In this document: positions 1 through 64,000 of the stretch, piece after piece
How positions within the stretch are numbered: the first letter of the stretch is position 1
Layout of the letters: the number at the start of each line of letters is the position of its first letter
Assembly: GCA_963702475.1 (NCBI GenBank)
Contig: CAVPCT010000001.1
Coordinates: 96,001 to 160,000, forward strand
DNA from: an uncultured Thermoleophilia bacterium
GTDB lineage: Bacteria; Actinomycetota; Thermoleophilia; UBA2241
DNA length: 64,000 nt
Direction of reading: 5' to 3'
Translations under genes and position numbers: made by a program
The notes under the pieces: model-generated
Seen by the model: only the letters and a program-made list of their open reading frames with translations
Told to the model about the DNA's origin: nothing
Database searches by the model: none

Positions 1-23
1 CGGATGGCCGGCGCCGCCGCGTT

Positions 24-917
24 CTAATACTGCCGGTCGGCGCGCACCGCGCTCTTGCGCTGCTCCACGATGGTGTGGAGCATCGGCGTGACCACCAGTC
101 GTATGGCCATCTCCATCTTGCCGCCCGGCACCACGATGCAGTTGGGCCGCGACATGAACGAGTCGTGGATCATGGTGAGCAGGTAGGGGAAGTCCACGCC
201 TTTCGGGTCACGGAAGCGGATGATGACGAGCGACTCGTCCAGGGTGGGGATGTCCCTCGCCATGAAGGGGTTGGACGTGTCCACCACCGGCACGCGCTGG
301 AAGTTCACGTGGGTGTAGGCGAACTGCGGCGTGATGTAGTGCACGTAGTCGTGCATGCGCCGCAGGATGGTGTCGGTGACGGCCTCGATGGAGTAGCTGC
401 GGAGGCGCGTGTCGCGGTGGATCTTCTGGATCCACTCGAGGTTGACGATGGGCACGACGCCGATGAGCAGGTCCACCCAGCGCGCCACGTTCACGTCGCC
501 GTGCTGCACGCCGCCGTGCAGGCCCTCATAGAACAGCAGGTCGCTGTCCTCGGGCAGGTCCTCCCACGGCGTGAACGTGCCGCTCTCGTAGCCCAGGGCG
601 GCCGACTCCTCCGTGTTGTGGACGTAGAAGCGGCGCTTGCCCGTCCCCGAGTCGCCGTAGGCCCTGAACAGCTTCTCGAGTTCCTCGAAGAGGTTGCCCT
701 CCGGGCCGAAGTGGCTGGGCGGGCGGTCCCCCCTGGCGTCCGCCTCCTCGATCGCCAGGCGCATGCCCTCGCGGTCGTACCGGTGGAAGCTGTCACCCTC
801 GACCACCACGGGACGGATGCTCTCGCGATGGAAGATGTGCTCGAACGAGCGTTTGACGGTGGTGGTGCCGGCGCCGCTCGATCCGGTGACGGCGATGACG
901 GGGTGTTTGGCGGACAT
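24..917 (-). CDS. cbbP: Phosphoribulokinase (proteobacterial-type PRK/CbbP)
   Basis: N-terminus MSAKHPVIAVTGSSGAGTTT (P-loop); EGDSFH, YEGLHG, NLEWIQKIHRD and NFQRVPVVDTSNPF motifs; RBS GAGAGGAG in the 24-nt gap after cbbM. Confidence 0.95.
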   Translation of the reverse strand: MSAKHPVIAVTGSSGAGTTTVKRSFEHIFHRESIRPVVVEGDSFHRYDREGMRLAIEEADARGDRPPSHFGPEGNLFEELEKLFRAYGDSGTGKRRFYVHNTEESAALGYESGTFTPWEDLPEDSDLLFYEGLHGGVQHGDVNVARWVDLLIGVVPIVNLEWIQKIHRDTRLRSYSIEAVTDTILRRMHDYVHYITPQFAYTHVNFQRVPVVDTSNPFMARDIPTLDESLVIIRFRDPKGVDFPYLLTMIHDSFMSRPNCIVVPGGKMEMAIRLVVTPMLHTIVEQRKSAVRADRQY

Positions 918-941
918 CGTCGTTGTCTCCTCTCGCGCGGC

Positions 942-2318
942 TCAGGCGACGCCGAGGGCCTCGCGCCACCCGGGGTAGAAGGCGTCGGCGTCGGCAGGGA
1001 AGGACTCGAAGGCGCGGGCGAGCTCGCGGTGCGCGCGGGCGGCGGTGACGAGGTCGACCCCGGCCGTCCACGCCTCCACCGACTGCCGCAGGCTGAGGGC
1101 GCCGGCGACCGGGCCGTCGAGGTGCCCGAAGGCGCCGCCTCCGGACGTCTGCACCACGTTGGCGTGACCGAGGTTGTCGAAGAAGCCCGGCAGGCGCAGG
1201 GCGTTCATGCCGCCGGAGATCATCGGCGTCGTGGCCTTCATGCCGTACCACTCCTGGTGGTAGTACGGGCCGTCGGCCGAGTCCTGCTCGATCATGTAGG
1301 CGATGGCCCGGTCGGACTTGTCGCCCTCCATCTTGCCGAAGCCCATGGTGCCGGTGTGGATGCCGGAGGCTCCCTGCAGGCGCGCCATCTTGGAGAGCAC
1401 GAAGGCCGTGTAGCCGCGCTGGGACTGGGGCGACGTGACGGCGCCGTGCCCGGCGCGGTGGTAGTGCAGGAAGGTGTCAGGGAAGCGGCGGCGCGCCGCC
1501 GTGACCGCCGCCGGCCCGCCGACATACCCGTCCACGAGGAACGCGACGTGGTCCTCGAGCCCGGCGAACGCCTCCAGCACGGCCTCGCCGCGCGCCACCA
1601 TCTCCCACGGGTCGTCGGCGGTGATGTTGGCTGAGAAGAGCTTGGCGCCGCCGGTCTCGTTCTGCGCGCGGCGCATGGCGTCGGCCACCAGGCGCATGGT
1701 CTCGGCGTACGGCGCGAACGGCTGGTTGCCCTGGGGCTCGTCGTTCTTGACGAAGTCGCCGCCGAGCCAGAAGTCGTAGCAGGCCTTGGCGAAGAGCTCC
1801 GGCCGGAGGCCCAGCTTGGGCTTGATGATGGTGCCCACGATCATGCCCCCGTCGGCTTCCGGCCGTCCCAGCACGCGCCAGAAGTCGGCGATGTTGCGCC
1901 GCGGGCCGTCGAACATCTCCAGGTACGCGGGCGGCACGTAGAAGTCGTGCATCTTGGCATACTCCACGTCGCCCATGCCCTGGTTGTTGCCGATCGTCAG
2001 CGTGAGGAACGACACGATCATCGCCTTGCCATCGGTGATGTTGCGGTCGAACAGGTCGAGGGGGTACGCGATCTTCATCAGTCCGCCGGCCTCGTCGGCT
2101 TCGTAGACGATGGCATCCACCGAGCGCGTGAAGTCGTCGGTGGTGGAGACCTCCACGTTGGTGCCGGTGGACGACTCGGCGGCGAAGTGCGCGGCCGTGG
2201 CGAGGAAGCCGTTGCCGGCCTTGGGCTTGAACGTGTAGGCGCACAGGACGTGGCGGCCCTGGGCGATGAGGTCGGCCTCGTCGAGGCTCAGGTCGGCGTA
2301 TCTGCTGGACTGGTCCAC
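942..2318 (-). CDS. cbbM: Ribulose-1,5-bisphosphate carboxylase/oxygenase, form II
   Basis: GTG start at 2318 after GGAGGAGG gives (M)DQSSRYADL, the typical form II N-terminus. Active-site motifs [49 protein letters not shown] and GGG are all intact. No small subunit gene adjacent. Confidence 0.95.
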
Positions 2319-2432
2319 GTATCCTCCTCCGCTCGCCGGCGCGGGGGCTCCTCGTCGCCGGCCCGTCGAGTGTGTGCGAGCAAGTGTGCCCATCCGCGCC
2401 TGATTCCGCACGCGTTGACGTCGCCCGCGCCC

Positions 2433-2450
2433 CCTTGACCCTGGTCAAGG
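2433..2450. promoter_or_regulatory. Palindrome CCTTGAC-CCTG-GTCAAGG; FNR/CRP-family-like operator between divergent cbbM and pfpI
   Basis: TTGAC-N4-GTCAA with perfect 7-bp arms, about 115 bp upstream of the cbbM start; resembles the FNR consensus TTGAT-N4-ATCAA. Confidence 0.55.
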
Positions 2451-2673
2451 CGGACGGAGGCGCGCCTCGCCGGGTTGCGGGAGCGCGTGAGGAGCGAGCC
2501 GGCGTAGCCCTCCCCCGGTGTCGACCTCGGGGACTGCCGGTCGTGTCACGCGTCGCACTCCGACCGCGACAGCCGTCAGCCGGCGTGTCTCTGCGCCCGC
2601 CGCACGTTTCCCGATGCCGGGGCCGGGAACGTCCCCCGTGTATGTCCCCGGCACGCAAGGGAGGCTGACGGTC

Positions 2674-3237
2674 ATGACGGATGTGCTCGCAGGGCGCAGG
2701 ATCGCGATCCTCGCCACCGACGGGGTCGAGGAGCTTGAGCTCACGGAGCCCAGGCGCGTGCTTGAGGAGGCCGGTGCCACGGTGGAGCTGCTGGCGCCGA
2801 GGGCCGGCTCGATCCTCGCCATGGACCACCTGGACAAGAGCCGGAGCTACGTGGTGGACCGGCCGGTCGGCGAAGCGGCGCCGGCCGACTACGACGGCCT
2901 GGTGCTGCCGGGCGGCGTCGTGAACGCCGACAAGCTGCGCATCGACGCCGGCGCTGTGACCTTCACGGGCGGCGTGCTGAGCTTCGGTACCCCGGTCGGC
3001 GCGATCTGCCACGGGCTGTGGGTCCTCATCGAGACCGGCATGCTCAAAGGCCGCACCGTGACCTCGTATCCCACGCTGCGCACCGACCTCGAGAACGCCG
3101 GCGCCCGCTGGGTCGACGAGGAGGTCCACAACGACGGCGGCCTGGTGACCAGCAGGCGCGTCGCCGACCTCCCGGCCTTCACCGCGAAGCTCGTGGAGGA
3201 GTTCGCCGAAGGCCTGCACCAGCGGCGTCTGGCCTGA
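2674..3237 (+). CDS. PfpI/DJ-1 family (type 1 glutamine amidotransferase-like) protease/deglycase
   Basis: IAILATDGVEELE, DGLVLPGG, AICHG nucleophile motif, DLENAGARWVDEEV; RBS GGAGG. Confidence 0.9.
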   Translation: MTDVLAGRRIAILATDGVEELELTEPRRVLEEAGATVELLAPRAGSILAMDHLDKSRSYVVDRPVGEAAPADYDGLVLPGGVVNADKLRIDAGAVTFTGGVLSFGTPVGAICHGLWVLIETGMLKGRTVTSYPTLRTDLENAGARWVDEEVHNDGGLVTSRRVADLPAFTAKLVEEFAEGLHQRRLA

Positions 3238-3452
3238 CCGGCCCGGGGCCTGCGGCCGGGCGTGCCCCGTCACTCGGCCGCGACTCTCCGTTTCGTCCCG
3301 GGCCGCACGCAAGACGCTCCTTGCGGGCCCTGACGCAGCTGTTCACAGCGCCACTACCGTCTTGGTAGAGTCGGGCGAAGTCCGACGGCGGTGCGAGTGG
3401 CCCGGTCGCCTGCTCGCCTCAAGGGTGCCGTCGCCACGTGTGGAGGTCGCTC

Positions 3453-5519
3453 ATGAGACGGTCCCTGTTCACGCTCGCCTGTGCTCTCACCCTGCTCGGG
3501 CTGTGGCCCGCCGCGGCCCAGGCACTCACGTTCAACGAGGCGGTCGACCAGCTCTTCGAGGAGGGCTACCCGCAGCGCCTCGAGCAGACGATCATCGGCT
3601 TCACGGCGGTCCCGTTGGGCTTCCGCTGGACCGGCTCCGACGCAGACACGCAAGCTGCTCAGTTCATCGCCGCCGAGATGGAGGCCATCGGCCTCACCGA
3701 CGTCAAGCTCGAGGCTGTCCCCGTGGACGCCTGGACCCTCAAGGACGCGCACGTCACGGTCGGAGACAAGGTGATGCCCGCCTCGAGCTACCCGGGCGTC
3801 CCCGCCACGGGTCCCGAAGGCGTCACGGGCCAGGTCGTCCGCATCCCCGGTGCCGCCTCCAAGGCCGACTTCGACAAAGTCGGCGACCTCACCGGCAAGA
3901 TCGCCCTGATCAACTTCGCCTCGGACTACTGGTGGATGAACTTTCCCTGCGCCGAGGCGGGTCTGCGCGGCGCCAAGGCCGTCATCCTCATCTACGATAA
4001 GGAGTACCCCGGTTACGCCGGCGCCCCCGGCGCCTTCAACTCCAACGACCCCGGCTACACGTACACGTCGCCCCCGCTGGTGTGGCTGCCCAGCACCTCG
4101 GCCGCCTGGCTCAAGAAGCAGCTGGCCAAGGGACCGACCACTGCCACCGTCACCCTGATCTCCGAGCACACTCTCGCCGAGGACGGCGGGGTGGGCTACA
4201 ACGTGGTCGGCTCTCTGCCGGGCAGCAGCGACGACGGCACGCGTATCGTGTTCGGCGGTCACCACGACGCCCACTTCAGCGGCGCCCTGGACAACGCCAC
4301 GTCCTGCGTCGCCGAGCTCGTCATCGCCAAGGCCATGAAGATGTGCGGCTACCAGCCCGCGAGCACCGTCGTCTTCTTCAACACCACCGCCGAGGAGTGG
4401 GGCTACACCGACTGCAACTACGACTGGCTGGTCGGCTCCACGTACTCCATCCAGCACACGCACCAGGACTGGCCGGGCACCGTCAAGGCCATGCTCAACC
4501 TTGAGATCATGGGCTACAAGGGCGGCTCCCTGTGGTTCACCGCGACCCGCGACCTCAAGCCGTGGGTCGAGGCAGAGATGAAGGCGCACCCCAAGCTGGT
4601 CGGCAAGGCAGGCAAGGTGTACGCACCCGAGGGGTCGTTGTGGTTCAGCTACAACGACCAGTGGCCGCTCACCGCGTCCGGCATCCCGTCCACCTGCATG
4701 TGGACGCCCGACGAGCGCTACTCGGCGGACTACTACCACACGCAGTACGACGAGGTCGCCAAGCTCGACTGGGACTTCTTCAGGAAGAACATCAAGTTCC
4801 ACCTGGAGCTGGCGCGGAGCATCGACGACGGGCTCCTGCCGTACCGTCTGTCGGGCGGCGCCGCCGCGCTGGCGTCGGCGTCCAAGTCGGCGGCATTCGC
4901 CGACGCCGGCATCGACTCCGCCGTGGCGACGGCCTATCTGGCGGCCACCAGGTCCTATGCGGCGGCCGCCAAGACGTTCGACGCTCGCCGTGCCAAGGTG
5001 GCGGCCGGCGACGTGGCCGTCATCAACGCCGGCCTCCTGGCGGTGCAGAAGTCCGTGCACTCCAATCTCACGGCGCTCGACGTGTGGGACGACACCGTGT
5101 ACCCGTTCGTGCAGCCGATGACCGATCTCACGGGCATGCAGACCACGGTCGCGCTCCTGCAGAAGTCCCCGGTGCAGTACAAGAAGGCGCTGCAGGCGCT
5201 GGCCGGCGTCAACCTGGCCTATTACGGCATCAACTTCAGCTACGACGTCTACCACACCAACCTGCTGCAGCGGGTGCCGGGCTACGTGCACGCCAACATG
5301 GCCGACCTGGGCCACATGGCCATGACGCTCGACGTGATGCCCGACTACGACATGATCGTCGCGGCGCAGGCGGCCAAGGCGACACCGACGGCAGCCATCG
5401 CCTCACTGCGCACGAAGATCGCCGCGGAGCAGCAGGACATCGAGACTCGCCTGACCGCGCTCACCGGCGTGCTGCAGGCCGTGACGGGTCAGATCGAGGA
5501 CATCACGCCGGAGAAGTAG
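3453..5519 (+). CDS. Secreted M28-family metallopeptidase with PA domain
   Basis: Sec signal peptide (MRRSLF...AAAQA); PA-like GKIALI/GAKAVILI; Zn-ligand motifs GHHD, DNA, EE, YH; RBS GGAGG. Confidence 0.8.
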   Translation: MRRSLFTLACALTLLGLWPAAAQALTFNEAVDQLFEEGYPQRLEQTIIGFTAVPLGFRWTGSDADTQAAQFIAAEMEAIGLTDVKLEAVPVDAWTLKDAHVTVGDKVMPASSYPGVPATGPEGVTGQVVRIPGAASKADFDKVGDLTGKIALINFASDYWWMNFPCAEAGLRGAKAVILIYDKEYPGYAGAPGAFNSNDPGYTYTSPPLVWLPSTSAAWLKKQLAKGPTTATVTLISEHTLAEDGGVGYNVVGSLPGSSDDGTRIVFGGHHDAHFSGALDNATSCVAELVIAKAMKMCGYQPASTVVFFNTTAEEWGYTDCNYDWLVGSTYSIQHTHQDWPGTVKAMLNLEIMGYKGGSLWFTATRDLKPWVEAEMKAHPKLVGKAGKVYAPEGSLWFSYNDQWPLTASGIPSTCMWTPDERYSADYYHTQYDEVAKLDWDFFRKNIKFHLELARSIDDGLLPYRLSGGAAALASASKSAAFADAGIDSAVATAYLAATRSYAAAAKTFDARRAKVAAGDVAVINAGLLAVQKSVHSNLTALDVWDDTVYPFVQPMTDLTGMQTTVALLQKSPVQYKKALQALAGVNLAYYGINFSYDVYHTNLLQRVPGYVHANMADLGHMAMTLDVMPDYDMIVAAQAAKATPTAAIASLRTKIAAEQQDIETRLTALTGVLQAVTGQIEDITPEK

Positions 5520-5647
5520 GACCGCTCAGCGAAAGGAGGGCCCGTGGCGCCCACGCTCAGACGCGGCCAGGAGCCGGACGACTCCGCGTACCGGCACGCC
5601 CTGCACCCGCCGGCGCTGGCGCGGCTGCACGGCACGGACTGAAGACT

Positions 5648-5689
5648 GCCGGCCGGCGCGGCGGGCTGCAGCCCGCCGCGCCGGCCGGC
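5648..5689. terminator. 42-bp perfect GC palindrome; probable bidirectional terminator between convergent genes
   Basis: GCCGGCCGGCGCGGCGGGC-TGCA-GCCCGCCGCGCCGGCCGGC. Confidence 0.65.
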
Positions 5690-5726
5690 TCTCAGTCTGG
5701 GTACCCTGAGGGCGGGCCCGGCCCCG

Positions 5727-6119
5727 TCAGAGCCGGTTGTAGAAGCCGGGTTCGCGGACCGCGGCGGCCTCGTCGCCGGACACGTCGACGTAGCCGGGGG
5801 CGACGAGCAGCACGCCGTCGGCGACGAGCTGGAGCCCGCCGTCCACGGCGTAGGCCAGGCCGCTGCAGAAGTCGGTGAGGCGGGCGGCCAGGGTGGGGCT
5901 GCACTCGCGCAGGTCGACGAGCACGAGCTCGTCGCGGCGGATGCGGTCGGCGATGGTCTGGGCGTCCCCGAACTCGTGCGGGGTCAAGAGCTCGACGCGC
6001 ACGTCGGGGGTGCGCACCAGGTCAAGGCGGACGGGACTCGCCGGCGTCGTCCCGCCAGGTCCCGGCATTGTCGTACCAGTCGTCGTAGGCGTGGTCTTTC
6101 CTGCCCATGCTGCCTCCAT
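5727..6119 (-). CDS. sepF: Cell division protein SepF homolog
   Basis: F-x-DAQTIADRIR...VLVDL...RLTDFCSGLAYAVDG...VLLVAP pattern; start uncertain. Confidence 0.75.
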   Translation of the reverse strand: MEAAWAGKTTPTTTGTTMPGPGGTTPASPVRLDLVRTPDVRVELLTPHEFGDAQTIADRIRRDELVLVDLRECSPTLAARLTDFCSGLAYAVDGGLQLVADGVLLVAPGYVDVSGDEAAAVREPGFYNRL

Positions 6120-6219
6120 CGAAAGCGGTCCCTTCTGATTCGGCGCCGGCTTCGCGTCGCCTTCCCGCCGAAGCTCCGGCGACGAGACAAGCGGGGGCCG
6201 TGTGCAGTAGGGTGCCGCC

Positions 6220-7425
6220 ATGGACGACGATGTCGAGCGGGAGGAGCCGCGGACGGCGGGAGACGCGGCGGCGACGTGTGACGAGGGGCGGCCGGAGCCG
6301 CAGGCTCCGCCGGCCGCCACGCCGCTCTCGACCGTCCTCGGCCAGTTCTCTCCCATCCAGCGGCTCCTCATCACCACCGCCGCCATCGCCGTCACCCTGC
6401 TCTTCATGCGCATCACGGCCGGCATCATCGTGCCGGTGTTGCTGGCGCTGGTCGTGACGATGGCGGTCTCACCGTTTCTGGATTGGCTGATGCGCCACCA
6501 CATCCCGCCCATCGTGGCGTGGCTCATCACCGTGGTCCTCACCACCGCCGCCGTGGTGTTCGTGTTCGTGCTGGGCGGCATAGGCATCGCCCGGCTGATC
6601 GGTGAGCTGAACGGCTACCTCACCGAGCTCACCGTCCAGCTGAGTGACGCGACGGGGTTCCTGGGCAACATCGGGATCCACCTGGAGGGCCTGTTCGAGC
6701 GTGACGGCCTGTTGCCGCCACATCGCATCATCTCGTTCAGCGTCCGGATCCTGCAGCTGCTGCAGAAGCTCTTCGGCGCGGTCAGCCTCACACTGCTCAT
6801 CGTCTTCTTCATGCTGGCTGAGTCCATCACGCTGCGGCTCAAGGTCCTGCGGACCCCCCCGCGCGTGAGCCCGCTCATCCAGCGTCTCGAACTGTTCACC
6901 CGTGACATGCGTGCCTTCGTCCAGGCAACGGCCATCATCGGCATCGTCAACGGCGTGGCCGTCGGCGTCTTCCTCTATCTGCTGGGCATCGAGCTCGCGC
7001 TCATGTGGGGCCTGTTCGCCTTCTTGATGACGTTCATCCCCACGCTGGGCTTCTTCCTCGCCGTGCTGCCCCCGTGCTTCTTCGCCCTGCTCGATCAGGG
7101 GTGGCGGACGGCGCTGCTCGTGTTCATCGGGTTCCTCGTCATCTGGGCCGTCACCGGTACTCTGCGCAGCGGGCGCTTCGTAGGCAGGCGCCTGAACCTC
7201 GCGCCGATCGTGATCCTGCTCTCCATCATCCTGTGGGGCTGGGTGCTGGGGATCATGGGCGGCCTGCTGGCGGTGCCCATGACGCTGCTCGTGCGGCGCG
7301 TGCTGCTCGAGGCCTACGACGAATCGCGCTGGATCACCGACCTGCTCGGGCGCCCCACCTGGACCCCCGCCGCGGACGAGGCGCAGCCGTCGGCGGGCGC
7401 CGGCGGGGACGAAGCCAAGGCCTGA
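6220..7425 (+). CDS. AI-2E family transporter
   Basis: Multiple TM helices, FIPTLG, LNLAP...WGWVLGIMGGLLAVP; TAGGGT 6 nt before the ATG suggests a leaderless mRNA. Confidence 0.85.
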   Translation: MDDDVEREEPRTAGDAAATCDEGRPEPQAPPAATPLSTVLGQFSPIQRLLITTAAIAVTLLFMRITAGIIVPVLLALVVTMAVSPFLDWLMRHHIPPIVAWLITVVLTTAAVVFVFVLGGIGIARLIGELNGYLTELTVQLSDATGFLGNIGIHLEGLFERDGLLPPHRIISFSVRILQLLQKLFGAVSLTLLIVFFMLAESITLRLKVLRTPPRVSPLIQRLELFTRDMRAFVQATAIIGIVNGVAVGVFLYLLGIELALMWGLFAFLMTFIPTLGFFLAVLPPCFFALLDQGWRTALLVFIGFLVIWAVTGTLRSGRFVGRRLNLAPIVILLSIILWGWVLGIMGGLLAVPMTLLVRRVLLEAYDESRWITDLLGRPTWTPAADEAQPSAGAGGDEAKA

Positions 7426-7507
7426 GCCCGCCCGCCGACCGGTGCGGCGCCGTCGTGCGACGGTGAGCGAGGCCGCCGGCGACGGCCGCGGGTCCGGCGT
7501 CCCCGGG

Positions 7508-8044
7508 CTACCAGATGAACGGCAGAAAGCGCCTGCGCACGTCGCGGCTGTACGCCTCGTACTCCGCGTGCGCCTCGCGCAGCCAGGCCTCTTCGCGGCG
7601 GCGCTTCAGTTCGAAGAGGGGCAGCGTGAGCGCAGCCGGCAGCAAGGCGCGCGGTGAGGTCAGGAGCGCCCACGCGAAGCTGATCAGGAAGACACCGCCG
7701 TAGAGAGGGTGCCTGACCAGGCCGTAGACGCCGCCGCGCCGTAGTTCGCCGCCGGTGACGGGGCGCGGGAACGGCGTCAGCAGGCGCCCGAGGCGCACGG
7801 AGCCGCCGGCGAAGAGCGCCAGGCCGGCGGCCAGCAGCAAGCCTCCTGCCAGCAGTCGCGGTGGCGTCCCGGACCGCGGCCACCGCGGGCCGCGCAGGCC
7901 ACAGGCGGCCTCGGCGAGGAACAGCACTGTCTGGAGGGCGACCCAGCCTTCGCCGTGCGGCCCGAGCGCGGGTACGCGCATCCGTGCGCCCCGCGTGCCG
8001 GCGCCCGTTACCGGGTCCTGTCGCCCTGCACCCACGTCCCTCAT
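7508..8044 (-). CDS. Isoprenylcysteine carboxyl methyltransferase (ICMT/PEMT)-family membrane protein
   Basis: LTPFP, GVYGLVRHPLYGG, KRRREEAWL...Y..Y...VRRRFLP. Confidence 0.85.
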   Translation of the reverse strand: MRDVGAGRQDPVTGAGTRGARMRVPALGPHGEGWVALQTVLFLAEAACGLRGPRWPRSGTPPRLLAGGLLLAAGLALFAGGSVRLGRLLTPFPRPVTGGELRRGGVYGLVRHPLYGGVFLISFAWALLTSPRALLPAALTLPLFELKRRREEAWLREAHAEYEAYSRDVRRRFLPFIW

Positions 8045-8062
8045 GTGCCCGTCTCCGCGCGC

Positions 8063-8758
8063 TCACCGCGTGAAGTACTCGACGAGGGCCTGCTCCTCCG
8101 CCTCGGCGAGCTGGGCGCCGCGCTGCTTCATCGAGTCGATGAGCGCCTGGGCCTCGGCGGCGTCGCCGGCGCGGAATGCGAGCGCCTGGTCGGCGGAGTG
8201 ACAGCGGCTGCAGCGCTGGTCGATGACTGTGACCGCGTCGCTCGCGGCGGAGGACGTCGGCGACGGGCTGGGCGTGGACCCGGACGGCGCGTTCTGGTCG
8301 CCGGCGAGCGAGGCGCCGAACCCGTCGGCCAGCGTCTGCCTCTCCGCGTCGTTGAGCTTGGCGCCGGGGTGGATGAGCGTGTACTGCAGCGGTGGCATCT
8401 CGCCGTCGACGGCGTCGCGGACCTGCTCCGCCGTCACCGACCCGTTCCACTCGGAGAAGTTCAGCCGGCTGCGGCCCTCGCTGACATCCCGCCACACCAG
8501 CCACGAGGCCGGGGCGATGCTGGTGGCCCACCACCACTTGGTCTCGTTGCTGTGACAGTCGTAGCAGGACTCCCGGGCCACGGCCTCGGCGGCGGGGTCG
8601 GCCCAAACGAAGGCGGCTGTGACCGGCGGATTGTCGTGGTCCTTCCCGTAGGGGATGAACTGGATCACGATGAAGACCGCCACGAGGGTTCCGATCACCC
8701 ACAGGGCGGTCCTGAGCCAGGACCGCTTCGGTCGTCCGGACGTGCGTGCCGTGCTCAC
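8063..8758 (-). CDS. Membrane-anchored heme-binding (Haem_bd) c-type cytochrome with a second CxxCH domain
   Basis: N-terminal TM, QFIPY...NPP, CYDCHSNET, GRSRLNFSEW, MPPLQY; second CSRCH after a Ser/Pro linker. Confidence 0.8.
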   Translation of the reverse strand: MSTARTSGRPKRSWLRTALWVIGTLVAVFIVIQFIPYGKDHDNPPVTAAFVWADPAAEAVARESCYDCHSNETKWWWATSIAPASWLVWRDVSEGRSRLNFSEWNGSVTAEQVRDAVDGEMPPLQYTLIHPGAKLNDAERQTLADGFGASLAGDQNAPSGSTPSPSPTSSAASDAVTVIDQRCSRCHSADQALAFRAGDAAEAQALIDSMKQRGAQLAEAEEQALVEYFTR

Positions 8759-8871
8759 CTGGGTCCTCCTCCGATCTCACAGCGACATGATATCGGAGCA
8801 TACTACTCCGGTATGAGGGTCGCCAACCGGCGCACGAGGTCGGGCCCGGAGCCGGCGGGTGCTCGCACGAA

Positions 8872-8908
8872 GAGAGGCCGCGGCAGGACGGTGCCGCCGC
8901 GGCCTCTC
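8872..8908 (-). terminator. GC hairpin downstream of the 86-aa gene
   Basis: GAGAGGCCGCGGC...GCCGCGGCCTCTC inverted repeat. Confidence 0.5.
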
Positions 8909-8950
8909 GGGCTGCTCTTCCCGGGCGTCCCGGACGGTGCCGAGTACCAG

Positions 8951-9211
8951 TCAGAACCGGACGGCAACGAGCGAGAGGCCGAGGGCCTCCTCGGTCTCGC
9001 GGATACGGGCGAGCTGCGCGTCGTCGGGTATGGCCGGCTCCGCCTCGAGCACGGGTCCGAACTGCTCCATGATGGCGCGCAGCTTCGCTTCACGCTCGGC
9101 CCCCATCTCGCGGCAGGAGAAGGCCACGACGGTCAGGCCGACCTCGTCCTCAAGGGTGGCGATCTGCGCCAACTGGTCGTCGTCGAGCTGTCTCGCGATC
9201 TCACAGAACAT
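8951..9211 (-). CDS. Small hypothetical protein with internal duplication
   Basis: RBS GGAGG; repeats LDDDQLAQIATLEDEVGLTVVAF / PDDAQLARIRETEEALGLSLVAV. Confidence 0.7.
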   Translation of the reverse strand: MFCEIARQLDDDQLAQIATLEDEVGLTVVAFSCREMGAEREAKLRAIMEQFGPVLEAEPAIPDDAQLARIRETEEALGLSLVAVRF

Positions 9212-9410
9212 CGGTGCGCCTCCCCGCGTCGCCCGCCGCGCCGGGCCCCGACCGGGCGGCGCGTCTCACCGAGGCAGGGGTTCGGGCGCGACCGGCCCGT
9301 CCCTTCCTCCGCGCCCGCAGTTCTCCTCCGCCGGCCAGGGCGGCCTCTCGCGGCGCGGGTGCAAGCTCGTGCCGTCCGGCCGGACGGTGTCACTCGGAAG
9401 GGGTGGGCAC

Positions 9411-9470
9411 ATGAGTGAGCGCGGCATGATCGTCGTGGGGGCCGGCATCACTGGCCTCACGCGGTCCCGG
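9411..9470 (+). pseudogene. 5' remnant of an FAD/NAD(P)-dependent oxidoreductase
   Basis: Purine-rich RBS then MSERGMIVVGAGITGLT (Rossmann GxGxxG); protein-like sequence is lost immediately afterwards. Confidence 0.5.
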
Positions 9471-9522
9471 TCGCCGCGCGGCCCGGTGGCGGTGCCGCTC
9501 AGACGGTCGCGTCGGCGCTGTG

Positions 9523-10392
9523 TCAGGGGTACTGCACGGAGCGCTTGGAGAGGCCCAGGAAGTAGCCGTCCACCGGCGTGACCGGCGCCGCTCCGGGCTC
9601 GCCGGCCCCGACGGTCACGAACAGGGGCGCGAAGTGCTCGGCGCGCGGGTGGGCGTAGCGTGCCGATGGGACCGAGCAGAACGAGGCGAGCGCCTCGGCG
9701 TCACCGCTCGCGAGCGTCTCCGCCGCCCAGGCGTCGAACTCCGCCGACCACGCCGGCGGCGGTGCGTCGCTGCGCCAGTCGGCGAGGAACGGCAGGCCGT
9801 GCGTCAGGAAGCCGCTGCCCACGATCAGCACCTCCTCATCGCGGAGCGGCCGCAGATGGGCGCCGAGCGCCAGCAGCCGATGCGGCTCGAGCGAGGGCAA
9901 CGAGAGCTGAAGGACGGGTACGTCGGCGTCCGGATACATCACGAGGAGCGGTACGTACGCGCCGTGGTCCAGCCCCCGCACCGGGTCGGCGGCGACCGGC
10001 TCGGCCGCCTCGAGCACCTCCCGTACCCGGGCGGCCAGCCACGGCGCCCCCGGCGCCGCGTACGCCGCCCGGTAGTAGCGCGCCGGGAACCCGTAGAAGT
10101 CGTAGACGAGCGTGGCCTCACCGCTTGTGGCGCCGGCCGTGACGCCGGCGGTCTCCCAGTGCGCGGAGACCATCAGGACGGCCCGCGGCCGCGGCAGCGC
10201 GTCCGCCCAGGCCCTGAGCTGCGTGACCCACAGGGCGTCGTCCACGAGAGGCGGCGCTCCGTGGCCGAGGTAGACGGCCGGCATGCGGCCGGCGGCAAGG
10301 CCCTGCGCGGCGGTCGCCGCCACGTCCGTTGCGGCGCGCTCGAGCTCATCAGGGGCGGGCTGTCGGGACGGAGCCCACGGCGATGTGTCCAC
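9523..10392 (-). CDS. Class III extradiol ring-cleavage dioxygenase (DODA/LigB family)
   Basis: YLGHGAP, SAHWE, YDFYGFP, RGLDHG, GSGFLTH, AHP.AEHF; start either GTG 10392 (RBS GAAGGAG) or ATG 10284. Confidence 0.85.
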   Translation of the reverse strand: MDTSPWAPSRQPAPDELERAATDVAATAAQGLAAGRMPAVYLGHGAPPLVDDALWVTQLRAWADALPRPRAVLMVSAHWETAGVTAGATSGEATLVYDFYGFPARYYRAAYAAPGAPWLAARVREVLEAAEPVAADPVRGLDHGAYVPLLVMYPDADVPVLQLSLPSLEPHRLLALGAHLRPLRDEEVLIVGSGFLTHGLPFLADWRSDAPPPAWSAEFDAWAAETLASGDAEALASFCSVPSARYAHPRAEHFAPLFVTVGAGEPGAAPVTPVDGYFLGLSKRSVQYP

Positions 10393-10495
10393 GGCATCTC
10401 CTTCAGTGCCGGCCTCCGGAGGTCCCGGCGACTCAGACCCTGTGTTCCCCGGCCGCTCGGGCGGTGAACGGGCGCCCCCTGCTATCATCGCCGCC

Positions 10496-11851
10496 GTGGA
10501 CGCGCGCGCGGGAGTGGATGCCGGACGGGTCGCCGGATTGTGGCGGCGCGAGCTCGCGCGCTACGAGAGTGACCACCCGCGCTGTCTGGCCCTGCGCGAG
10601 CAGGCCCGGGGCAGCATGCCGCACGGCGTGCCCATGAGCTGGATGGTGAGCTATTTCGCGCACCCGCCGGTCTGGGTCACGGAGGGGCACGGCGCCCACT
10701 TCCACTGCGCCGACGGGCGCCGCTTCCTCGACACCAACGTCGGCGACAAGAGCACCTTCTGCGGCATCGACCCTGCGCCGGTCGTGCGCGCCGTGCAACG
10801 GCGCGTGGCCGCCGGCTCCCAGTTCATGCTGCCCACCGAGGACGCCCTCGCTGTGGCGGAGGAGCTGGCCCGGCGCTGGCGCCTGCCCGGCTGGCAGTTC
10901 ACGCTGTCGGCGTCGCAGGCCAGCACGGAGGCCCTGCGCCTGGCCCGACACGCCACGGGCCGGCGCAAGGTGCTCAGCTTCGTCGGCAACTACGGCGGAC
11001 ACGGCGACGAGCTTCTCGTGGCCTGGTCCAGCCGCCGCGACATGACGTACCTGGGGCTGCCTCCTGGGGCCGAGCGCGACGTGGACGTGGTGGAGTTCAA
11101 CGACCTCGAGGCGCTGGGAGACGCGCTCGGCTCGGAGCGGTACGCCTGCGTGTTCACCGAGCCGGCGCTGACCAACTGCGGGGTCGTGCTGCCCGAGCCC
11201 GGCTTCCACGAGGGCCTGCGGCGTCTCACTCGCGAGACGGGCACGCTGCTCATGCTCGACGAGACGCACACGCTCATCTGCGGGCCGGGCGGTCTGGCCG
11301 GTCGCTGGCGCCTCGAGCCCGATCTCGTGGTGGTCGGAAAGGGCATCGGCGGAGGGCTGCCGTTCGGCGCCTACGGCATGAGCGCCGCGCTCATGACGGC
11401 GTTCGAGCGCGGCGAGAGCCTCGCCGGTGACCGCGGCGAGCTGGCCACCGGCGGCACCCTGTTCGGCAACGCCCTCTCGATGGCCGCGGCTCGCGCCTCT
11501 CTGGAAGAGGTGCTGACGGCCGAGGCGTACGACCGGGCGGCCCGGCTCGGCGGCCTCCTGGCCGACGGCCTGGAGGCCGCCGTGGCTGCCGCGAGCCTGC
11601 CCTGGAAGGTGCAGCGCCTGTACCCGCGCTCGGGGCTCTCCCTGAGCGGCCGGTTCGCGCGCAACGCCTCCGAGGCGGATGCGGACGAGCAGCCCGAGCT
11701 CAACGCGCTCATCCGGCTCGGCCTCGCCTACCGCGGCGTGTGGGAGGCCATCAGTACGGCCGGCCCCGCCATGTCGGTGGCGGCGACGGAGGCCGACGTG
11801 GCCACCTACCTGGCCGCCTTCCAGGAGATCCTCTCTGCGCTGACCGGCTGA
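10496..11851 (+). CDS. Class III PLP aminotransferase (glutamate-1-semialdehyde aminomutase-like)
   Basis: EPALTN, LDETHT, PDLVVVGKGIGGG (PLP Lys), GGTLFGN; TATCAT 7 nt before the GTG suggests a leaderless start. Confidence 0.85.
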   Translation: MDARAGVDAGRVAGLWRRELARYESDHPRCLALREQARGSMPHGVPMSWMVSYFAHPPVWVTEGHGAHFHCADGRRFLDTNVGDKSTFCGIDPAPVVRAVQRRVAAGSQFMLPTEDALAVAEELARRWRLPGWQFTLSASQASTEALRLARHATGRRKVLSFVGNYGGHGDELLVAWSSRRDMTYLGLPPGAERDVDVVEFNDLEALGDALGSERYACVFTEPALTNCGVVLPEPGFHEGLRRLTRETGTLLMLDETHTLICGPGGLAGRWRLEPDLVVVGKGIGGGLPFGAYGMSAALMTAFERGESLAGDRGELATGGTLFGNALSMAAARASLEEVLTAEAYDRAARLGGLLADGLEAAVAAASLPWKVQRLYPRSGLSLSGRFARNASEADADEQPELNALIRLGLAYRGVWEAISTAGPAMSVAATEADVATYLAAFQEILSALTG

Positions 11852-12005
11852 AGCCGGACTGCCGGCGTGCCGCTTGTTCCACCACGCGGAGGCATGTGGC
11901 CTCGGGCCGCGAACATTTGGGCGGCACCCGGAGAGGCGCCTGCGACGACACGGCCTGTCTGTTCCGGACATGCCGGCGTCTGCGCGGACGCATGGAGATG
12001 AGGGC

Positions 12006-12404
12006 ATGGGATCCAGCATTCTCGTCGCCGAAGACGATGAGGACCTGCGCAGCCTGTTGCAGCACGCGCTCGAATCGGACGGACATACCGTGGTGACGGC
12101 CGCGAACGGGAGGGATGCGCTCGAGATCTACCGGCTCGCCGCGCCGGACCTGCTGGTGCTCGACGTGATGATGCCGCGCCTGAGCGGCTTTGAGGTGCTG
12201 CGGGAACTGCGCGAGTCCGGCCAGCTGCGCGCGGAGTCGCCGGTGCTCGTGCTGACGGCGAGGTCGTCCGAGGGCGACGTGCTCGCCGGGTTCGATCTGG
12301 GAGCGGCCGACTACATGACCAAGCCGTTCATCCTCAGCGAGCTCCGTGCCCGCGTGAAGCTCCTGCTGGCGCGCGCCTCGAGCGGTAGCGCGCCGCTCGG
12401 CTGA
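12006..12404 (+). CDS. Single-domain response regulator (REC)
   Basis: ILVAEDD, LDVMMP (phosphoacceptor Asp), LTA, KPF; no output domain. Confidence 0.9.
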   Translation: MGSSILVAEDDEDLRSLLQHALESDGHTVVTAANGRDALEIYRLAAPDLLVLDVMMPRLSGFEVLRELRESGQLRAESPVLVLTARSSEGDVLAGFDLGAADYMTKPFILSELRARVKLLLARASSGSAPLG

Positions 12405-12474
12405 GACTGCCGGCGAGGCTCGAGCGAGGCCTGGCGCGCCCGGCCGAGACGCCCACGCCGTACGGCCGGGAGGG

Positions 12475-13902
12475 TCAGTCCGCGCCCATCTTCGTGCCGC
12501 TGTCCGCTACGTGGAAGCCGGTGCGCCGCATCTCGCCCCAGCCACCCTTCTTGCGCAGGAAGTCGACCGAGGCCTGCACGCGCCAGAACGCCTGGAGCTG
12601 CCGGTACCCCAGGTTCTCGACGATCGCCGCAGCCAGAAGGGCGAGAATGTCGCGGCGCCGTGACGGGTCGGCCGCCTGCAGGTCGTCCAGCAGGAGCGAG
12701 GCCACCGAGAGCAGCATGCCGTACCCGACGGCGAGCAGGAAGAAGAGGGCGAAGTACCACCCGTTCACGCCTCCCGTCGCCACGGCGACCACGAGCGCCA
12801 CGTAGCCGGAGACCTCGATCAAGGGGCCGGCGACCTCGATGAGGAGGTTGTACGGCAGACCGAGCATCCCGATCGGGCCGCATCTGGGCCTGAAGAGCAT
12901 ACCGCGGTTGTACGCGAGGCACTCCAGCAGTCCGCGATGCCAGCGGTTCCGCTGGCGTCGCAGGACGCGGAGGCTCTCAGGGACCTCCGTCCACACCACA
13001 GGGTCGGGGATGAAGACGATACGGTAGCGCTCCCCTCGCTCGCGGGCCTGGCGGTGCAGCCGGAGGACGAGGTCCATGTCTTCGCCGACGGTGTCGGTAC
13101 GGTAGCCGCCCGCGTCGAGGACCGCCTGCTTCTTGAACACGCCGAACGCGCCGGAGATCACGAAGAGCGAGTGCAGCCGGCTCCAGGCGGTGCGTGTGCC
13201 GAGAAAGGCGCGGAGGTACTCCACGACCTGCAGCCGCGCCAGACGGTTGGACGGCAGGTGCACGCGGACCACGCGGCCATCCAGGATCTCGCACCCGTTG
13301 GCCACGCGCACGATGCCGCTCGAGGCGAGTGTCTCGCGCGGGCGCTCCATGAACGGCTTCACCACGCGCAGCAGGGCGTCGCGTGCCAGCAGGGCGTCCG
13401 CGTCAATGGCGCAGAACAGCGGGTACCTGGCCGCGTTGAGCCCGGCGTTGAGTGCGTCGGCCTTGCCGCCGTTCGCTTTGGACAGCACGGTGAGGTTGGG
13501 CGCCTGCCTGGACACGTAGATGCCTCGTACCTGGTTGCACGGGACGGTGAGTCGCAGCGGCCGCTCGATCTGCTCCAGGGCGAACGCGTCCCGGAGCCGC
13601 TGCAGCGTGCCGTCGGTCGAGCCGTCGTCGATGACCACGATCTCGTACTCCCCGTACTCGAGCAGCCGCAGCGAGTTGACCGCCTCGACGATGGTCTCCT
13701 CTTCGTTGTACGCGGGCATGAGGACGCTGATGGGCAGCGTGAGAGGTGAGCGCAGGATGGCGTCGTACCCACCGAACGAGAGCCGGCGGGTGTGCCTGCC
13801 GGCCTCGGGGAAGGCGATCACAAGCAGCACCGTGTACACGGTGTTGACCAAGAGGAAGAAGGCCAGCACGGCGTAGTTGAAGACGAGCAGTGCGTGGCTC
13901 AC
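12475..13902 (-). CDS. GT2 processive glycosyltransferase (PgaC/IcaA-like)
   Basis: PAYNEE, DDGSTD, NGGKADALN, DAD, GED, QRNRW; flanking TM helices; GTGA overlap with the upstream HEAT gene. Confidence 0.9.
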   Translation of the reverse strand: MSHALLVFNYAVLAFFLLVNTVYTVLLVIAFPEAGRHTRRLSFGGYDAILRSPLTLPISVLMPAYNEEETIVEAVNSLRLLEYGEYEIVVIDDGSTDGTLQRLRDAFALEQIERPLRLTVPCNQVRGIYVSRQAPNLTVLSKANGGKADALNAGLNAARYPLFCAIDADALLARDALLRVVKPFMERPRETLASSGIVRVANGCEILDGRVVRVHLPSNRLARLQVVEYLRAFLGTRTAWSRLHSLFVISGAFGVFKKQAVLDAGGYRTDTVGEDMDLVLRLHRQARERGERYRIVFIPDPVVWTEVPESLRVLRRQRNRWHRGLLECLAYNRGMLFRPRCGPIGMLGLPYNLLIEVAGPLIEVSGYVALVVAVATGGVNGWYFALFFLLAVGYGMLLSVASLLLDDLQAADPSRRRDILALLAAAIVENLGYRQLQAFWRVQASVDFLRKKGGWGEMRRTGFHVADSGTKMGAD

Positions 13903-14942
13903 GGCGTCACCGACTGCAGCGACCAGGTGGTCAGGACGGCGGCGGCGCGCTCGCTCACGTAGCGGTCGGGGTGATCGCGGAGCTTCTCGAGCTGGCGGCG
14001 GCCGTCCGCGCCCAGCCGGGCCAGCGCCTCCGCGCAGTTGAGGCGTACCCACCAGTTGACGTCCGGCATGGCTTCCGCGAGCAGGGGCGCCACCTCGGGG
14101 CGCCCGAGGCGCCCCAGGGCCTTGGCGGCCTGGGCGCGCACCTGCCAGGCGTCGTCCGCGAGGGCGTGTTCCAGCGCCCGTTCGGCCTTGGGGCCGCCGA
14201 GCTTGCCGAGGGCGGCGGCGGCCTGGGCGCGCAGGTCAAGGTCGTTGTCGCCGCTGACCACCGCCACCAGCGGGTCGATGGCGAGCGGATCACGGATCTC
14301 GCCGAGGATCTGCACCACGGCCACGCGCACGTTGTGGTCAGGCGCTCCGAGCAGGAAGATGAGCGGCGGCACGGCCCTGGGCCCCATGCGCATCAGGTTC
14401 TCGGCGATGAGAGAGACGGTCCAGCGCGACGGATCCGCCAGGGCGCCGGCCAGAGCCGGCACGGCGGCCGGATCGCCGATCATCGCCAGCGAGCGCGCGG
14501 CGACTGTACGCACGTCCTCGCTCTCGTCCTTGAGGGCGGCGATCAGCGCGGGCACCGCGCTTCGCACTGCGAGCCGGCCCAGCAGGTCCGCGGCCCGGGC
14601 GCGGCGCCACTCGTCCCTTCCCCTCAGATCGTCGAGCATCCGCGCGGCCAGCCCGGTGGTCTCGACGCAGCGCGTGATACGCCGGGCCTCGGCGCCGCGC
14701 ATCGACGCGGCGTAGCGCACGGCGAGGTCGAGCAACGCGGCCTTGCTGCGCTCGTCGAGCCTGCGCATCTGCGTTCCGTTGAGGATCCATGCCTCGAACG
14801 GCCCACGCAGTGATTCCACGAGCGCCGCGTGCGCGCGTGCGCGTCGCACGACGAGCGCGCGCCGCGCGAGCATGCCGATCAGCAGGGCCGCCGTCACTCC
14901 GTACAGCGTCAGCGCGGCCAGCGTGAGGAGGTGCAGATCCAC
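13899..14942 (-). CDS. Membrane-anchored HEAT-repeat (PBS lyase-like) protein
   Basis: N-terminal TM; repeated VR..AA..LG.LG...AVP.L..AL.D units. Confidence 0.85.
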   Translation of the reverse strand: MDLHLLTLAALTLYGVTAALLIGMLARRALVVRRARAHAALVESLRGPFEAWILNGTQMRRLDERSKAALLDLAVRYAASMRGAEARRITRCVETTGLAARMLDDLRGRDEWRRARAADLLGRLAVRSAVPALIAALKDESEDVRTVAARSLAMIGDPAAVPALAGALADPSRWTVSLIAENLMRMGPRAVPPLIFLLGAPDHNVRVAVVQILGEIRDPLAIDPLVAVVSGDNDLDLRAQAAAALGKLGGPKAERALEHALADDAWQVRAQAAKALGRLGRPEVAPLLAEAMPDVNWWVRLNCAEALARLGADGRRQLEKLRDHPDRYVSERAAAVLTTWSLQSVTP

Positions 14943-14994
14943 CGCGTCACGGGATTCGGCGCGCCCGAGAGAAAGCCTTGCGCCGAAAGGTTCG

Positions 14995-15023
14995 TTGTCT
15001 GCTAATCGTTAGCCTGCTACCAT
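14995..15023 (+). promoter_or_regulatory. Housekeeping-sigma promoter of the marR-ABC operon with a palindromic operator in the spacer
   Basis: TTGTCT-N17-TACCAT; spacer contains GCTAA-TCG-TTAGC (15001-15013). Confidence 0.65.
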
Positions 15024-15050
15024 TCTCCGACGACCCGCCTGAGGAGCTCG

Positions 15051-15638
15051 GTGATCCCACCCGTACGACACCTCGAGGCAGACGGCCCTGTCGGCGCCGA
15101 CGAGACGTCTGCCGACGCCTTTCGCGCGTTCCATCGCGCGTTGCGGCTGCATCGCCGCGCGCTGATGCAGGCGTTCGCGGCGCGCGGCATCCACCACGGG
15201 CAGGCCATGTGCCTGCGGCTGCTCGCCGGCGGCGGCGAGATCACCCAGCGTGACCTCGCCGGCGAGTTGCACGTGTCCTCGCCGACGGTGACGAAGATGG
15301 TCACGTCCATGGAGCGCACCGGCCTCGTGCGGCGGTACCCGGACCAGGCCGACGCGCGGCTCGTGCGCGTCGAGCTCACCGACGCGGGCCGCGCCCAGGA
15401 AGAGGAGATGCGGGTCGCCGCCGGCGAGTACGTCGAGCGGACCTTCGCGGCGCTCGCCGTGGGCGAGCGCCGCGAGCTCGCCCGCCTGTTGGACAAGCTG
15501 GCCGATCGCATCGCCGAGGTCGCCCCGGTGAAGGACGCCGCGGACCTCGACGCCTGCCCCGCGGGTGCGGCGCACCCGCGTGTGCCGGCCGCCGACGCCG
15601 GTGTGGGGCACAGCTCCGGCCCGGAGGACGGTCGGTGA
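15051..15638 (+). CDS. MarR family transcriptional regulator
   Basis: ITQRDLA..L.VSSPTVT.MV..ME..GLV.R..D..DAR...V.LT..G. Confidence 0.9.
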   Translation: MIPPVRHLEADGPVGADETSADAFRAFHRALRLHRRALMQAFAARGIHHGQAMCLRLLAGGGEITQRDLAGELHVSSPTVTKMVTSMERTGLVRRYPDQADARLVRVELTDAGRAQEEEMRVAAGEYVERTFAALAVGERRELARLLDKLADRIAEVAPVKDAADLDACPAGAAHPRVPAADAGVGHSSGPEDGR

Positions 15639-17365
15639 TCGCCCTGTTGCGCTCGGGTCTGCGCCCGTACTGGAGGCAGATCGTCGTCGTGCTGGCGCTG
15701 CTGCTCGTGCAGGCCCTCGCCAACCTGTATCTGCCCACGCTCAACGCCGACATCATCAACGAGGGAGTGGTCAAGGGCGACACCGCCTACATCCTGCGTA
15801 TCGGCGGCCTCATGCTCCTCGTGACTCTGGCCTACGTGGTCGCCTCCATCATCGCCGTGTACTGGGGCTCCAAGGTGTCGATGGGCTTCGGACGCGACGT
15901 GCGCGGAGCCTTGTTCCGCCGCGTGCAGAGCTTCTCCCAGGCCGAGGTGAACCGCTTCGGTACCCCGTCTCTCATCACGCGCACGACCAACGACGTGCAA
16001 CAGGTGCAGATGGTCGTGCTCATGATGCTCAACGTGGTCATCTCCGCGCCGATGATGGCCATCGGCGGCATCATCATGGCGCTGCGGCTGAACGTGCCGC
16101 TCAGCGCCGTCATCCTCGTCGCCATCCCCGTCATGGGCGTCTTCATCGGCCTCGTCATGACGCGGGCCATCCCGCTGTTCACGTCCATGCAGAAGAAGAT
16201 CGACCGCATCAACCAGCTCACGCGCGAGGTCCTGAGCGGCGTGCGCGTCATCCGCGCCTTCGACCGTGTGCGTTACGAGGAGCAGCGCTTCGACGTGGCG
16301 AACGCCGACCTCACCGACACCGGGCTCAGGGTGGGCCGGCTGTTCGCCCTCATGATGCCGATGCTCATGGTGATCCTGAACCTCGCCACCGTGGCCATCA
16401 TGTGGTTCGGCGGGCAGTTGGTCGCCGACGGCAGCATGCCCATCGGCGACCTCACCGCCTTTCTCACCTACATCATCCAGATCCTCATCGCGGTGCTCAT
16501 GGCCACCTTCATGTTCGTGATGGTGCCGCGTGCCGCGGTGTCGGCGAAGCGCATCCAGGAGGTGCTGGACACGCAGCCCAGCATCGTCGACCCGCCGGAG
16601 CCGGCCGCCGCCGCCGAGGCGGCCGGCCTGGTCGAGTTCCGTGACGTCGAGTTCCGCTACCCCGGTGCCGAGGAGCCGGTGCTCAGCGGCATCAGCTTCA
16701 CGGCTCGGCCGGGCGAGACCACCGCCATCGTCGGCGGCACCGGTAGCGGCAAGACCACGCTCATCAGCCTCATCCCGCGCTTCTACGACGTCACCGCAGG
16801 CTCGGTGCTTGTCGACGGTGTGGACGTGCGCGACATGACGCAGCAGGACGTGTGGAGCCGCATCGGCCTGGTGCCGCAGAAATCGTTCCTCTTCAGCGGC
16901 ACGGTGGCCGAGAACCTGCGCCACGGAGACGACCAAGCCGCGGATGAGCGCCTCTGGCACTTCCTCGAGGTCGCCCAGGGGCGCGAGTTCGTGGAGGAGA
17001 TGCCCGAACGCCTGGACGAACACATCGCCCAGGGTGGCGCCAACGTGTCGGGCGGCCAGCGGCAGCGCCTCGCCATCGCCCGGGCGCTGGCCAAGCAGGC
17101 GCCTATCCAGGTCTACGACGACAGCTTCTCGGCGCTCGACTTCACCACCGACGCGAAGCTCCGCGCCGCGCTGCGCAAACATACGGGCGAGGCGACGGTG
17201 ATCATCGTCGCGCAGCGGGTCGGCACCATCATGCACGCCGACCAGATCGTCGTGCTCGAGGACGGCACCGTCGCCGGCATCGGCACCCACGACGAGCTGC
17301 TGCAGAGCAGCGAGACGTACCGCGAGATCGTCGCCTCGCAGCTCGGCGAGGAGAGCGTGGCATGA
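15635..17365 (+). CDS. Heterodimeric multidrug ABC exporter, subunit 1 (degenerate NBD)
   Basis: TMD plus NBD; GGTGSGKT, VSGGQ, non-canonical Walker B YDDS and Q-switch (AQR). Confidence 0.92.
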   Translation: MIALLRSGLRPYWRQIVVVLALLLVQALANLYLPTLNADIINEGVVKGDTAYILRIGGLMLLVTLAYVVASIIAVYWGSKVSMGFGRDVRGALFRRVQSFSQAEVNRFGTPSLITRTTNDVQQVQMVVLMMLNVVISAPMMAIGGIIMALRLNVPLSAVILVAIPVMGVFIGLVMTRAIPLFTSMQKKIDRINQLTREVLSGVRVIRAFDRVRYEEQRFDVANADLTDTGLRVGRLFALMMPMLMVILNLATVAIMWFGGQLVADGSMPIGDLTAFLTYIIQILIAVLMATFMFVMVPRAAVSAKRIQEVLDTQPSIVDPPEPAAAAEAAGLVEFRDVEFRYPGAEEPVLSGISFTARPGETTAIVGGTGSGKTTLISLIPRFYDVTAGSVLVDGVDVRDMTQQDVWSRIGLVPQKSFLFSGTVAENLRHGDDQAADERLWHFLEVAQGREFVEEMPERLDEHIAQGGANVSGGQRQRLAIARALAKQAPIQVYDDSFSALDFTTDAKLRAALRKHTGEATVIIVAQRVGTIMHADQIVVLEDGTVAGIGTHDELLQSSETYREIVASQLGEESVA

Positions 17366-19353
17366 GTGCGCGGCCGCAAGGCTCCGGCGGCCCGGCAGGG
17401 CCGCGTCGCGGCCCGGGCGGGCCGCCCGGCGGCGGCCCCGGCGGCGGTCCACACGGGTTGTCCATACCCGTGAGCAAGGCCGAGGACTTCAAGGGCACCA
17501 TGCGCCGGCTCGGCGGCTTGATGCGGCGCGAGCGCCTCCTGCTCGCCCTCGTCGTCGCGCTGGCGGTGGTCAGCGTGGCGTTCGGCGTCGTCGGGCCGAA
17601 GATCCTCGGCAACGCCACCAACATCCTGTTCGAGGGCATCGTCAGCAAGCAGATCCCCGCCGGCGTGACGCAGGCCCAGGCCGTCGCCGGCCTGCGCGCG
17701 GATGGCCAGGACAGCCTCGCCGACATGCTTTCGGCGATGACCCTGAACCCCGGGCAGGGAGTCGATCTCTCCGCGTTCGGGCGCGCACTCCTGCTGCTCG
17801 TGCTCGTGTACCTGCTGAGCGCCGTGTTCGCCTGGCTGCAGGGCTACATCGTCGCGGGCGTCACGCAGCGCACCATGTACAAGCTGCGGCGCGACGTGGA
17901 CGAGAAGCTCGCGCGCCTGCCGCTCAAGTACTTCGACGACCACCCCCGTGGCGACGTGCTCAGCCGCGTGACCAACGACATCGACAACATCTCGCAGTCG
18001 TTGCAGCAGACCATGACGCAGCTCATCACTGCCGCGCTCACCATCGTCGGCGTGCTCATCATGATGTTCACCATCAGCTGGCTGCTCGCGCTCATCTCGG
18101 TGCTGGTGGTGCCGCTCTCAGTGGTCATCACCGTGCTCATCGCCAAGCGCTCGCAGAAGCAGTTCGCCCTGCAGTGGGAGAAGACAGGCGACCTCAACGG
18201 CCACGTGGAGGAGATGTTCACCGGCCACAACGTGGTCAAGGTGTTCGGCCGCCAGCAGGCCGCCATCGAGACGTTCGACCAGCAGAACGACGAGCTCTAC
18301 CAGGCGAGCTTCAAGGCCCAGTTCATCTCGGGGATCATCATGCCGGTCATGAACTTCGTCACCAACCTCAACTACGTGGCGGTCGCCGTGGTCGGCGGCC
18401 TCATGGTCGCCACCGGCCGCATCTCTCTCGGCGACGTGCAGGCTTTCATCCAGTACTCGCGCCAGTTCACGATGCCCATCGGGCAGGTGGCCGGCATCAT
18501 GAACGTGTTGCAGAGCACGGCCGCCTCGGCCGAGCGCGTCTTCGAGCTCCTCGACGAGGCCGAGGAATCCCCGGACGCGCAGGAGTGCGTGATGCTGGAG
18601 CACGCGCGCGGCCACATCGAGCTGCAGGACGTCTCGTTCCGGTACGTGCCGGACACCCCCCTGATCGAAGACCTCACGCTCAACGTGCGGCAGGGCGAGA
18701 CGGTGGCCATCGTCGGCCCCACCGGCGCCGGCAAGACCACACTCGTCAACCTGCTGCTGCGCTTCTACGAGATCGCCGCCGGGCGCATCCTCGTCGACGG
18801 CACGGACACGCGCTGCATGACGCGCAGCGACCTGCGGCGGCTGTTCGGCATGGTGCTCCAGGACACCTGGCTGTTCAGCGGCACCATCCGCGACAACATC
18901 GCTTACGGGCGCGAGGGGGCGAGCGAGGACGACGTCCGCGCCGCCGCGCGCGCCGCCCGCGTCGACCACTTCGTGCGCGCCCTGCCCGACGGCTACGACA
19001 CGCTGCTGGACGACGACGCCACCAACGTGTCGCAGGGGGAGAAGCAGCTGCTCACCATCGCCCGAGCCTTCCTGGCCGACCCCGATATCCTCATCCTTGA
19101 CGAGGCAACGAGCTCGGTGGACACGCGGACCGAGGTGCTCATCCAGCAGGCCATGAGCGAGCTCATGAAGGACAGGACGAGCTTCGTCATCGCCCACCGC
19201 CTGAGCACCATCCGCGGGGCCGACACGATCCTGGTGATGGACAAGGGCCGCATCATCGAGCAGGGCACGCACGCCGAGCTCATGGCCGCCGACGGCTTCT
19301 ACCATGACCTCTACGCAAGCCAGTTCGAGGAGGCGCTCGAGGAGGCGTCGTGA
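17362..19353 (+). CDS. Heterodimeric multidrug ABC exporter, subunit 2
   Basis: TMD plus NBD; GPTGAGKT, VSQGE, ILDEATS, AHRL; ATGA overlap. Confidence 0.92.
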   Translation: MSARPQGSGGPAGPRRGPGGPPGGGPGGGPHGLSIPVSKAEDFKGTMRRLGGLMRRERLLLALVVALAVVSVAFGVVGPKILGNATNILFEGIVSKQIPAGVTQAQAVAGLRADGQDSLADMLSAMTLNPGQGVDLSAFGRALLLLVLVYLLSAVFAWLQGYIVAGVTQRTMYKLRRDVDEKLARLPLKYFDDHPRGDVLSRVTNDIDNISQSLQQTMTQLITAALTIVGVLIMMFTISWLLALISVLVVPLSVVITVLIAKRSQKQFALQWEKTGDLNGHVEEMFTGHNVVKVFGRQQAAIETFDQQNDELYQASFKAQFISGIIMPVMNFVTNLNYVAVAVVGGLMVATGRISLGDVQAFIQYSRQFTMPIGQVAGIMNVLQSTAASAERVFELLDEAEESPDAQECVMLEHARGHIELQDVSFRYVPDTPLIEDLTLNVRQGETVAIVGPTGAGKTTLVNLLLRFYEIAAGRILVDGTDTRCMTRSDLRRLFGMVLQDTWLFSGTIRDNIAYGREGASEDDVRAAARAARVDHFVRALPDGYDTLLDDDATNVSQGEKQLLTIARAFLADPDILILDEATSSVDTRTEVLIQQAMSELMKDRTSFVIAHRLSTIRGADTILVMDKGRIIEQGTHAELMAADGFYHDLYASQFEEALEEAS

Positions 19354-19479
19354 ACACCGCGTGACCCGGCGCGCTTTGAGCGTGCGGTAGTTTCGGGGGC
19401 GGGTCTTCACGGGCAGGTGGACGGCCCATGGACATGGAGCGCGCCCGGCTGAGCCGCTCCGCGCAGTATCATCGGCGCC

Positions 19480-20514
19480 ATGAGCGGTCTCCTCGCGTCA
19501 GGTCGGGTGCGCACCGTGCAGGGCGACGTCGACCCGGCTGCGCTGGGACTGACCCTGCCGCACGAGCACCTGGTGAGTTCGCTCGTGAGCAAGCTGGCTT
19601 CGCCGGAGGACGACCCGTCGTGGCCGCTGTGCGACCAGCCGGTCACGGCGGAGCTGGTCGCCGCCGTGCGGGCGGCGCCGTTCTCCAGCCGAGACAACCT
19701 GACGATGGACGAGGCGCTCGCGGCGCGAGAGCTCGCGGCGTTCGTGGCTGAGGGCGGCGCCGCAGTGGTCGACCAGACGGCGCCGGACCTGGGGCGCGAC
19801 CTTTCTGCGCTCAGACGCATCGCATCGGCGACAGGCCTCAGTGTGGTCGCCGCCTGCGGCGTCTACCAGCCGTTGCTCGCAGAAGGGCTGGAGGGGGGCG
19901 ACCCGGACTCCCTGGCGGCCGCATGGGTGGAGCAGCTGACCGCCGACCTCGCCGCGGGCGGCGTCCCCTGCGGGGTGATCGGCGAGATCGCCGTGTCGGC
20001 GCGGCCGGGGCCGGCGGAGCGCGTCGCTCTGCTGGCGGCCGCACGCGCCCACGGCGCGAGCGGGGCGCCCGTCTCACTGCACGCCGTGCTGCCCGAGACG
20101 GCGTTCGCGGCACTCGACCTTCTCGCCGCGGAGGGCGTTCCACCGGGGCGCGTGGCCGTGAGCCACGCCGACTCGCTCGTCGATCGCGGCTACGAACGCG
20201 AGCTCGCCGCACGCGGCGTGTTCGTGGAGTTCGACTACTTCGGCTGGCACCGCGTCGCCGGTCCAGACGTCAACGGCGAGGGTGACCGCGAGCGGGTGGC
20301 CGCCGCCGCCGCACTCATCCGCAGCGGCGCGGCCGGGCAGGTGCTCCTGTCGCAGGACGTGGTCACCCGTATCCAGTGCACGAGCTTCGGCGGCGGGGGG
20401 TACGTGCACCTGCTTCGGGGCCTGGCGCCATGGTTCGAGGAGGACGGCGTGAGCCGGGACGAGCTGCGTCGCGTCATGACCGAGAACCCCGCCGCCTGGC
20501 TCGCCTGGTCCTGA
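19480..20514 (+). CDS. Phosphotriesterase-homology (PHP/PTE family) metallohydrolase
   Basis: LGLTLPHEHL, GVIGEI (Glu bridging ligand), SLH, SHAD, LSQD, NPA; TATCAT-N7-ATG leaderless start. Confidence 0.85.
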   Translation: MSGLLASGRVRTVQGDVDPAALGLTLPHEHLVSSLVSKLASPEDDPSWPLCDQPVTAELVAAVRAAPFSSRDNLTMDEALAARELAAFVAEGGAAVVDQTAPDLGRDLSALRRIASATGLSVVAACGVYQPLLAEGLEGGDPDSLAAAWVEQLTADLAAGGVPCGVIGEIAVSARPGPAERVALLAAARAHGASGAPVSLHAVLPETAFAALDLLAAEGVPPGRVAVSHADSLVDRGYERELAARGVFVEFDYFGWHRVAGPDVNGEGDRERVAAAAALIRSGAAGQVLLSQDVVTRIQCTSFGGGGYVHLLRGLAPWFEEDGVSRDELRRVMTENPAAWLAWS

Positions 20515-20639
20515 GTGCCCCGGCCTCCGTACGCGCGGCGGGCGGGGAAGGCCGAAGGAGCCTTCCCCGCCCGCCTGGTGCCCCGGCCGCCCCGCCTGGG
20601 GGGTGGGGCGGGGCGGCCGGGGCGGTCTCGTTCTGATCG

Positions 20640-21233
20640 TCAGCTGCGCTCCACCTCGGCGGCGCGGCCGGCGGCGACGTAGTAGGCCGCCACGATGAGC
20701 GCCACGAGGAACGGGGTGGCCAGCAGCATGAGCGCGCCGTTCGCCAGAGAGCCGATGACCACGCCGATGATCACCAGGGCGACGTGCTCCCAGAAGGCGC
20801 CCTTCACGACGCGGTAGCTCTCGCCCATGGCGTCGCCGAAGCCCATCTTGCGGTCGACCATGACCGGGAACACGTAGAGCCAGATCGCCGCGAGCAGGAT
20901 CCCGCCGACGATGGTCAGCGAAGCCAGGCCGATCAGGATGGCCAGCACCCAGAAGGCTCCGAAGAAGGACCAGAACCGGTTGAACTGGCCGAACACATCG
21001 CCGACGTGCGGCGTGCGCCCGTCGCGGACGCGCCCCACGACCATGCCGTAGAGGCCGCCGATCAGGGGCCCGGCGAGGATGCCGATGGTCAGTATGCTCA
21101 GGACTGTCGCGACGATGGTGCCGATGATCAGGACCCCGAGGTCCTTCACGAACAGGCGCCAGCCCTGCTTGAAGGCGACGCCGAAGTCGAAACTCGGTCT
21201 TCCTGCATCTGTGGTGGTGACGACGGTGCTCAT
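20640..21233 (-). CDS. Integral membrane hypothetical protein
   Basis: 4-5 hydrophobic helices; RBS AGGAGG; high-GC3 codon usage. Confidence 0.75.
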   Translation of the reverse strand: MSTVVTTTDAGRPSFDFGVAFKQGWRLFVKDLGVLIIGTIVATVLSILTIGILAGPLIGGLYGMVVGRVRDGRTPHVGDVFGQFNRFWSFFGAFWVLAILIGLASLTIVGGILLAAIWLYVFPVMVDRKMGFGDAMGESYRVVKGAFWEHVALVIIGVVIGSLANGALMLLATPFLVALIVAAYYVAAGRAAEVERS

Positions 21234-21431
21234 GATGTCCTCCTGTCGGTCGTCTATCTGGTGTGAGCCTAGAGGAGGGGCCGGCGGGCGTCGTCACACC
21301 GGCGGAGGAACCCGTGTCGGCCGCAGGGGGCATCTTGCGGCGGCCGTTCTGACCCCCGCGGGGGTACGCGTCGTCCCCGCGGGGGACGGCCGGCCCGGGC
21401 GCCGTGACGACGGCCCGGGCCGGCCGCCGAC

Positions 21432-22268
21432 TCAGAACGCCATGCGGTAGGTGTTGGGCCACTGGCCCGGGCCCATGCCCTTGCTCAGCGCCAGCGCGGT
21501 GGCGCGGATCTGCGCCCAGCCGTCGTAGATGCTCTCGTGCCGCCACGGGTTCCAGTGGCGTGCCCACTCGCTGTGCGTGTACTGGAAGAGGCCGTTGTAG
21601 ATGCCGCCCACGACTCGGGGGTTCCCGCCGGATTCCAGCATCATCATGCGATACAAGCCGCCGGGGTCCACGCCGTACTTCTCGCCGGCGATACGGATGA
21701 GCGGGCGCCAGGTGTGGGTCCTCGCCCAGCGCGCGATCTGCTCGCGACGGTGGATGCGGTCCGTCAGGCGCTCGAGCTTGTCCGTCCAGCGTTGCACCTG
21801 ACGTCTGGTCGTCGCGACACGCGTCTGCAGGGCGGACAGTTCGTCGGATGTGACCACGCCGTCGGCGAGCAGGCGCTCGGCGAGCGCCGGATCCATGCCC
21901 GCCGGCACCACGCCGGCCGGCGCTGCGGGTGCACCTGCGGACGGAGTGGGCGTGGCTGACGGAGCAGGTGGGGTAGCGGAAGGCGTCGGCGTGGCGGCCG
22001 GCGCTGAGGGTGCGGCGCTCGCCTCGGGCGAAGAGCCGGCGCCTTGACGGGCCGCGATCTCGCGGGCGGCGGCGAGGTCGGCAGCCGCGTCGCGGGCGCG
22101 TTCTCGCGCCTGGGAGAGGTGGCTGCGGACGCTGGCCCGCTCCTGTCGGAGCTGTGCGGTGGTGGGGGCGGTGACGGTGGCGGCGGAGGCCGCTGGGGCG
22201 AGGGTGGCGGCGGCCGTCAAGGCGACGACGGCCAGGGCGGTGAGGGTGAGAGCTGTCCTGCGATACAC
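21432..22268 (-). CDS. Secreted lytic transglycosylase (SLT/Rpf-like C-terminal domain, Pro/Ala/Thr linker, coiled coil)
   Basis: Signal peptide ending AASA; KYGVD...[10 protein letters not shown] (catalytic Glu), GLFQY, GQWP. Confidence 0.8.
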
Positions 22269-22621
22269 GGTGTCCCTTCGACGGGGTTCCCCAGCGGGCA
22301 GCGGCTCGGCCTGTACCCGGCGGGCTGGCGCGACACGCGGGCGCGCCTCGCCCGTACGGCGTGACCGTCACACACAAGAAGGGGGACGAATCTGCGGGGG
22401 GAGGGACGCGCGGGGCGTCGCGATCTCTGAGATCCGTGGCCCAGTCAACCGTGTTCGCGTCCGCACTGCAACCCGGCTGGTGCGTACGGCTTCGGTCGAA
22501 CGGGCAGCCAGATGGGGATCGCCACAGTGGGAAGCGGCGCTCGACGGCGCCGAACGGGGACGCGCTCCTGGCCTGTAGACTTGACCTCAGCATCAGCCCC
22601 CCGACAGGAGAGGAGCCGACC

Positions 22622-23197
22622 ATGCCGAGCTTGAAGGGCAGCGAGACCGAGAAGAACCTGCTGAAGGCGTTCGCCGGCGAGAGCCAGGCGCGCAACCGGT
22701 ATACATTCTTCGCCAAGGCGGCCGTCAAGGAGGGGTACGAGCAGATCGGCGCCCTCTTCCTCGAGACGGCCGAGAACGAGGCCCAGCACGCCAAGGTGTT
22801 CTTCAAGCACCTCGAGGGCGGGCCGGTGGAGATCACCGCCACCTATCCGGCCGGGGTCATCGGGGCGACGACGGAGAACCTGGCGGCCGCGGCCGACGGG
22901 GAGAACGAGGAGTGGACGCAGCTGTACCCGGCGTTCGCCGACGTGGCCGAGGCCGAAGGCTTCACGGCCGTCGCGACCTCGTTCCGGCAGATCGCCAAGG
23001 TCGAGGCCAAGCACGAGCAGCGCTACCGCAAGCTGCTGGCCAACATCGAGCGCGGCCACGTGTTTGAGAAGGCCGACCCGGTCAGCTGGGTCTGCCGCAA
23101 GTGCGGTTACGTGCACCAGGGAACGAAGGCGCCCAAGGTGTGCCCCGCCTGCCAGCACCCGCAGGCCTACTTCGAGGTGTACGCCGAGAACTACTGA
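22622..23197 (+). CDS. rbr: Rubrerythrin
   Basis: [34 protein letters not shown]; rubredoxin domain CRKCG...CPACQHP; RBS AGGAG. Confidence 0.95.
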
Positions 23198-23680
23198 GCC
23201 GGCAACGGCACGCCCGTGTGCGGCGGGCCCGCCGGCGAAAGGGTTGACGCTGCAGGCGCCGAGAACCGTCGCCATGAGCACGAGCGCGCAGAGCGCCCCC
23301 AGCGCCGCGCTCCCGCGCGACCGGATCGGCGCCCTCCCTGCCGTTCCGCGTGTGACGTCCCTCCAGCCGCCCACGGCGCGCCTCCCCGACGGTCCCCGTG
23401 CCGCGTTACCTCGGGGTTCCCCGCGTGGCCCCCGCGGCACCGTTCGGGCGCCACGGCGGGACGGTGGAGGCGGCGGGGGGGTGGAAGCGGCGGTGGGACG
23501 GCAGGGCCTGACTCGGCCGTCGGCAGGACAACGTGAGTACGCATGCGTCGAGCGCGGCAGGCGGCGTGCCCATTGAACGAGGCGGCGAGCCCCCGGAGGT
23601 CCTGAGGGCTCGCCACGTTCCAGCCGAGCGGCTCGGTCGGCGCGCCGGCCGCCGGCCGGGCGGCGCGCCTCGGCGGTAGG

Positions 23681-24487
23681 CTACTCGAGCACCACGAGGG
23701 CGTCGGCCGTGAGCTCGTACTCCTCGTCCTCGTTGAGGTCGTGCACACGGATGCGCTCGAGCTCGCCCTCGCCCTTGAGCTCGAGCGGCTGCGCCTCCGT
23801 GAGCAGCTTCACGTCGGAGAGACGCAGGGCCGAGCGCACGGCGCTGCTCACGCTCGGCTCCTTGCCGGTGGTCATGAGCACCACGCGGCCGGTGTGGTCG
23901 GTGAGGTCGATGGCGACCTGCGCAGACGCGTCGCCGGTGTCCAGCACCACCACGCGTTGGCCGGCCAGCTCGGAGAGGTCGGCCAGCTTCGTGTACACGC
24001 CCTTGCCCTCGTAGTCGGCGAGATTGCTGATCTCGACCTCGACGACCGCGGCGGGCCTGGGGTGGCAGCTCTTCTCGACGGGCGTCGTGGTGGCGTCCTC
24101 GGGCTTGACGCCCTCGCGCCAGTTCTTGATGGCCTCGTGCAGGGCGTCGGCTGCCAGGTTGCTGCAGTGCATCTTGATGGGCGGCAGGCCGTCGAGCGCG
24201 TCGGCCACGTCGCCGCGCGACACCTTGAGCGCTTCGTCGAGCTTCATGCCCACCACGAGCTCGGTGACCATGCTCGAGGTCGCGACCGCAGACCCGCAGC
24301 CGAAGGTCTGGAACTTGATGTCCTCGATGCGGTCGTCGGGGGTGACCTTGATGTAGATGTCCATCATGTCGCCGCACACGGGGTTGCCGACGCGGCCGAC
24401 GGCGACGTTCTCGCCCTCCAGCGTGCCGACGTTGCGCGGGTTGCGGAAGTGCTCGAGTGTCTTCTCGCTGTACTGGGTCGATTTCAT
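23681..24487 (-). CDS. iscU: IscU/NifU-N Fe-S scaffold fused to a degenerate thioredoxin-reductase NADP(H)-binding-like domain
   Basis: YSEKTLEHFRNPRNVG, GNPVCGD, FGCGSA, KMHCSNLA; C-terminal ~120 aa YEGKGVY...AGQRVVVLDTGDASAQVAIDL...RVVL...ELTADALVV. Confidence 0.85.
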   Translation of the reverse strand: MKSTQYSEKTLEHFRNPRNVGTLEGENVAVGRVGNPVCGDMMDIYIKVTPDDRIEDIKFQTFGCGSAVATSSMVTELVVGMKLDEALKVSRGDVADALDGLPPIKMHCSNLAADALHEAIKNWREGVKPEDATTTPVEKSCHPRPAAVVEVEISNLADYEGKGVYTKLADLSELAGQRVVVLDTGDASAQVAIDLTDHTGRVVLMTTGKEPSVSSAVRSALRLSDVKLLTEAQPLELKGEGELERIRVHDLNEDEEYELTADALVVLE

Positions 24488-24527
24488 CAGTCGTGCCTCT
24501 CGCCGGATACGGTGGGGACGCCGCCGG

Positions 24528-25715
24528 TCACACCGGGGACGTCGTGTGGTACAGGGGGCTCAGGGCGCGCAGCCGCTGGATGACCGGCGGGAGCGCCTCC
24601 ATGATGCGCTCCACGTCCGCGTCGGTGCTGAAGCGCCCGAAGGTGAACTCCAGGGAGCCGTGCGCCTCCTCGTGCAGCAAGCCGCAGGAGATGAGGGTGT
24701 GCGACGGCTCCAGGGTCTTGGAGCTGCAGGCCGAGCCGGTCGCCGCCGCGACGCCGAGGTCGCGCAGCGACAGCACCATGGCCTCGCCCTCCACGCCCTC
24801 GAAGCGGAAGTGGGCGTTGTTGGGCAGGCGCCCGTCCGGCGGGTCGAGGGGGGCGCCGTTGAGGTGCGAGTCAGGTATCTCGGCGAGCACGCGCTGCACG
24901 AGGCGGTCGCGGATGGCGCGGATGCGCTCGACCTCGGCCGGCTGCTCCGCCGTCATGATGTCCGCGGCGGCGGCGAAGCCTGCGATGGACGCCAGGTCCT
25001 CAGTGCCCGAGCGCAGGCCGCGCTCCTGGCCTCCGCCGAGCAGCACGGGGGCGACTTGCACGCCCGAGCGCACGTACAGGGCGCCGACGCCGCGCGGGCC
25101 GTAGAGCTCGTTGGCCGACAGGCTCATCAAACTGACGGGCACGGCCCGCATGTCGATGGGCACGAGACCCTCCGCGGCGACCGCGTCGGTGTGCAGCGCC
25201 ACGCCGGTGCCGTCGAGCATCTCGGCGATCTCGCGGATGGGCTGCACGGTGCCGATCTCGTTGCTCGCCCAGCCGACGCTGACGAGGATGGTCTCGTCGG
25301 TGATGCGCGCGCGCAGCTTCTTGCACGACACGCGCCCGTACAGGTCGATGGGCGCGCGGGTGACCTTGAAGCCGCTCTTCTCGAGGTACTTGGCGATGTT
25401 CAGCACCGAGATGTGCTCGGCCTCGGTGATGATCACGTGATCGCCCTTGCGGCGGTTGCGCTGGGCGTAGCCGATCAGCGCGATGTTGGTCGCCTCCGTG
25501 GCCCCGGACGTGAAGACGATCTCGCGCGGCTCCGCGCCGAAGTACGCGGCGACGCGGCCGCGCGCGTCCTCCAGCGCGGACGTGGCCTCGTCGCCGACGG
25601 CGTGCAGCGAGGCGGCGTTGCCGAACGCCGAGCCGCCGAAGTACGGCAGCATGGCGTCCACGACGCGCGGGTCGACCGGACGCGACGACTGGTAGTCGGC
25701 GTACGCGACGTCCAT
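24528..25715 (-). CDS. iscS: IscS/NifS-like class V PLP-fold protein lacking the Schiff-base lysine
   Basis: FGNAASLH, FTSGATEA, EH, NEIGTVQP, GGGQERGLRSGT, GSACSS (Cys retained), but SANELYGP replaces SxHKxYGP; TGATG overlap with dsrE. Confidence 0.88.
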   Translation of the reverse strand: MDVAYADYQSSRPVDPRVVDAMLPYFGGSAFGNAASLHAVGDEATSALEDARGRVAAYFGAEPREIVFTSGATEATNIALIGYAQRNRRKGDHVIITEAEHISVLNIAKYLEKSGFKVTRAPIDLYGRVSCKKLRARITDETILVSVGWASNEIGTVQPIREIAEMLDGTGVALHTDAVAAEGLVPIDMRAVPVSLMSLSANELYGPRGVGALYVRSGVQVAPVLLGGGQERGLRSGTEDLASIAGFAAAADIMTAEQPAEVERIRAIRDRLVQRVLAEIPDSHLNGAPLDPPDGRLPNNAHFRFEGVEGEAMVLSLRDLGVAAATGSACSSKTLEPSHTLISCGLLHEEAHGSLEFTFGRFSTDADVERIMEALPPVIQRLRALSPLYHTTSPV

Positions 25716-26077
25716 CAGAAGTACATGGTCGCGCCGGCGTCGAGCACCAGGTCGTTGAGCGTTGCCGCTCCGACGATCTTGACGCCGTCGATGAGCTCGA
25801 CGGCCTCCCACCCGAGCATCTGCTTGGAGGCCTCGCACACGTAGATGGTGACGCCCATCTCGATGGTCTTCTGGAGCATCTCGGCGACGCTCGGGAAGCT
25901 GCCCAGCTGCATCTCCTCGGCGGCGCCCGGCTTGAGCACCGTGAGGCCCATCCCGAGGTAGTACACCGCGGCGTCCAGGCCCATGGCCCTGGCGCTCTGC
26001 GCGAGGACGAGCGGGGAGTACTGCCGTTCGGGGGCGTTGCTCGTCTGCACGTAGAGGATCATGTTCTCGTTCTTCAT
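25715..26077 (-). CDS. DsrE/DsrF family protein
   Basis: PL.LA..A.AMG...VYY.G.G...LK, GVTIYVCEAS (conserved Cys), GAATL; RBS AAGGGAG. Confidence 0.8.
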   Translation of the reverse strand: MKNENMILYVQTSNAPERQYSPLVLAQSARAMGLDAAVYYLGMGLTVLKPGAAEEMQLGSFPSVAEMLQKTIEMGVTIYVCEASKQMLGWEAVELIDGVKIVGAATLNDLVLDAGATMYF

Positions 26078-26098
26078 GGTCGGCTCCCTTTCACGTGG

Positions 26099-26338
26099 TC
26101 ACTTGAGTCTGCGGATGAGGATGCGGAGCTGATCGCCCTCGTGCTCGACGCCCACGACCTCGTGCCCGGCGCGTTTGGCGAACCGCGTGAGGTCCTCCTC
26201 GGCGGCGGGGTCGTCGGCGAACACCTCGAGGACCTCCCCGATCGCGACTGAGTCCACTGCCTCCCTCGTCTGGAACAGCGGCTCGGGGCAGTACAGCCCG
26301 AGGCAGTCGAGGGTCTGTACGGGCGTCTGATCGCTCAT
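26099..26338 (-). CDS. tusA: TusA/SirA family sulfur carrier protein
   Basis: LDCLGLYCPEP (CPxP), LEV.ADDPAA..DL..FA...GHE; RBS AAGGAG. Confidence 0.9.
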   Translation of the reverse strand: MSDQTPVQTLDCLGLYCPEPLFQTREAVDSVAIGEVLEVFADDPAAEEDLTRFAKRAGHEVVGVEHEGDQLRILIRRLK

Positions 26339-26630
26339 GCCGTGCTCCTTCGGGGATGTAGATACCCAACCACCGGAGTCGGTATTCCCACCGGACCCCC
26401 AGTCGATACCTGTGCCGGGGCGCGGTGCGCCGGCTGAGGGCGGCCGCCGCGCCGCGTGGGACGTCCGGACGGCTGAACCAGGAACCGGCGCGCCCCCCGC
26501 GGCGGGCCTGGCTCCGGCGCGGGCAGGGTTCGCGGGCCGCGGCGCGAAGCCGTAGCGGCCCGTCGTCGCGGCGGGTGCGCCGCCGCGGGCACGCTCAGGC
26601 ATCGCGGCGGCCCGTCGATACACTTCGGGG

Positions 26631-27692
26631 ATGGATGTGCGCGGACACAAGCTGCAGACCCTTACGACGTTCGTCGTGCTCGCTTGCCTGGCCGGGGGCG
26701 TGCTGGCCCTCGGGCGCGCCGCGCCGGCGGGGGCGGCCCTGCGGGCCGCCGGCTCCGGCGTCGGCGTCCGCGTGGACGCCGTCCCGTCGCTGCAGAAGCT
26801 GCAGAACGAGGCCAAGGCCACGCGCGCCCAGATGCAGCGGCTGGGCGCCGAGCAGGAGGCCATCATCCAGAGGTGCAACGAGGCGCAGCAGCGTCTCGAC
26901 GAGGTGAGCGCCGAGCTCGTGACGGCGCGCCGCGACCTGGCGCGCAAGCGCAAGGAGCTGGACGAGCAGCGCACGTTGGTGGCCGGCCGCATGAAGACGA
27001 TGTACAAGGCCGGCCAGTACACCTGGCTGGACATCGCGACCTCGGCGTCCAGCCTCGCCGAGGCCGAGACGGTGATGGACTTCCTGCGCAGGATCTCCCT
27101 CCTGGACAGGCACGAGGAGACCGAGCTGCAGAGGCTCACCGGCCAGGCGCGCAAGCTCGAGCACGACGTGGAGGCCGACCGCAAGAAGGCGGTCACGGCC
27201 CAGGTGGACCTCGACGACCAGCGCGCCCAGCTGGAGGCCAAGATCGCCCAGCGCGCCACCGTCCTCAAGGACCTGGTGACGCGCATCAAGAAGATCCTGT
27301 CCGCGCCGCTGCTTCTCATGAAGGCCGGCGGCAAGGTGACCCAGGTCACCTGGGCCCAGGCCGTGCTCAAGAGCCTGGGCATGCCCATCACGGCCGACAA
27401 CGTGGCCGCCGTGGTGGCCTGGGAGATGGCCGAGGGCGGGCACTGGTACAACACCGCGTACTACAACCCGCTGAACACCACCCAGTCCATGCCGGGGGCG
27501 ACCATCTTCAACTCGGTCGGCGTCAAGGCGTACACCAGCTGGGAGCAGGGCCTCAAGGCCACCGTGATCACGCTGCACAACGGCTACTACGGCGGCATCC
27601 TCGAGGCGCTCAGCCGTGGCAACGACGCCCAGGCAGTGGCCGATGCGGTGGCGGCCTCGCCCTGGGGCACCGGCTCGTTCGACCCACGGTGA
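26631..27692 (+). CDS. Secreted PcsB/CwlO-type coiled-coil protein with C-terminal lysozyme-like (putative peptidoglycan-lytic) domain
   Basis: Signal peptide; long coiled coil with MYKAG motif; AWEMAEGG...YNPLNTTQ...GVKAY.SW..G; TACACT-N6-ATG leaderless start. Confidence 0.7.
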   Translation: MDVRGHKLQTLTTFVVLACLAGGVLALGRAAPAGAALRAAGSGVGVRVDAVPSLQKLQNEAKATRAQMQRLGAEQEAIIQRCNEAQQRLDEVSAELVTARRDLARKRKELDEQRTLVAGRMKTMYKAGQYTWLDIATSASSLAEAETVMDFLRRISLLDRHEETELQRLTGQARKLEHDVEADRKKAVTAQVDLDDQRAQLEAKIAQRATVLKDLVTRIKKILSAPLLLMKAGGKVTQVTWAQAVLKSLGMPITADNVAAVVAWEMAEGGHWYNTAYYNPLNTTQSMPGATIFNSVGVKAYTSWEQGLKATVITLHNGYYGGILEALSRGNDAQAVADAVAASPWGTGSFDPR

Positions 27693-27705
27693 CGGGTCGC
27701 GCCCG

Positions 27706-28590
27706 GTGAGTGTCCCCGCAGCCGGCGCGCGCGGCGCCTCGGGACGCGCCGTTCTCATCGTCGTCGTCATCGCCCTGTCGTTCCAGCTGGGCTCGGCGCT
27801 GGCGGTCAAGGTCATCGAGTCGGTCGGCGCCGTGGAGGCTCTGTGGCTGCGCACAGCCATCGCCGCCGCGATCCTCGCCTGCATCCGCCCGCGGACGCTG
27901 CGCCTGCCTCCGCGCGGCCGGCGCCTGCGGCTGGTCGCGCTCACCCTGGCGCTGCTGGGCATGAACGGCAGCTTCTACCTGGCCATCAGTCACGCGCCCG
28001 TGGGCCTCGTGGTCGCCATCGAGTTCACGGGGCCGCTGGTCGTGGCCGTGCTCGGCAGCCGGCGCAGGCTCGACTACCTGTGGATCGCGCTGGCCGGCGC
28101 CGGCGTGGTGGTGCTGGCCGGTCCCACGAGCTCCGTCAGCGCGCTCGGCCTCGGCCTCTCCCTGCTGGCCGCGTTCTTCTGGGGCCTCTACCTCGTGCTG
28201 GCGAAACGCGCCGTCAGCGACATGGACCCGCTCTCGGTGACCACGCTCATGCTCATCGGTTCGGCGGTCCTCATCACGCCGCTGCTGCTCCTGACGGGGC
28301 CGGTCGTCAGCGGGCACGGCACCGCCATCCTCCTCGGCGCCTGTGTCGCCGTCCTCTCCTCGGCCTTCCCCTACGTGCTCGAACTCGTGGGGCTGCGCCT
28401 GGTGAAGGCGTCGACGTGGGGTGTGCTGCTGAGCGTGGAGCCGGCGGTCGCGGGTCTCACCGGCTTCCTGATCCTGGGGCAGACCCTGGCCTGGCTGGAG
28501 ATCGGCGCGATGCTCGCCGTGATGGTCGCGGCCGCCGGCGCCAGCTGGACGAGCGGCGCCGGCGAGGAACTTGAGGTCCCGACCGGCTGA
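27706..28590 (+). CDS. EamA/DMT transporter (RhtA-like)
   Basis: About 10 TM helices; QLGSALA, MNGSFYLAI, AIEFTGPL, PYVLE, LSVEPA. Confidence 0.88.
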   Translation: MSVPAAGARGASGRAVLIVVVIALSFQLGSALAVKVIESVGAVEALWLRTAIAAAILACIRPRTLRLPPRGRRLRLVALTLALLGMNGSFYLAISHAPVGLVVAIEFTGPLVVAVLGSRRRLDYLWIALAGAGVVVLAGPTSSVSALGLGLSLLAAFFWGLYLVLAKRAVSDMDPLSVTTLMLIGSAVLITPLLLLTGPVVSGHGTAILLGACVAVLSSAFPYVLELVGLRLVKASTWGVLLSVEPAVAGLTGFLILGQTLAWLEIGAMLAVMVAAAGASWTSGAGEELEVPTG

Positions 28591-28688
28591 GGACGGCGCG
28601 GCGCGGACATGCACCGGCGGTCCTTGGGGATCATCGCAGCGCGCCGCGGCCGGCGGGCGCCCTCATCGTCCTGGATGAGGCTTCGGCG

Positions 28689-28982
28689 TCACGGAAGCCG
28701 GGCGAGCAGCGCGCCCATCTCCTCCATGCCGAAGCCTTTGAGGGTCGTGGTGGTCATGTAGCCGTTCGCCGTCACTCCTGCAGCCCACGTGACGGCGATC
28801 TCATCGCTGGGCGCCTCGCCCACGGTGACCATGTCGTACTCTCCCATGGTGGCGACGACGGCGATGGTCGTGCCGCCCATCGCCTCCCACGCCGCCTTGG
28901 CTTCGTCGACTCGCTTGGGCCAGCCTTTCATGTCGGCCGCCCCTTTGGCCGTGAACTTCAACAGCCCCACGTACAGTGGCAT
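28689..28982 (-). CDS. GYD domain-containing protein
   Basis: MPLY..L.KFT..G, MGEYD, EAPSDE, T.TLKGF. Confidence 0.85.
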   Translation of the reverse strand: MPLYVGLLKFTAKGAADMKGWPKRVDEAKAAWEAMGGTTIAVVATMGEYDMVTVGEAPSDEIAVTWAAGVTANGYMTTTTLKGFGMEEMGALLARLP

Positions 28983-29121
28983 GGTGTCCCCCTTCGTTTT
29001 CGAGCGCGCCTCTCAACCGCCGGCCGCGGTATAGCTGAGTGTGTACCCGCGGCAACGGCGGTATGCACAGGGCTGTACCTACCGGCCGCGCGTTCCGTCC
29101 GCCGGCGTCAGGCAGTCCCCC

Positions 29122-29170
29122 GACGACGAGAGGCCCGGCCCCTCGTCCGGGGGCCGGGCCTCTCGTCGTC
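29122..29170 (-). terminator. 21-bp-stem hairpin at the stop of the 29169-29627 gene
   Basis: GACGACGAGAGGCCCGGCCCC...GGGGCCGGGCCTCTCGTCGTC. Confidence 0.6.
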
Positions 29171-29627
29171 AGCCGCGCGCCGCCTCGATCGCCGCCAGCA
29201 GCGCCTCGGGCTCGTTCGTCCCGATGGTGAATTGCTTGCCGGAGGCGAACCGCAGGCGCACGGCCTTGCGGCCCGAGGCGTTGTAGACCCAGCCGGACGG
29301 CGTGAGCCGGATGCCCCAGCCGGTGAGCCACGACGTCTTCGTGAGGCTCGCCTTCTCGACGGTGCGCAGGTCGAAACGGCGGCGCGCCGCGCCGCACGCG
29401 AAGCCGACGCTGAGCGTGGGCCCTGCGATGCTCACGGTGAGCCGCGAGAACGCCAGCATGAGCGCGGTGAAGGCCAGCATGCCGGGCGCGTACAGCCACA
29501 GCCGCGGCTTTCTCGCGCGCCGGTCGCGCAGAAGGGCGCCTCCCTGTGCCCAGAGACCGAAGGCGAGGCCCACGTACATGGGGTAGCCCAGCTGCGTGTG
29601 CCGGTACGTCTCGACGTCGCTGTTCAT
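29169..29627 (-). CDS. Membrane protein with PH-like C-terminal domain (hypothetical)
   Basis: YRHTQ, two TM helices, GWGIR...GWVYN.SG..AV...GTNEP..L..AI; RBS GGAGG. Confidence 0.75.
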   Translation of the reverse strand: MNSDVETYRHTQLGYPMYVGLAFGLWAQGGALLRDRRARKPRLWLYAPGMLAFTALMLAFSRLTVSIAGPTLSVGFACGAARRRFDLRTVEKASLTKTSWLTGWGIRLTPSGWVYNASGRKAVRLRFASGKQFTIGTNEPEALLAAIEAARG

Positions 29628-30130
29628 CTGCCCGCCTCCGATTTCGTCCGCCCGTCCCTTCGCTTGTGCCCGCGTGAGTCGCCTCGGGGTCGCGGTGCGG
29701 CCGGCCGTTCGTCGATCGGCGCCCAGAACACACCGAGACTCTCCACCGCCTCGATGGACTCCTGGAAGGCGACCGGCTTGACCACGTGCGCGTGCACACC
29801 GAGATCGTAGCTCGTGAGGATGTCCTGCTCCACGCGCGACGACGTGAGGATGACCACCGGGGCCCGTTTCGGGCCGGGGTCGCTGCGGATCTCCCGCAGC
29901 ACCTCGAGGCCGTCCTCGCGCGGCATCTTGATGTCGAGGACCACCACTGCCGGGGCGCGCGAGATGCGAGCGGCGAAGGCCCACTCGCGGCGCAGGTACT
30001 CCATGGCCTCCACGCCGTCCCCGACCGCGGTCACCCGGTCGGCGAGGTCGTGCTGGCTCAGGGCCTCAAGGGTCAGCTCGACGTCGTTGGGGTCGTCCTC
30101 GGCGAGCAGGATGTCGGGGTAGGTTTCCAT
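29624..30130 (-). CDS. Rcp1-like single-domain response regulator (possibly degenerate)
   Basis: ILLAEDDPND, LDIKMP, ILTSS, YDLG...KPV, FW; atypical low-complexity C-terminal tail. Confidence 0.75.
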   Translation of the reverse strand: METYPDILLAEDDPNDVELTLEALSQHDLADRVTAVGDGVEAMEYLRREWAFAARISRAPAVVVLDIKMPREDGLEVLREIRSDPGPKRAPVVILTSSRVEQDILTSYDLGVHAHVVKPVAFQESIEAVESLGVFWAPIDERPAAPRPRGDSRGHKRRDGRTKSEAGR

Positions 30131-30366
30131 CACGCGTGCGTCCCCTTTCTTCGAGGGAGAGAGAAGAAGAAGGTCGCTCCCTCTCCGGTGGCTCCCACGG
30201 CCCAAGCACGGCCTCCGAGCCTTGTGACGATGCGCTGCACGTTGGCGAGCCCGATGCCGGTACCCTCCAACTCCCTGCCGCTCTGCAGGCGCTGGAACAC
30301 GCCGAACAGCTTGTGCGCGCACTGCATGTCGAACCCTACTCCATTGCCGCGCACGGAGAACACGTC
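30130..30366 (-). pseudogene. 3' remnant of a sensor histidine kinase (HATPase_c, Cph1/phytochrome-type)
   Basis: VRGNGVGFD...KLFGVFQRL...[17 protein letters not shown].....[11 protein letters not shown]; no upstream H-box or start; G1-box Asp replaced by Gly. Confidence 0.75.
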
Positions 30367-30559
30367 GGTCTGACGTCCGGGAGCAGGTCGTGGACGCGGA
30401 GCTCGCGCGGCCGCCGGGGAAATCTGCCTGATGCCATGGGCGGATCGTCCCGGGGCAACGGCGGCCGGCGGCGGTCCTGCTGGGAATAACCCGGGTGTGG
30501 ACGAGGCTGCGCGGAGGTCGGACGTTCGCCGGGCCGCGCGGCGCAGGGGGGGGCGGGTC

Positions 30560-31390
30560 ATGTACACGATCGCCGACCGGCAGCAGCTCACCAAGCGCGA
30601 CACCGTGAGCCTCACCATCGAGGCCCCCCAGATCGCACGCAGGATCCGGCCCGGGCAGTTCGTGGTCGTCCGGGTGAACGAGACCGGCGAGCGCGTGCCC
30701 CTCACGGTGGCGCAGAAGGACCCGGCCGCCGGCACCATCACGCTCATCATCCAGGTCGTCGGCAAGAGCACCGCGCTGCTCGCTTCGCTGCGCGCCGGCG
30801 ACGCCGTCAAGGACCTGTGCGGGCCTCTGGGGAAGCCGGCGCCCATCGAGAAGGTCGGCACGGTGGTCGGCATCGGCGGCGGGTCGGGCATCGCCGTGCT
30901 GCACCACCTGCTCGGGGGGCACCGCGAGGCCGGCAACCGCATCGTCGGCGTCATCGGGGCGCGTGACAAGGACCTCCTGATCATGGAGGAGGACATGCGC
31001 TCCCTGTGCGACGAGATGCTCGTGACCACCGACGACGGCAGCTACGGCATGCACGGCAAGGTGACCGAGGCGCTGAAGGCGCTCGTGGAGCGGCAGCAGC
31101 GCATCGATCGGGTGATCGCCATCGGGCCGCTCGTCATGATGCGCGCGGTCGCCGAGATGACGCGCGTGTACGGGTTGCCGACCGAGGTGAGCCTCAACCC
31201 GATCATGGTGGACGGCAGCGGCATGTGCGGGGGCTGCCGCTGCACGGTGGACGGCAAGACGCGCTTCGCCTGCGTGGACGGCCCGCACTTCGACGCCTTC
31301 GGGGTGGACTTCGACGAGCTGATCCAGCGAGGTCGGATGTACGAGCGCGACGAGCGCACCGCCTTGCTGACCTCGGTGCGGGCGGCGTAG
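30560..31390 (+). CDS. nfnA: NfnA/SudB small subunit (sulfide/dihydroorotate dehydrogenase-like FAD/NAD-binding, 2Fe-2S)
   Basis: PGQFV.VR...[33 protein letters not shown]...CVDGP. Confidence 0.88.
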
Positions 31391-31398
31391 GAGGGGCC

Positions 31399-33237
31399 GT
31401 GGGCGCCGACGCGGAGCTGTCGGTGCTGGAGCACGAGGGCGACCTCGCGAGCTTCTGCCCGCGCTGCAGGGCCGGGTTGGACGTCTACGACGGCGCCACC
31501 CGGCGGGTCTGGATCCGCCTGCTGGTGCGCAAGGACGGTCGGGATCACGAGCTGCTGCTGAACCCCCGTCTCGAGGTGTGCGAGCGGGTCTGCTCCGTGG
31601 TCGTGCAGGACGGCGACGTGGCCGAGGACGTGTCGTGCCCGCATTGTGGCTCGTCACTGTTCGAGCCCGGGCGCGTCTGCGATGCCTGCGCCGCGCCGGT
31701 CTTCGGCTTCGAGGTGTCGGTGCGGTCCCGCGTCGCACCGCTGTGGGTCTGCGCCCGCGCGGGCTGCCGGTGGCACGGCGTGTCCACGCAGGCCGCGGCC
31801 AAGATCAGGTCGGTGGCGGCGCGCCAGAGGCTGCCCGAGCAGGACCCGGTGCTGCGCGTGCGCAACTTCTCCGAGGTGAGCTACGGGTTCGACGGCGACC
31901 AGGCCGTGGCCGAGGCCGAGCGCTGCAGGCAGTGCAAGAAGCCTGCCTGCGTCGCCGGCTGCCCGGTCGATGTGGACATTCCCGGCTTCGTCGCGCTCAT
32001 CGCGCGGCGCGAGTTCGCGGCGGCCGCGCGGCTCATCCGGCGGCGCAACGCGCTGCCGGCGGTGTGCGGCCGCGTCTGCCCGCAGGGCGACCAGTGCGAG
32101 AAGGAGTGCCTGCTCGGCCAGACCGGCGAGCCGCTGGCCATCGGCGCCCTCGAACGGTTCGCCGCCGATTTCGAGCGCGAGACCGACCAGGTCGTGCTGC
32201 CACGCCGGGCGGCGCGGACCGGCAAGCGCGTGGCCGTGGTCGGGAGCGGCCCGGCCGGGCTCACGCTGGCCGCCGACCTCGTCGTGCTCGGGCACGGCGT
32301 CACCGTGTTCGAGTCGCTGCACAAGCCCGGTGGGGTGCTGGTGTACGGCATTCCCGAGTTCCGTCTGCCGAAGGCGATCGTCGAAGCCGAGACCGGCAAC
32401 CTGCGGCGTCTCGGCGTCAAGTTCGAGGTCAACAGCATCATCGGCAAACTGTACGATCTGAACGAACTGTTCGCGCTCGGCTTCGACGCGGTCTACGTCG
32501 GCACCGGCGCCGGGCTTCCGGGTTTCATGGGGCTGCCCGGGGAGAACCTCTGCAACGTCGTCTCTGCGAACGAGTACCTCACGCGCATCAACCTCATGAA
32601 GGCGTACCTGTTCCCCGAGTACGACACGCCGGCGCCGAAGGGCTCGCGCGTCGCTGTCGTCGGCGGGGGCAACGTGGCCATGGACTGCGCGCGTACGGCG
32701 CTGCGCATGGGCGCGCTGGAGGCCACCGTCGTGTACCGGCGCACGCGCGCGGAGATGCCGGCGCGCGAGGCGGAGATCGAGCACGCGGAGCAGGAGGGCG
32801 TGCGGTTCCACTACCTGGCGAGCCCGGTACGCTACATCGGCGACCAGCAGCGCTGGGTGCGGCAGATGCAGTGCGTGCGCATGAAGCTGGGCGAGCCCGA
32901 CGGGACAGGGCGGCGCAGCCCGATCCCCATGCTGGACTCCACCTTCCTTCTTGACGTGGACATGGTGGTCGTCGCCGTGGGCGCCGGGCCGAACAGGGCC
33001 CTGTTCGAGGGGGCGCCCGGGCTGGAGCGAAACGAGCGCGGCTACATCCGCACGTTCGCCGCCTCGGGGCGCACGAGCCTGCCGAGCGTGTGGGCCGGGG
33101 GCGATATCGTGACCGGCGCGGCGACGGTGATCCTGGCGATGGGTGCGGCGCGACGCGCGGCCGAGGACATCCACGCGGTGCTCAGCGGCGGGGGCGGGCC
33201 GTGGGCGGCGGCGCCGGCCGTGGCCGGCGCCGCCTGA
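31399..33237 (+). CDS. nfnB: NfnB/SudA (GltD-like) large subunit with an extra N-terminal Cys-rich domain
   Basis: EAERCRQC..P.C..GCP, CGRVCPQ..QCE..C, GSGPAG, YGIPEFRLP, SANEYL.R.NLM, GGGNVA.D, GGDIVTGAATVILAMG; RBS AGGAGG then GTG. Confidence 0.88.
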   Translation: MGADAELSVLEHEGDLASFCPRCRAGLDVYDGATRRVWIRLLVRKDGRDHELLLNPRLEVCERVCSVVVQDGDVAEDVSCPHCGSSLFEPGRVCDACAAPVFGFEVSVRSRVAPLWVCARAGCRWHGVSTQAAAKIRSVAARQRLPEQDPVLRVRNFSEVSYGFDGDQAVAEAERCRQCKKPACVAGCPVDVDIPGFVALIARREFAAAARLIRRRNALPAVCGRVCPQGDQCEKECLLGQTGEPLAIGALERFAADFERETDQVVLPRRAARTGKRVAVVGSGPAGLTLAADLVVLGHGVTVFESLHKPGGVLVYGIPEFRLPKAIVEAETGNLRRLGVKFEVNSIIGKLYDLNELFALGFDAVYVGTGAGLPGFMGLPGENLCNVVSANEYLTRINLMKAYLFPEYDTPAPKGSRVAVVGGGNVAMDCARTALRMGALEATVVYRRTRAEMPAREAEIEHAEQEGVRFHYLASPVRYIGDQQRWVRQMQCVRMKLGEPDGTGRRSPIPMLDSTFLLDVDMVVVAVGAGPNRALFEGAPGLERNERGYIRTFAASGRTSLPSVWAGGDIVTGAATVILAMGAARRAAEDIHAVLSGGGGPWAAAPAVAGAA

Positions 33238-33257
33238 GTCCGAAGCTCCAGTGAAGG

Positions 33258-33830
33258 TCAGGCCGCGTCGACGGCGCGCGCCTTCTCTGCGAGCGACAGG
33301 CGGTGTGCCAGGTCCTCCCAGTAGGCCTGCACGCCCTCTTCGACCTCGTCGTAGTGCACGGACTCGAACTCCTCCGAGAGCTGCTCGCGGTCGCTCGCCG
33401 TCAGGTAGTGCTCGGCCAGGTCGAAGAACTGGGTCTCCTCTACCTCCATGTGGCAGCGCACCACCTCGACGAACTCACGCAGCTCTGCGGCGAACCGCAG
33501 CGAACCGTCGCGGTCGTCGGGCGCGAGGTCATACAGCTCGCGCTGCAGGGCGTCCAGACGGCCGGCCACCCACTCGTGTTCGCCGATCAGCTGTTCGAGC
33601 GGCTCGTCCTGCTCGGTCATGCCTCTCTTGTGGCAGCGCGCGAAGAGCAGGCCGTCCTCTTTGGGGTCATGCAGTCCCTCGGTGAAGTAGCGGAAGAAGC
33701 CGAGGATGGCGTCGACGAGGTCCCCGCGCACGCGCCTCGTCTGCTCGATATGGGCGCACTCGGCCTCCGCGGCCTCCGCCACCTCCAGCATAAGCCGGTG
33801 CTCCGTTTCGAGGATGCTCCTCCAGCTCAT
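33258..33830 (-). CDS. Hemerythrin/HHE domain protein
   Basis: EH, LHDPKED.LLF, EHE, H...EE..FF pattern; RBS GGAGGGAG. Confidence 0.85.
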
Positions 33831-34021
33831 GGCTCCCTCCTTCCGTGAGCTCCGGACGCGCCGCGCGTCCCTCACCTCCTTGGTACCCCCGGGAAGGCCG
33901 CGGCCGCCGTTGTGACGGGCACCCACCGCGGCCGCGCCCGGGCCGGCGCCGCGGCCGGGCCGGTATGATGGGCCACGGCGGGCCCGCCGGAGGCCGCCGG
34001 CCGCTGATCGGGGAGGGCGCC

Positions 34022-35530
34022 ATGGGTGGCGACGACCGCAGGGTGATCCTGGCGTTCGACCAGGGGACCACGAGCTCGCGCACCATCGCGTTCGCGCCCG
34101 ACGGCTCCGTGCGCGGCGTCTCGCAGCAGGAGCTGCAGCTCTCGTTCCCGCAGCCGGGCTGGGTGGAGATGGACCCGGAGGAGATCTGGGCGACGCAGCG
34201 CGCCACCGCGGTGGAGGCGCTGCGCAAGGCCGGGACGCAGGCCCCCGACGTGGCCGGCATCGGCATCACCAACCAGCGCGAGACCACGGTCATCTGGGAC
34301 CGCGCGACCTCGAAGCCCATCGCGCCGGCCATCGTGTGGCAGGACAGACGGACGGCCGCGCGCTGCGACGCGCTGCGCGCCGCCGGTCACCTCGACCTGG
34401 TGCGGGGCAAGACGGGCCTGCTGCTGGATCCGTACTTCTCGGCCACCAAGATCGCCTGGCTGCTGGATTCGGTGCCGGGGGCCCGAGAGCGCGCGGAGCG
34501 CGGCGAGCTCGCCTTCGGCACCGTGGACAGCTGGCTGGCCTGGCGCCTCACCGGCGGGCGGCTGCACGTGACGGATGCGACCAACGCGTCGCGGACCCTG
34601 CTCTACGACCTGCACGCCGGCTCATGGGACGCCGAGCTGCTCGAGCTCTTCGGCGTCCCGGCCGCGCTGCTGCCGGAGATCGTCGACACCAGCGGGGTGG
34701 TGGGAGAGTCCGACGCCGACGTGCTCGGCGCGCCGGTACCGCTGGCCGGCATGGTCGGCGACCAGCAGGCCGCCCTCTTCGGCCAGGCCTGCACGGCGCG
34801 AGGCATGACCAAGGTCACGTACGGCACCGGCTGCTTCCTGCTCATGCACACCGGCGACGAGCCGGTGGCCTCGCCGGGCGGCCTGCTGAGCACCGTGGCC
34901 GCCCAGATCGGAGGGCGCCGCACCTACGCGCTGGAGGGCAGCGTGTTCATCGGCGGCGCCGCCGTGCAGTGGCTGCGCGATGGGCTCGGGGTCATCGGCG
35001 ACGCGTCGGAGGCCGACAAGCTCGCCGCCGAGGTGCCCGACAGCGGCGGCGTGTACTTCGTGCCGGCCTTGGCCGGCATGGGCGCGCCCTGGTGGGAGCC
35101 GCGCGCCCGCGGCGCGATCCTGGGGCTCACGCGCGGCTCCACGGCCGCGCACATCGCCCGGGCGACGCTCGAGGGCATCGCCTTCCAGGTCGCGGACCTG
35201 CTCGGCGCCGTGATCGCCGACGCCGACGCCGAGCCGCCCGAGATCCGCGTGGACGGCGGAGCCGCGCGCAGCGATCTGCTGTTGCAGTTCCAGGCCGATG
35301 TGCTCGACGTGCCGGTGGTCCGCGCCGCGCAGACGGAGTCCACCGCTCTGGGCGCGGCTCTGTTGGCCGGCCTGGCCACCGGCGTGTGGGCCGGCCCGGA
35401 CGAGGCCGCGGCCATCTGGGGGGCCGCACGCGCGTTCGCGCCGGACGCGACGGTCGACCGTCGAGCTTTGCTCGACGGCTGGGCGTCCGCCGTCGCCTGC
35501 GTGCGCGAGATGGCGGCCCGCGGCGCTTAG
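34022..35530 (+). CDS. glpK: Glycerol kinase
   Basis: [60 protein letters not shown]. Confidence 0.95.
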
Positions 35531-35606
35531 GAGGTCGGTCGCGCCGCGGGCCGCACGGTGGGCCGCGCGCTGCCGGATCGTGGCCGGGTCGCGCGTCGGC
35601 CGCCGG

Positions 35607-36083
35607 TCAGTGCCGCACGTGCGCCGGGTGGCGCCGGTGCGGCACGACCAGCACCGGTACGTCGCTGCGGTGGAGCAGCTCGTAGCAGGTCGAGTGCCGG
35701 ATGGCCGCGCTCAGGGGTCCTTCTCCGTGGGATCCGACCACGATGACGTGCGAGTGGCGCGACATGGCGATGCGCGGCAGTGCCGTGGCCGGCTGGTCCC
35801 ACACCATGACGACCTCGCTGTCCACGCCCGCCTCACGGATCCTCTCCTCGGCGGCATCGAGCAGCGGCCGCACGTCCCGGGCGATGTCGTCCTCGTACTC
35901 CTGGAGGACCCGGGCGGCGTCGCAGGAGGGGTCGAGCGCGCAAGCCAGGCCGGGAGGGGGCTCGTGGCAGTAGACGACGACGATGGCGGCGTCGAGCTCG
36001 TCGCGCGCCAGCAGGAGGGCCTCGTCGAGGGCCGCTACGGAGCACTCGGACCCGTCGTACCCAAGGACGATGGGATGGCGCAT
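35607..36083 (-). CDS. Universal stress protein
   Basis: IVLGYDGS..S..AL..A, IVVGSHG, LL..S..PVLVVP. Confidence 0.88.
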   Translation of the reverse strand: MRHPIVLGYDGSECSVAALDEALLLARDELDAAIVVVYCHEPPPGLACALDPSCDAARVLQEYEDDIARDVRPLLDAAEERIREAGVDSEVVMVWDQPATALPRIAMSRHSHVIVVGSHGEGPLSAAIRHSTCYELLHRSDVPVLVVPHRRHPAHVRH

Positions 36084-36163
36084 GACTCCTCCTCTCCGCT
36101 GACCTACCCCAGGTAGATGGTTCCCGGCGCGGAGGGGAAGGCCACCGTTCGGCGGCGGGCGTG

Positions 36164-37090
36164 TCAGCGCTGCATCAGCGCTTTGAGATTCCGGGCGATG
36201 AGGCCTGGGTCGTAGTCAAGGCCGCAGCGGCGCAGCTTGACTCGCGTTGCCGCAGCCAGCTCGTCGGCGGGGGTCGCGGCCAGGATCGCCGCCGCCTCCT
36301 CGTCGTCGAACACCTCGGCGGGGGCCACGCTCAGCTGGACGGTGGCGTTCTCCGGGCACGCCTGCTGGCAGCGGAGGCAGCCCACGGCACACGTGTGCCA
36401 GGCCGGCTCGACCCAGTCGGGGAACGGGTCCCGGTCCTCGTTGACCCAGGTGAGGCAGCGCTCGGTGTCGAGCAGAAAACGGTCGGCGCGTATGGCCGCT
36501 GTGGGACAGGCACGCAGGCAGACGCTGCAGCCTTCGCAGTGGGCCAGCGGCTGCGGCGCCGACCAGACGGCGTCGGCCGGCGGAGGAGCGTCGGTCACGC
36601 ACGCGGCGAGCTGGAGGTAGCTGCCGAGGCCGGGCACGTAGGCGATGTTGTTGCGGCCGTAGCGCGCGAGGCATGTACCCGCGGCGAGCGTCTTGAGCGG
36701 CGGTTCGATGCGGGCGGCGCGGCGCCCGAAGGGCGCGACCGCCGCCCCCACGGCCGCCGCCAGCCCGTCCGGGACGGTGCCGTAGCCGGCGTAGTGCGGC
36801 GGGACGACCACGGTGTGCTCCTCGCCGTTCACCGCGAGCGTAGCCTGCGTCAGCGGACGCGCGACGGCGCCGACCACCACGGTCGCGGCGCCCCCGAAGC
36901 CGTCCGGGGCCGTCGCGACGAGGTCGTCGGCGATGCGTGCGGCCGCCTCGGGCGAGAACCCGCCCTCGGTGACGGCCAGCCGGACCGTCGTTGCAGCTTC
37001 GCCGAGCGCCTCGATACCGACGGCCCGCACCGTCCAGCCGGCCTCGGTACACGCGGCCGTGACGGCCGCCCACAGTGCATCGGTGTCCAT
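36164..37090 (-). CDS. QueG/reductive-dehalogenase-like 2x[4Fe-4S] protein
   Basis: YGRNNI..VPGLGS, CEGCSVCLRACP, RCL, GCLRCQQACP; RBS GGGAGG. Confidence 0.75.
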   Translation of the reverse strand: MDTDALWAAVTAACTEAGWTVRAVGIEALGEAATTVRLAVTEGGFSPEAAARIADDLVATAPDGFGGAATVVVGAVARPLTQATLAVNGEEHTVVVPPHYAGYGTVPDGLAAAVGAAVAPFGRRAARIEPPLKTLAAGTCLARYGRNNIAYVPGLGSYLQLAACVTDAPPPADAVWSAPQPLAHCEGCSVCLRACPTAAIRADRFLLDTERCLTWVNEDRDPFPDWVEPAWHTCAVGCLRCQQACPENATVQLSVAPAEVFDDEEAAAILAATPADELAAATRVKLRRCGLDYDPGLIARNLKALMQR

Positions 37091-37158
37091 GTCCCTCCCG
37101 TCCGGTCTCTCCGCGAGTCTGCGAGAGCGAAGCGGCCACCGCAAGCGTCGCCGCGAGG

Positions 37159-38289
37159 TCAGGCCACGTCGAGGGTGAGCTGGCTGGCGCCGCCGGAGAA
37201 ACGGACCTCGTAGCGGTCGGTCGCCTCGCCGAAGCCGGGCGTGGAGAGGACGTTGCGGCCGCCCACGGCGCCGAGCTTCTGCTCGTCGAAGACGAGCTGG
37301 CTCGCGCCGCCGCTGATGGCGGCGCGCACGGCGGCGCCCGCCGGCCGGTGCACCCTGACGCTGCTGGCACCGCCGGACACGACGACCCCGACCACCCCGA
37401 CAGGCGCGGGCAGCCAGATCTCCACGTCGCTGGCGCCGCCACTCACCGTGAGCGAAGCGAGGCGCAGGGCGCGCAGGTCGGCGGCGAGCTTCCACATGCC
37501 GCCCTTCAGGGCGATGGTCCAGGGGATGCCCGGGTTGAGCGACACGTCGCACGACTGGCCGCGCCAGTCGAAGGGCCGGAAGCGGCGTTTCTGGGCGATC
37601 GTGACGGAGCCGCCGTGGACGCTGACGTCCGGCGGCGGGCCTTCGAAGCGGGCGCGATAGAGCTCGTCTGCGGCGGCGTCGCCGCGGATATCCACCTTGG
37701 CCGCCCCTTTGGTGAAGTCGAGGCGGCCGGCCTGCACGCCGGCGAGAGGCGTCGACGCCTCGGGCGTCTCCCCGCCACCTTCGGCGAAGCCGGCGGCGCC
37801 GGCGGCTGCATCCCCCCCGGCGAGTCCCGTGACGTGGGCCGCCTGGCTCACGTAGACGTCATGCAGGCGGCGCAGGTAGTCGCGGATCACCGTGAGCTCC
37901 TCGGCGCTGTGGCCGGCCACCCCGGCGCTGCTCGCGACCTCCACCTCGCCGTAGAGCCGGCCGCCGACCTCGCGGGCCGCGGCCGTGGACACGACCAGCA
38001 CGCGGCGTCTGTCGGCCGGATCTGCCACGCGGTTGGCAAACCCGGCGCGCTCCATGCGGTCGAGGACCGTGGTGATCGCGCCGGGGGTCAGGCTGCTCTC
38101 CTCGGCCAGCTCGCCGGCCGTGAGCCGGCCGCGCCGGTAGATGATGCCCAGACAGCGCAGATCGGTGCGGTTGAGGCCGACCTGCGCGGCGACCGCCTCG
38201 TCGAGCAGGTCGGCCGCCTGGCGCAGCGCCTCGAACTCCGCGGTGACCTCGCCGATCAGCCTTGTGCGGGCCGAGTCGTCGGTGACCAT
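37159..38289 (-). CDS. MarR wHTH regulator fused to a beta-strand-repeat (DUF4097/adhesin-like) domain
   Basis: GLNRTDLRCL..TAGELA..SLTPGAIT.VLDR.E..G...DRRRV; C-terminus with repeated xGGASx strands. Confidence 0.75.
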   Translation of the reverse strand: MVTDDSARTRLIGEVTAEFEALRQAADLLDEAVAAQVGLNRTDLRCLGIIYRRGRLTAGELAEESSLTPGAITTVLDRMERAGFANRVADPADRRRVLVVSTAAAREVGGRLYGEVEVASSAGVAGHSAEELTVIRDYLRRLHDVYVSQAAHVTGLAGGDAAAGAAGFAEGGGETPEASTPLAGVQAGRLDFTKGAAKVDIRGDAAADELYRARFEGPPPDVSVHGGSVTIAQKRRFRPFDWRGQSCDVSLNPGIPWTIALKGGMWKLAADLRALRLASLTVSGGASDVEIWLPAPVGVVGVVVSGGASSVRVHRPAGAAVRAAISGGASQLVFDEQKLGAVGGRNVLSTPGFGEATDRYEVRFSGGASQLTLDVA

Positions 38290-38387
38290 CGTTCCTCCCG
38301 TCCTAAGGGGCCGCCGGACCGCGCGCCTGTGCGCCGCTCGGGAGCCCCAGTCTCTTCGTCGCTGTGATAGTACCATACACGAATCAT

Positions 38388-38417
38388 TTGACAATCTAAC
38401 GTTATGACTCCTAGAGT
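38388..38417 (+). promoter_or_regulatory. Housekeeping-sigma promoter of the ABC-2 operon in an AT-rich divergent control region
   Basis: TTGACA-N18-TAGAGT; the opposite strand has TGG-TACTAT for marR. Confidence 0.6.
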
Positions 38418-38486
38418 GTCTCCATCGTTGTCGCAGCCGCGGATGGCGGGAACACCCCCGGCTGTGAGAGGCAGGAAGGAAGCGCT

Positions 38487-39458
38487 ATGCACACATCGAT
38501 AGAGGCCGCCGGGCTGGTGAAGTCCTACCGCGGCGGCGTGCGCGCCCTCGACGGCGTGAGCCTGGTCGCGGAGACCGGCTCGGTGTTCGGCCTTCTGGGT
38601 CCGAACGGCGCCGGCAAGTCGACCGCCGTGAAGATCCTGACAACACTCTCGCGTCCGGATGCCGGTGAGGCCCGCGTCGCGGGGTTCGACGTCGTGCGCC
38701 AGGCCGCCAAGGTGCGCCTGGCCATCGGCTGCGTGGCGCAGAAGTCGGGGCTCGACCTCCAGGCGACGGGTCGCGAGAACCTCATGCTCCAGGGCCGCGT
38801 GTACGGCATGCGCGGCCGCGAGCTCAAGCGCCGCGCCCAGGAGCTGCTCGACCGCTTCGGCCTGACGGACTCGGCCGACCGCACGGTGCGCACGTACTCC
38901 GGCGGCATGCAGCGCAAGCTGGACGTGGCCGTGGGACTGATGCACCGGCCGGAGGTCCTCTTTCTTGACGAGCCGACGACCGGACTCGACCCCGAGGCGC
39001 GCGTGGACATGTGGGCGGAGATCGCGCGACTCGCGGGCAGCGACGGTCTCACGATCCTCATGACCACGCACTATCTGGAAGAGGCCGACAGCCTCGCGCG
39101 GCGGCTCGCCATCGTCGACCACGGCAAGGTCGTGGCGGAGGGCACGCCGGACGAGCTCAAGGGCGAGCTGCGTGGCGACACCATCGTCGTGGAGCTCGAG
39201 CGGGCGCCGCAGGACGGCGACGTCAGGCGCGCGCTCGCGAGCCTGGCCGACCTGCGCGACCTGGTCGTGGAGGCCCGTTCGCTGCGGGCGCGGGCCGACA
39301 GCGGCGCGCGCATGGTGCCGCTCGTGCTCAACGCCCTCGAGAGCGCGGGGGTGGGAGTGTCCGCCGTCACGGTGGCGCGTCCATCCCTGGACGACGTCTA
39401 CCTGCGTCACGCCGGCAGGAGGTTCTGTGAGGACGACACGGAGGTGAAGCGGCCATGA
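38487..39458 (+). CDS. DrrA-type ABC transporter ATP-binding protein
   Basis: GPNGAGKS, YSGGM, FLDEPTTGLDP, TTHYLEEA, PSLDDVY. Confidence 0.92.
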   Translation: MHTSIEAAGLVKSYRGGVRALDGVSLVAETGSVFGLLGPNGAGKSTAVKILTTLSRPDAGEARVAGFDVVRQAAKVRLAIGCVAQKSGLDLQATGRENLMLQGRVYGMRGRELKRRAQELLDRFGLTDSADRTVRTYSGGMQRKLDVAVGLMHRPEVLFLDEPTTGLDPEARVDMWAEIARLAGSDGLTILMTTHYLEEADSLARRLAIVDHGKVVAEGTPDELKGELRGDTIVVELERAPQDGDVRRALASLADLRDLVVEARSLRARADSGARMVPLVLNALESAGVGVSAVTVARPSLDDVYLRHAGRRFCEDDTEVKRP

Positions 39459-40231
39459 TCCACGCGATCGCCGACACGTACTTCATGACCCAGCGGCACT
39501 TCCGCAACCTGCTGCGGCAGCCGGCCTGGATCCTCATCTCCCTGGTGCAGCCCGTGGTGTGGCTGCTCCTCTACGGCGCCCTGTTCCGCAAGATCGTGGA
39601 GATCCCGGGCTTCGGGACCGGCAGCTACATCGACTTCCTCACCCCCGGCATCGTGGTCATGACCTGCCTCTTCAGCGCGGGGTGGAGCGGCATGGACCTC
39701 ATCGAGGACATCGACCGTGGCGTGATCGACCGCTTCCTGGTGAGCCCGGCGAGTCGCAGTTCGCTCATCGCCGGGCGGCTCGTGCAGGGCGCCCTCGTGG
39801 GCGTGATCCAGTCGGTCATCATCGTCGTGCTCGGCCTGATCGTCGGCGCCGAGTATCCGGGCGGGCTGCCGGGTATCGTGGCGCTCACGATCTGCGCGGT
39901 GCTCCTCGGCACGGGGGTCGGCGCCCTGAGCAACGCCGTCGGCGTCCTTTCGCGACGTGTCGAGACCATGGTGGCCGTCAGCAACTTCGTCCTGCTCCCG
40001 CTCACCTTTCTGAGCTCCGTGTTCATGGCTCGGGCGCTCATGCCGGCCTGGATGCAGAGCATCGCCACGTACAACCCGGTGGAGTGGGCGGTCAACGCCG
40101 GCCGGGAGGGGCTCGCCGCGAGTCCCGACTGGGGCGTCGTGCTCACGCGCATGGGGCTCCTCGCCCTGTTCACCGTCATCTGCACCTGGCTGGCCACACG
40201 GGCCTTCCGCTTGTACCAGCGATCCATCTGA
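39455..40231 (+). CDS. ABC-2 type permease (DrrB-like)
   Basis: Y.DFL.PG, DRFLVSP, P..FLS..F....MP.W..I..YNP; ATGA overlap. Confidence 0.9.
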   Translation: MIHAIADTYFMTQRHFRNLLRQPAWILISLVQPVVWLLLYGALFRKIVEIPGFGTGSYIDFLTPGIVVMTCLFSAGWSGMDLIEDIDRGVIDRFLVSPASRSSLIAGRLVQGALVGVIQSVIIVVLGLIVGAEYPGGLPGIVALTICAVLLGTGVGALSNAVGVLSRRVETMVAVSNFVLLPLTFLSSVFMARALMPAWMQSIATYNPVEWAVNAGREGLAASPDWGVVLTRMGLLALFTVICTWLATRAFRLYQRSI

Positions 40232-40421
40232 GGCAGGCGTCGCCTGCGGCGGCTGAGGCGATGCAGGGCGGCGGGCGGCTCTTCCGGCCGCCCGCCGCCC
40301 GTTCGTCGTCTTCTTGGCCGCCCGGCTCTCCCGCCCGCCTCCCGGCGTGCGACGCCCGCGTCGGCTCCGCGGAGTGGGATAGCATTGGCCCACTGCGAGT
40401 CCAAGGGACGCCGGGGGTAAG

Positions 40422-41672
40422 GTGAGCATCTTCAGATACCGCGACGAGCACGCCGCCGCGACCGGGGAGACCGCCCCGGCGGCCGCCGACGAAGGCTCCG
40501 GCGGCCGTTCTCAGACCACGTTCTCCGCGCCGCAGTGGCTGCGCCAGTTCGGCCTCGCCAGCTGGCTCGTCATCGGCATCGCCATCATCGTGGTCGCGCT
40601 GATCCTCCTCACCGGCTGGCTGATGACGCTGTTCGTCCCCACGCTGTTCGCCGCCCTGCTCGGGGCCACGTTCCTGCCCCTCTGCGACTGGTTCGAGCGG
40701 CATCACATGAAGCGCTGGCTGGCCACGCTGCTGACCATGTGCGTCATCGCCGTGATCTTCCTGGCAGTGATCGTCATCGTGGTCTACGGGGTGTTCAGCG
40801 AGTTCCCGACCGTGCAGGCGAACCTCACCACGGCCGCCGTCGACATCTCATCCTGGCTCCAGAGCCATCACGTGGAGATCTCCCGCGACCAGATCGAGGC
40901 GGCGTTCGAGAGGATCGGGCCGTCGGTGATCTCCGGCGCCGTCAACGTCCTCCTCAAGGGCGTGAACAGCATCTCGGTGTTCATCTTCGGCGTGTTCATC
41001 GGCATCAACATCCTGGCCTACTTCCTCGCCGACGGGCGCGGCATCGGTCGCTGGGTCTCGCACCACCTCGGCCCGGTGCCGCAGCCCACCGCCTATCGCA
41101 TCATCGCCAACGCGGCCCGCTTCCTTCGTGGGTACATCTGGGGGAGCACGCTGATCGGCATCTTCAACGGCGTGATCATGTTCGTGGGAGCGCTGGTGCT
41201 GGGCGTGCCGCTGGCCGCGACCATCGGTATCGTCGGCTGGTTCACGAACTACATCCCCACGTTCGGTGCCATCATCGGCGGGGCGTTCGCGGTGCTCATC
41301 GCGCTGGCGTCGGGCGGGGTGACCACGGGCATCCTCATGCTCGTCGTGATCCTCATCGCCAACGGGCCGCTGCAGACGGTGGTCTCGCAGTTCGCCCTCG
41401 GCGCGGCGCTCAAGCTGCACCCGCTCGCCGTGCTGTTCGTGACCACCGCTGGGATGATCATGTTCGGGGCGCTGGGCGGCATCGTCGCGGCGCCCTTCCT
41501 CAAGATCGTGATGGACGCGCACCGCCAGCTGAAGGCCGTCGGGCTGTTCGGGGCGTCCGCGACGGACGGGGCCGCGCTGCCGGGGGACCTCGCCGCGGAC
41601 GCGGCGCAGCACCCGCCGGGTGGCGACGGCCCGCCGGGCGGGCCGGCGGCCGAAGGCTCAGCGGCCGGCTGA
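40422..41672 (+). CDS. AI-2E family transporter
   Basis: TM pattern, YFLADG, YIPTFGA, LKLHPL, GALGGIVAAP. Confidence 0.85.
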   Translation: MSIFRYRDEHAAATGETAPAAADEGSGGRSQTTFSAPQWLRQFGLASWLVIGIAIIVVALILLTGWLMTLFVPTLFAALLGATFLPLCDWFERHHMKRWLATLLTMCVIAVIFLAVIVIVVYGVFSEFPTVQANLTTAAVDISSWLQSHHVEISRDQIEAAFERIGPSVISGAVNVLLKGVNSISVFIFGVFIGINILAYFLADGRGIGRWVSHHLGPVPQPTAYRIIANAARFLRGYIWGSTLIGIFNGVIMFVGALVLGVPLAATIGIVGWFTNYIPTFGAIIGGAFAVLIALASGGVTTGILMLVVILIANGPLQTVVSQFALGAALKLHPLAVLFVTTAGMIMFGALGGIVAAPFLKIVMDAHRQLKAVGLFGASATDGAALPGDLAADAAQHPPGGDGPPGGPAAEGSAAG

Positions 41673-41962
41673 CGCGCCGGGCGCGGCGCGATCCCAACGT
41701 CTACCGCTCCGCGGGCTTGTGACCCTGTTGCCGTCCTCGCGGTTCGTTGTAGAACACAACCAATCGCGAGTGCGGGCCACGGAACAACCGGCCGCGCGCC
41801 GCCGCCGCATGCAGTCAGGCGGGTGCGTGAGCCTCGGCGGGCGTCGATGGCCGCGGTGAGGCGGGACCTCCGGCGACGTGCGAGGGGCGGCTCGCCCCAC
41901 GGGGAGCCGCCCCTCGTCATCCGCTCCGCGGCGGGCGCTGCTGCGCGGCGCCCGCTGTCACC

Positions 41963-42355
41963 TCAGTGAAAGTACTCCCGGTACGCCGTGAGCGCGTACA
42001 GGATCATGAAGTACAACACGAACATGATGATGCCCCACCAGGGCAGCACCAGGAAGCCGACGAACCAGATGATGAGCCCGGCGATGCCGAACGCCAGGCC
42101 CCAGGCGCGGGCGGCGCGCGAGCGGCGCAGCACGAACAGGCCGATGCCCAGCTGCGCGACGCCGAGGACGAGGAAGATCACGGCCCACGCCGAGAGGTTG
42201 TCCAGTAGCGTCTGCTCGGCGTGGAACACCTCGTCGCGGTACAGCGCCGCGATGCCGGCGATGACGTTGAAGGCGCCGGCGATGAGGTAGAAGATGCCGG
42301 CGAACTCGACCCAGCCGCGGCCCTCGCCGTGCGCGTGTGCCCTCGTCATGGACAT
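41963..42355 (-). CDS. Small 4-TM membrane protein (DUF7144-like)
   Basis: GW..FAG...IAG.FN.I.GI.AL, W....L.LG, P.WG...; RBS GGAGG. Confidence 0.75.
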   Translation of the reverse strand: MSMTRAHAHGEGRGWVEFAGIFYLIAGAFNVIAGIAALYRDEVFHAEQTLLDNLSAWAVIFLVLGVAQLGIGLFVLRRSRAARAWGLAFGIAGLIIWFVGFLVLPWWGIIMFVLYFMILYALTAYREYFH

Positions 42356-42407
42356 GCCCTCCTCGTCGGCGCGCCGGTCCCCGTGACGTCGGCGCTCTGC
42401 TGAGGCG

Positions 42408-44207
42408 TCACTCTATCGCACGCCGGCTGGCCCCGGGCAGCCACCAGGCCGGCTCGATCGTGTCGCGCTCAGGCTGCTGGGCGAGGGAGTCGTCCGGCGG
42501 GTCCGTGATCCCCGTCTCGAGCTTGTACGCGCGGATGACGTCATCGGTGTCCCCGAACACGCGCTGGGGACCGATGAGGTCGAGCAGACCGTCCCGCTTG
42601 AGTTCCGCACGCACGGGATCGGCCACGTCGCACAGCACCACGGTGATCCCGCGCGCGTGCAGGTCGCGTACGGTGCGCTCGAGCCAGAGCGTGGCCGTGA
42701 AGTCGACGTCGATCACCGACTCCATGGCCACGCAGAACCAGCGGACGGGGAGCGGCGCGTCGTGCAACAGGCGGTCGACCTCCTCGTGGAAGCGGGATGC
42801 GTTGGCGTAGTAGAGGCTCGCGCCGAAGCGGTAGATGAGGAGGCCCTTGCGCGCCTGCACGCCGCTGTCGAGCGGCAGGTTCTTCCACACCTTGCCTTCG
42901 AAGCGCGCCAGCAGCCGGTCGTAGGGGTGATAGCTGTGCCGCAGGTGGGCGATGATCGACACGGCGATGGCCACGAAGATGCCCTCCTCCACGCCCACCA
43001 GGACCACCGTCGCCGTGGTGAGCACCGCGACCCAGAACTCCACCGGACGCTGCCGCCACACAGTGCGCATGCCGCGCCAGTCGACGAGCTTGACGCCGAT
43101 CAGAAACACGACGGCCGAGAGGACGGCCTCGGGCAGGTACCCCATGGCCCCGGTCGCGAAGAGCAGGACAAGGACGGCGATGGCTGCGGCCGTGAGCTGG
43201 GAGAGCTGGCTGCGGCCGCCGGCCTCGTCGACGATGGCGGTCTTGGTGGGGCTGCCGTTGACGACGTAGGTGCCCGTGAACGCGGCGCCCACGTTGGCCA
43301 GCCCCAGCCCGACCAGGTCCACGTTGTCGTCGAGCCTGTCCTCGTACTTGGAGGCGTAGGCCCGGGACGTGGCCGCGCTCTGCGCGACGATGACGATGAA
43401 GAGCGATGCGGCGGTGCCGGCCAGAGGGATCATGTCGCGGAACGGGACCGCGGGCCAGTCCAGGCCTGGCAGGCCGCGGGGGATCGCGCCGATCGTAAGG
43501 ATGCCGTGGTCGGCGAAGGAAAAAGCGTAGCTCAGGACCATGGTGCCCACCACGGCGATGAGCGCCCAGGGCACGCGCCGCGCCCACCGCTCGCCGAGCA
43601 CGATCACGACGATGACGCTCACGGCGATCAGGACAGCCGCGGGGCTGGTGTGCGTCAGGTCCCTGGCCCAGCTGTACACGTGGGCGGCCGTGGAGCCCCC
43701 CTCCTTGTGGAGGCCGAACATGCCGGCCAGCTGCCCCGCCGCGACGGAGATGCCGACGCCGGTGAGGAAGCCGATGAGCACGGTGCGCGAGAGGAAGTTG
43801 GCGAGGAACCCGAGACGCAGCAGGCGGGCGAGCAGCAGCAGGACGCCGGCGATGAGTGCCAACATGCAGGCCATCCCCACGTACTGCGGCGACCCCGCCA
43901 GGGCGAGCGGCGTGAGGGCGGCGAAGGTGATGGCCGCGGTGGCCGAGTCGGCGCCCACCACGAGGTGGCGCGACGAGCCGAGCAGGGCGAACAGCACGGC
44001 CGGGACGATGAGCGTGTACAGCCCGGTGACGACCGGCATGCCGGCGATGCGCGAATAGCCGAGGACCTCCGGGATGGCGAGTGCGGCAAGCGTGGCGCCG
44101 GCGAGCACGTCGGGCACGGCGCGCTTCTTCCCGATAGGCAGGAGGCCTTCGAACAGCGGGGACGGCAAACGACGGCGCGGCGGCGCGGCCTTCGAGGTCG
44201 CCGCCAT
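42408..44207 (-). CDS. SulP/SLC26 anion transporter with STAS domain
   Basis: DVLAG...P..LGY..IAG.P...GLY, GSSRHL.VG.DS, NGSPTKT, STAS LYYANA...DVD. Confidence 0.9.
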   Translation of the reverse strand: MAATSKAAPPRRRLPSPLFEGLLPIGKKRAVPDVLAGATLAALAIPEVLGYSRIAGMPVVTGLYTLIVPAVLFALLGSSRHLVVGADSATAAITFAALTPLALAGSPQYVGMACMLALIAGVLLLLARLLRLGFLANFLSRTVLIGFLTGVGISVAAGQLAGMFGLHKEGGSTAAHVYSWARDLTHTSPAAVLIAVSVIVVIVLGERWARRVPWALIAVVGTMVLSYAFSFADHGILTIGAIPRGLPGLDWPAVPFRDMIPLAGTAASLFIVIVAQSAATSRAYASKYEDRLDDNVDLVGLGLANVGAAFTGTYVVNGSPTKTAIVDEAGGRSQLSQLTAAAIAVLVLLFATGAMGYLPEAVLSAVVFLIGVKLVDWRGMRTVWRQRPVEFWVAVLTTATVVLVGVEEGIFVAIAVSIIAHLRHSYHPYDRLLARFEGKVWKNLPLDSGVQARKGLLIYRFGASLYYANASRFHEEVDRLLHDAPLPVRWFCVAMESVIDVDFTATLWLERTVRDLHARGITVVLCDVADPVRAELKRDGLLDLIGPQRVFGDTDDVIRAYKLETGITDPPDDSLAQQPERDTIEPAWWLPGASRRAIE

Positions 44208-44327
44208 CAGCGTGCCGGACCTCTCGACAGGGGTTGGGACGGCATGGCGCGGACGTCCGTCATGCACGCAGCGTACCGCGCCAGGCGCCCCGGAGAAAGG
44301 ACGCGCGGACGGAGCAGCGGCCGGCGG

Positions 44328-45719
44328 TCAGTGCCTGAAGCCCGAGGCCGTCTTCTCGTCGTGCGCGGGCTCCGCCTGCTTCTGCAGGCGAGGCAGCTGG
44401 CGTTTGAGGTCGCGCAGCAGCATGTCGGCCACGTCGTACGTGAACCCGCGGCGCACCACGACGCGCAGCGCCGCGAGGTCCTCCCGGTCTTTGGGGAACG
44501 TGTAGGCCGGCACCAGCCAGCCGCGCTCGCGAAGGGCGTTGGAGACGTCGAACACGGAGTAGTTGTCGACCCCGTCGGCCAGGGTGAACGCGAACACGGG
44601 CAGTTCGTCACCGCGCGTGAGGAGCTTGAACGGGCCCAGCGCACCGATGGCGTCGGCCGTGTAGGCGGCCACCTCGCGGGCGTACTTGTGGACCCGCCGG
44701 TAGCCCTCGAAGCCCAGTCGCAGGAAGTTGTAGTACTGGCCCACGATCTGGGCGCCCGGACGGGAGAAGCTCAGGGCGAACGTGGGCATCTCGTCGCCAA
44801 GGTAGTTGACCCAGAAGATGAGGTCCTTCGGCAGGGCGTCGGCGTCGCGCCACACCGCCCAGCCGACGCCGGGGTACACCAGGCCGTACTTGTGCCCGGA
44901 CGTGTTGATGGACTGCACCCGCGGCAGACGGAAGTCCCACAGCAGCCCCGGGTCGAGAAACGGCGCGATGAAGCCGCCAGAGGCGCCGTCCACGTGCACC
45001 GGGACGTCCAGTCCCGTGCGCTGCTGCAGGTCGTCCAGGGCGTCGCAGATCTCCTTGACCGGCTCGAACGACCCGTCGAAGGTCGAGCCGAGCACGGCCA
45101 CCACGCCGATCGTGTCCTCGTCGCACAGCTTGACCGCCTCCTCGCCGTTCAGGTGCAGACGGTCGCCCTCCATCGGCACGAGGCGCATCTCCACGTCCCA
45201 GTAGTTGGCGAACTTCTCCCAGCACACCTGGACGTTGATGCCCATCACCAGGTTGGGCTTGTCGGCGGGCTTGCCCTCGGCCTTGCGGCGCTGCTGCCAG
45301 CGTCGCTTGAGCGCGAGGCCGCCGAGCATGGCGGCCTCACTCGAGCCGATCGTCGAGCACCCGGTGGCCCTGTCGGGGTCCGGCGCGTGCCAGAGGCGGC
45401 TGAGCATGTTGACGCAGCGCAGTTCGAGCTCCGCCGTCTGCGGGTACTCGTCCTTGTCGATCATGTTCTTGTCGGCGCACTCGTCCATGAGGACGCGCGC
45501 CTGGGGCTCCATCCACGTGGTCACGAACGTGGCGAGGTTGAGGCGCGAATTGCCGTCCAGCATCAGCTCGTCGTGGATGATCTGGTAGGCGAGCGCCGGC
45601 TGCATCTCGCCCGCCGGCAGCTCGTGCCGCGGCACACGGCTACCCTCGGCGGTGAACAGCGGGTCGACGGCCAGGTCTTTCTTCGTCTCCGGTGGTGCCT
45701 CCGGGTGCATCAGGGCCAT
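44328..45719 (-). CDS. gadB: Glutamate decarboxylase
   Basis: LDGNSRLNLATFVTTWME, KNMIDKDEYP, TIGSSEA, HVDGASGG, SGHKYG (PLP Lys). Confidence 0.95.
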   Translation of the reverse strand: MALMHPEAPPETKKDLAVDPLFTAEGSRVPRHELPAGEMQPALAYQIIHDELMLDGNSRLNLATFVTTWMEPQARVLMDECADKNMIDKDEYPQTAELELRCVNMLSRLWHAPDPDRATGCSTIGSSEAAMLGGLALKRRWQQRRKAEGKPADKPNLVMGINVQVCWEKFANYWDVEMRLVPMEGDRLHLNGEEAVKLCDEDTIGVVAVLGSTFDGSFEPVKEICDALDDLQQRTGLDVPVHVDGASGGFIAPFLDPGLLWDFRLPRVQSINTSGHKYGLVYPGVGWAVWRDADALPKDLIFWVNYLGDEMPTFALSFSRPGAQIVGQYYNFLRLGFEGYRRVHKYAREVAAYTADAIGALGPFKLLTRGDELPVFAFTLADGVDNYSVFDVSNALRERGWLVPAYTFPKDREDLAALRVVVRRGFTYDVADMLLRDLKRQLPRLQKQAEPAHDEKTASGFRH

Positions 45720-45814
45720 GCTTGTTCCTCCAGTGGGCAGCTACTCGTGTCGTAAGCGAGGCGGAGCGGGCGGCCCTGCCGGCGGCCCGCCCCGCCGCGC
45801 GCAGCCGCCGAAGC

Positions 45815-46339
45815 TCAGGCGCTCTCCGCCGGAGCCGCCTTGTCCTTCTTGTGGTGCTTGGCGCCGAAGGCGTGCTTGAGCTGCTCCTCCTGCTCGGCCG
45901 TGAGGTTGGAGCGCACCAGCTTGGCGTTGGTGCCCTCGACGGCGGCGAGGAACTTGTCCTCGGTCATCTGGTCGATGATGAGGAACCAGCCGGCCTTGCC
46001 GGGGGGGATGGCGTCGCCCATCTGCTCGAGGATCTGCTTGTCGATGCCGGTCTTGCCCATCTTGCCGAAGAGGGCGCCCATGCCGGCGCCGATGGCGAGA
46101 CCGAGGAAGGGCATGAAGAAGAGCAGGCCGAAGAGCATGCCCCAGAAGGCGCCGCCCATGGCCCCGGCCCCGACGATGTGGTCGCCGTGCTTGACGTGCG
46201 GCTTGCCGTCGGGGTCGCGGATCACCTCGGCGGCGTCGCCGAGCTGCACGATCATCTGCTGCTGCAGCTCCGCGAGCTTGAGGCCGAAGCGGTCGGCCTC
46301 CAGCTCGTTCTCGAAGCCCAGGACCATCATCTCGCTCAT
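45815..46339 (-). CDS. DUF1269 family membrane protein
   Basis: DAA..RD.DGK, glycine-zipper GAFWG.L.GL.F..P..G.AIGA..GAL.G, GID; RBS GGAGAG. Confidence 0.85.
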   Translation of the reverse strand: MSEMMVLGFENELEADRFGLKLAELQQQMIVQLGDAAEVIRDPDGKPHVKHGDHIVGAGAMGGAFWGMLFGLLFFMPFLGLAIGAGMGALFGKMGKTGIDKQILEQMGDAIPPGKAGWFLIIDQMTEDKFLAAVEGTNAKLVRSNLTAEQEEQLKHAFGAKHHKKDKAAPAESA

Positions 46340-46432
46340 ACGCACTCTCCCGTTCCTGTGATTGGCGCAGGCCGTCACGGACGTCTGGCGCCGCGATGCC
46401 GAGCAGCGGTCCGTCCGCCGGCTGCACTGCAC

Positions 46433-46448
46433 GTTACCCGCAGGTTAC
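46433..46448. promoter_or_regulatory. Putative TetR operator copy (upstream of DUF1269-gadB-sulP)
   Basis: GTTACCCGCAGGTTAC, 14/16 match to GTTACCTGCAGGTAAC. Confidence 0.65.
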
Positions 46449-46473
46449 GCGTATGATTCCTCCCCCGCCGCCT

Positions 46474-47142
46474 TCAGCTTGCGTCGGGCGGCTCGGGGAC
46501 CGTGGCCGCGAACAGCAGGTCGACGACGAGTGCGATCTGCGCGTCGAGCTCGCGGTCGGAGAGCTCCTCGAGCTCCACTTCAGGCAGCAGATTGTCCCGG
46601 AGGCCGGCGAAGCCGACGACGAGCGACACGACGGCGGCGACGGCGACCCTGGGGTCGACGCCTGCCTGGCCGCCGGCCGCAGCGGACTGTCCCTGGGCCA
46701 CGGCCGTGAGCAGGCGCGTCGCCGCGAAACCGACGCCCGTGACCTCGCGCAGCACGCTGTCCATGGTCACGCGGAGGACGAGGCGGAAGTAGCGCTGCGT
46801 GGCGCGCATGTCGCCGGCCAGCATGAGCGCCGCAGCCTCTCGCACGGTCGTGGCACCGGCCGCCGCTCGGGCGAGGACGCCCTCGTGGCGGGCCAGCACG
46901 GCGCGCAGGATGTCGGCCTTGGCGCCCGCGTAGCGGTGTACCAGCGCGTGGCTCACGCCGGCCGCATCGGCGATGGCGCGCACGCTCACGTCCGAGTACG
47001 GGTGATCGGCGAACAGCCGCTCTGCGGCGTCGAGCACGCGCGCGACGACCGCCTCCCGGCCTCCTTTGGGCGCGGCGCGACCGCCGCTCTCCCCTGCGGC
47101 GCCCCGCCCCGTTCGCGTCTCGTCGCCCATCTCGCGTCTCAC
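46474..47142 (-). CDS. TetR/AcrR family transcriptional regulator
   Basis: LDAA.RLFA......SVRAIA.AAGVSHALVHRY.G.K; start could be ATG 47130. Confidence 0.88.
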   Translation of the reverse strand: MRREMGDETRTGRGAAGESGGRAAPKGGREAVVARVLDAAERLFADHPYSDVSVRAIADAAGVSHALVHRYAGAKADILRAVLARHEGVLARAAAGATTVREAAALMLAGDMRATQRYFRLVLRVTMDSVLREVTGVGFAATRLLTAVAQGQSAAAGGQAGVDPRVAVAAVVSLVVGFAGLRDNLLPEVELEELSDRELDAQIALVVDLLFAATVPEPPDAS

Positions 47143-47191
47143 ATCTCGGTCGGCGTCGTCACCCTAGGTGAAGTACTGTACAGCACAGGAC

Positions 47192-47207
47192 GTTACCGGC
47201 AGGTCAC
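47192..47207. promoter_or_regulatory. Putative TetR operator copy (tetR/SHOCT divergent region)
   Basis: GTTACCGGCAGGTCAC, 14/16 match. Confidence 0.65.
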
Positions 47208-47323
47208 TGTTTCGGTAGCATGCAGCTCCGGGCAGAACCGACAGGGACACGGTCCGGTCGCTACTCGCAACCGTCGCGAGTACCCGTCGCTACCATCATC
47301 ACCCGGCTCGAGGAGGACGTCAG

Positions 47324-47623
47324 ATGTTCATGAGGAGAAGGCCGCTGCTCGGCGCCGCCGTCGTCGGCGGAGTCGCGTACCACGCCGGCAAGAAGCGCAC
47401 GGAGGCCGCGTACCAGGAGGACCAGCAGAATCAGCAGATCGCCGACCTGCAGTCGCAGCAGGCGCAGCAGCAGCAGGCTCCGCCGGCGCCGGCCGCCGCC
47501 GCCCCGGCGGCGGGCGGAGGCGTGACCGAGCAGCTCACCCAGCTCAAGGGCCTGCTGGACTCGGGCGTGCTCACGCAGGAGGAGTTCGCGGCGGCCAAGC
47601 AGAAGGTCCTGGCGGGCGGCTGA
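47324..47623 (+). CDS. SHOCT domain-containing protein
   Basis: Gln/Ala/Pro linker; QLTQLKGLLDSGVLTQEEFAAAKQKVL; RBS GAGGAGG. Confidence 0.88.
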   Translation: MFMRRRPLLGAAVVGGVAYHAGKKRTEAAYQEDQQNQQIADLQSQQAQQQQAPPAPAAAAPAAGGGVTEQLTQLKGLLDSGVLTQEEFAAAKQKVLAGG

Positions 47624-47657
47624 GGCCGGACCTGCCTTCAGGAGAAAGGAACACACT

Positions 47658-48158
47658 ATGGGTCCGGTACAGATCCTGGTCGTGGGGTTCGGCGAGGACG
47701 CCAAGTTCAAGGGCGCCGCCCTCGAGGAGCTGCGGAAGCTCCAGGAGCACGACATCGTGCGCCTCATCGACCTGCTCGTGGTGCGTAAGCTCGACGACGG
47801 CACCGTGGAGAAGCTGGAGATCAGCGACGCGGCCGAGATCGCCGAGCTGGGCGCCCTGGCCGGAGCGCTGCTCGGCCTCGGCGCCGCCGGTGAAGAGGGA
47901 GCCGTGGCGGGCGCCGAGCTCGGCGCCGAGCTCGGCGCCGAGGGTACGGTGTTCGAGGACAGTGACGTGTGGTACCTGGCGGACGCCTTGCCGGTGGGCA
48001 TGGCCGCCGCGGTCGTGATCCTCGAGCACCGCTGGGCGATCCCGCTGCGCAACGCCATCCGCGAGAACGACGGCGTACCGCTGCTCGACCGCTGGGTACA
48101 CCCGGAGGACCTCGTGGCCGCGGGCATGGAGATCGGCCGCGACGTCACCGACGATTGA
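47658..48158 (+). CDS. DUF6325/DUF1269-related protein
   Basis: MGPVQ.LVVGF, IVRLIDL..V.K, LP.G.AAAV..LEH.WA. Confidence 0.8.
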   Translation: MGPVQILVVGFGEDAKFKGAALEELRKLQEHDIVRLIDLLVVRKLDDGTVEKLEISDAAEIAELGALAGALLGLGAAGEEGAVAGAELGAELGAEGTVFEDSDVWYLADALPVGMAAAVVILEHRWAIPLRNAIRENDGVPLLDRWVHPEDLVAAGMEIGRDVTDD

Positions 48159-48275
48159 ACGACGGATCCGGCTGGACGAGGCGTTCTCCGCAGTCGCACG
48201 CCTCTGAGGCCGGACGCGGCACGTGAGGCTCGGCGGGCCGGGCGGCGCAAGACGCTGCCCGGCCCGTGGCGTCTT

Positions 48276-48485
48276 TCACGCGGGGATGTGCGCGGTGAGG
48301 GCGCAGTCCACCACCGCGAGAGAGTCCTCGACGCCGGCCGCGGCGGCGATGTCGCGCACCGTCGTTCTGCGGATGCCCTTGTCGGCGAACAGCATGGCGG
48401 CGGCGTCGAGGACGAGCGCCCTGACCTCTTCGTGACGGCTGTGCGTCTCGGGCGGCCCCGGCCCTGGGGTCTCCTGGCCTTGCAC
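48276..48485 (-). pseudogene. Truncated TetR (N-terminal HTH only)
   Basis: RBS GGAGG plus GTG; VLDAAAMLFADKG...TTVRDIAAAAGV, then a stop after 69 aa. Confidence 0.7.
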
Positions 48486-48619
48486 GGTCTGTTCCTCCCG
48501 TCTCCTGGTCCTCGGGGCCCCCAGCTTCCGCGCGCGAACCGTATCATCACGGGCCGCATGTGTTCGGCCTCGCCCGGGTAGGGTGGGTTCCCGAAAAGGG
48601 TTGGAGAGAGGGGTCGTGA

Positions 48620-49951
48620 GTGGCCGCAGACGCACAGGAGGGCGCCTCCGGAGCGGGCTCGACACCGCCCGGCGACGCAGCTCCGCAGGAGGACGCCGGC
48701 TGGATGCGGCTGCTGTACGTCCACGTCGTCGTCGTGTCGCTCATCGCGGCGGTGGTCGTCGCCCTGTGGTTCATCCTGTTCGAGGTCGTCAACGAGCTCA
48801 TCTGGAGCGGGTCGTTCGTCGCGGACCACGCCTGGATGTTCCCGGTCGTCTGCCTGCCGCTGGCGCTGGCGGTCGGGCTGCTCGTCAAGTACGCGAAGGC
48901 CCCCAGCAACCTGGACGGGTCGCTGTTGGACAGCCTCACCGGCGACGTCGACGACATCAAGTGGAGGCTTCTGCCGGCGACGATCGCCACATCGCTGGCG
49001 TCGCTCTGGTCGGGCGCCGTCCTCGGGCCCGAAGGCGCCATCGGCAACATCTCGAGCCGCCTCGCGGCGCTCTACTGCGACCTGTTCAGGATCCCGGCCG
49101 AGCACCGCGCGAAGCTCGTCTACGGCAGCGTTGCCGCCGGCTACAACGGCCTGCTCGAGAATCCCATCTTCGCCGCCGTGCTCGGCACCGAGGTCGCGGG
49201 CACCCGGCAGAGCGGCCTCGCGGTGCTGCCTGCCAACCTCATCGGCGGCGGTGTGGGCTACGGCGTGTTCCTCGCCCTCCATAACACCGGGTTCGTGAAC
49301 TTCCTGCACCTGCCGGCGGTGACCGACTACCGGATCGTCGACGCCGTCGTCATGGTGCCGCTGGCGCTGGTCGGCCTGGTTCTTGCAGTGCTCACCGGGC
49401 TCCTCATGAAGGCGGCCGAACGGTTCTTCGGGCGTCTCAAGGAGCGCGTCGTCCTGCGCGCCCTGATCGCCGGCGTGATCTTCAGCGTGGTGGGCGTGTT
49501 CGCGCCGGTCATGATGTTCTCCGGCGAGACGCAGGTGCAGACGGTCATCAAGGACGCCGCCGGCTACGGCATCGCCCTGCTGCTCGTCATGGCCGTCGCC
49601 AAGCTCGCGCTGCTCGCCGTGGGCTTCAGGAGCGGGTTCCTCGGCGGGCCCACCTTCCCGCTCATCTTCGCCTCCACCAGCGTGGCGCTGGCACTGAACC
49701 TGGCCATTCCGAGCATCCCCGTGACGATCTTGGTGGCCGGCATCATGACGGGCGCGATCTACCCGCTGTTCAGGACCCCGCTCATGGTCGTCCTGCTCAC
49801 GGGGTTCATGCTGGCCGCCGACGCCACGCTCGTGGCCCTCATCGTGCTGGCACTGGCCACGGTGATGATCGTCACGCCGCCGCTGCAGCGCCGCATGGCG
49901 GCGCGCCAGGCGGCGCGCGCGGCCGGCGACGGCCCGGCTCAGCCGGGCTGA
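48620..49951 (+). CDS. ClC-family chloride channel/antiporter-like protein
   Basis: GAVLGPEG (gating Glu motif), GFLGGPTFP, about 11 TM helices. Confidence 0.8.
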   Translation: MAADAQEGASGAGSTPPGDAAPQEDAGWMRLLYVHVVVVSLIAAVVVALWFILFEVVNELIWSGSFVADHAWMFPVVCLPLALAVGLLVKYAKAPSNLDGSLLDSLTGDVDDIKWRLLPATIATSLASLWSGAVLGPEGAIGNISSRLAALYCDLFRIPAEHRAKLVYGSVAAGYNGLLENPIFAAVLGTEVAGTRQSGLAVLPANLIGGGVGYGVFLALHNTGFVNFLHLPAVTDYRIVDAVVMVPLALVGLVLAVLTGLLMKAAERFFGRLKERVVLRALIAGVIFSVVGVFAPVMMFSGETQVQTVIKDAAGYGIALLLVMAVAKLALLAVGFRSGFLGGPTFPLIFASTSVALALNLAIPSIPVTILVAGIMTGAIYPLFRTPLMVVLLTGFMLAADATLVALIVLALATVMIVTPPLQRRMAARQAARAAGDGPAQPG

Positions 49952-50093
49952 GCTGAGCCGTTCCAGGGGCGTCGCTCACTCGGCGGCGCCGCGCCAGGCC
50001 CGCGCCACCCGCACGGCCCCTTCACGGCGGCAGCCTGAGGGATTGATGGGTCGGCCCTGTCGGGGCGGCCCGCGCTCCGGTATGCTGCCGAAC

Positions 50094-50111
50094 AGTTACC
50101 TGCAGGTAACT
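50094..50111. promoter_or_regulatory. Perfect 18-bp palindromic operator just downstream of a TATGCT -10 element
   Basis: AGTTACCTGCAGGTAACT; -10 TATGCT at 50081-50086. Confidence 0.75.
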
Positions 50112-50165
50112 CGCCGCGTTCGACACCCGATGTGCGGATGGCTGCGGCCACAAGGAGGCACACTC

Positions 50166-53069
50166 TTGAGCGACACCTATGATCTCGTCCTCGCCGCTTA
50201 CCCGTCGCTGGACGCGGCCCAGAAGGACTTCGACGCGCTCGTCGCGCTCGTGAAGGACAAGAAGGCCCGGAGCGACGGCATGATCATGGTCCGCCGCGAC
50301 GACGCCGGCGAGGTGCACGTCACCGACACCGGCAACCACCTCGGCCGCAAGGGCGCCGGGTGGGGCGGCGGCGTGGGCGTGCTCGTCGGCCTGGCCGCGC
50401 CGCCCCTGCTGGGCGCCGTCGCCGTCGGCGCCGCGGCCGGCGGTATCGCCGGCAGGTTCGCCAAGCACAAGGCGGACAGCGGCCTCGAAGCCGGCATGGC
50501 CGACAAGCTCAAGCCCGGCACGGCCGCCATCATCGCGATGATCGACGCCGACGACCGCCTCCCCGCCGAGATGGCTCTCGCCGGCTCGCCGGCCAAGTCG
50601 GTCGCTCCCATGGACAAGAAGGGCGTGCGCGGGCTCAAGGACGCGCTCAACGAAGCCGCCGGCAAGTTCACGCCGGACCGCACCGTACTGCCCATCCCGG
50701 ACCGCACCTACGGCGGGGCCTGCGGTCACACGATCGCCGAGTCAGCTCCGGACTGGTCCTTCATCCCCGGCCCCTCCGCCCCCGAGGGCGCGCCCAATGT
50801 GCTCATCGTGCTCATCGACGACGCGGGCTTCGGCGGTCCCGACACGTTCGGCGGCGGCATCTCCACGCCCAACCTCAGCCGCGTCCAGGAGATGGGGGTC
50901 ACGTACAACAGCTTCCACGTGACCGCCGTGTGCTCCCCGACGCGCGCCGCCCTGCTCACGGGTCGTAACCACCACCGCGTCGGCATGGGCGGCATCGCCG
51001 AGTTCCCGGCGCCGTTCCCCGGGTACACGGGCACCAGGCCGCGCAGCTGCACGGCCTTGCCGCGCATCCTCAAGGAGAACGGCTACGTCACCGGCGGCTT
51101 CGGCAAGTGGCACATGACGCCTGGGCGCGAGATGGGCGCGGCGGGGACCTTCGACCACTGGCCGCTGGGCTGGGGCTTCGACCACTGGTGGGGCTTCCTT
51201 ACCGGCGCCGCCGGCCAGTACGACCCGATCATCACCCAGGACAACTCCACCCTGGGCGTGCCCGAGGGCGACGACGGCAAGCTCTACTATTTCCCCGATG
51301 ACATCACCGACAAGTCCGTCGAGTGGCTCCACGCCGTCCGCGCCCACGACCCCCACAAGCCGTGGTTCCTCTACTACTCCACCGGCTGCAGCCACGCTCC
51401 GCACCACGTCGACAAGGCCTGGGCGGACAAGTACAAGGGCAGGTTCGACGAGGGCTGGGACGTGTACCGCGAACAGACGCTCGAGCGCCAGAAGAAGCTC
51501 GGCATCGTGCCGGCCGACACCGAGCTCACCGAGCGTCCCGACCTCTTCCCCGCCTGGGACAGCCTGAGCGACGCGCAGAAGGAGCTGTACGCGCGCCAGA
51601 TGGAGGTCTTCGCAGGCTACTCAGAGAACGCGGACTGGAACGTCGGCCGCCTGCTCGACGCCGTCGATGAGCTCGGTGAGCTCGACAACACGCTCGTCAT
51701 CTACATCTGGGGCGACAACGGCGCCAGCATGGAAGGCACGCTCACCGGCTCGTTCAACGAGACGACCTTCTTCAACGGCGTCGTGCTCGAAGCCGACGAG
51801 CAGCTCGAGATCATCGACCGGTACGGCGGCGTCGAGGAGCTGGGCGGCTTCCACACGGCCCCGCACTTCGCTGCCGCGTGGGCGCACGCCAACAACACTC
51901 CCTTCCAGTGGGGCAAGCAGATGGCGAGTCATCTGGGCGGTGACGTGGATCCGATGGTCGTCGCCTGGCCGAGCCGCATCAAGCCCGACGCGGCCGTGCG
52001 CTCCCAGTTCACACACTGCATCGACATCGTCCCGACCGTCCTGGAGCTCGCCGGTATCCCCGAGCCGGCGAACGTGGACGGCATCGAGCAGGAACCGATG
52101 GACGGCACCAGCTTCGCCTACACGCTCGACGACGCCACGGCGGCGGAACAGCACACCGTCCAGTACTTCGAGATGTACGGCAGCCGCGCCATCTACAAGG
52201 ACGGCTGGTGGGCCTGCGCCAAGCTCGACAAGATCCCGTGGGACTTCTCGCCGGCGACGCTCCAGAAGTTCGGCCCGGGCGGGAGCTGGGATCCCGAGCA
52301 CGACCGGTGGGAGCTCTACTACCTGCCGGACGATTTCAGCCAGGCGCACGACCTCGCGGCCGCGCATCCGGAGAGGCTCATCGAGCTCAAGCAGCTCTTC
52401 TGGCAGGAGGCCGAGCGCAACCGCGTGCTGCCGCTGCTCGGCGGCTATGCGGTGTTCTTCGGCATGCTGCCTCCGATGCCGACGATGACCCGTCTCGACT
52501 TCGCCGGCGACGTCCAGAACATCCAGACGACGATGATCCCGCGCGTCATCGGCCGGTCGTACGCCATCGAGGCGGAGGTGACGGTGCCGGAGGGCGGCGC
52601 CGAGGGCGTGCTGTGCGCGTTCGCCGACTTCATCGGCGGCTTCGCGCTCTGGGTCGATGAGAAGGGGCTCTTGAACCACACGTACCAGTTCCTCGGTGTG
52701 GAGACCTACAAGCAGACCTCGACCGAGCCCATCCCGACCGGCGACGTGAAGCTGAAGATGCTGTTCGAGGCCGACGCGCCCACGCCGGGCACGGGCGGCA
52801 AGGCCACCCTGTGGGCCGGGGAGAAGCAGATCGGCGAGGGCCGCATCGACAAGACCATCTCGCTCATCTTCACCACGTACGCGGGCATGGACATGGGCCG
52901 CGACAACGGCGGCGTCGTGGACCTGGCCTACGAGGACAGGGCGCCCTACGCGTTCACGGGCACCCTCAGGAAGGTCACCTTCGACCTGCAGCCCCACCCG
53001 CACGCGGACGAGCTGGCGCTGCACGCCCACCACGCGGAGCAGGAGGTCGGGGCCGGCGCCGCGGGCTGA
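50166..53069 (+). CDS. DUF1269-arylsulfatase fusion (Cys-type type I sulfatase)
   Basis: RBS AGGAGG plus TTG; N-terminal glycine-zipper domain; PNVL.VL.DD.G, CSPTRAALLTGR (FGly motif), GKWH, HAPHH, GDNG. Confidence 0.88.
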   Translation: MSDTYDLVLAAYPSLDAAQKDFDALVALVKDKKARSDGMIMVRRDDAGEVHVTDTGNHLGRKGAGWGGGVGVLVGLAAPPLLGAVAVGAAAGGIAGRFAKHKADSGLEAGMADKLKPGTAAIIAMIDADDRLPAEMALAGSPAKSVAPMDKKGVRGLKDALNEAAGKFTPDRTVLPIPDRTYGGACGHTIAESAPDWSFIPGPSAPEGAPNVLIVLIDDAGFGGPDTFGGGISTPNLSRVQEMGVTYNSFHVTAVCSPTRAALLTGRNHHRVGMGGIAEFPAPFPGYTGTRPRSCTALPRILKENGYVTGGFGKWHMTPGREMGAAGTFDHWPLGWGFDHWWGFLTGAAGQYDPIITQDNSTLGVPEGDDGKLYYFPDDITDKSVEWLHAVRAHDPHKPWFLYYSTGCSHAPHHVDKAWADKYKGRFDEGWDVYREQTLERQKKLGIVPADTELTERPDLFPAWDSLSDAQKELYARQMEVFAGYSENADWNVGRLLDAVDELGELDNTLVIYIWGDNGASMEGTLTGSFNETTFFNGVVLEADEQLEIIDRYGGVEELGGFHTAPHFAAAWAHANNTPFQWGKQMASHLGGDVDPMVVAWPSRIKPDAAVRSQFTHCIDIVPTVLELAGIPEPANVDGIEQEPMDGTSFAYTLDDATAAEQHTVQYFEMYGSRAIYKDGWWACAKLDKIPWDFSPATLQKFGPGGSWDPEHDRWELYYLPDDFSQAHDLAAAHPERLIELKQLFWQEAERNRVLPLLGGYAVFFGMLPPMPTMTRLDFAGDVQNIQTTMIPRVIGRSYAIEAEVTVPEGGAEGVLCAFADFIGGFALWVDEKGLLNHTYQFLGVETYKQTSTEPIPTGDVKLKMLFEADAPTPGTGGKATLWAGEKQIGEGRIDKTISLIFTTYAGMDMGRDNGGVVDLAYEDRAPYAFTGTLRKVTFDLQPHPHADELALHAHHAEQEVGAGAAG

Positions 53070-53341
53070 GCCGGACGGCGGGCGCGGCGGCAACGAGCTT
53101 GAGGAGGCGGGGGAGGGGCGAAGCCGGCCCCTCCCCCGCCGCACAGTGCGGCCGCGCCGGCGGCGGGAAGGGAGCGAGGACAGGGCGGTGCGACGGGGGC
53201 GATCTTGGCCGCGCCAACGCCGGTCGCCCGAGACAACACGCGCGCCGCGCCGTAGGCTGTGCCCGGAGCGGCAGCGCGCCGTTCCTGACGCCCCGCTGTG
53301 ACGCGCGGCCCGGCGGCCGTGCCCGGATGAGAGGTGAGGTC

Positions 53342-54796
53342 GTGGACGAGAGGTCCGTACAGCTCAGGAAGATCGTGCACCTCAGCGTCGACGAGCGTCG
53401 TGCGCTCGGCAAGAAGTGCAGGAGGGAGACGCCGCCGGCGAGTCACGCAGGCTGGCAGCCGGCAGTGGGCCGTCCCGACCCGGTCGTGCTCCTGGAGGCG
53501 CAGGAGGCGACGCGCGAGCCCGACCTCGTGCCCGTCCGGCACGGGCGCATGATGGTGTCGCCGTTCACCTTCTACCGCGGCGCGGCGCGCATCATGGCCG
53601 ACGACCTCAAGGACACGCCGAGGACCGGCCTGAATGTCCAGCTCTGCGGCGACGCGCACCTCTCCAACTTCGGCGGCTTCGCCTCGCCGGAGCGCACCCT
53701 GGTCTTCGACCTCAACGACTTCGACGAGACGCTGCCGGGCCCGTTCGAGTACGACGTCAAGCGCCTGGCGGCCAGCTTCACGATCGCCGCCCGCAACAAC
53801 GGGTTCCGCAAGGCCGACGTGAAGGCCGTGACCCTCGCCTCGGTCAGGGCGTACCGGGAGGCCATGGCCGAGTTCGCGCAGATGGGCGTCATGGAGGTGT
53901 GGTACTCGCACGTCTCTGAGGACGACCTCGTCTCAGGCCTGCGTAAGATAGAGCGCGCCCAGAACAAGACGGCGAGCGAGAAGGCCGACGTCGGGCGCAG
54001 GATCGACAGGCTCGCCACGCTCATCGCCAAGGCCCACACCCGCGACAGCCTCCAGGCGCTCTCGAAGCTGGGTGAACTGGTCGACGGCAGGTACCGCATC
54101 GTGAGCCAGCCGCCGGTGGTGGTCCCCCTTCGAGAGTTCGATGCCATCTACGGCTTCTCCCACGAGGAGATCGAGCGCGTCGTCCACCGGCAGTTCAGGG
54201 ACTACCGGAGCACCTTGCAGCCGGATCGCCGTCACCTGCTCGAGCAGTTCCAGGTGGTCGACGTGGCGCGCAAGGTGGTGGGCGTCGGCAGCGTCGGTAC
54301 CCGCGCCTTCATCGTGCTGCTGCAGGGTCGCGACGAGAGCGACCCGCTCTTCCTGCAGGTCAAGGAGGCCACCGCCTCCGTGCTCGAGGAGCACCTGCCC
54401 CGGAGCCGCTACGCGCAGCACGGTGAGCGCGTGGTGCAGGGCCAGCGGCTCATGCAGGCGGCCAGCGATATCTACCTTGGCTGGACCAAGGGCGCGCAGG
54501 CGGGCCGCTACTTCTACTGGCGGCAGCTGCGCGACATGAAGGTCTCCGTCGAGGTCGAGAACATGATCCCGATGGGCATGGAGTACTACGCCGGCGTCTG
54601 CGGCTGGTCGCTTGCCCGGGCACACGCTCGTTCCGGAGACCCCATCGCCATCAGCGCGAGTCTCGGGAAGAGCGATACGTTCGACAAGGCGATCGTCGAC
54701 TTCTCCAAGCGGTACGCCGACCAGAACGAGCAGGATTACGAGGCGTTCCGCCAGGCAGTCGAGAGCGGGCGCCTGGAGGCGGTGGAGGGGGTCTGA
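53342..54796 (+). CDS. DUF2252 domain protein (kinase-like)
   Basis: R.GRM..SPF.FYRG.A, CGDAHL.NFG, FDLNDFDE, KVVGVGSVG, LQ.KEA, RQLRDMK, LARAHARSGD. Confidence 0.9.
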   Translation: MDERSVQLRKIVHLSVDERRALGKKCRRETPPASHAGWQPAVGRPDPVVLLEAQEATREPDLVPVRHGRMMVSPFTFYRGAARIMADDLKDTPRTGLNVQLCGDAHLSNFGGFASPERTLVFDLNDFDETLPGPFEYDVKRLAASFTIAARNNGFRKADVKAVTLASVRAYREAMAEFAQMGVMEVWYSHVSEDDLVSGLRKIERAQNKTASEKADVGRRIDRLATLIAKAHTRDSLQALSKLGELVDGRYRIVSQPPVVVPLREFDAIYGFSHEEIERVVHRQFRDYRSTLQPDRRHLLEQFQVVDVARKVVGVGSVGTRAFIVLLQGRDESDPLFLQVKEATASVLEEHLPRSRYAQHGERVVQGQRLMQAASDIYLGWTKGAQAGRYFYWRQLRDMKVSVEVENMIPMGMEYYAGVCGWSLARAHARSGDPIAISASLGKSDTFDKAIVDFSKRYADQNEQDYEAFRQAVESGRLEAVEGV

Positions 54797-54850
54797 AGAG
54801 AGGGGGCGCCACGCGGCGCCTCCTCGTCGTCCTGCGCGGTCCCGCCCGCG

Positions 54851-56584
54851 CTAGTCTTCGTCCGCTGCCGCCCCGCGCAGCCACCTCCACGTGAGGCGCA
54901 GCACGATGAGGAAGGCGATGATCAGCGCCAGGATGAGCATGAGCGGGATCAGCCGCGAGAGCATGTCCCAGATGGAGCCTTCGGGGCCGGCGGCGGCGAT
55001 GCCGTAGGAGCCCACGGCCGAGCCGATGATGATGCCGACGAGCATGATGGCGATGACGATCTCGCGCCCGAGGCGGGTCAGCCGGCTGACCTCCTTGGAC
55101 AGCTGCGACGTGTCCACGGTGATCTCGAAGCGGCCCTTCTGGTACTGGTCGAGCCACTTCATGGTCGCCTCGCTGAGCGTCGGGATGCGCTCGATGACCT
55201 GGCCGCCGATGCCGATGAGCTGCTTCTTGGCCTCGGCGACGATCCTCTCGCCGGTGACCATGTCGAGCGCCATGTCGCGCAGCATGGGCACGCCCTCCTG
55301 AAGGAGTCCGCTGCTGGTGGACAGCGCTCGCGCGACGCTCTCCGTCTGCACGAGCGCCTTGACCGCGAGGGTGAGGTCGGCGTCCAGCCGCAAGCCGTGG
55401 ACGCGCAGCAGCTCGAACCCCTCGTTGGCGATCTGCCCGAACGACACCTTGCGCCCGTGACCCATGTACCGGCCGACGCGGCGCGCGAAGTCGCGCTGGA
55501 AGGCGCGGCTGTCCACCTCGCCGCGGAACGGCACGCTCATGCCCTCCATGGCCGAGGCCATGCCCTCAACGCTGCCCTCCTGGGCGACGACCATGAGCTG
55601 GGCGAGCCGCAGTCGCTTCTGCAGGTCGAGCTCTCCCATCATGCCCAGGTCGATGAACGTCATCCTGCCGGTGTCGAGGTCGATGAGCAGGTTCCCGGGG
55701 TGTGGGTCGGCGTGAAAGAACCCGTCGAGGATCAGTTGCTTGATGAGGGCGCGCAGGGCGTTGCGGGCGATCTCCTCCTTGTCCAGGCCGGCTTGCTCGA
55801 TGGCCCGCACGTCGCTGACCTTGACGCCCTTGATGAACTCCTGGGTGATGATCTTCGACGTGGAGAGGTCGGTGTAGATGGTGGGGACGTGGATGCCGGG
55901 CAGCCCGGCCATGTTCTCGGTGAGCTTCAGGGCGTTGTACGTCTCCCCACGGTAGTCGAGCTCCTCGAGCACGCCGGCCGAGAACTGGTCGATCATGCCG
56001 TAGATGTCGAGCGACCGCGCCGTCTCGGAGCGCTTCGAGGTGACCCTGGCGGCGTTGAGCATGATGCCGAGGTCGGCGCGGACCATGGTGGTGATGTTGG
56101 GACGCTGGACCTTGACGGCCACTGCGGTGCCGTCGAGCAGGGTGGCGCGGTGGACCTGAGCCGTGGAGGCGGCTGCGAAGGCGTAGGGCTCGAAAGAGGC
56201 GTAGAGCTCCTCCGGGGGCGCCCCCAGCTCCTCGACGATGGTCTCGCGGACCTGGTCGGGCGGGAAGGGCGGCACGTCGCTCTGCAGCTTCGTCAGCTCC
56301 GTGGCCCAATCCGCCGGCAGCATGGACGCCTGGCTGGAGACGATCTGCCCGATCTTGACGTAGGTGGGGCCGAGCTCCTCCAGCATCAGGCGGATCTTGA
56401 CCGCGGCGGGCGGCTCCTCCCATTCTCGGGGGAGCCGCCAGACCCAGGTCTGCATCTTGTGGCGGAAGCCGCCGACCCAGGCGTTGTGATCGAGCACGGC
56501 GTCCAGCCCGTAGCGCATGAGCGTCTTGTAGACGAGCTGCAGGCGGATGTCCTCGCGGACCTTGTCCAGGGACGAGCGCCTCAC
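54851..56584 (-). CDS. ABC1/AarF/UbiB atypical kinase family protein
   Basis: ELGPTY.K.GQ, AAAS.AQVH.A, VAVKVQRP, ELDY, FFHADPHPGN, IDLG; C-terminal TM helices. Confidence 0.9.
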   Translation of the reverse strand: MRRSSLDKVREDIRLQLVYKTLMRYGLDAVLDHNAWVGGFRHKMQTWVWRLPREWEEPPAAVKIRLMLEELGPTYVKIGQIVSSQASMLPADWATELTKLQSDVPPFPPDQVRETIVEELGAPPEELYASFEPYAFAAASTAQVHRATLLDGTAVAVKVQRPNITTMVRADLGIMLNAARVTSKRSETARSLDIYGMIDQFSAGVLEELDYRGETYNALKLTENMAGLPGIHVPTIYTDLSTSKIITQEFIKGVKVSDVRAIEQAGLDKEEIARNALRALIKQLILDGFFHADPHPGNLLIDLDTGRMTFIDLGMMGELDLQKRLRLAQLMVVAQEGSVEGMASAMEGMSVPFRGEVDSRAFQRDFARRVGRYMGHGRKVSFGQIANEGFELLRVHGLRLDADLTLAVKALVQTESVARALSTSSGLLQEGVPMLRDMALDMVTGERIVAEAKKQLIGIGGQVIERIPTLSEATMKWLDQYQKGRFEITVDTSQLSKEVSRLTRLGREIVIAIMLVGIIIGSAVGSYGIAAAGPEGSIWDMLSRLIPLMLILALIIAFLIVLRLTWRWLRGAAADED

Positions 56585-57291
56585 CGTGGGGCCTCCTCGT
56601 CGACACCGGAGGAGTCCGCGGTGGGTGCGGCGGCCTCGGCGGGGGCTGTCTCTGCGGCGGCGTCGGCGCCGGCGGCGTCGGGAGCGGCGGACGCGACCGG
56701 CGCGTCACCCGTCCCGACGGTATCCAGGATGGCGGCGGCGACCTCGGTCTGACCGGGAAGCTCTGTCGCCGGCACGATGGGTGCTGTGGTGCCGTGCCTC
56801 GCGACCTTGAGGATGCCCGATTCCACGAGTCCGGGACCGGCCTCCGCGATCTCGTTCTCAACGTCCGGCGGCGCCGAGAGCATGATGGGCGGCGACAGTC
56901 CGAGCAGGTTCTCCAGCAGGGTGTAGACAATGCCGCTGACGATGCCGGCCACGATCGCCCAGAGGATGTGCTCCACGTGGAAGCGGTCGGGGAAGATGGC
57001 GCTGAGCAGCCAGAGCATCACCGTGTTGATCACCACGATGACGAGCCCGTAGGAGACGAAGATCAGCGGCAGCAGCAGCAACTGGAAGAGCGGCTTGATG
57101 AAGGCGTTGAGCAGACCGAACACGCCGCTGATGACGACGTAGGAGATGATGGGGTAGGCGCCGGCGAAGAACACATGGGGCACCAGCAGCACCGTGAGGG
57201 CCAGCGTGATGGCGCTGACGAGCCAGCGCATGAGGAACGGCCGCACGCGGAAGTGCAGCTGAAGATGCGACTTCGAGTCCCTGCGCGCCAC
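56581..57291 (-). CDS. 4-TM membrane protein (phage holin family / DUF360-like) with acidic tail
   Basis: GLLNAFIKP...LP....GL..VVIN..ML; RBS GGAGG; GTGA overlap with the kinase gene. Confidence 0.8.
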   Translation of the reverse strand: MARRDSKSHLQLHFRVRPFLMRWLVSAITLALTVLLVPHVFFAGAYPIISYVVISGVFGLLNAFIKPLFQLLLLPLIFVSYGLVIVVINTVMLWLLSAIFPDRFHVEHILWAIVAGIVSGIVYTLLENLLGLSPPIMLSAPPDVENEIAEAGPGLVESGILKVARHGTTAPIVPATELPGQTEVAAAILDTVGTGDAPVASAAPDAAGADAAAETAPAEAAAPTADSSGVDEEAPR

Positions 57292-57508
57292 TCGGCCTCC
57301 CTCCGGCGGGGCCCACAAGGGGCGCCCGACGCCAATACTATCGGCAGCTGCCGTTTTGCTCCACAGGCATCGGGTCTTTCGCCACGGCCGCCTGTATGCC
57401 TCCGCTGCGCCCGGACGCGATGGGCCGGGCCGCCGGCGCTCCCCCCGGCGGCCGCGCGCGTGTATCGTTGCGGGACGATGGCCGAGCCCACCTCACCGGA
57501 CTGAACGC

Positions 57509-59356
57509 GTGGCCGTGCGTCCAGGGGGCGTCGAGACGTGGGTGCCCGGGGTCCGCGTGGTGCGCTCCTACAAGCGGCAGTGGTTGCGCGCGGACCTCGT
57601 GGCGGGCATCGTGCTCGCCGCCATCCTCGTCCCGCAGGGGATGGCGTACGCCGAGCTGGCCGGGCTGCCTGCGGTCACCGGCCTGTACACCACCGTCGCC
57701 TGCCTGGTCGCCTACGCCGTCTTCGGCCCCTCGCGCGTGCTCGTGCTCGGGCCGGACTCCTCGGTCTCCCCCCTCATCCTGACGGCCATCGCCCCGTTGG
57801 TTGCCGGCGGCGACCCGGCCACGGCCATCGTGCTGGCCGGGATGATGGCCATCTTCGTCGGCCTCATCGAGGTCGGGCTCGGGCTCGGCAAGCTCGGGTT
57901 CGTCGCCGACCTGCTGTCCAAAGAGGTCCAGGTCGGCTACATGAACGGCCTCGGCATCACCATCATCGTGGGTCAGCTGCCCAAGCTCTTCGGCTTCTCC
58001 ACCGACGCCGACGGCTTCATCCCCGAGGTGCAGGCCTTTGTCGACGGCCTGGACCAGACCAACGCGGCCACCCTGCTCACGGGCCTCGCCTGCCTGGCCG
58101 TGCTCTTCGGCCTTCCACGTCTGACGCGCAAGGTCCCCGCGGTGCTGGTCGCCGTCATCGGCGCCACCGTGGTGTCCGCCGTGCTGGACCTCTCGGCGGG
58201 CTACGCGGTCAAGACCGTCGGCGTCCTCCCGCAGGGGGTACCGGCGCCGAGCTTTCCGTGGACGAGCATCGCCGACGTCGGCCCGCTGCTCATCGCCGCC
58301 GTCGGCATCACGCTCGTCTCGCTCACCGACACCATCGCCAACTCGACGACCTTCGCGGCGCGGCGCGGCGACGAGGTGTACCCGAACCAGGAGATGATCG
58401 GCGTCGGCGTGTCCAACATCGCCGCCGGTTTCTTCCAGGGGTTCGCCGTGTCGACGAGCAGCTCGCGCACGGCGGTCGCGGAGCAGTCGGGCGCCAAGTC
58501 GCAGGTGACCGGCCTCATCGGCGCAGGCATCGTCGCGGCGCTGCTGCTGTTCTTCAACGGGCTGCTTGCGGACCTGCCGCAGGCCACGCTCGCCGCGGTC
58601 GTGATCGTCGCGGCGATCTCCCTGATGGATTGGGGCGTCCTCGTGCGCTACGCGCGCGTGCGCAAGAGCGCCCTGCTGATCGCCCTGGCCGCCACGCTCG
58701 GCGTGGTCCTTTTCGGGGTGTTGTGGGGCATCCTCGTGGCGGTGATCCTCGCCATCTTCGTGTTCTTCAAGCGCAACTGGTGGCCGCACGGCGCCGTTCT
58801 GGGCAAGTCGCAGGACGACCACACCTGGCACAGCGTCGAGGACTTCCCGGAGGCACACGAGGTGCCCGGCATCGTGGTCTTCCGCTGGGAGGCGCCGCTC
58901 TTCTTCGCCAATGCGGGGATGTTCCGCGACCGCGTCCGGGCTCTGGTCAGGGAGCGGCAGCCGTCCTGGGTCGTCCTCCAGTGCGAGGCCGTCACCGACA
59001 TCGACGTGACGGCGGCGGAGATGCTGGAGCAGCTGGACAAGGAGCTGAACCGCCAGGGCGTGCATCTGGCCTTCGCCGAGCTGCGCTCGCGCCTGCAGGA
59101 GCTCGTCCTGCAGTACGGGCTGCTGGAGACGCTGGACCGGGGCCACTTCTACCCCTCCCTCAAGGTCGCCGTACGGGCAGTGAGGGAGATGGGGCGGCTG
59201 CCGGCGGAGGCCGGTGGGGTGGAGAAGGAGGCCGGCCGGGCGGCGGCGCCGGAGGAGGCGCAGGCCGAGGAGGCGCAGGCGAGGGCGTCGGAGCCGGCGA
59301 GGACGGAGAGCCGGGGGCGGGACGACGAGGGGACGACAGGGGGGACGGCCGGCTGA
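57509..59356 (+). CDS. Second SulP/SLC26 anion transporter with STAS domain
   Basis: DLVAG, PQGMAYAELAGLP..GLY, NQEM, SSSRT, STAS PLFFANA, DIDVT; start uncertain. Confidence 0.9.
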   Translation: MAVRPGGVETWVPGVRVVRSYKRQWLRADLVAGIVLAAILVPQGMAYAELAGLPAVTGLYTTVACLVAYAVFGPSRVLVLGPDSSVSPLILTAIAPLVAGGDPATAIVLAGMMAIFVGLIEVGLGLGKLGFVADLLSKEVQVGYMNGLGITIIVGQLPKLFGFSTDADGFIPEVQAFVDGLDQTNAATLLTGLACLAVLFGLPRLTRKVPAVLVAVIGATVVSAVLDLSAGYAVKTVGVLPQGVPAPSFPWTSIADVGPLLIAAVGITLVSLTDTIANSTTFAARRGDEVYPNQEMIGVGVSNIAAGFFQGFAVSTSSSRTAVAEQSGAKSQVTGLIGAGIVAALLLFFNGLLADLPQATLAAVVIVAAISLMDWGVLVRYARVRKSALLIALAATLGVVLFGVLWGILVAVILAIFVFFKRNWWPHGAVLGKSQDDHTWHSVEDFPEAHEVPGIVVFRWEAPLFFANAGMFRDRVRALVRERQPSWVVLQCEAVTDIDVTAAEMLEQLDKELNRQGVHLAFAELRSRLQELVLQYGLLETLDRGHFYPSLKVAVRAVREMGRLPAEAGGVEKEAGRAAAPEEAQAEEAQARASEPARTESRGRDDEGTTGGTAG

Positions 59357-59387
59357 CGGGTCCGCGCCGGCTGACGGGTCCGCGCCG
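59348..59387 (+). repeat. Tandem duplication of an 18-bp unit spanning the sulP stop codon
   Basis: GCCGGCTGACGGGTCCGC x2 plus GCCG. Confidence 0.8.
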
Positions 59388-59420
59388 TCCGTCGAGGAAG
59401 GACAGGTGGTTTCGAAACGT

Positions 59421-59436
59421 GTTACCGAGTGGAAAC
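59421..59436. promoter_or_regulatory. Weaker operator copy upstream of the 59480 gene
   Basis: GTTACC-GAGT-GGAAAC (11/12 arm positions match). Confidence 0.45.
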
Positions 59437-59479
59437 CTAGGGACAGTCCACTGCCCCAGCGTCAACGGAGGGAATCCGC

Positions 59480-59935
59480 ATGCCCGACGATATCCAGAAG
59501 GAGCTCGAAGACATCGAGGCCATGTTCGTGCAGGTCGCGAAGTCGATGACCGCCGTGGACGAGAAGGTCACCTTCCACGGCCTTTCCCCCGCCACCCTGT
59601 TCTTCTCCGACCGCCCCCAGCGCGTGGTCGGCCATCTCACGGCGAAGCAGTTCGTGGAGGAATGGGGCAAGGGCGAGAACAGCTTCGCCGTCGACCCGCC
59701 CAACGCCGTGATCAGCTTCCTCGAGGAGGGCGACGAGGCCCCGGAGGACGCTATCGTCGTGCTCAAGGACCCGCAGCTCGAGGGCGACGCGATCACCTAC
59801 GGCTACGAGGTGCTCGAGGGCGCCGTCCCGCCGAGCGGCGAGCACGTCTCCGTGTTCATAGACCCGTTCGGGCGGCCGCTCTCGCCGGTGTCGCTCGCCG
59901 GCATGAACCGGCGCGCGCGCCGGCGCGGCGTCTGA
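59480..59935 (+). CDS. Conserved hypothetical protein
   Basis: RBS GGAGGG; MFVQ.A...TL.FSDRP.RVVG...W..G.NSF..DPPNA...SVFID; followed by a GAGAGAGGGCGGCC/GGCCGCCCTCTCTC hairpin. Confidence 0.8.
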   Translation: MPDDIQKELEDIEAMFVQVAKSMTAVDEKVTFHGLSPATLFFSDRPQRVVGHLTAKQFVEEWGKGENSFAVDPPNAVISFLEEGDEAPEDAIVVLKDPQLEGDAITYGYEVLEGAVPPSGEHVSVFIDPFGRPLSPVSLAGMNRRARRRGV

Positions 59936-60163
59936 CCCGTCCCGCTCTTCCGCGGGCGGTGGAGAGAGGGCGGCCCCGGACCTCCGGCCGCCCTCTCTCT
60001 TGGTCTCAAGACATGACCGCCTCTCCCTCGTGCCCTGCCTGTCCGTCAGTACGTTCCCGCGGTCAGGCTTCACGCCGCTCCCGGCAGGCGACGGACCGCC
60101 GGAGGTAGAACCCTACGGCGACGGTCCGAGGGCGGCCGCTGGACCACGGCAGGGAGGTTGGGG

Positions 60164-60997
60164 ATGGGCGAGCTCACGCCGCGCCGCGGCGCGAGCCCCG
60201 GCGACGTGCTCTGGACCGACTGGCTGGAGCGCTCCACGCGCGCCAGACGCCAGAGCGACGTCGACTTCGAGAACGAGCGCCTGGAGTACCGGCGGCTCTT
60301 CAGCGAGGCCTGGGGCACGTTCCTGCTGGTCCTCGTAGCCGCCGGCGGCGGCGTGGTGGGCGCGCTGCCGTACGGCTCGAGCCTCACGTTGGCAACCAAG
60401 GCGCTGGCGCCGGGCATGATGGTGATGGGCATCATCTTCTTCATGGGCACCATCAGCGGCGCCCATCTGAACCCCGCCGTCACGCTCGCCTTCGCCGTGC
60501 GCGGCAACTTCCCCTGGAGACGCGTGCCCGGCTACGTCCTGGCCCAGTTCGCGGGGGCCGTGCTCGCGGCGCTGGTGCTGCAGTGGCTGTTCGGTGGGAT
60601 CATGAACGGCGCCACCGAGCCGGCTCAGGGGGTCAGCCCGCCCGTGGCCGTGCTCACCGAAGCTCTTCTCACGCTCGGCCTGGTGAGCGTCATCCTCGGC
60701 ACGGCCACCGGGGCCCGCAACATCGGAGTGGCCGGCGCCGTCGCGGTCGGCTCCTACATCGGCCTGGTGTCGGTGTGGGGCGCCCCTGTGACCGGGGCGT
60801 CCATGAACCCGATGCGCTCGATCGCGCCGGACCTCGTGGGCGGCGACCTGAGCCACTACTGGATCTACCTCGCCGGGCCGGTCCTCGGCGCCATGGTCGC
60901 CGTGCTCTTCGAGTACATCCTGCGGGGCAAGGCCACGAAGGCGGGCGCGGCGGCTGCGCAGGGTATCCTCAGCGAGCGGGACCCGTCCGGGCTCTGA
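60164..60997 (+). CDS. MIP family channel (aquaporin)
   Basis: E..GTF, SGAHLNPAVT, GASMNPMRS, WIY..GP. Confidence 0.9.
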   Translation: MGELTPRRGASPGDVLWTDWLERSTRARRQSDVDFENERLEYRRLFSEAWGTFLLVLVAAGGGVVGALPYGSSLTLATKALAPGMMVMGIIFFMGTISGAHLNPAVTLAFAVRGNFPWRRVPGYVLAQFAGAVLAALVLQWLFGGIMNGATEPAQGVSPPVAVLTEALLTLGLVSVILGTATGARNIGVAGAVAVGSYIGLVSVWGAPVTGASMNPMRSIAPDLVGGDLSHYWIYLAGPVLGAMVAVLFEYILRGKATKAGAAAAQGILSERDPSGL

Positions 60998-61079
60998 AGC
61001 GCCGCCGAGGGACCTGCCGCGAGAGAGGCGCCCGGGCCAACGGCCGGCGCGGCGCCGGCCCAGGCGGCGGACCGGCGCG

Positions 61080-62615
61080 TCAGGCGCCGAGCCAGGCGCG
61101 CAAGGCGGCCTCGACCGGCTCGCGGCCGCGCTCCACGCGTGCGTCGAAGCGCCGCGGCCGGGTGCGCGCCTCGCGCAGCTGGGCGGGTACCGCGGCGTTC
61201 GGGGCGAGCTCCACGACGCGGTCGAGCAGGGCGATGTCGTCCTCCTCACCCGGGATAGGCTCGCCGGCGGCGACGCCGCGCAGGCCGCGGACGACGTCGG
61301 CGGCGAACTTGCTCCAGTGCGCGGTGCTCACGACGAGCACCGGAGCCCCTTCGCCGCCGAGCTCCTCGGCGACCTTCCACGCCACGGCCGTGTGCGGGTC
61401 CATCAGGTAGCCGTGGCGCTCGTGCACCTCGCCGATGGTCCGTAGGCAGGTGTCGTTGTCGACCCATGCGCCGACGAGCATGCTCGTCAGCTGTGCGCGC
61501 GTGGCCACGTCGACCTCGAAGCGACCGCCCTGCTTGAGGTCCTGCATCCAGCCGCGGACGACGGCCGGGTCGCCGCGGAGGTCGTACAGCAGACGCTCGA
61601 GGTTGGACGAGATGAGGATGTCCATGGACGGCGACGGCGTCTTCACCAGGCCTCTGGCCGAGATGTCGTACACCCCGGTATCGATGAAGTCGGTGAGCAC
61701 GTTGTTGGTGTTGCTGGCGCACAGCAGGCGGCCGATAGGCACGCCCATGCGCTGCGCGTAGTAGGCGGCGAGGATGTTGCCGAAGTTGCCGGTGGGTACG
61801 CATACGTCGAGCGGGTCGCCGGGGCGCAGGTAGCCGAAGGCTGCCATGTCGGCGTAGGCGCTCACGTAGTAGGCGATCTGCGGCATGAGCCGGCCCCAGT
61901 TGATGGAGTTGGCCGACGACAGCGCCAGGCCGTGTCTCGCGGCCAGCTCCTCGGCGAAGGCGCCGTCGTCGAACACGGCCTTCACCGAGCTCTGGCAGTC
62001 GTCGAAGTCCCCGCCCAGGCGGAAGACCGACAGATTGTCACCCGGCTGGGTGACCATCTGCAGCTCCTGGAGCGCGCTCACGCCGGCGTCGGGGTAGAAG
62101 ACCACGATCCTCGTGTGAGCCCTGTCGGCGAAGCCGTTCAGGGCGGCGACGCCGGTGTCGCCGCTCGTCGCCACGAGGATCAGGAAGTCGAGCGTCTTCG
62201 GGTCGTGGGCGCGTGCCTGTCCAAGCGCCTGGGTGAAGAACAGCGGCATGCACTGCAGCGCCATGTCCTTGAACGCCAGGGTGGGGCCGTGCCACAGCTC
62301 GAGCACGAAGCGCCCCGGGGTGACTCTGCGCACCGGCGCCACGTGCGGGTCGTCGAAGTTGGCGCCGTAGGCGGACGCGGCGATACGCAGCGTCTCGGCG
62401 TGGTCCACGTCGAGGCCGAAGGCCTGATAGACCCAGGCGGCCCGCTCGAAGTAGGGCAGACCGGCCAGCCTGAGCAGGTCGTCCACCGTGACCAGGGGCA
62501 GCTCCTCGGGCACGAAGAGCCCGCCGCCGGGCGCGATGCCCTCGAGGATGGCCTCAGTGAAGAGCCGCGGTCGGTCGCACAGCCCGCGCGTGTCCTGGTA
62601 GGCGATGACGGTCAT
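61080..62615 (-). CDS. thrC: Threonine synthase
   Basis: GGLFVP, ELWHGPTLAFKD (PLP Lys), ATSGDTG, SANSINWGR, VPTGNFGN, SPSMDI, DPHTA. Confidence 0.93.
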   Translation of the reverse strand: MTVIAYQDTRGLCDRPRLFTEAILEGIAPGGGLFVPEELPLVTVDDLLRLAGLPYFERAAWVYQAFGLDVDHAETLRIAASAYGANFDDPHVAPVRRVTPGRFVLELWHGPTLAFKDMALQCMPLFFTQALGQARAHDPKTLDFLILVATSGDTGVAALNGFADRAHTRIVVFYPDAGVSALQELQMVTQPGDNLSVFRLGGDFDDCQSSVKAVFDDGAFAEELAARHGLALSSANSINWGRLMPQIAYYVSAYADMAAFGYLRPGDPLDVCVPTGNFGNILAAYYAQRMGVPIGRLLCASNTNNVLTDFIDTGVYDISARGLVKTPSPSMDILISSNLERLLYDLRGDPAVVRGWMQDLKQGGRFEVDVATRAQLTSMLVGAWVDNDTCLRTIGEVHERHGYLMDPHTAVAWKVAEELGGEGAPVLVVSTAHWSKFAADVVRGLRGVAAGEPIPGEEDDIALLDRVVELAPNAAVPAQLREARTRPRRFDARVERGREPVEAALRAWLGA

Positions 62616-62703
62616 GGCCCGGGGATTGTATCCCATCCCGGTCGCCCGGCTCCTCCGGCGGGCGCGGCGCCTCGCCGCCGGGATCCGCTCCTGCGACTCG
62701 GGG

Positions 62704-62737
62704 TTGACACTCGCTCACGATGCGTTACGATATATCG
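62704..62737 (+). promoter_or_regulatory. padR promoter with overlapping palindromic operator
   Basis: TTGACA-N16-TACGAT; CGATATATCG palindrome at 62728-62737 overlaps the -10. Confidence 0.7.
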
Positions 62738-62762
62738 CGTTACAGCGATGCAAGGAGAATGC

Positions 62763-63308
62763 ATGATGACGTTCTGGACACAGGTGGCGGAGCGCGGTGC
62801 GGACCAGCGCTGCAAGTTCGGCCACGGACCTCACGGGCACGAGCGCGGCCCGTGGTCACGCGCCCGTCGCGGCCACGTGCGCGCCGCCATCCTCTCGGTG
62901 CTGGGCGACGGGTCGATGCACGGCTACGAGATCATGCAGCGCCTCGAAGAGCGCAGCGGCGGCATGTGGCGGCCCAGCCCCGGCTCGGTCTACCCGACGC
63001 TGCAGATGCTCGAGGACGAGGGTCTCGTCAAGGGAGTGGAGGCCGACGGCAAGCGCGTCTACGAGCTGACCGAGGCCGGCAAGATGGCCGCCGCCGAGAG
63101 CAGGGAGCGGCACGGCACCCCGTGGGAGCAGGGCGAGGACCGGGAGGCGTCGCCGCGGTTCAGGCTGCGGCGCTCGGTGTTCCAGCTCGGCGCCGCCGTG
63201 AGGCAGGTCGGCACCGCCGGCACCGCTGCCCAGGTCGAGCAGACCCTCGAGATCCTGACCGAAGCGCGCAAGCGCATCTACGCGATGCTCGCCGAGGGCG
63301 AGGAGTGA
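62763..63308 (+). CDS. PadR family transcriptional regulator
   Basis: RRG.VR.AIL, HGYEIM, W.PSPGSVYP.L..LEDEG, Y.LT..G; RBS AAGGAG. Confidence 0.92.
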   Translation: MMTFWTQVAERGADQRCKFGHGPHGHERGPWSRARRGHVRAAILSVLGDGSMHGYEIMQRLEERSGGMWRPSPGSVYPTLQMLEDEGLVKGVEADGKRVYELTEAGKMAAAESRERHGTPWEQGEDREASPRFRLRRSVFQLGAAVRQVGTAGTAAQVEQTLEILTEARKRIYAMLAEGEE

Positions 63309-63344
63309 GGGACCGGCCGGGACCACGGTCCCGGCCGTGCGCTC

Positions 63345-64000
63345 TCAGGCCGGCCGGCGCCCGGGAGCTTGGGGGGCCGGCAGGACGCGGCGCCGCCCGT
63401 TGCGCCTGGACACGGCGCCGCGCAGGTCGGCGGCGTGGCGCCAGCCGGGCGCCGGAGAGGGGCGCCCGCGCCGCGCGATGAGTTCCACGACGCGGGGGTC
63501 GGGCGTCCAGATGCAGGCGCCGCCGGGATCCGGCGTCTCGTCAGGGGCGATCGCCCGGGTGCCGGCTTGGGCGACGGCGCCGGCGGGCGCCGTCGTGGAT
63601 CCGGCGGTCTCGGGCAGCGCGTGCACGCGCTGCGGGTCGAGGCCGAGGGCCACGAGGCGGCGCGCGTCGCTCCGCGTCTGCGTGAACACCTCGTCGAGCA
63701 TCCCCGCGAACCAGCGCACGTACCGCCACGCCTCGCGCGATACCCTCGAACCCGACGAGAGCCGCTCCACCGCCGTAAGCACGTCGCTGTGGACGGTGCC
63801 GGTCACCGGCAGGTGCAGCACCTTGGCCGCCAGCAGCCCGGCCAGCCCCATGCCGCCGGCGCTGTCCACGTGGATGGCGGTGCAGTCCCGCTCGTAGAGA
63901 TGGTCGAGCACATCGAGAAGGGGCGGCGCCACGAGCGTTTGTCCGGGCTGCAGGCGCGAGGGCCATGCCGCGCCGGCCGCGAAGTCCATGCCTCCGGGGT
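63345..64000 (-). CDS. 3' end of a GT4-like glycosyltransferase gene starting beyond the window (appears degenerate or truncated)
   Basis: PPLL.VLD.LY....TAIH..S.G.MGLAGL.AA..L.LPV.GT.H.D resembles the GT4 N-domain; the nucleotide-sugar-binding domain is absent before the stop. Confidence 0.5.
   Translation of the reverse strand, partial: PGGMDFAAGAAWPSRLQPGQTLVAPPLLDVLDHLYERDCTAIHVDSAGGMGLAGLLAAKVLHLPVTGTVHSDVLTAVERLSSGSRVSREAWRYVRWFAGMLDEVFTQTRSDARRLVALGLDPQRVHALPETAGSTTAPAGAVAQAGTRAIAPDETPDPGGACIWTPDPRVVELIARRGRPSPAPGWRHAADLRGAVSRRNGRRRVLPAPQAPGRRPA

What the first reader, a model, noticed from the sequence alone, without database searches (positions are those of the whole stretch)
24..2318. 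Form II RuBisCO plus PRK mini-operon in an apparently actinobacterial, anaerobe-like genome
Seen in sequence: an intact form II enzyme (all catalytic motifs) directly followed by a proteobacterial-type PRK, both with host-like high GC3. No cbbS, cbbR or cbbQ/O lies upstream; what follows prk is outside the window. Established knowledge: form II with PRK is typical of Proteobacteria in low-O2/high-CO2 niches, whereas autotrophic Actinobacteria usually carry form I (IE/IC). Inference: an old lateral acquisition giving a CBB cycle to a Thermoleophilia-like lineage, used for autotrophy or as an electron sink (NfnAB and glpK lie in the same window).
Basis: partly seen in the sequence, partly recalled or inferred. 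Interest (0 to 1): 0.8.

Follow-up and report, generated by a model that had tools for sequence, protein, structure and literature searches.

The report
Borrowed CO2-fixing gene pair in anaerobe
An uncultured sediment actinobacterium carries an intact two-gene CO2-fixing unit (form II RuBisCO plus phosphoribulokinase) taken long ago from proteobacteria, on top of a complete Wood-Ljungdahl CO2-fixing gene cluster, so the enzymes are ordinary but the combination in one anaerobe is unusual.

Summary
Window 942-2318(-) is an intact form II RuBisCO gene (cbbM). Window 24-917(-) is an intact class-I phosphoribulokinase gene (prk), 24 nt downstream. The operon ends there: the next gene is convergent.

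The host is not a proteobacterium and the contig is not chimeric. Its nearest congener shares the gene pair, one flank and thrC on one contig. Both genes use host-typical codons.

The pair is not peculiar to this genome. Form II occurs in 19 of 54 species genomes of the genus and in one genome of a sister genus. It was found in 0 of 321 genomes of other families of the class and 0 of 400 other genomes of the phylum sampled.

In CbbM and PRK trees the lineage forms one clade nested among proteobacteria. The nearest PRK belongs to a betaproteobacterial cbbR|cbbM-prk-tkt-gap-pgk operon. dN/dS is 0.15-0.24.

I read the pair as an accessory CO2-reducing route; full autotrophy remains a live rival.

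Form II acquired laterally by Actinomycetota is already in print for cultured species. This scan also met form II cassettes in other non-proteobacterial genomes. Verdict: a new member of a known kind.

The parts
942..2318 (-). cbbM, form II RuBisCO, 458 aa, GTG start
   Evidence: NF010002 scores 840.1 bits against a cut-off of 489. Both Pfam domains are present. It aligns end to end with solved form II chains. It sits in the form II tree. dN/dS is 0.15-0.22 against 9 congeners.
24..917 (-). prk, class-I (bacterial) phosphoribulokinase, 297 aa
   Evidence: NF011997 scores 485.1 bits against a cut-off of 362. Pfam PRK scores 226.7 bits. It aligns over residues 1-288 with 1a7j_A. dN/dS is 0.15-0.24.
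918..941 (-). 24-nt spacer between cbbM and prk, holding the prk ribosome-binding site (GAGAGGAG at 927-934)
   Evidence: Sequence read. The same tight cbbM-then-prk order is found in 14 of 14 congener or named Thermoleophilia loci that carry cbbM and in G102.
2319..2390 (-). Leader of cbbM, with the ribosome-binding site GGAGGAGG (2323-2330) and a -35-like CTTGCT (2379-2384). This marks the upstream edge of the part shared with congeners.
   Evidence: Sequence read. In the alignment of 14 upstream regions, similarity starts at an invariant TT.C block and is absent further upstream. The simple sigma-70 scan found no promoter here. A promoter is therefore inferred, not shown.

Best explanation
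What it is (about 0.95): a self-contained module of leader, cbbM and prk. It encodes an active form II RuBisCO and a class-I phosphoribulokinase.

Origin (about 0.8): it was taken once from a proteobacterial cbb operon, of which only the first two genes were kept. The recipient was an ancestor of this Thermoleophilia-labelled family. The module has since been kept under purifying selection in about a third of the species and lost, or never fixed, in the others.

How it works: PRK phosphorylates ribulose-5-phosphate from the host's pentose-phosphate enzymes. RuBisCO then adds CO2 to give two 3-phosphoglycerates. The gene content is shown; the activity is inferred from conserved motifs and selection.

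Role (0.45, inferred): the organism is rich in hydrogenases, carries CODH/ACS and is a facultative anaerobe, so it already has the cheaper Wood-Ljungdahl route. I take the pair to be an accessory route that consumes CO2 and spare reducing power. It would act as a RuBisCO shunt and redox valve while sugars, glycerol or H2/CO are metabolised at low O2 and high CO2. I do not take it to be the basis of obligate autotrophy.
For: Identity: family scores are above the curated cut-offs. Alignments to solved form II RuBisCO and PRK structures run end to end. Both genes have ribosome-binding sites.

Not an artefact:
- All 9 contigs have 69.5-70.9% GC.
- cbbM and prk lie at the 90th and 94th percentile of host codon conformity among 160 ORFs of contig C1.
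- The nearest congener by ThrC, G020 (85%), also has the nearest CbbM (90%) and PRK (88%). It shares the DJ-1 remnant and M28 flank, and has thrC on the same contig.

Origin:
- In the CbbM tree of 89 rows, the 15 lineage rows form one clade (SH-aLRT 99) inside a 48-row clade (99) whose other rows are proteobacterial apart from three Streptomyces sequences.
- In the PRK tree of 63 rows, the lineage clade (99) is sister (99) to a betaproteobacterial MAG. That MAG's locus reads cbbR|cbbM-prk-tkt-gap-pgk.
- In the careful PRK tree of 30 rows, the sister-genus copy G102 branches outside a monophyletic genus clade (98/96 and 98/93).

Selection: dN/dS is 0.15-0.24 in 18 of 18 pairwise comparisons.

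Accessory status: form II is in 19 of 54 genus genomes, and the flanks differ in 4 of 4 other loci annotated.

Host context that favours a sink or shunt:
- A complete cooS-acsB-acsD-acsC-RACo/cooC-acsE cluster.
- CooS over cut-off in 50 of 54 genus genomes and ACS in 41 of 54.
- Cytosolic group-3-like [NiFe] hydrogenases next to HdrA-like and sulfhydrogenase-like subunits, and no other large-subunit locus.
- Six [FeFe]-hydrogenase domain hits.
- No class I, II or V FBPase.
- No cbbR, tkt, gap or fba at the locus.
- NfnAB-like genes, glpK and rubrerythrin in the window.

Precedent: PRK plus RuBisCO alone reduce carbon loss in fermenting yeast and E. coli (passage in PMC7895386).
Against: - Nothing here measures activity or expression.
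- The cycle could still close. Transketolase, GAPDH and ribulose-phosphate epimerase homologues are present. The single PFK has GGDDT and PKTMDND where ATP-PFK chains have GGDGS and PGTIDND. By a rule I recall rather than tested, this marks a reversible PPi-PFK that can stand in for FBPase/SBPase.
- Heme-copper and bd oxidases are present. A micro-oxic autotrophic mode, used when the O2-sensitive CODH/ACS is off, is therefore plausible.
- High codon conformity and strong purifying selection would also fit a major assimilatory role.
- The presence of cbbM is unrelated to the presence of ACS (14 of 19 against 27 of 35 genomes). This favours neither role.
- ThrC and CbbM identities to G000 do not correlate across 17 congeners (rho 0.09). 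Vertical descent within the genus is therefore shown only for the G000/G020 pair.
Confidence: 0.45

Rival explanations
1. Facultative Calvin-cycle autotrophy or mixotrophy. The two imported genes plus housekeeping transketolase, epimerase, GAPDH, PGK, an aldolase and a reversible PPi-PFK close a full cycle. It would be driven by H2 or CO, and used mainly under micro-oxic conditions in which CODH/ACS is inactivated.
For: - tkt, gap and rpe homologues are present.
- The PFK carries PPi-type signature residues (the rule is recalled).
- Anaerobic CODH and NAD(P)-type hydrogenases are present.
- COX1 and cytochrome bd are present.
- Selection is strong and codon use is well adapted.
- Two SulP transporters lie in the window and one lies next to cbbM in a congener.
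Against: - No respiratory group-1 uptake hydrogenase was found, and no form I aerobic CoxL reached its cut-off.
- The only aldolase hit is a divergent class II-like protein, at 85 bits and below the NCBIfam cut-offs.
- No class I, II or V FBPase was found.
- There is no cbbR or second cbb gene set at the locus.
- A cheaper CO2-fixing route is already encoded.
- Only 19 of 54 species keep the pair.
Confidence: 0.35
2. Pentose or nucleotide salvage. RuBisCO disposes of ribulose-1,5-bisphosphate made from nucleosides, as in the archaeal and CPR AMP pathway, with little link to redox or autotrophy.
For: RuBisCO in non-autotrophs is known to serve a nucleoside pathway (passages cited in PMC9326234 and PMC6146748).
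Against: That pathway uses form III or II/III enzymes without PRK. Here the enzyme is a canonical form II, fused in an operon with PRK in 14 of 14 lineage loci. I did not search for AMP phosphorylase or ribose-1,5-bisphosphate isomerase.
Confidence: 0.05
3. Artefact or relic: a mis-binned or chimeric proteobacterial fragment, or a decaying pair of genes that no longer functions.
For: The genome is a MAG-grade assembly with 6.49% estimated contamination. The CbbM and PRK closest outside the lineage are proteobacterial.
Against: - The genes lie 96 kb inside a 264-kb contig of host GC.
- Codon use is host-like.
- The flank and thrC synteny with G020 are shared.
- 18 other genomes of the genus hold the pair.
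- Reading frames and motifs are intact.
- dN/dS is far below 1.
Confidence: 0.03

Closest known systems
Proteobacterial cbb operons that begin cbbM-prk (locus L041 of 'Betaproteobacteria bacterium CG2_30_68_42'; also Magnetospirillum molischianum L078 and Rhodospirillaceae LM-1 L025)
   Same: Same gene order, with prk directly after cbbM. The L041 PRK is the nearest outside relative (72.6% identity, sister with support 99). Its CbbM is 77.7% identical and lies in the same 48-row clade.
   Different: L041 has a divergent LysR (cbbR-like) gene and continues with tkt, gap and pgk. The window has none of these. Its neighbours are DJ-1/PfpI and a PASTA protein.
Form II RuBisCO of Rhodospirillum rubrum / Rhodopseudomonas palustris (PDB 9rub, 5hqm, 4lf1) and PRK of Rhodobacter sphaeroides (PDB 1a7j)
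   Same: Full-length alignment, E about 1e-243 for RuBisCO and 1.6e-116 for PRK. The stretches [52 protein letters not shown] and GGGAFGH are kept in RuBisCO. GSSGAGT.TVK and NLEWIQKIHRD are kept in PRK. The roles of these residues are recalled, not tested.
   Different: About 76-80% (CbbM) and 58% (PRK) identity to Rhodobacter and Rhodopseudomonas sequences. The host is a non-phototrophic, actinobacterial-labelled anaerobe.
Form II RuBisCO in other Actinomycetota: three cultured species reported in a survey of a culture collection (PMC12999727), and Streptomyces mesophilus / Streptomyces sp. NRRL B-3428 (L072, L090, L087)
   Same: A proteobacterial-type enzyme in Actinomycetota. The paper also reads it as horizontal transfer from Pseudomonadota (passages read).
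   Different: The Streptomyces sequences form a separate clade (support 100) elsewhere in the tree, so they are an independent import. They have no PRK within 6 kb. The paper does not mention Thermoleophilia (0 occurrences). None of those reports concerns a host that carries CODH/ACS.
Engineered PRK+RuBisCO shunt in fermenting yeast and E. coli
   Same: Only these two genes are added to a heterotroph's pentose-phosphate and glycolytic enzymes (passage in PMC7895386; abstract of PMC7734965 in the listing).
   Different: That system is man-made and measured. Here the same minimal gene set is natural and its role is inferred.

Membership tests
Form II RuBisCO (CbbM) | Scores above the curated cut-off of the form II equivalog model and below those of the form I/III/IV models | tested here: met
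   NF010002 scores 840.1 against 489. NF003252 scores 263 against 438, TIGR03326 scores 244 against 497, and the RLP models score 101 bits or less.
Form II RuBisCO (CbbM) | N-terminal and TIM-barrel catalytic domains with the active-site motifs intact (carbamylated Lys in GGDF.KNDE, KPKLG, HRAGHG, GFGKMEG, GGGAFGH) | tested here: met
   Both Pfam domains are full length. All the listed stretches are conserved in the alignment with 5hqm_A. Which residue does what is recalled.
Form II RuBisCO (CbbM) | Branches inside the form II clade | tested here: met
   In the 89-row tree the lineage clade nests among alpha-, beta- and gammaproteobacterial CbbM sequences.
Form II RuBisCO (CbbM) | No small subunit | tested here: met
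   No cbbS-like gene flanks it. Only one RuBisCO large-chain homologue is in the genome. The small-subunit family itself was not searched genome-wide.
Form II RuBisCO (CbbM) | Carboxylase activity with low CO2/O2 specificity | not testable with these tools
   Needs the expressed enzyme.
Class-I bacterial phosphoribulokinase (PRK15453 type) | Above the equivalog cut-off; full-length match to the solved R. sphaeroides enzyme, including the P-loop | tested here: met
   NF011997 scores 485.1 against 362. Residues 1-288 align with 1a7j_A, and GSSGAGTTTVK is kept.
Complete Calvin-Benson-Bassham cycle | RuBisCO, PRK, transketolase, ribulose-phosphate epimerase and GAPDH present | tested here: met
   tblastn with Rhodobacter capsulatus cbb genes gives tkt 49%, gap 54% and rpe 49% identity.
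Complete Calvin-Benson-Bassham cycle | FBP/SBP phosphatase | tested here: not met
   PF00316, PF03320 and PF01950 gave no match in a genome that is 93.8% complete. Classes III and IV were not searched. A PPi-PFK substitute is possible but rests on a recalled rule.
Complete Calvin-Benson-Bassham cycle | FBP/SBP aldolase | tested here: inconclusive
   There is one class II-family hit of 85 bits, below all NCBIfam cut-offs. Class I aldolases were not searched.
Proteobacterial cbb regulon | Divergent cbbR and further cbb genes in the operon; CbbQ/O activase | tested here: not met
   None lies at the locus. CbbQ_C was found in 0 of 54 genus genomes, but that search had no positive control.

The most novel reading that the evidence does not exclude
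A lineage of anaerobic Thermoleophilia-labelled actinobacteria runs two CO2-fixing systems in one cell. The O2-sensitive Wood-Ljungdahl pathway would work under strict anoxia. An imported minimal Calvin module (form II RuBisCO plus PRK, closed by a reversible PPi-PFK) would take over, or act as a redox valve, when traces of O2 or excess reductant appear. That would make this a natural two-pathway autotroph or mixotroph in a phylum known for aerobic form IE chemosynthesis.
Probability: 0.25. Interest if true: 0.65.

Novelty: new member of a known kind. Interest (0 to 1): 0.4.

Why it matters
If the pair is active, part of an abundant sediment, wastewater and soil lineage of uncultured actinobacteria can reduce CO2 by the Calvin reaction under low oxygen. 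That would add to dark carbon fixation budgets.

It would also give a natural counterpart to the engineered 'PRK + RuBisCO only' shunt used to improve fermentations. Cells that hold both CODH/ACS and RuBisCO/PRK offer a test bed for how two CO2-fixing routes are partitioned.

As it stands, this is a gene-content finding built from canonical enzymes. The genes are already deposited and machine-annotated in public MAGs (names).

Tried and rejected
- **Expression.** I laid contigs of one metatranscriptome (X20) and one run guessed to be RNA (X16) on window 1-3300. Pieces at least 95% alike cover parts of prk and cbbM. In X20 there is next to no cover beyond 2200. Contigs cannot show transcription, DNA may be present in such libraries, and the pieces may come from relatives. 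I draw no conclusion on expression, and none from the uncovered part.
- **Habitat.** Two DNA runs were laid: a sediment metagenome (30 of 30 bins covered) and a wastewater metagenome (28 of 30 bins, including a 694-nt piece without differences). The best holder may be the source sample.
- **Regulatory RNA in the leader.** Rfam at E up to 1 gave only a chance viral match, on L004, below its gathering score. RNAalifold on 11 leaders gave 5 pairs and no compensatory change.
- **Operator site.** The palindrome CCTTGACCAGGGTCAAGG (window 2433-2450) is in G000 only, 1 of 16 upstream regions.
- **Promoter and terminator scan.** It found nothing at the operon.
- **CbbQ activase.** Found in 0 of 54 genomes, but the control rang nowhere, so this is uninformative.
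- **Association tests.** cbbM is not associated with ACS. ThrC and CbbM identities do not correlate (rho 0.09, n=17).
- **G102 cbbM.** The apparent split lies exactly at two N bases, so it is not evidence of a broken gene.
- **Literature.** These nine term sets found no paper describing form II RuBisCO in Thermoleophilia:
  - Thermoleophilia / form II / RuBisCO
  - form II RuBisCO / Actinobacteria
  - form II / cbbM / Actinomycetota
  - Actinobacteriota / form II / RuBisCO
  - Thermoleophilia / cbbM
  - Actinomycetota / RuBisCO / form II / phosphoribulokinase
  - Actinobacteria / form II / RubisCO / form IE / horizontal
  - Thermoleophilia / Wood-Ljungdahl
  - Wood-Ljungdahl / phosphoribulokinase / form II / acetyl-CoA synthase

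  Supplementary tables of PMC7901476 and PMC12999727 were not opened and may list such MAGs or strains.
- **Class name.** I suspected from the genome sizes of 'same class' relatives that the class might be Coriobacteriia. The named EF-Tu and PRK hits say Thermoleophilia. No marker-gene phylogeny was built.
Full report
**Observation**

The region holds two genes on the minus strand.

cbbM runs from the GTG at window 2318 to the TGA at 942-944. The longest ORF reaches 2411, but homology begins at its residue 33, and a GGAGGAGG box lies four bases before the GTG. The 458-aa product scores 840 bits on NCBI's form II equivalog model, against a cut-off of 489, and far less on the form I, III and IV models. 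It has both Pfam RuBisCO domains. It aligns end to end with solved form II enzymes at E about 1e-243, and the known active-site stretches are intact. The roles of the individual residues are recalled, not tested.

prk follows 24 nt later, behind GAGAGGAG. It spans window 917-24 and encodes 297 aa. It scores 485 bits on NF011997, against a cut-off of 362. It aligns over 288 residues with the Rhodobacter sphaeroides PRK structure 1a7j.

The upstream neighbours are a divergent DJ-1/PfpI gene and an M28 peptidase.

**Beyond the window**

The window is G000:C1:96001-160000 in a 4.31-Mb assembly of 9 contigs. Directly beyond prk lies a convergent gene for a protein with five PASTA domains. In the 20 kb further left I annotated a TMEM175-like channel, DUF1269, a VTT-domain protein, cardiolipin-synthase-like PLD, an acyl-CoA-synthetase-like gene, Ku, LigD, an aldehyde dehydrogenase and an EamA transporter. 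None is a Calvin-cycle gene. The operon is therefore exactly cbbM-prk. The genome holds only one RuBisCO large-chain homologue.

**Host and integrity**

- All nine contigs have 69.5-70.9% GC.
- Against the synonymous codon usage of 160 high-GC3 ORFs of contig C1, cbbM and prk lie at the 90th and 94th percentile.
- The five closest named records in a scan of species-representative genomes are titled 'Thermoleophilia bacterium'. They are 86-90% identical in CbbM and carry prk directly after cbbM. One of them has CbbM and PRK rows identical to those of an unnamed congener.
- Among the 120 listed PRK hits, the four whose source names an organism all say Thermoleophilia.
- In the EF-Tu listing, the named hits at 80-82% identity are almost all Thermoleophilia, with one Gaiellales at 80%. 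One hit at 80% is named only 'bacterium BMS3Abin01'. Firmicutes names begin at 79-80%.
- I built no marker phylogeny, so the class name rests on these labels.
- The nearest congener by ThrC, G020 (85%), also has the nearest CbbM (90%) and PRK (88%). It shares the DJ-1 remnant and M28 flank, and has cbbM and thrC about 77 kb apart on one contig, compared with about 60 kb in G000.

A chimeric join at about 2.4 kb is thus excluded for practical purposes.

**Distribution**

Form II scores above cut-off in 19 of 54 species genomes of the genus, G000 included. Among genomes at least 90% complete and at most 5% contaminated the count is 9 of 21.

The order is a single family of 89 genomes in 11 genera. 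Outside the genus there is one further match, G102 in a genus of three. Its gene looks split only at two N bases, and an intact prk follows it.

In a class sample of 401 genomes, the 321 genomes from the 11 other families gave no match. In a phylum sample, 0 of 400 other genomes from 248 genera matched. The class-I PRK was found in 3 of 400.

The trait is therefore common in this genus and rare in the rest of the phylum as sampled. The 120 best PRK clusters at 90% identity are all at least 74% identical to the window's PRK, so the clade is widespread in metagenomes.

**Origin**

- In a CbbM tree of 89 rows (quick IQ-TREE), the 15 lineage rows form one clade with SH-aLRT 99. It sits inside a 48-row clade (99) that also holds Azospirillum, Pararhodospirillum, Magnetospirillum, Rhodobacter, some beta- and gammaproteobacteria, and three Streptomyces sequences. 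The Streptomyces sequences form their own clade (100) elsewhere in it, so they are a separate import.
- In a PRK tree of 63 rows, the lineage clade (99) is sister (99) to the PRK of a betaproteobacterial MAG, L041 (72.6% identity). That locus reads LysR-type regulator | cbbM-prk-tkt-gap-pgk.
- In a careful PRK tree of 30 rows, G102 branches outside a monophyletic genus clade (98/96 and 98/93). The CbbM tree agrees more weakly (92 and 94).

This pattern fits one import of the head of a proteobacterial cbb operon before the two genera split, followed by descent and many losses. Transfer between the genera is not excluded.

Within the genus, the flanks differ in the four other loci I annotated. 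In an alignment of 14 upstream regions, similarity starts at a -35-like TT.C block about 100 nt before the start codon and is absent further upstream. The unit has therefore moved or been rearranged as a module of about 2.4 kb with its own leader.

dN/dS against nine congeners is 0.15-0.22 for cbbM and 0.15-0.24 for prk.

**Host metabolism**

- There is an anaerobic Ni-CODH gene (TIGR01702, 591 bits against a cut-off of 478). It is followed by acsB (three ACS domains), two CdhD-family corrinoid-protein genes, a long ORF with RACo and CooC-like (CbiA) domains that overlaps the preceding gene and may be two genes, and a pterin-binding methyltransferase. This is the carbonyl branch of the Wood-Ljungdahl pathway.
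- CooS is over cut-off in 50 of 54 genus genomes and ACS is present in 41 of 54.
- cbbM and ACS co-occur in 14 genomes and show no association (14 of 19 against 27 of 35).
- There are two [NiFe] hydrogenase loci. One is VhuA-like, next to HdrA-like and QmoC-like genes. The other is sulfhydrogenase-like, with its beta and gamma subunits. There is no other large-subunit locus.
- There are six [FeFe]-hydrogenase domain hits.
- A heme-copper oxidase and a cytochrome bd oxidase are present.
- No aerobic form I CoxL reaches its cut-off.
- The window itself holds an NfnAB-like pair, GlpK, rubrerythrin and NifS/NifU.
I did not recheck it.

**Calvin-cycle enzymes**

tblastn with the Rhodobacter capsulatus cbb genes finds transketolase, GAPDH, ribulose-phosphate epimerase and a HAD phosphatase. 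It finds no class I FBPase and no class II aldolase. Family searches find no class I, II or V FBPase and one divergent class II-type aldolase at 85 bits.

The only PFK shows GGDDT and PKTMDND where ATP-dependent chains show GGDGS and PGTIDND. From memory, Asp and Lys at these two positions mark PPi-dependent, reversible PFKs, which replace FBPase/SBPase in some Calvin-cycle variants. This inference is untested.

**Reading**

The shown facts are an intact, selected, laterally acquired RuBisCO-PRK module in an anaerobe that already encodes CODH/ACS. The role is inferred.

I favour (0.45) an accessory route that turns pentose phosphates plus CO2 into 3-phosphoglycerate and absorbs surplus reductant. 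My reasons are:
- only the two committed genes were kept;
- no regulator or second set of cycle genes came with them;
- no canonical FBPase was found;
- two thirds of the species do without the pair;
- a cheaper autotrophic route is already present;
- the same minimal pair improves fermentations when engineered (passage in PMC7895386).

Full facultative autotrophy (0.35) remains open, because the cycle may close through a PPi-PFK and because the oxidases suggest micro-oxic phases in which CODH/ACS cannot work.

**Comparison with what is known**

Reviews list form II for Proteobacteria, Archaea and dinoflagellates (passage in PMC7895386).

A 2026 survey of a culture collection reports three Actinomycetota species with form II and reads them as transfers from Pseudomonadota. 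The genera it lists as carrying form IA or II are Flaviflexus, Amorphoplanes, Propionicicella and Propionicimonas. Thermoleophilia is not mentioned (PMC12999727, passages read).

CODH/ACS in Actinobacteria was reported as surprising for OPB41/Coriobacteriia MAGs (PMC6146748, passages). Anaerobic Thermoleophilia MAGs of a GTDB order named UBA2241 have been described without mention of RuBisCO (PMC7438021, passages). I do not know whether that order is this one.

Nine literature searches found no description of form II in Thermoleophilia. Supplementary tables were not read.

This scan has earlier noted form II cassettes in another actinobacterium and in Calditrichota.

**Verdict**

A real and well-preserved feature made of canonical enzymes, and a new lineage for a kind of transfer that is already known. 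The interesting remainder is its coexistence with the Wood-Ljungdahl pathway, which needs physiology to interpret.

Noticed in passing
G000:C5:442764-453171 (loci L113, L116): A complete CODH/ACS gene cluster: cooS, a small ORF, acsB, two CdhD-family corrinoid-protein genes, a RACo plus CooC-like ORF and a pterin-binding methyltransferase. CooS is over cut-off in 50 of 54 genus genomes and ACS is present in 41 of 54.
   Followed up: partly
G000:C6:203538-205392 (locus L114): A second CooS-like gene whose two halves match in different reading frames. It may be a frameshift or an assembly error.
   Followed up: no
G000:C6:156670-169785 (locus L108): Two HdrA-like genes, a QmoC-like gene, a VhuA-like [NiFe] hydrogenase large subunit, its maturation protease and hypF/D/E in one cluster. 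This looks like a heterodisulfide-reductase-linked hydrogenase in an actinobacterium.
   Followed up: partly
window 42408-44267(-) and 57356-59356(+); L029:3683-5461(-): Two SulP-family transporters in the window score far below cut-off on the BicA bicarbonate-transporter model. A SulP/STAS gene lies divergently next to cbbM in one named congener locus. A possible link to inorganic carbon supply was not tested.
   Followed up: no
L072, L087, L090 (Streptomyces mesophilus, Streptomyces sp. NRRL B-3428): Form II RuBisCO genes in Streptomyces, 76-77% identical to the window's. They form their own clade and have no PRK within 6 kb, so they are a separate import into Actinomycetota.
   Followed up: partly
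window 2433-2450: A perfect palindrome, CCTTGACCAGGGTCAAGG, between cbbM and the divergent DJ-1/PfpI gene. It is present in G000 only, 1 of 16 upstream regions compared.
   Followed up: yes
These fit an anaerobic, redox-flexible host.
   Followed up: partly
G000:C3:688474-689736 (locus L110): The genome's only PFK has a glycine- and glutamate-rich low-complexity insert (residues about 57-79) and PPi-type signature residues.
   Followed up: partly

Follow-up and report, generated by a model that had tools for sequence, protein, structure and literature searches.

A lysine-less IscS encoded with putative sulfur carriers and IscU in a Thermoleophilia bacterium: a candidate auxiliary Fe-S assembly module

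Introduction

What can an IscS-type protein do in an operon with an IscU scaffold if it has lost its PLP lysine, and where would the sulfur for a cluster come from? This question was raised by four genes in the window, by which we mean the whole stretch of 64,000 nucleotides analysed here, from a soil or sediment actinobacterium with a 4.3-Mb genome. Archaeoglobus fulgidus IscS2 was described as inactive, as carrying PMP and as lending a cysteine to a [2Fe-2S] cluster on IscU, and the excerpted text of the same source treats the sulfur supply of this cluster, formed without a desulfurase function, as an open question (PMC8918507). An excerpt of a Methanosarcina paper likewise gives A. fulgidus IscS2 as having no desulfurase activity and its cysteine as a cluster ligand (PMC7585200). 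A preliminary description of the window had proposed that the four genes encode a desulfurase-independent Fe-S assembly or sulfur-relay system, and we followed this proposal by sequence, structure and genome comparison.

Results

Operon layout and transcription context

The four genes tusA, dsrE-like, lysine-less iscS and iscU form one operon at 23681-26338 on the minus strand, with the following features:

26099..26338, minus strand: tusA, 79 aa; PF01206, E 1.9e-24
25715..26077, minus strand: dsrE-like gene, 120 aa; PF02635, E 2.3e-15, and PF13686, E 1e-14
24528..25715, minus strand: lysine-less iscS, 395 aa; PF00266, E 1.2e-63
23681..24487, minus strand: iscU, whole gene, 268 aa; NifU_N, E 3.6e-46, residues 5-125
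24086..24487, minus strand: iscU scaffold domain, residues 1-134; NifU_N
23681..24049, minus strand: iscU C-terminal domain, residues 147-268 plus stop codon; TrxR-type NAD(P)H-domain fold
26362..26386, minus strand: 25-bp operator AATACCGACTCCGGTGGTTGGGTAT, 23 nt before the start codon of tusA

The dsrE stop codon and the iscS start codon share an overlapping TGATG and these two genes are predicted to be translationally coupled, while the gaps are 21 nt between tusA and dsrE and 40 nt between iscS and iscU. The preliminary description had given the same gene content, outer coordinates, common orientation and TGATG overlap, and all of these were found; as an account of the module it was right on the four genes but had overlooked the TrxR-like domain of IscU and the common operator. 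No Rfam family was found in 22000-28000, and promoter and terminator consensus scans gave no matches. Contigs 85-99% like all four genes were present in RNA libraries (four runs from four studies); these contigs derive from relatives, and DNA carry-over may contribute to them. In RNA run X17, the operon parts without contig cover carry no meaning. A rubrerythrin gene also lies within the window.

IscS keeps the fold and the loop cysteine without the catalytic residues

The lysine-less IscS has the class V aminotransferase fold of the IscS/NifS type, as judged by similarity. NifS, IscS and DndA models matched it with E-values from 1e-94 to 1e-130, but none reached its curated cut-off, and the NCBIfam NifS model gave 433 bits, under the cut-off of 530.75. 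When it was compared with the canonical paralogue of the same genome, the PLP-lysine motif read SANELYGP instead of SGHKLYGP, which means that Asn-Glu replaces His-Lys, and the second and third active-site stretches read HTDAVAAEG instead of HTDAVQAAG and GSLEFTFGR instead of GSLRLSLGR. The protein thus has neither the PLP lysine nor three other residues of the active site, and it retains the mobile loop GSACSS, in which the loop cysteine is Cys330; the loss of the lysine and the retention of this cysteine had already been recognized in the preliminary description.

The lysine column was fixed by PDB alignment with A. fulgidus IscS2 (4EB5, SSND) and its D199K variant (4R5F, SSNK), and also by 24 His-Lys homologues. 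Relatives of the lysine-less IscS had Asp in this column in 80 of 81 cases and Glu in 1 of 81. The His was replaced by Asn and the Gln by Ala in all 81, the Arg position held Glu in 76 of 79 and Gln in the other 3, and loop Cys330 was kept in 80 of 80. The Glu of the window protein is not an assembly slip, because its nearest relatives (87-95% identical) read NE in 9 of 9 cases. A quick IQ-TREE analysis of 49 rows, with the A. fulgidus sequence left out, placed the lysine-less IscS proteins in a single clade, with 25 lysine-less rows on one side of one branch (SH-aLRT 99). The parallel with A. fulgidus drawn in the preliminary description was borne out, since IscS2 was the best PDB match (E 6.5e-129) and is inactive according to the excerpt of PMC8918507. 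The window protein has an acidic residue where the Lys would be and Asn in place of the His before it, by which it can be classed as A. fulgidus-type, and it is predicted to be no cysteine desulfurase but a protein in which the fold and the mobile-loop cysteine have been retained.

The arrangement is conserved across phyla

Loci were surveyed for the best 80 of 152 relatives of the lysine-less IscS. Among the 77 surveyed loci with upstream sequence, tusA was present in 77 and dsrE in 76, the sole one without dsrE being L033, and iscU followed downstream in 79 of the 79 with downstream sequence; gene order and strand were kept. The taxa included Thermoleophilia, Coriobacteriia, Gaiellales, Deltaproteobacteria/Syntrophus/Smithella, Zixibacteria and WOR-3. 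In one archaeal phylum, the DsrE type of the module was found in 24 of 201 genomes, and the DsrE gene adjoined a lysine-less IscS in 10 of 10 loci sampled. The preliminary description had made its proposal depend on a conserved neighbourhood, and this is what the 76-77 of 77 bacterial and 10 of 10 archaeal loci gave. Being kept across phyla, the arrangement exceeds chance. For comparison, of 25 loci of His-Lys homologues from the same genomes, one had TusA-like neighbours, one had a weak DsrE-like match and none had both.

These data bear on the reading that the module is a copy of the nifS-iscU operon that is decaying and does nothing by itself. The module is paralogous to the canonical operon in the same genome and has lost its catalytic residues, as a decaying copy would. 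However, the substituted residues are conserved in their turn (all 81 sequences have the Asn and all 81 have Asp or Glu), the clade has members in both Bacteria and Archaea, and there is 58-86% identity across phyla, with intact frames, translational coupling and a conserved operator. We rejected this reading as contradicted by the conservation data, and its probability is negligible.

Both putative carriers have invariant cysteines

The first gene product has the TusA fold with the Cys-Pro-x-Pro motif, as read from its motif LDCLGLYCPEP, in which Cys17 is the CPxP cysteine and Cys12 is a second invariant cysteine. Cys12, Cys17 and CPEP were kept in 76 of 76 sequences. Its closest PDB match was E. 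coli TusA/YhhP (E 1.1e-13), and it scored 57 bits with the NCBIfam TusA equivalog model, under the cut-off of 78. The second product is assigned to the DsrE fold with an active-site cysteine; its closest PDB match was 3MC3, a DsrE/DsrF-like family protein (E 7e-11), its identity across phyla was 64-91%, and its single conserved cysteine, Cys81, was found in all 77 sequences. The operon contains a single DsrE-family gene, so it does not encode a three-subunit DsrEFH/TusBCD set. The carrier cysteines are likely to be under selection, because they are invariant.

IscU is an intact scaffold fused to a TrxR-like domain

IscU has the three cluster cysteines and the conserved Asp, as had been described before, together with the LPPxK-MHC motif of a scaffold, and the ligand residues Cys38, Asp40, Cys64 and Cys108 were all invariant in the alignment; His107 is present in the same domain. 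The best PDB matches of the scaffold were archaeal IscU 7C8M (E 1.1e-49) and A. fulgidus IscU 4EB5_C, and the NifU_clost model gave 179.3 bits, under its cut-off of 187.9. A disordered linker (residues 135-146) joins the scaffold to the C-terminal domain, and AF2 pLDDT was mostly 80-95 for the former and about 90 for the latter.

The C-terminal domain has the NAD(P)H-binding domain fold of TrxR-like ferredoxin-NADP+ reductases and thioredoxin reductases. TIGR01292 matched it at model positions 115-231 only (E 8.3e-8), and Foldseek found 3LZW (E 6.1e-11; 118 columns with an rmsd of 1.8), with further matches to 2ZBW, 3F8R, 2Q7V and 1HYU; the likeness to 3LZW, 2ZBW, 3F8R and 2Q7V had an rmsd of 1.7-2.0 over 118-122 columns. 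Unlike these enzymes, it is fused to IscU and lacks the FAD domain, the GxGxxG motif, the HRR-type phosphate site and the CxxC, and a conserved Asp183-x-Gly185 stands where GxG is expected. Because the motif is lost, canonical NAD(P)H binding seems unlikely, and the domain is most likely a dock for a partner rather than a usual nucleotide binder. The fused-domain family is rare, with 31 representatives at E <= 1e-10 among 1.84 billion. The TrxR-like domain was missing from 4 of 5 archaeal IscU proteins sampled, so it is not essential to the module.

A common operator links the module to nifS-iscU

Alignment of upstream regions revealed an imperfect palindrome, AATNCCRAC-N7-GTYGGG(TAT/ATT), which is newly found here as a 25-bp operator before the module in this genus. 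It occurred with 0 mismatches in 32 of 74 related loci, all Thermoleophilia-type. The 4.3-Mb genome contains three exact sites, as against none for the reversed-pattern control, and one each stands before the module, before the canonical Rrf2-nifS-iscU operon and before a gene with a hemerythrin domain (DUF1858-DUF438-hemerythrin-PAS). The same pattern was found throughout the genus. Among the 29 TAT-type sites of the genus with an identified downstream gene, 18 stood before tusA and 11 before the hemerythrin gene; a 30th TAT-type site, from another genus, had neither gene downstream. The ATT-type sites preceded Rrf2-nifS in 19 of 19 cases. The site presumably resembles the type 1 site of E. 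coli IscR, which has 25 bp and a GAC-N7-GTC core. As far as its sequence tells, the same operator serves an autoregulated operon for Rrf2 and Fe-S biogenesis, which argues that the module belongs to an iron-sulfur regulon, and the regulator would be Rrf2 (IscR-like), a candidate suggested by the shared motif. A CsoR/CstR operator was also considered, prompted by the ATACC...GGTAT ends, and was set aside as less likely, since Rrf2-nifS was the downstream neighbour of this type of site in all 19 cases; a CsoR-family gene is present in the host genome as well.

The hemerythrin gene raises another reading, in which the module serves repair, storage or hand-over of clusters during stress: the lysine-less IscS and IscU would hold a stabilised cluster, and TusA and DsrE would take or return sulfur of damaged clusters together with the di-iron hemerythrin protein. 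Besides the common operator, redox and metal-stress neighbours recur. Rubrerythrin is encoded in the window and, with ferritin and glutaredoxin, in L064; AhpC, glutaredoxin and FTR-rubredoxin occur in L051 and OsmC in L082, and a copper-type P1B ATPase lies immediately 3' in L036, L037, L045 and L064. But when flank content was scored by Pfam scans of chosen frames, the flanks differed in most of 27 diverse loci and no stress neighbour was conserved with the module, and we consider this reading distinctly unlikely.

A relay to a product other than an Fe-S cluster, such as thiolated tRNA, molybdenum cofactor or another thio-cofactor, was also weighed, with the lysine-less IscS and IscU acting as persulfide carriers. 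According to the excerpt of PMC11094781, homologues of TusA and DsrE/TusD work in tRNA thiolation and in the synthesis of Moco in E. coli, and molybdoenzyme genes are near the module in L080, L085 and L089. Against this, the IscU cluster ligands are all invariant, the operator is common with nifS-iscU, and no thiolation enzyme of the kind of MnmA, MoaD or ThiI was conserved beside the module in the loci examined, which makes such a product very improbable.

Lysine-bearing desulfurase homologues coexist with the module

The preliminary description had also suggested a check for other canonical genes, and this check found in the host genome a canonical Rrf2-nifS-iscU operon (SGHK), a desulfurase-like gene of the VC1184 type and a pair resembling SufC/SmsB. 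His-Lys class V homologues were present in 10 of 10 other module-bearing genomes tested. The term "desulfurase-independent" therefore does not hold at the level of the organism, and the module is not needed to replace canonical desulfurases, since both coexist in all 11 genomes examined. Because all 10 other genomes have His-Lys homologues, cysteine-derived sulfur could reach the module through another desulfurase.

One reading builds on this: canonical NifS or another His-Lys enzyme would make persulfide from cysteine, and TusA and DsrE would buffer it and pass it to the lysine-less IscS and IscU, which would add capacity, or protect it, at times of high Fe-S demand. It agrees with the His-Lys homologues in the host and the 10 others, with the operator common to the module and Rrf2-nifS-iscU, and with the established direction from IscS to TusA in E. 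coli, whose complex is PDB 3LVJ. Yet it leaves unexplained why the desulfurase fold has persisted although four catalytic residues were exchanged, and why the exchanged residues then stayed constant in two domains of life, and the carriers are not linked to the His-Lys enzymes themselves. We regard it as possible but rather doubtful.

Discussion

Proposed role of the module

With confidence evenly balanced, we favour an auxiliary Fe-S assembly module of the IscS2/isc1 type, Rrf2-controlled and fed by a TusA/DsrE persulfide relay. The module would be of the Archaeoglobus IscS2 and Methanosarcina isc1 type and under the same Rrf2 (IscR-like) control as nifS-iscU. The lysine-less IscS may act as a docking platform and donate the fourth ligand of the cluster on IscU. 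TusA and the DsrE-type protein with its one cysteine would bring persulfide sulfur to the loop cysteine of the lysine-less IscS and then to IscU, the source being a sulfane-sulfur pool or another cellular desulfurase, and the degenerate NAD(P)H-type domain of IscU may dock a partner. The product would be an Fe-S cluster. One point of background counts against this explanation: in E. coli, sulfur runs from IscS to TusA, not in reverse.

A further reading is a self-contained Fe-S route that uses environmental or metabolic sulfane sulfur or sulfide without cysteine desulfuration. DsrE would capture the sulfur and pass it through TusA and the loop cysteine of the dead IscS to the cluster on IscU. 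Iron would come from the di-iron hemerythrin protein, which is co-regulated, and the reductant would be recruited by the NAD(P)H-type domain of IscU. We think this unlikely; if true, it would show how the ancient minimal ISC-type system obtains the sulfur, iron and electrons for which a supply has been missing.

Comparison with known systems

Among solved structures, the module is most like A. fulgidus IscS2-IscU (4EB5, 4EB7, 4HVK; D199K 4R5F), with which it shares Ser-x-Asn-acidic for Ser-Gly-His-Lys, the same loop cysteine and a standard IscU partner. They differ in that the window protein has Glu where A. fulgidus has Asp, and in that the window IscU has the TrxR-like domain whereas the crystallised A. 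fulgidus chain has 153 residues. The excerpts of PMC8918507 and PMC7585200 name no sulfur carriers, whereas the module has TusA and DsrE. In Methanosarcina acetivorans isc1, IscS1 (MA0808) is without the catalytic lysine and IscU1 (MA0807) is enlarged, at 24.2 kDa, according to the excerpted text, and the same main text calls the neighbour genes "of unknown function" and neither names nor interprets them (PMC7585200). The module is like isc1 in both its lysine-less IscS and its enlarged IscU.

The MIS system (MisS-MisU) was presented in the excerpt of a 2026 review as an IscS-IscU-type core of two genes that does without chaperones, ferredoxin and A-type carriers and that many anaerobes and archaea have; minimal systems there are without carrier proteins and their electron donors are unknown (PMC13066941). 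The conserved unit of the module differs by two added sulfur carriers and the extra IscU domain, and MisS is described in that excerpt as a desulfurase, whereas the lysine-less IscS is without the catalytic residues.

The module also has the same three families, IscS, TusA and DsrE/TusD, as the E. coli IscS-TusA-TusBCD relay. There, active IscS loads TusA, and the sulfur reaches tRNA through the TusBCD heterohexamer. The module differs in its presumably inactive IscS, its one DsrE-family gene and its IscU partner. In the literature searched, we found no characterised system with this four-gene composition, in agreement with what the preliminary description had stated.

Meaning for Fe-S assembly

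The carriers are linked to the lysine-less IscS and IscU and were almost never found beside active desulfurases at the loci examined, which gives a concrete and testable sulfur route. The sulfur source of lysine-less IscS-IscU has been open since the A. fulgidus structures, and the carrier linkage suggests an answer. The operator common with the housekeeping nifS-iscU is independent evidence for a role in Fe-S homeostasis over energy sulfur metabolism. Both in Archaea and in uncultured anaerobes from soil, sediment and digesters the module is common, and it thus bears on how Fe-S clusters are made, in the past and at present, where sulfide is plentiful.

Operon structure and active site of the IscS-type protein

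The preliminary description had recognized four closely packed, co-oriented genes in the order tusA-dsrE-iscS-iscU, and this was confirmed by the coordinates and by Pfam and NCBIfam, which agreed on the family of each product:

26099-26338, minus strand, tusA (79 aa)
25715-26077, minus strand, DsrE-family gene (120 aa)
24528-25715, minus strand, IscS/NifS-type gene without the PLP lysine (395 aa)
23681-24487, minus strand, iscU (268 aa)

The stop codon of dsrE overlaps the start codon of iscS (TGATG), and the remaining two intergenic gaps are 21 and 40 nt. The window has a G+C content of about 70%, and its relatives are MAGs labelled Thermoleophilia. A perfect, G+C-only inverted repeat of 9 bp with a 13-nt loop (23639-23669) lies 12 nt past the iscU stop; lacking a T run, it was not listed by the terminator scan.

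Against the NifS equivalog model (cut-off 530.75), the IscS-type protein scored 433 bits versus 526.6 for the canonical NifS of the same genome, and it has Ser-Ala-Asn-Glu where this paralogue has Ser-Gly-His-Lys. The Gln of the paralogue's HTDAVQ is replaced by Ala and the Arg of its GSLRLSLGR by Glu, and the loop cysteine of GSAC is retained. The Lys column was fixed by a PDB alignment, in which Archaeoglobus fulgidus IscS2 has SSND and its engineered D199K variant has SSNK. Residues were then counted in 81 sequences, namely the window and the best 80 of 152 relatives. The Lys position was Asp in 80 and Glu in 1, the preceding His was Asn in 81/81, and the Gln position was Ala in 81/81; from the same set, the Arg position was Glu in 76/79 and Gln in 3/79, and the loop Cys was present in 80/80. 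The Glu of the window's protein was also found in 9/9 nearest database relatives, so it is a sub-lineage marker and not an error. Thus the residue comparison, the PDB alignment and the 81 sequences all upheld what had been noticed at first, an IscS that lacks its PLP lysine and keeps its mobile-loop Cys.

IscU carries a second domain

The scaffold part of IscU (residues 1-134) is standard, and the three Cys and the conserved Asp that had been reported were all found (Cys38, Asp40, Cys64 and Cys108), together with His107. A second domain, which was absent from the preliminary description, occupies residues 147-268 and matches positions 115-231 of thioredoxin reductase. An AlphaFold2 model built from 42 sequences had a mean pLDDT of 86, with about 90 for the C-terminal domain and a disordered linker (135-146). 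Foldseek fitted the C-terminal domain to the NAD(P)H domains of TrxR-like ferredoxin-NADP+ reductase and thioredoxin reductases (3LZW, E 6.1e-11, rmsd 1.8, 118 columns; further matches were 2ZBW, 3F8R, 2Q7V and AhpF 1HYU). Sequence inspection and alignment found neither an FAD domain nor a CxxC motif in it, and a conserved Asp183-x-Gly185 takes the place of GxGxxG. Linker Cys141 was conserved in 71/80 sequences and was missing in some lineages. This domain family is rare: out of 1.84 billion, a threshold of E ≤ 0.001 gave 69 representatives and one of E ≤ 1e-10 gave 31. Among 12 representatives inspected, 2 were full-length IscU fusions and 6 more begin inside IscU, which means that these are fusions cut at the N-terminus.

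Conservation, distribution and phylogeny of the module

To follow the neighbourhood, 152 relatives of the lysine-less IscS were confirmed, the best 80 were retained (58-86% identity), and neighbour genes were sought by tblastn. In these best 80 of 152 loci, tusA was found in 77, dsrE in 76, the IscU scaffold domain in 79 and the IscU C-terminal domain in 76, with gene order and strand constant throughout, so the neighbourhood is conserved among homologues. All misses were at contig or locus ends except in one locus (L033), where dsrE is truly missing and tusA abuts iscS. Record titles named Thermoleophilia, Coriobacteriia, Gaiellales, Deltaproteobacteria, Syntrophus, Smithella, Thermodesulfobacteriota, Zixibacteria, WOR-3 and one Thermoplasmata archaeon. 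This DsrE type occurred in only 8 of 401 sampled genomes of the window's own phylum, which means that the distribution is patchy. Several genomes of the genus hold the whole module in two or more copies, each with its own operator (loci L038/L040, L028/L052 and L055/L062; genomes G417, G403 and G415).

In the phylum of the archaeal MAG, the DsrE type was found in 24/201 genomes; ribosomal protein S4e was present in 5/5 tested genomes of that phylum, and among the controls it gave a signal only in the four archaea. The DsrE gene adjoins a lysine-less IscS in 10/10 archaeal loci, and tusA lies upstream in 9/10. The TrxR-like domain was present in only one of five full-length archaeal IscU genes, the other four being short (127-149 aa), so what is conserved as a unit is the four-gene core, with the fused domain as the mark of one sub-clade. 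Three of the four short proteins (L173, L174 and L176) terminate in a Cys-bearing tail; two of these tails are rich in Cys and His, of the CxxCxxC kind, at the place of the bacterial TrxR-like domain.

A quick IQ-TREE tree was made from 49 IscS-type sequences, after rows that fell below 330 aligned residues or duplicated another exactly had been removed. A single branch (SH-aLRT 99) separated all 25 lysine-less rows from the 24 rows of the same genomes that keep the catalytic His-Lys, which means that lysine-less IscS is one clade. Within it, an archaeal row was nested among Syntrophobacterales and Smithella rows, and this position points to horizontal transfer.

Coexisting desulfurases

The preliminary description had called the system desulfurase-independent and had proposed a check for other canonical IscS, SufS and SufBC(D) genes. 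This check showed that the source genome has a canonical Rrf2-nifS(SGHK)-iscU operon, a VC1184-type cysteine desulfurase-like gene (about 93.4-94.7 kb of contig C6; L003 1094-2383), and a pair made up of SufC and a weak SufB/D/SmsB-like gene. The VC1184-type gene is split across two overlapping frames (model residues 1-285 and 285-401), so that it is a pseudogene or else reflects an error of assembly. One or more His-Lys class V homologues (E ≤ 1e-30) were found in 10/10 other module-bearing genomes, and in 7/10 a His-Lys IscS adjoins IscU within the flank examined. So independence from desulfurases does not hold at the organism level, and the module is no replacement for them. The 25 His-Lys loci of these genomes had TusA-like neighbours in one case (L144) and a weak DsrE-like match in another (L151), and tusA-like and dsrE-like genes occurred together in none of the 25, versus tusA in 10/10 and dsrE in 9/10 of the lysine-less loci of the same 10 genomes. 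L144 (genome G427, contig C25) encodes a His-Lys class V enzyme of non-IscS type with TusA-like genes on both sides; the genome has the module too, and this linkage of carriers to a desulfurase-type enzyme is of a different sort.

An operator shared with the canonical operon

Alignment of the upstream regions of Thermoleophilia loci revealed an imperfect palindrome just 5' of the tusA ribosome-binding site:

26362-26386, upstream of tusA, operator (25 bp)

Among the 74 loci examined, 32 had it with no mismatches and 9 more with 1-3 mismatches, and the distant lineages did not show it. In the 4.3-Mb genome, the pattern AATNCCRACNNNNNNNGTYGGGWWT matches at exactly three places (reversed control, none): before tusA, directly 5' of the Rrf2 gene in the canonical nifS-iscU operon, and before a gene whose DUF1858-DUF438-hemerythrin product ends in PAS_10. 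In this MAG the PAS_10 part of the latter gene (about 585.4-587.0 kb of contig C5; L093 1512-3016) is in another reading frame, owing to a frameshift or else to an error of assembly. Sites with a TAT 3' end were present in 18/18 genomes of the genus; 30 such loci comprised 18 before tusA, 11 before the hemerythrin gene and 1, in another genus, before neither. Sites ending in ATT were present in 17/21 genomes, and 19/19 of these precede Rrf2-nifS. The GAC-N7-GTC core and the 25-bp length appear similar to those of the type 1 site of E. coli IscR. From these sequences we infer that Rrf2, the regulator encoded in the housekeeping operon, probably also controls the module, and a regulator common to both would place the module in Fe-S homeostasis. 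The shared operator is new evidence from the present analysis. A CsoR-family gene is also present in the genome.

Surroundings and transcripts

No gene beyond the four was conserved across phyla in the flanks of related loci, and redox and metal-stress genes recur beside the module. Two genes flank it in the window:

22616-23197, plus strand, rubrerythrin with a rubredoxin-like end, convergent to iscU (PF02915, E 2.2e-30)
26631-27692, plus strand, 353-aa protein divergent from tusA, with a signal-like start, a long coiled-coil-like stretch and no significant Pfam family

Elsewhere, the flanks held rubrerythrins, a ferritin and a glutaredoxin (L064, a WOR-3 genome), AhpC, a glutaredoxin and an FTR-rubredoxin (L051), and OsmC (L082). 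In four non-actinobacterial loci (L036, L037, L045 and L064), a copper-type P1B ATPase with YHS and HMA domains lies directly 3' of iscU on the same strand; a pyridine nucleotide-disulfide oxidoreductase lies upstream of the module in L036 and L045.

The organism itself was present in none of the RNA runs. RNA-library contigs, all from relatives and from four libraries of four studies, matched all four genes with 85-99% identity and covered 28 (X16), 11 (X17), 29 (X18) and 29 (X19) of 30 bins. The iscS-iscU junction was bridged by two contigs, one from X16 and one from X19. These contigs lend weak support to transcription of the module.

Relation to known systems and proposed mechanism

The parallel drawn earlier with A. 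fulgidus also stood. Its IscS2 is described as inactive and PMP-bound, giving its own Cys to the cluster on IscU, and where IscS2-IscU gets its sulfur is termed an open question, sulfide being offered as a guess (PMC8918507). IscS2 has SSND at the same column, whereas the window's protein has Ser-Ala-Asn-Glu. The lysine is missing in Methanosarcina acetivorans IscS1 too (PMC7585200), and a 2026 review describes a minimal ISC-type system without carrier proteins, whose electron donors are unknown (PMC13066941). Full-text literature searches returned no paper whose title and abstract deal with the tusA-dsrE-iscS-iscU arrangement; subscription papers and supplements may hold more. The module is a variant of the known lysine-less IscS-IscU pair and not a new kind of system. 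In the mechanism that we propose as the most likely, and to which we give about an even chance of being right, IscS-IscU would be an auxiliary complex assembling clusters, and TusA and DsrE would deliver persulfide sulfur to IscU and to the loop cysteine of IscS; an inorganic or sulfane pool may be the origin of this sulfur, or else an active desulfurase may supply it. The finding is a real one and should interest those who study Fe-S clusters.

Follow-up and report, generated by a model that had tools for sequence, protein, structure and literature searches.

Four minus-strand genes in the order tusA-dsrE-iscS*-iscU lie close together in the window (by which the whole 64,000-nucleotide stretch of DNA analysed here is meant), and the third of them, iscS*, encodes an IscS/NifS-like protein lacking the lysine that forms the PLP Schiff base in canonical members of the family (Table 1). 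The genes are tightly packed: tusA and dsrE stand 21 nt apart, the dsrE stop and iscS* start codons overlap (TGATG), and 40 nt separate iscS* from iscU. Residues C17, P18 and P20 of the sulfur carrier TusA are invariant across 14 cassette TusA proteins. The nearest solved chain to the DsrE-like protein is 3mc3 (DsrE/DsrF-like, 7e-11), upon whose cysteine Cys81 falls, and the protein scores far under the NCBIfam DsrE2 cut-off. All cluster ligands of IscU are intact, and its scaffold domain is followed by an acidic C-terminal domain of ~140 residues resembling the NAD(P)H domain of TrxR-like reductases but for DTGDAS, which replaces GGGDSA; this tail is matched by the NCBIfam TrxR model over residues 151–265 and by PDB entry 3lzw (residues 128–244, E 3.1e-8). 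The arrangement differs from that of canonical isc operons in that no IscR gene lies beside iscS*, which has TusA and DsrE as its neighbours, and none of the neighbouring ORFs scanned around iscS* encodes HscBA, Fdx or IscA. A scan for consensus promoters and terminators over positions 23100–26700 returned no match, as is expected of a high-GC actinobacterium. The neighbourhood also contains a rubrerythrin gene, which is of anaerobe type.

Table 1. Positions in the window of the genes and sequence features discussed in the text
Feature	Position	Strand	Description
tusA	26099..26338	-	79-aa sulfur carrier, C17-P-x-P; Pfam TusA PF01206, 1.9e-24, 85.7 bits; RBS gaaggag before ATG
dsrE-like	25715..26077	-	120 aa, single Cys81 in IYVCEAS; Pfam DsrE PF02635, 2.3e-15, 57.2 bits
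iscS*	24528..25715	-	395-aa Lys-less IscS/NifS-like protein; ATG at 25715, stop at 24528; Pfam Aminotran_5 PF00266, 1.2e-63
iscU	23681..24487	-	268 aa; C38, D40, C64, H107 and C108 in scaffold domain; Pfam NifU_N, 3.6e-46
Asn202 and Glu203 codons	25107..25112	-	canonical His-Lys (PLP Schiff base) position
Ala180 codon	25176..25178	-	canonical Gln (PLP O3' contact) position
Cys330 to Lys333, loop GSACSSK	24717..24728	-	Cys330 aligned with the A. fulgidus cysteine, same loop; Lys333 invariant in clade
Operator-like palindrome ATACCGAC-N7-GTTGGGTAT	26362..26385	-	24 nt upstream of tusA start

The iscS* reading frame is intact, and its product, equal in length to its nearest homologues, is covered over its entire length by the class-V aminotransferase Pfam model. 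Between positions 25000 and 25300 the minus strand reads ctg tcg gcc aac gag ctc tac ggc ccg, or L-S-A-N-E-L-Y-G-P, and direct reading and coordinate mapping agree in placing the GAG codon of Glu203 at 25107–25109, next to Asn202 (25110–25112), as the first-pass annotation had described. The canonical S-x-H-K lysine and the equivalent of Gln183 are both absent, with S-A-N-E in the one place and HTDAVA, ending in Ala180, in the other. The genome possesses a canonical paralogue for comparison, located on contig 5 in an Rrf2(IscR-like)-IscS(HK)-IscU operon. Alignment with this enzyme at seven sites sets H-D-A-S-N-E-C of iscS* against H-D-Q-S-H-K-C, with glutamine in the very column of Ala180, so that the changes H>N, K>E and Q>A noted on first reading in an ORF of full length are real and fall on PLP-site positions. 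The changed positions are taken to be PLP contacts in E. coli IscS, and of eight residues that presumably make up the full set of contacts five (T73, H101, D177, S200 and T238) are retained in iscS*. Across 14 cassette IscS* proteins there is no variation at H101, D177, S200, T73, C330 or K333. For E. coli IscS, the assignment of His104, Asp180, Gln183, Lys206, Cys328 and Arg354 is backed by PMC9978102.

Conservation and relatives of the altered site

None of the 120 nearest database homologues of iscS* (80–100% identity, 376–426 residues in length) keeps the His-Lys pair, which is N-D in 94 and N-E in 26 of them, while H[TS]DAVA is found in 118 and GSACSSKT in all 120. Glutamate is restricted to 26 database proteins (P0001–P0025 and P0085), those most similar to the window, and all others have aspartate, so that the K>D change is old and the D>E change recent and conservative. 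Judging by these homologues, Asp is ancestral in the clade and corresponds to Asp199 of A. fulgidus IscS. That an acidic side chain has been kept suggests that it has a role, possibly in pairing with the amine of PMP. Pairwise dN/dS values for iscS* are 0.20–0.33 in comparisons with four orthologues from its genus and 0.32–0.51 with three more distant actinobacterial ones. Among public sequencing runs, none contained half or more of the words sampled from the window. A contig of a different public sequencing run (X2, record 19, 25078–25232) departs from the window at just two positions, 25130 and 25131, and hence carries the identical GAG codon. A sequencing error, or the decay of a gene rendered superfluous by the canonical IscS, might be suspected because the genome does hold that paralogue and because one genome of the genus (G015) has a second, frame-shifted copy. 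Such an explanation is scarcely credible, however, given the intact ORF, the same state in 120/120 homologues, the dN/dS of 0.2–0.33 within the genus, the repetition of the codon in the contig of another run, and an operon kept in both bacteria and archaea; to the extent that sequence can tell, it is already refuted. These results uphold the view of the first-pass annotation that iscS* probably encodes a conserved pseudo-enzyme. A TGA within the match in genome G021, suspected of marking a selenocysteine or a break, turned out to be a stop codon read through.

The Lys-less IscS of A. fulgidus, a protein known since 2012–2015, is the best solved relative of iscS* (PDB 4eb5, 4eb7 and 4hvk; E 6.5e-129 for 4eb5_A, residues 4–390), as the suggestion of an A. 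fulgidus-type IscS had anticipated, and its D199K variant (4r5f) is also among the best PDB matches, the best canonical chain reaching 6e-92 and the rest being weaker. Identity between the two proteins, counted by hand on the alignment, is ~57%; SANELYGP lies over SSNDIYGP, placing Glu203 upon Asp199, and the GSACSSKTLEPSH loop is the same in both. The likeness to the A. fulgidus IscS2-IscU system (4EB5, 4EB7, 4HVK; 4R5F) further extends to full length, to N-[acidic] in place of H-K, to the retained loop cysteine (Cys330), and to an IscU partner, here encoded 40 nt downstream. The window protein differs in having Glu rather than Asp and in belonging to a bacterial host, an actinobacterium, and its 268-aa IscU, with a degenerate TrxR-like C-terminal domain, differs from the 153-aa chain of A. 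fulgidus IscU. According to two sources, Asp199 replaces the lysine in the A. fulgidus enzyme (AfIscS), PMP is held, there is no desulfurase activity, and the protein is thought to lend a cysteine ligand to the [2Fe-2S] cluster of IscU (PMC8918507; PMC7585200). The first of these adds that the D199K variant still holds PMP and not PLP (PMC8918507). Substitutions K206A, Q183E and H104Q in E. coli IscS are described in PMC9978102 as abolishing activity, with some cofactor retained by K206A.

Another relevant pair is IscS1 (MA0808) and IscU1 (MA0807) of Methanosarcina acetivorans, which, as in the window, combine an IscS without the catalytic lysine with a long IscU (24.2 kDa); the authors of PMC7585200 suggest an AfIscS-like function for IscS1, which formed inclusion bodies and was uncharacterised. 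Canonical IscS/NifS proteins, including E. coli IscS, human NFS1 and the genome's own IscS on contig 5, share fold, length, loop cysteine and IscU pairing with iscS* at 43–46% identity, but the window protein is without equivalents of Lys206, His205 and Gln183, and lies under the NCBIfam equivalog cut-offs (433 versus 530.75 bits for NifS and 352.6 versus 643.2 for IscS; TIGR02006, TIGR03402). Membership in the minimal Fe-S system MIS (MisS-MisU, Garcia et al.), an IscS-like and IscU-like pair lacking the chaperones and carriers of ISC operons, is conceivable for iscS* and iscU, although that system is defined by phylogeny. By its sequence, iscS* is a bacterial, Glu-bearing member of the known A. 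fulgidus type of IscS, and homology predicts that it would share the inactivity of that type.

The position of iscS* among its relatives was examined in a tree of 67 rows, hand-chosen to cover phyla and consisting of 36 of 92 loci, 30 of 150 representatives and the genome's own canonical IscS, the representatives being mainly canonical enzymes because Af-type relatives share the 50% cluster of the query. Here iscS* branches inside a single clade of 21 rows, every one of them Lys-less (SH-aLRT 98), and a more careful tree agrees. Other Lys-less rows (HT, QG, QQ, GR and HM) are scattered among Lys-containing ones, so the lysine has been lost more than once. The careful tree unites eight actinobacterial rows (100/100), with a Thorarchaeote (Thorarchaeota) as their sister (99/95) and two Promethearchaeota next (100/100), and both it and the quick tree put Actinobacteria inside the Asgard sequences. 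The AU test did not reject Asgard monophyly (p 0.94 with the quick tree, for which the constrained tree was the better one, and p 0.40 with the careful tree), and the trees consequently do not settle the donor of an inter-domain transfer. As judged from these trees, the close actinobacterial-Asgard relationship of the Lys-less IscS is solid. The archaeal or deep-anaerobe origin raised on first reading applies to the gene cassette, whose Lys-less IscS groups with Asgard archaeal sequences, and fails for the organism, an actinobacterium whose canonical IscS groups with Rubrobacteraceae.

Proteins of the Af type (E <= 1e-120) occur in 4/401 genomes, belonging to three families, in an even draw of the phylum that includes the genome under study. 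Within the genus, 15 of 18 genomes encode a full-length protein, one has a fragment, and one 100%-complete genome has none, and this patchy distribution fits horizontal acquisition and dispensability. Cassettes of this kind occur in Actinobacteria, Asgard archaea, Bathyarchaeia and further groups. Near-identical contigs are present in sediment and wastewater metagenomes, and a wetland metatranscriptome (X16) includes contigs ~97–98% identical to positions 24526–24767 and 25216–25366, derived from a relative and possibly from DNA carry-over.

Conservation of the gene order was followed by tblastn with the window proteins at 25 Lys-less loci, namely the locus itself, 11 from the genus, the disrupted second copy in G015, those of G374, G021 and G057, and nine genome-contig loci. 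TusA accompanies 24 of these (the single miss being at a contig end), DsrE 22 and IscU 23, with the TrxR-like tail on IscU at 19, figures to be read in the light of the 25 loci being kin, 14 of them from one genus, and of the genome-contig loci being the best 80 of 593 and no random sample. The same scan, run with a single query that a short divergent TusA could escape, found TusA or DsrE in the flanks of 0/71 Lys-containing loci.

An operator-like palindrome upstream of tusA

Aligned regions upstream of tusA share a conserved palindrome, ATACC[AG]AC-N7-GT[CT]GGGTAT, at the position given in Table 1. The pattern ATNCCRAC-N7-GTYGGGWWT has four matches in the 4.3-Mb genome, as against none for a reversed-pattern control and ~0.01 expected on a rough composition estimate, and these are located at the cassette, at the promoter of the Rrf2-IscS-IscU operon, at the start of a DUF1858-DUF438-hemerythrin gene, and between a multicopper-oxidase-like gene and holA. 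In the region before Rrf2, a palindrome follows a CATAAT box in 14/14 genus genomes, 12 of them close to ATGCC[GA]AC-N7-GTTGGGAT and two diverged. A stricter pattern yields 61 matches in 26 genus genomes versus 3 in the control, and of 30 genus sites that were fetched, 21 lie 24–80 nt upstream of tusA, eight at the hemerythrin gene, and one at neither. That the palindrome is common to the cassette and the Rrf2-IscS-IscU promoter is new here. The recurrent word ATGCCGACCATSGGCGTCGGGTAG, considered as a possible mark of Rrf2 promoters, was discarded, as it was not beside Rrf2 or IscS in the six loci checked.

Comparison with the E. coli IscR type-1 consensus ATASYYGACTRWWWYAGTCRRSTAT, a 25-bp palindrome, gives agreement at 16/25 positions for the cassette site, 18/25 for the Rrf2 promoter and 16/25 for the fourth site, a score of 16 being attained by window-derived random 36-mers in 0.7% of trials. 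The consensus follows PMC3899308. Position and similarity together suggest a putative operator that would make the cassette part of an IscR-type regulon, and this putative Rrf2/IscR-type site seems to tie the cassette to the control of Fe-S homeostasis in the host. The genome encodes six Rrf2 paralogues, any of which may be the regulator that binds the palindrome.

Proposed sulfur supply to the Lys-less IscS and its IscU

Synteny and homology are best explained, with a probability that we put at about 0.6, by a non-catalytic IscS* that acts as the partner of IscU and is fed by a TusA/DsrE sulfur relay. The protein retains the fold, the greater part of the vitamin-B6 pocket and Cys330 of the mobile loop, but would form no lysine-PLP aldimine and hence perform no cysteine desulfuration, so that it would most likely serve as a structural partner of the adjacent IscU. 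Cys330 could then be lent as a cluster or persulfide ligand, much as the structure of the A. fulgidus (IscS-IscU)2 complex shows. The acidic side chain, Asp in the clade and Glu in this protein, would probably pair with the amine of PMP bound non-covalently. Persulfide sulfur would travel from Cys81 of the DsrE-like protein to Cys17 of TusA, and from there to Cys330 of IscS* and to IscU. The same carrier families, with active cysteines, are found in the E. coli IscS-TusA complex (3LVJ) and in the DsrE/TusA relays of sulfur oxidisers; TusA is a direct partner of E. coli IscS (PMC11302665), and DsrE-TusA cascades are known (PMC11094781). There, however, TusA receives its sulfur from an active desulfurase, or the sulfur is passed on towards oxidation, whereas with a presumably inactive IscS partner the flow would run towards IscS* and IscU. 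Competition of TusA and IscU for IscS in E. coli, reported in PMC11302665, would complicate a hand-over from TusA to an IscS*-IscU pair, and the absence of DsrE from 3/25 cassettes also speaks against the relay. A full-text search, with most subscription journals outside its coverage, found no publication linking TusA/DsrE carriers to a Lys-less IscS.

Three other readings bear on the function of the cassette. IscS* may serve solely as a scaffold partner and the sulfur may come from free sulfide, in which case TusA and DsrE would be linked to it by co-regulation alone and would act in persulfide buffering or detoxification, or in thiolation. A free-sulfide scaffold is what has been put forward for AfIscS-IscU in PMC8918507, and it would agree with the anaerobe-type neighbours (rubrerythrin), with the sediment and wastewater origin of the near-identical contigs, and with the cassettes devoid of DsrE; nevertheless, we hold it to be unlikely, since the occurrence of TusA beside 24/25 Lys-less as opposed to 0/71 Lys-containing loci, and the translational coupling of dsrE to iscS*, are hard to reconcile with the lack of a shared function. 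It is less likely still that IscS* remains an enzyme, holding PLP or PMP non-covalently or through a different lysine such as Lys333, and carrying out a slow or different reaction, be it desulfuration, a transamination-type half reaction, or selenocysteine or persulfide chemistry. Five of eight PLP contacts on the assumed contact list are retained, and Lys333 is invariant in the clade. Binding of PMP or PLP by AfIscS (PMC8918507), and of some cofactor by E. coli IscS K206A (PMC9978102), also lend this reading some substance, but the same texts describe AfIscS as having no desulfurase activity, its D199K variant as holding PMP and not PLP, and the E. coli K206A, Q183E and H104Q proteins as inactive, and in the clade as a whole three catalytic-site residues have changed together. 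Marginally more improbable again is a cassette that does not assemble Fe-S clusters, but forms a module for sulfur trafficking or sensing (serving, for instance, thiolated cofactors or tRNA) in which the IscU- and IscS-like proteins are carriers. Published work does assign roles in tRNA thiolation, Moco synthesis and dissimilatory sulfur oxidation to the TusA and DsrE families, and the extra domain on IscU is unusual; against this stand the intact state of every IscU cluster ligand, the [2Fe-2S] cluster held by the homologous A. fulgidus pair (PMC7585200), and the putative operator common to the cassette and the housekeeping isc operon.

The relay-fed IscS*-IscU pair may be placed in a broader picture, advanced with more doubt than conviction, wherein the cassette would be a self-contained Fe-S line using carrier persulfide that has moved between Asgard archaea and Actinobacteria, has come in this genus under an IscR-type control shared with isc, and holds PMP in a purely structural manner on Asp/Glu. 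The sulfur supply of AfIscS-IscU is still called an open question, with sulfide as the proposal, in PMC8918507, and the cassette hints at where Lys-less IscS systems obtain their sulfur. It extends the Lys-less type of IscS beyond archaea, and a bacterial member with an active-type paralogue, two carriers and a recognisable putative operator is a tractable setting for the question of feeding by TusA/DsrE.

Sulfur entering the proposed relay could ultimately derive from the genome's canonical IscS, or else from environmental sulfane sulfur or sulfide. Besides the isc operon on contig 5, the genome encodes a further class-V enzyme with the lysine on contig 6, and in total one weak SufBD match, three TusA genes and two IscU genes. 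The absence of the cassette from one 100%-complete genome of the genus indicates that the cassette is dispensable. A Lys-containing class-V enzyme was also found in 5/5 cassette-bearing archaeal genomes checked, and this co-occurrence, together with the canonical IscS of the present genome, means that a cysteine-independent route is not required, so that an ordinary desulfurase may be the ultimate source of the relayed sulfur.

Acidic tail of the cassette IscU

The IscU encoded beside the Lys-less IscS-like protein (iscS*) carries, fused to its scaffold, a C-terminal acidic domain in which Asp/Glu outnumber Lys/Arg by 27 to 13. This tail matched residues 128-244 of 3lzw (E 3.1e-8) and is similar to the domain with which TrxR-like ferredoxin-NADP reductases bind NAD(P)H, with DTGDAS at the place of the nucleotide motif GGGDSA; CxxC is absent from the sequence of this ~140-aa domain. 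A TrxR-like tail occurs in 19 of the 25 Lys-less cassettes examined, including those of Asgard archaea; it is absent from the 153-aa IscU of A. fulgidus.

Coordinates of the features discussed (G000, the window's own genome; L158, a fetched locus)
Feature	Location	Strand	Basis
IscU C-terminal domain	window 23681-24097	minus	composition, structural-database match
Palindrome, cassette	window 26362-26385		pattern match
Palindromes elsewhere in G000	C5:130180-130203; C5:585443-585466; C2:176889-176912		pattern match
DUF1858-DUF438-hemerythrin ORF	L158:5954-7210 (L158:5954-7458 = G000 C5:585453-586957)
PAS_10 ORF	L158:6982-7458
Rubrerythrin gene, convergent to cassette	window 22619-23197	plus
ORF resembling NfnAB/sulfide-dehydrogenase-type small subunit	window 30431-31390	plus	by eye only

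Lysine loss and a broken second copy

In a set of 150 cluster representatives, the lysine is missing from no fewer than ten other IscS-like proteins (P0126, P0127, P0137, P0141, P0166, P0186, P0192, P0195, P0225, P0235), His-Lys being replaced by SA, NS, GP, HM, QG, HT, QQ or GR. Several of these are placed among Lys-containing branches, and lysine loss is thus recurrent in the IscS family. G015, a genome of the same genus, holds an intact cassette and, elsewhere (L105, G015:C4:38500-43500), a second copy in which iscS* is out of frame over roughly residues 70-145, the adjacent TusA, DsrE and IscU being intact.

A shared palindrome and neighbouring redox genes

A search of the genome for ATNCCRAC-N7-GTYGGGWWT returned four sites (control, 0). 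These connect the cassette with the promoter of Rrf2-IscS-IscU, with a DUF1858-DUF438-hemerythrin gene and with the stretch between a multicopper-oxidase-like gene and holA. The family has the appearance of a small regulon of the IscR-like kind that is conserved genus-wide. At the hemerythrin ORF the palindrome overlaps the annotated start codon; the ORF is itself overlapped, in a different frame, by a PAS_10 ORF, which could reflect a frameshift, misassembly or a true overlap between two genes.

A separate word, ATGCCGACCATSGGCGTCGGGTAG, recurs nearly unchanged in several genus genomes (loci L134, L159-L163), where it does not adjoin Rrf2 or IscS genes; G003, of the same genus, has it twice inside 2.8 kb.

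Within the window, the rubrerythrin gene and the putative small subunit of an NfnAB-type oxidoreductase would fit an oxygen-sensitive lifestyle.
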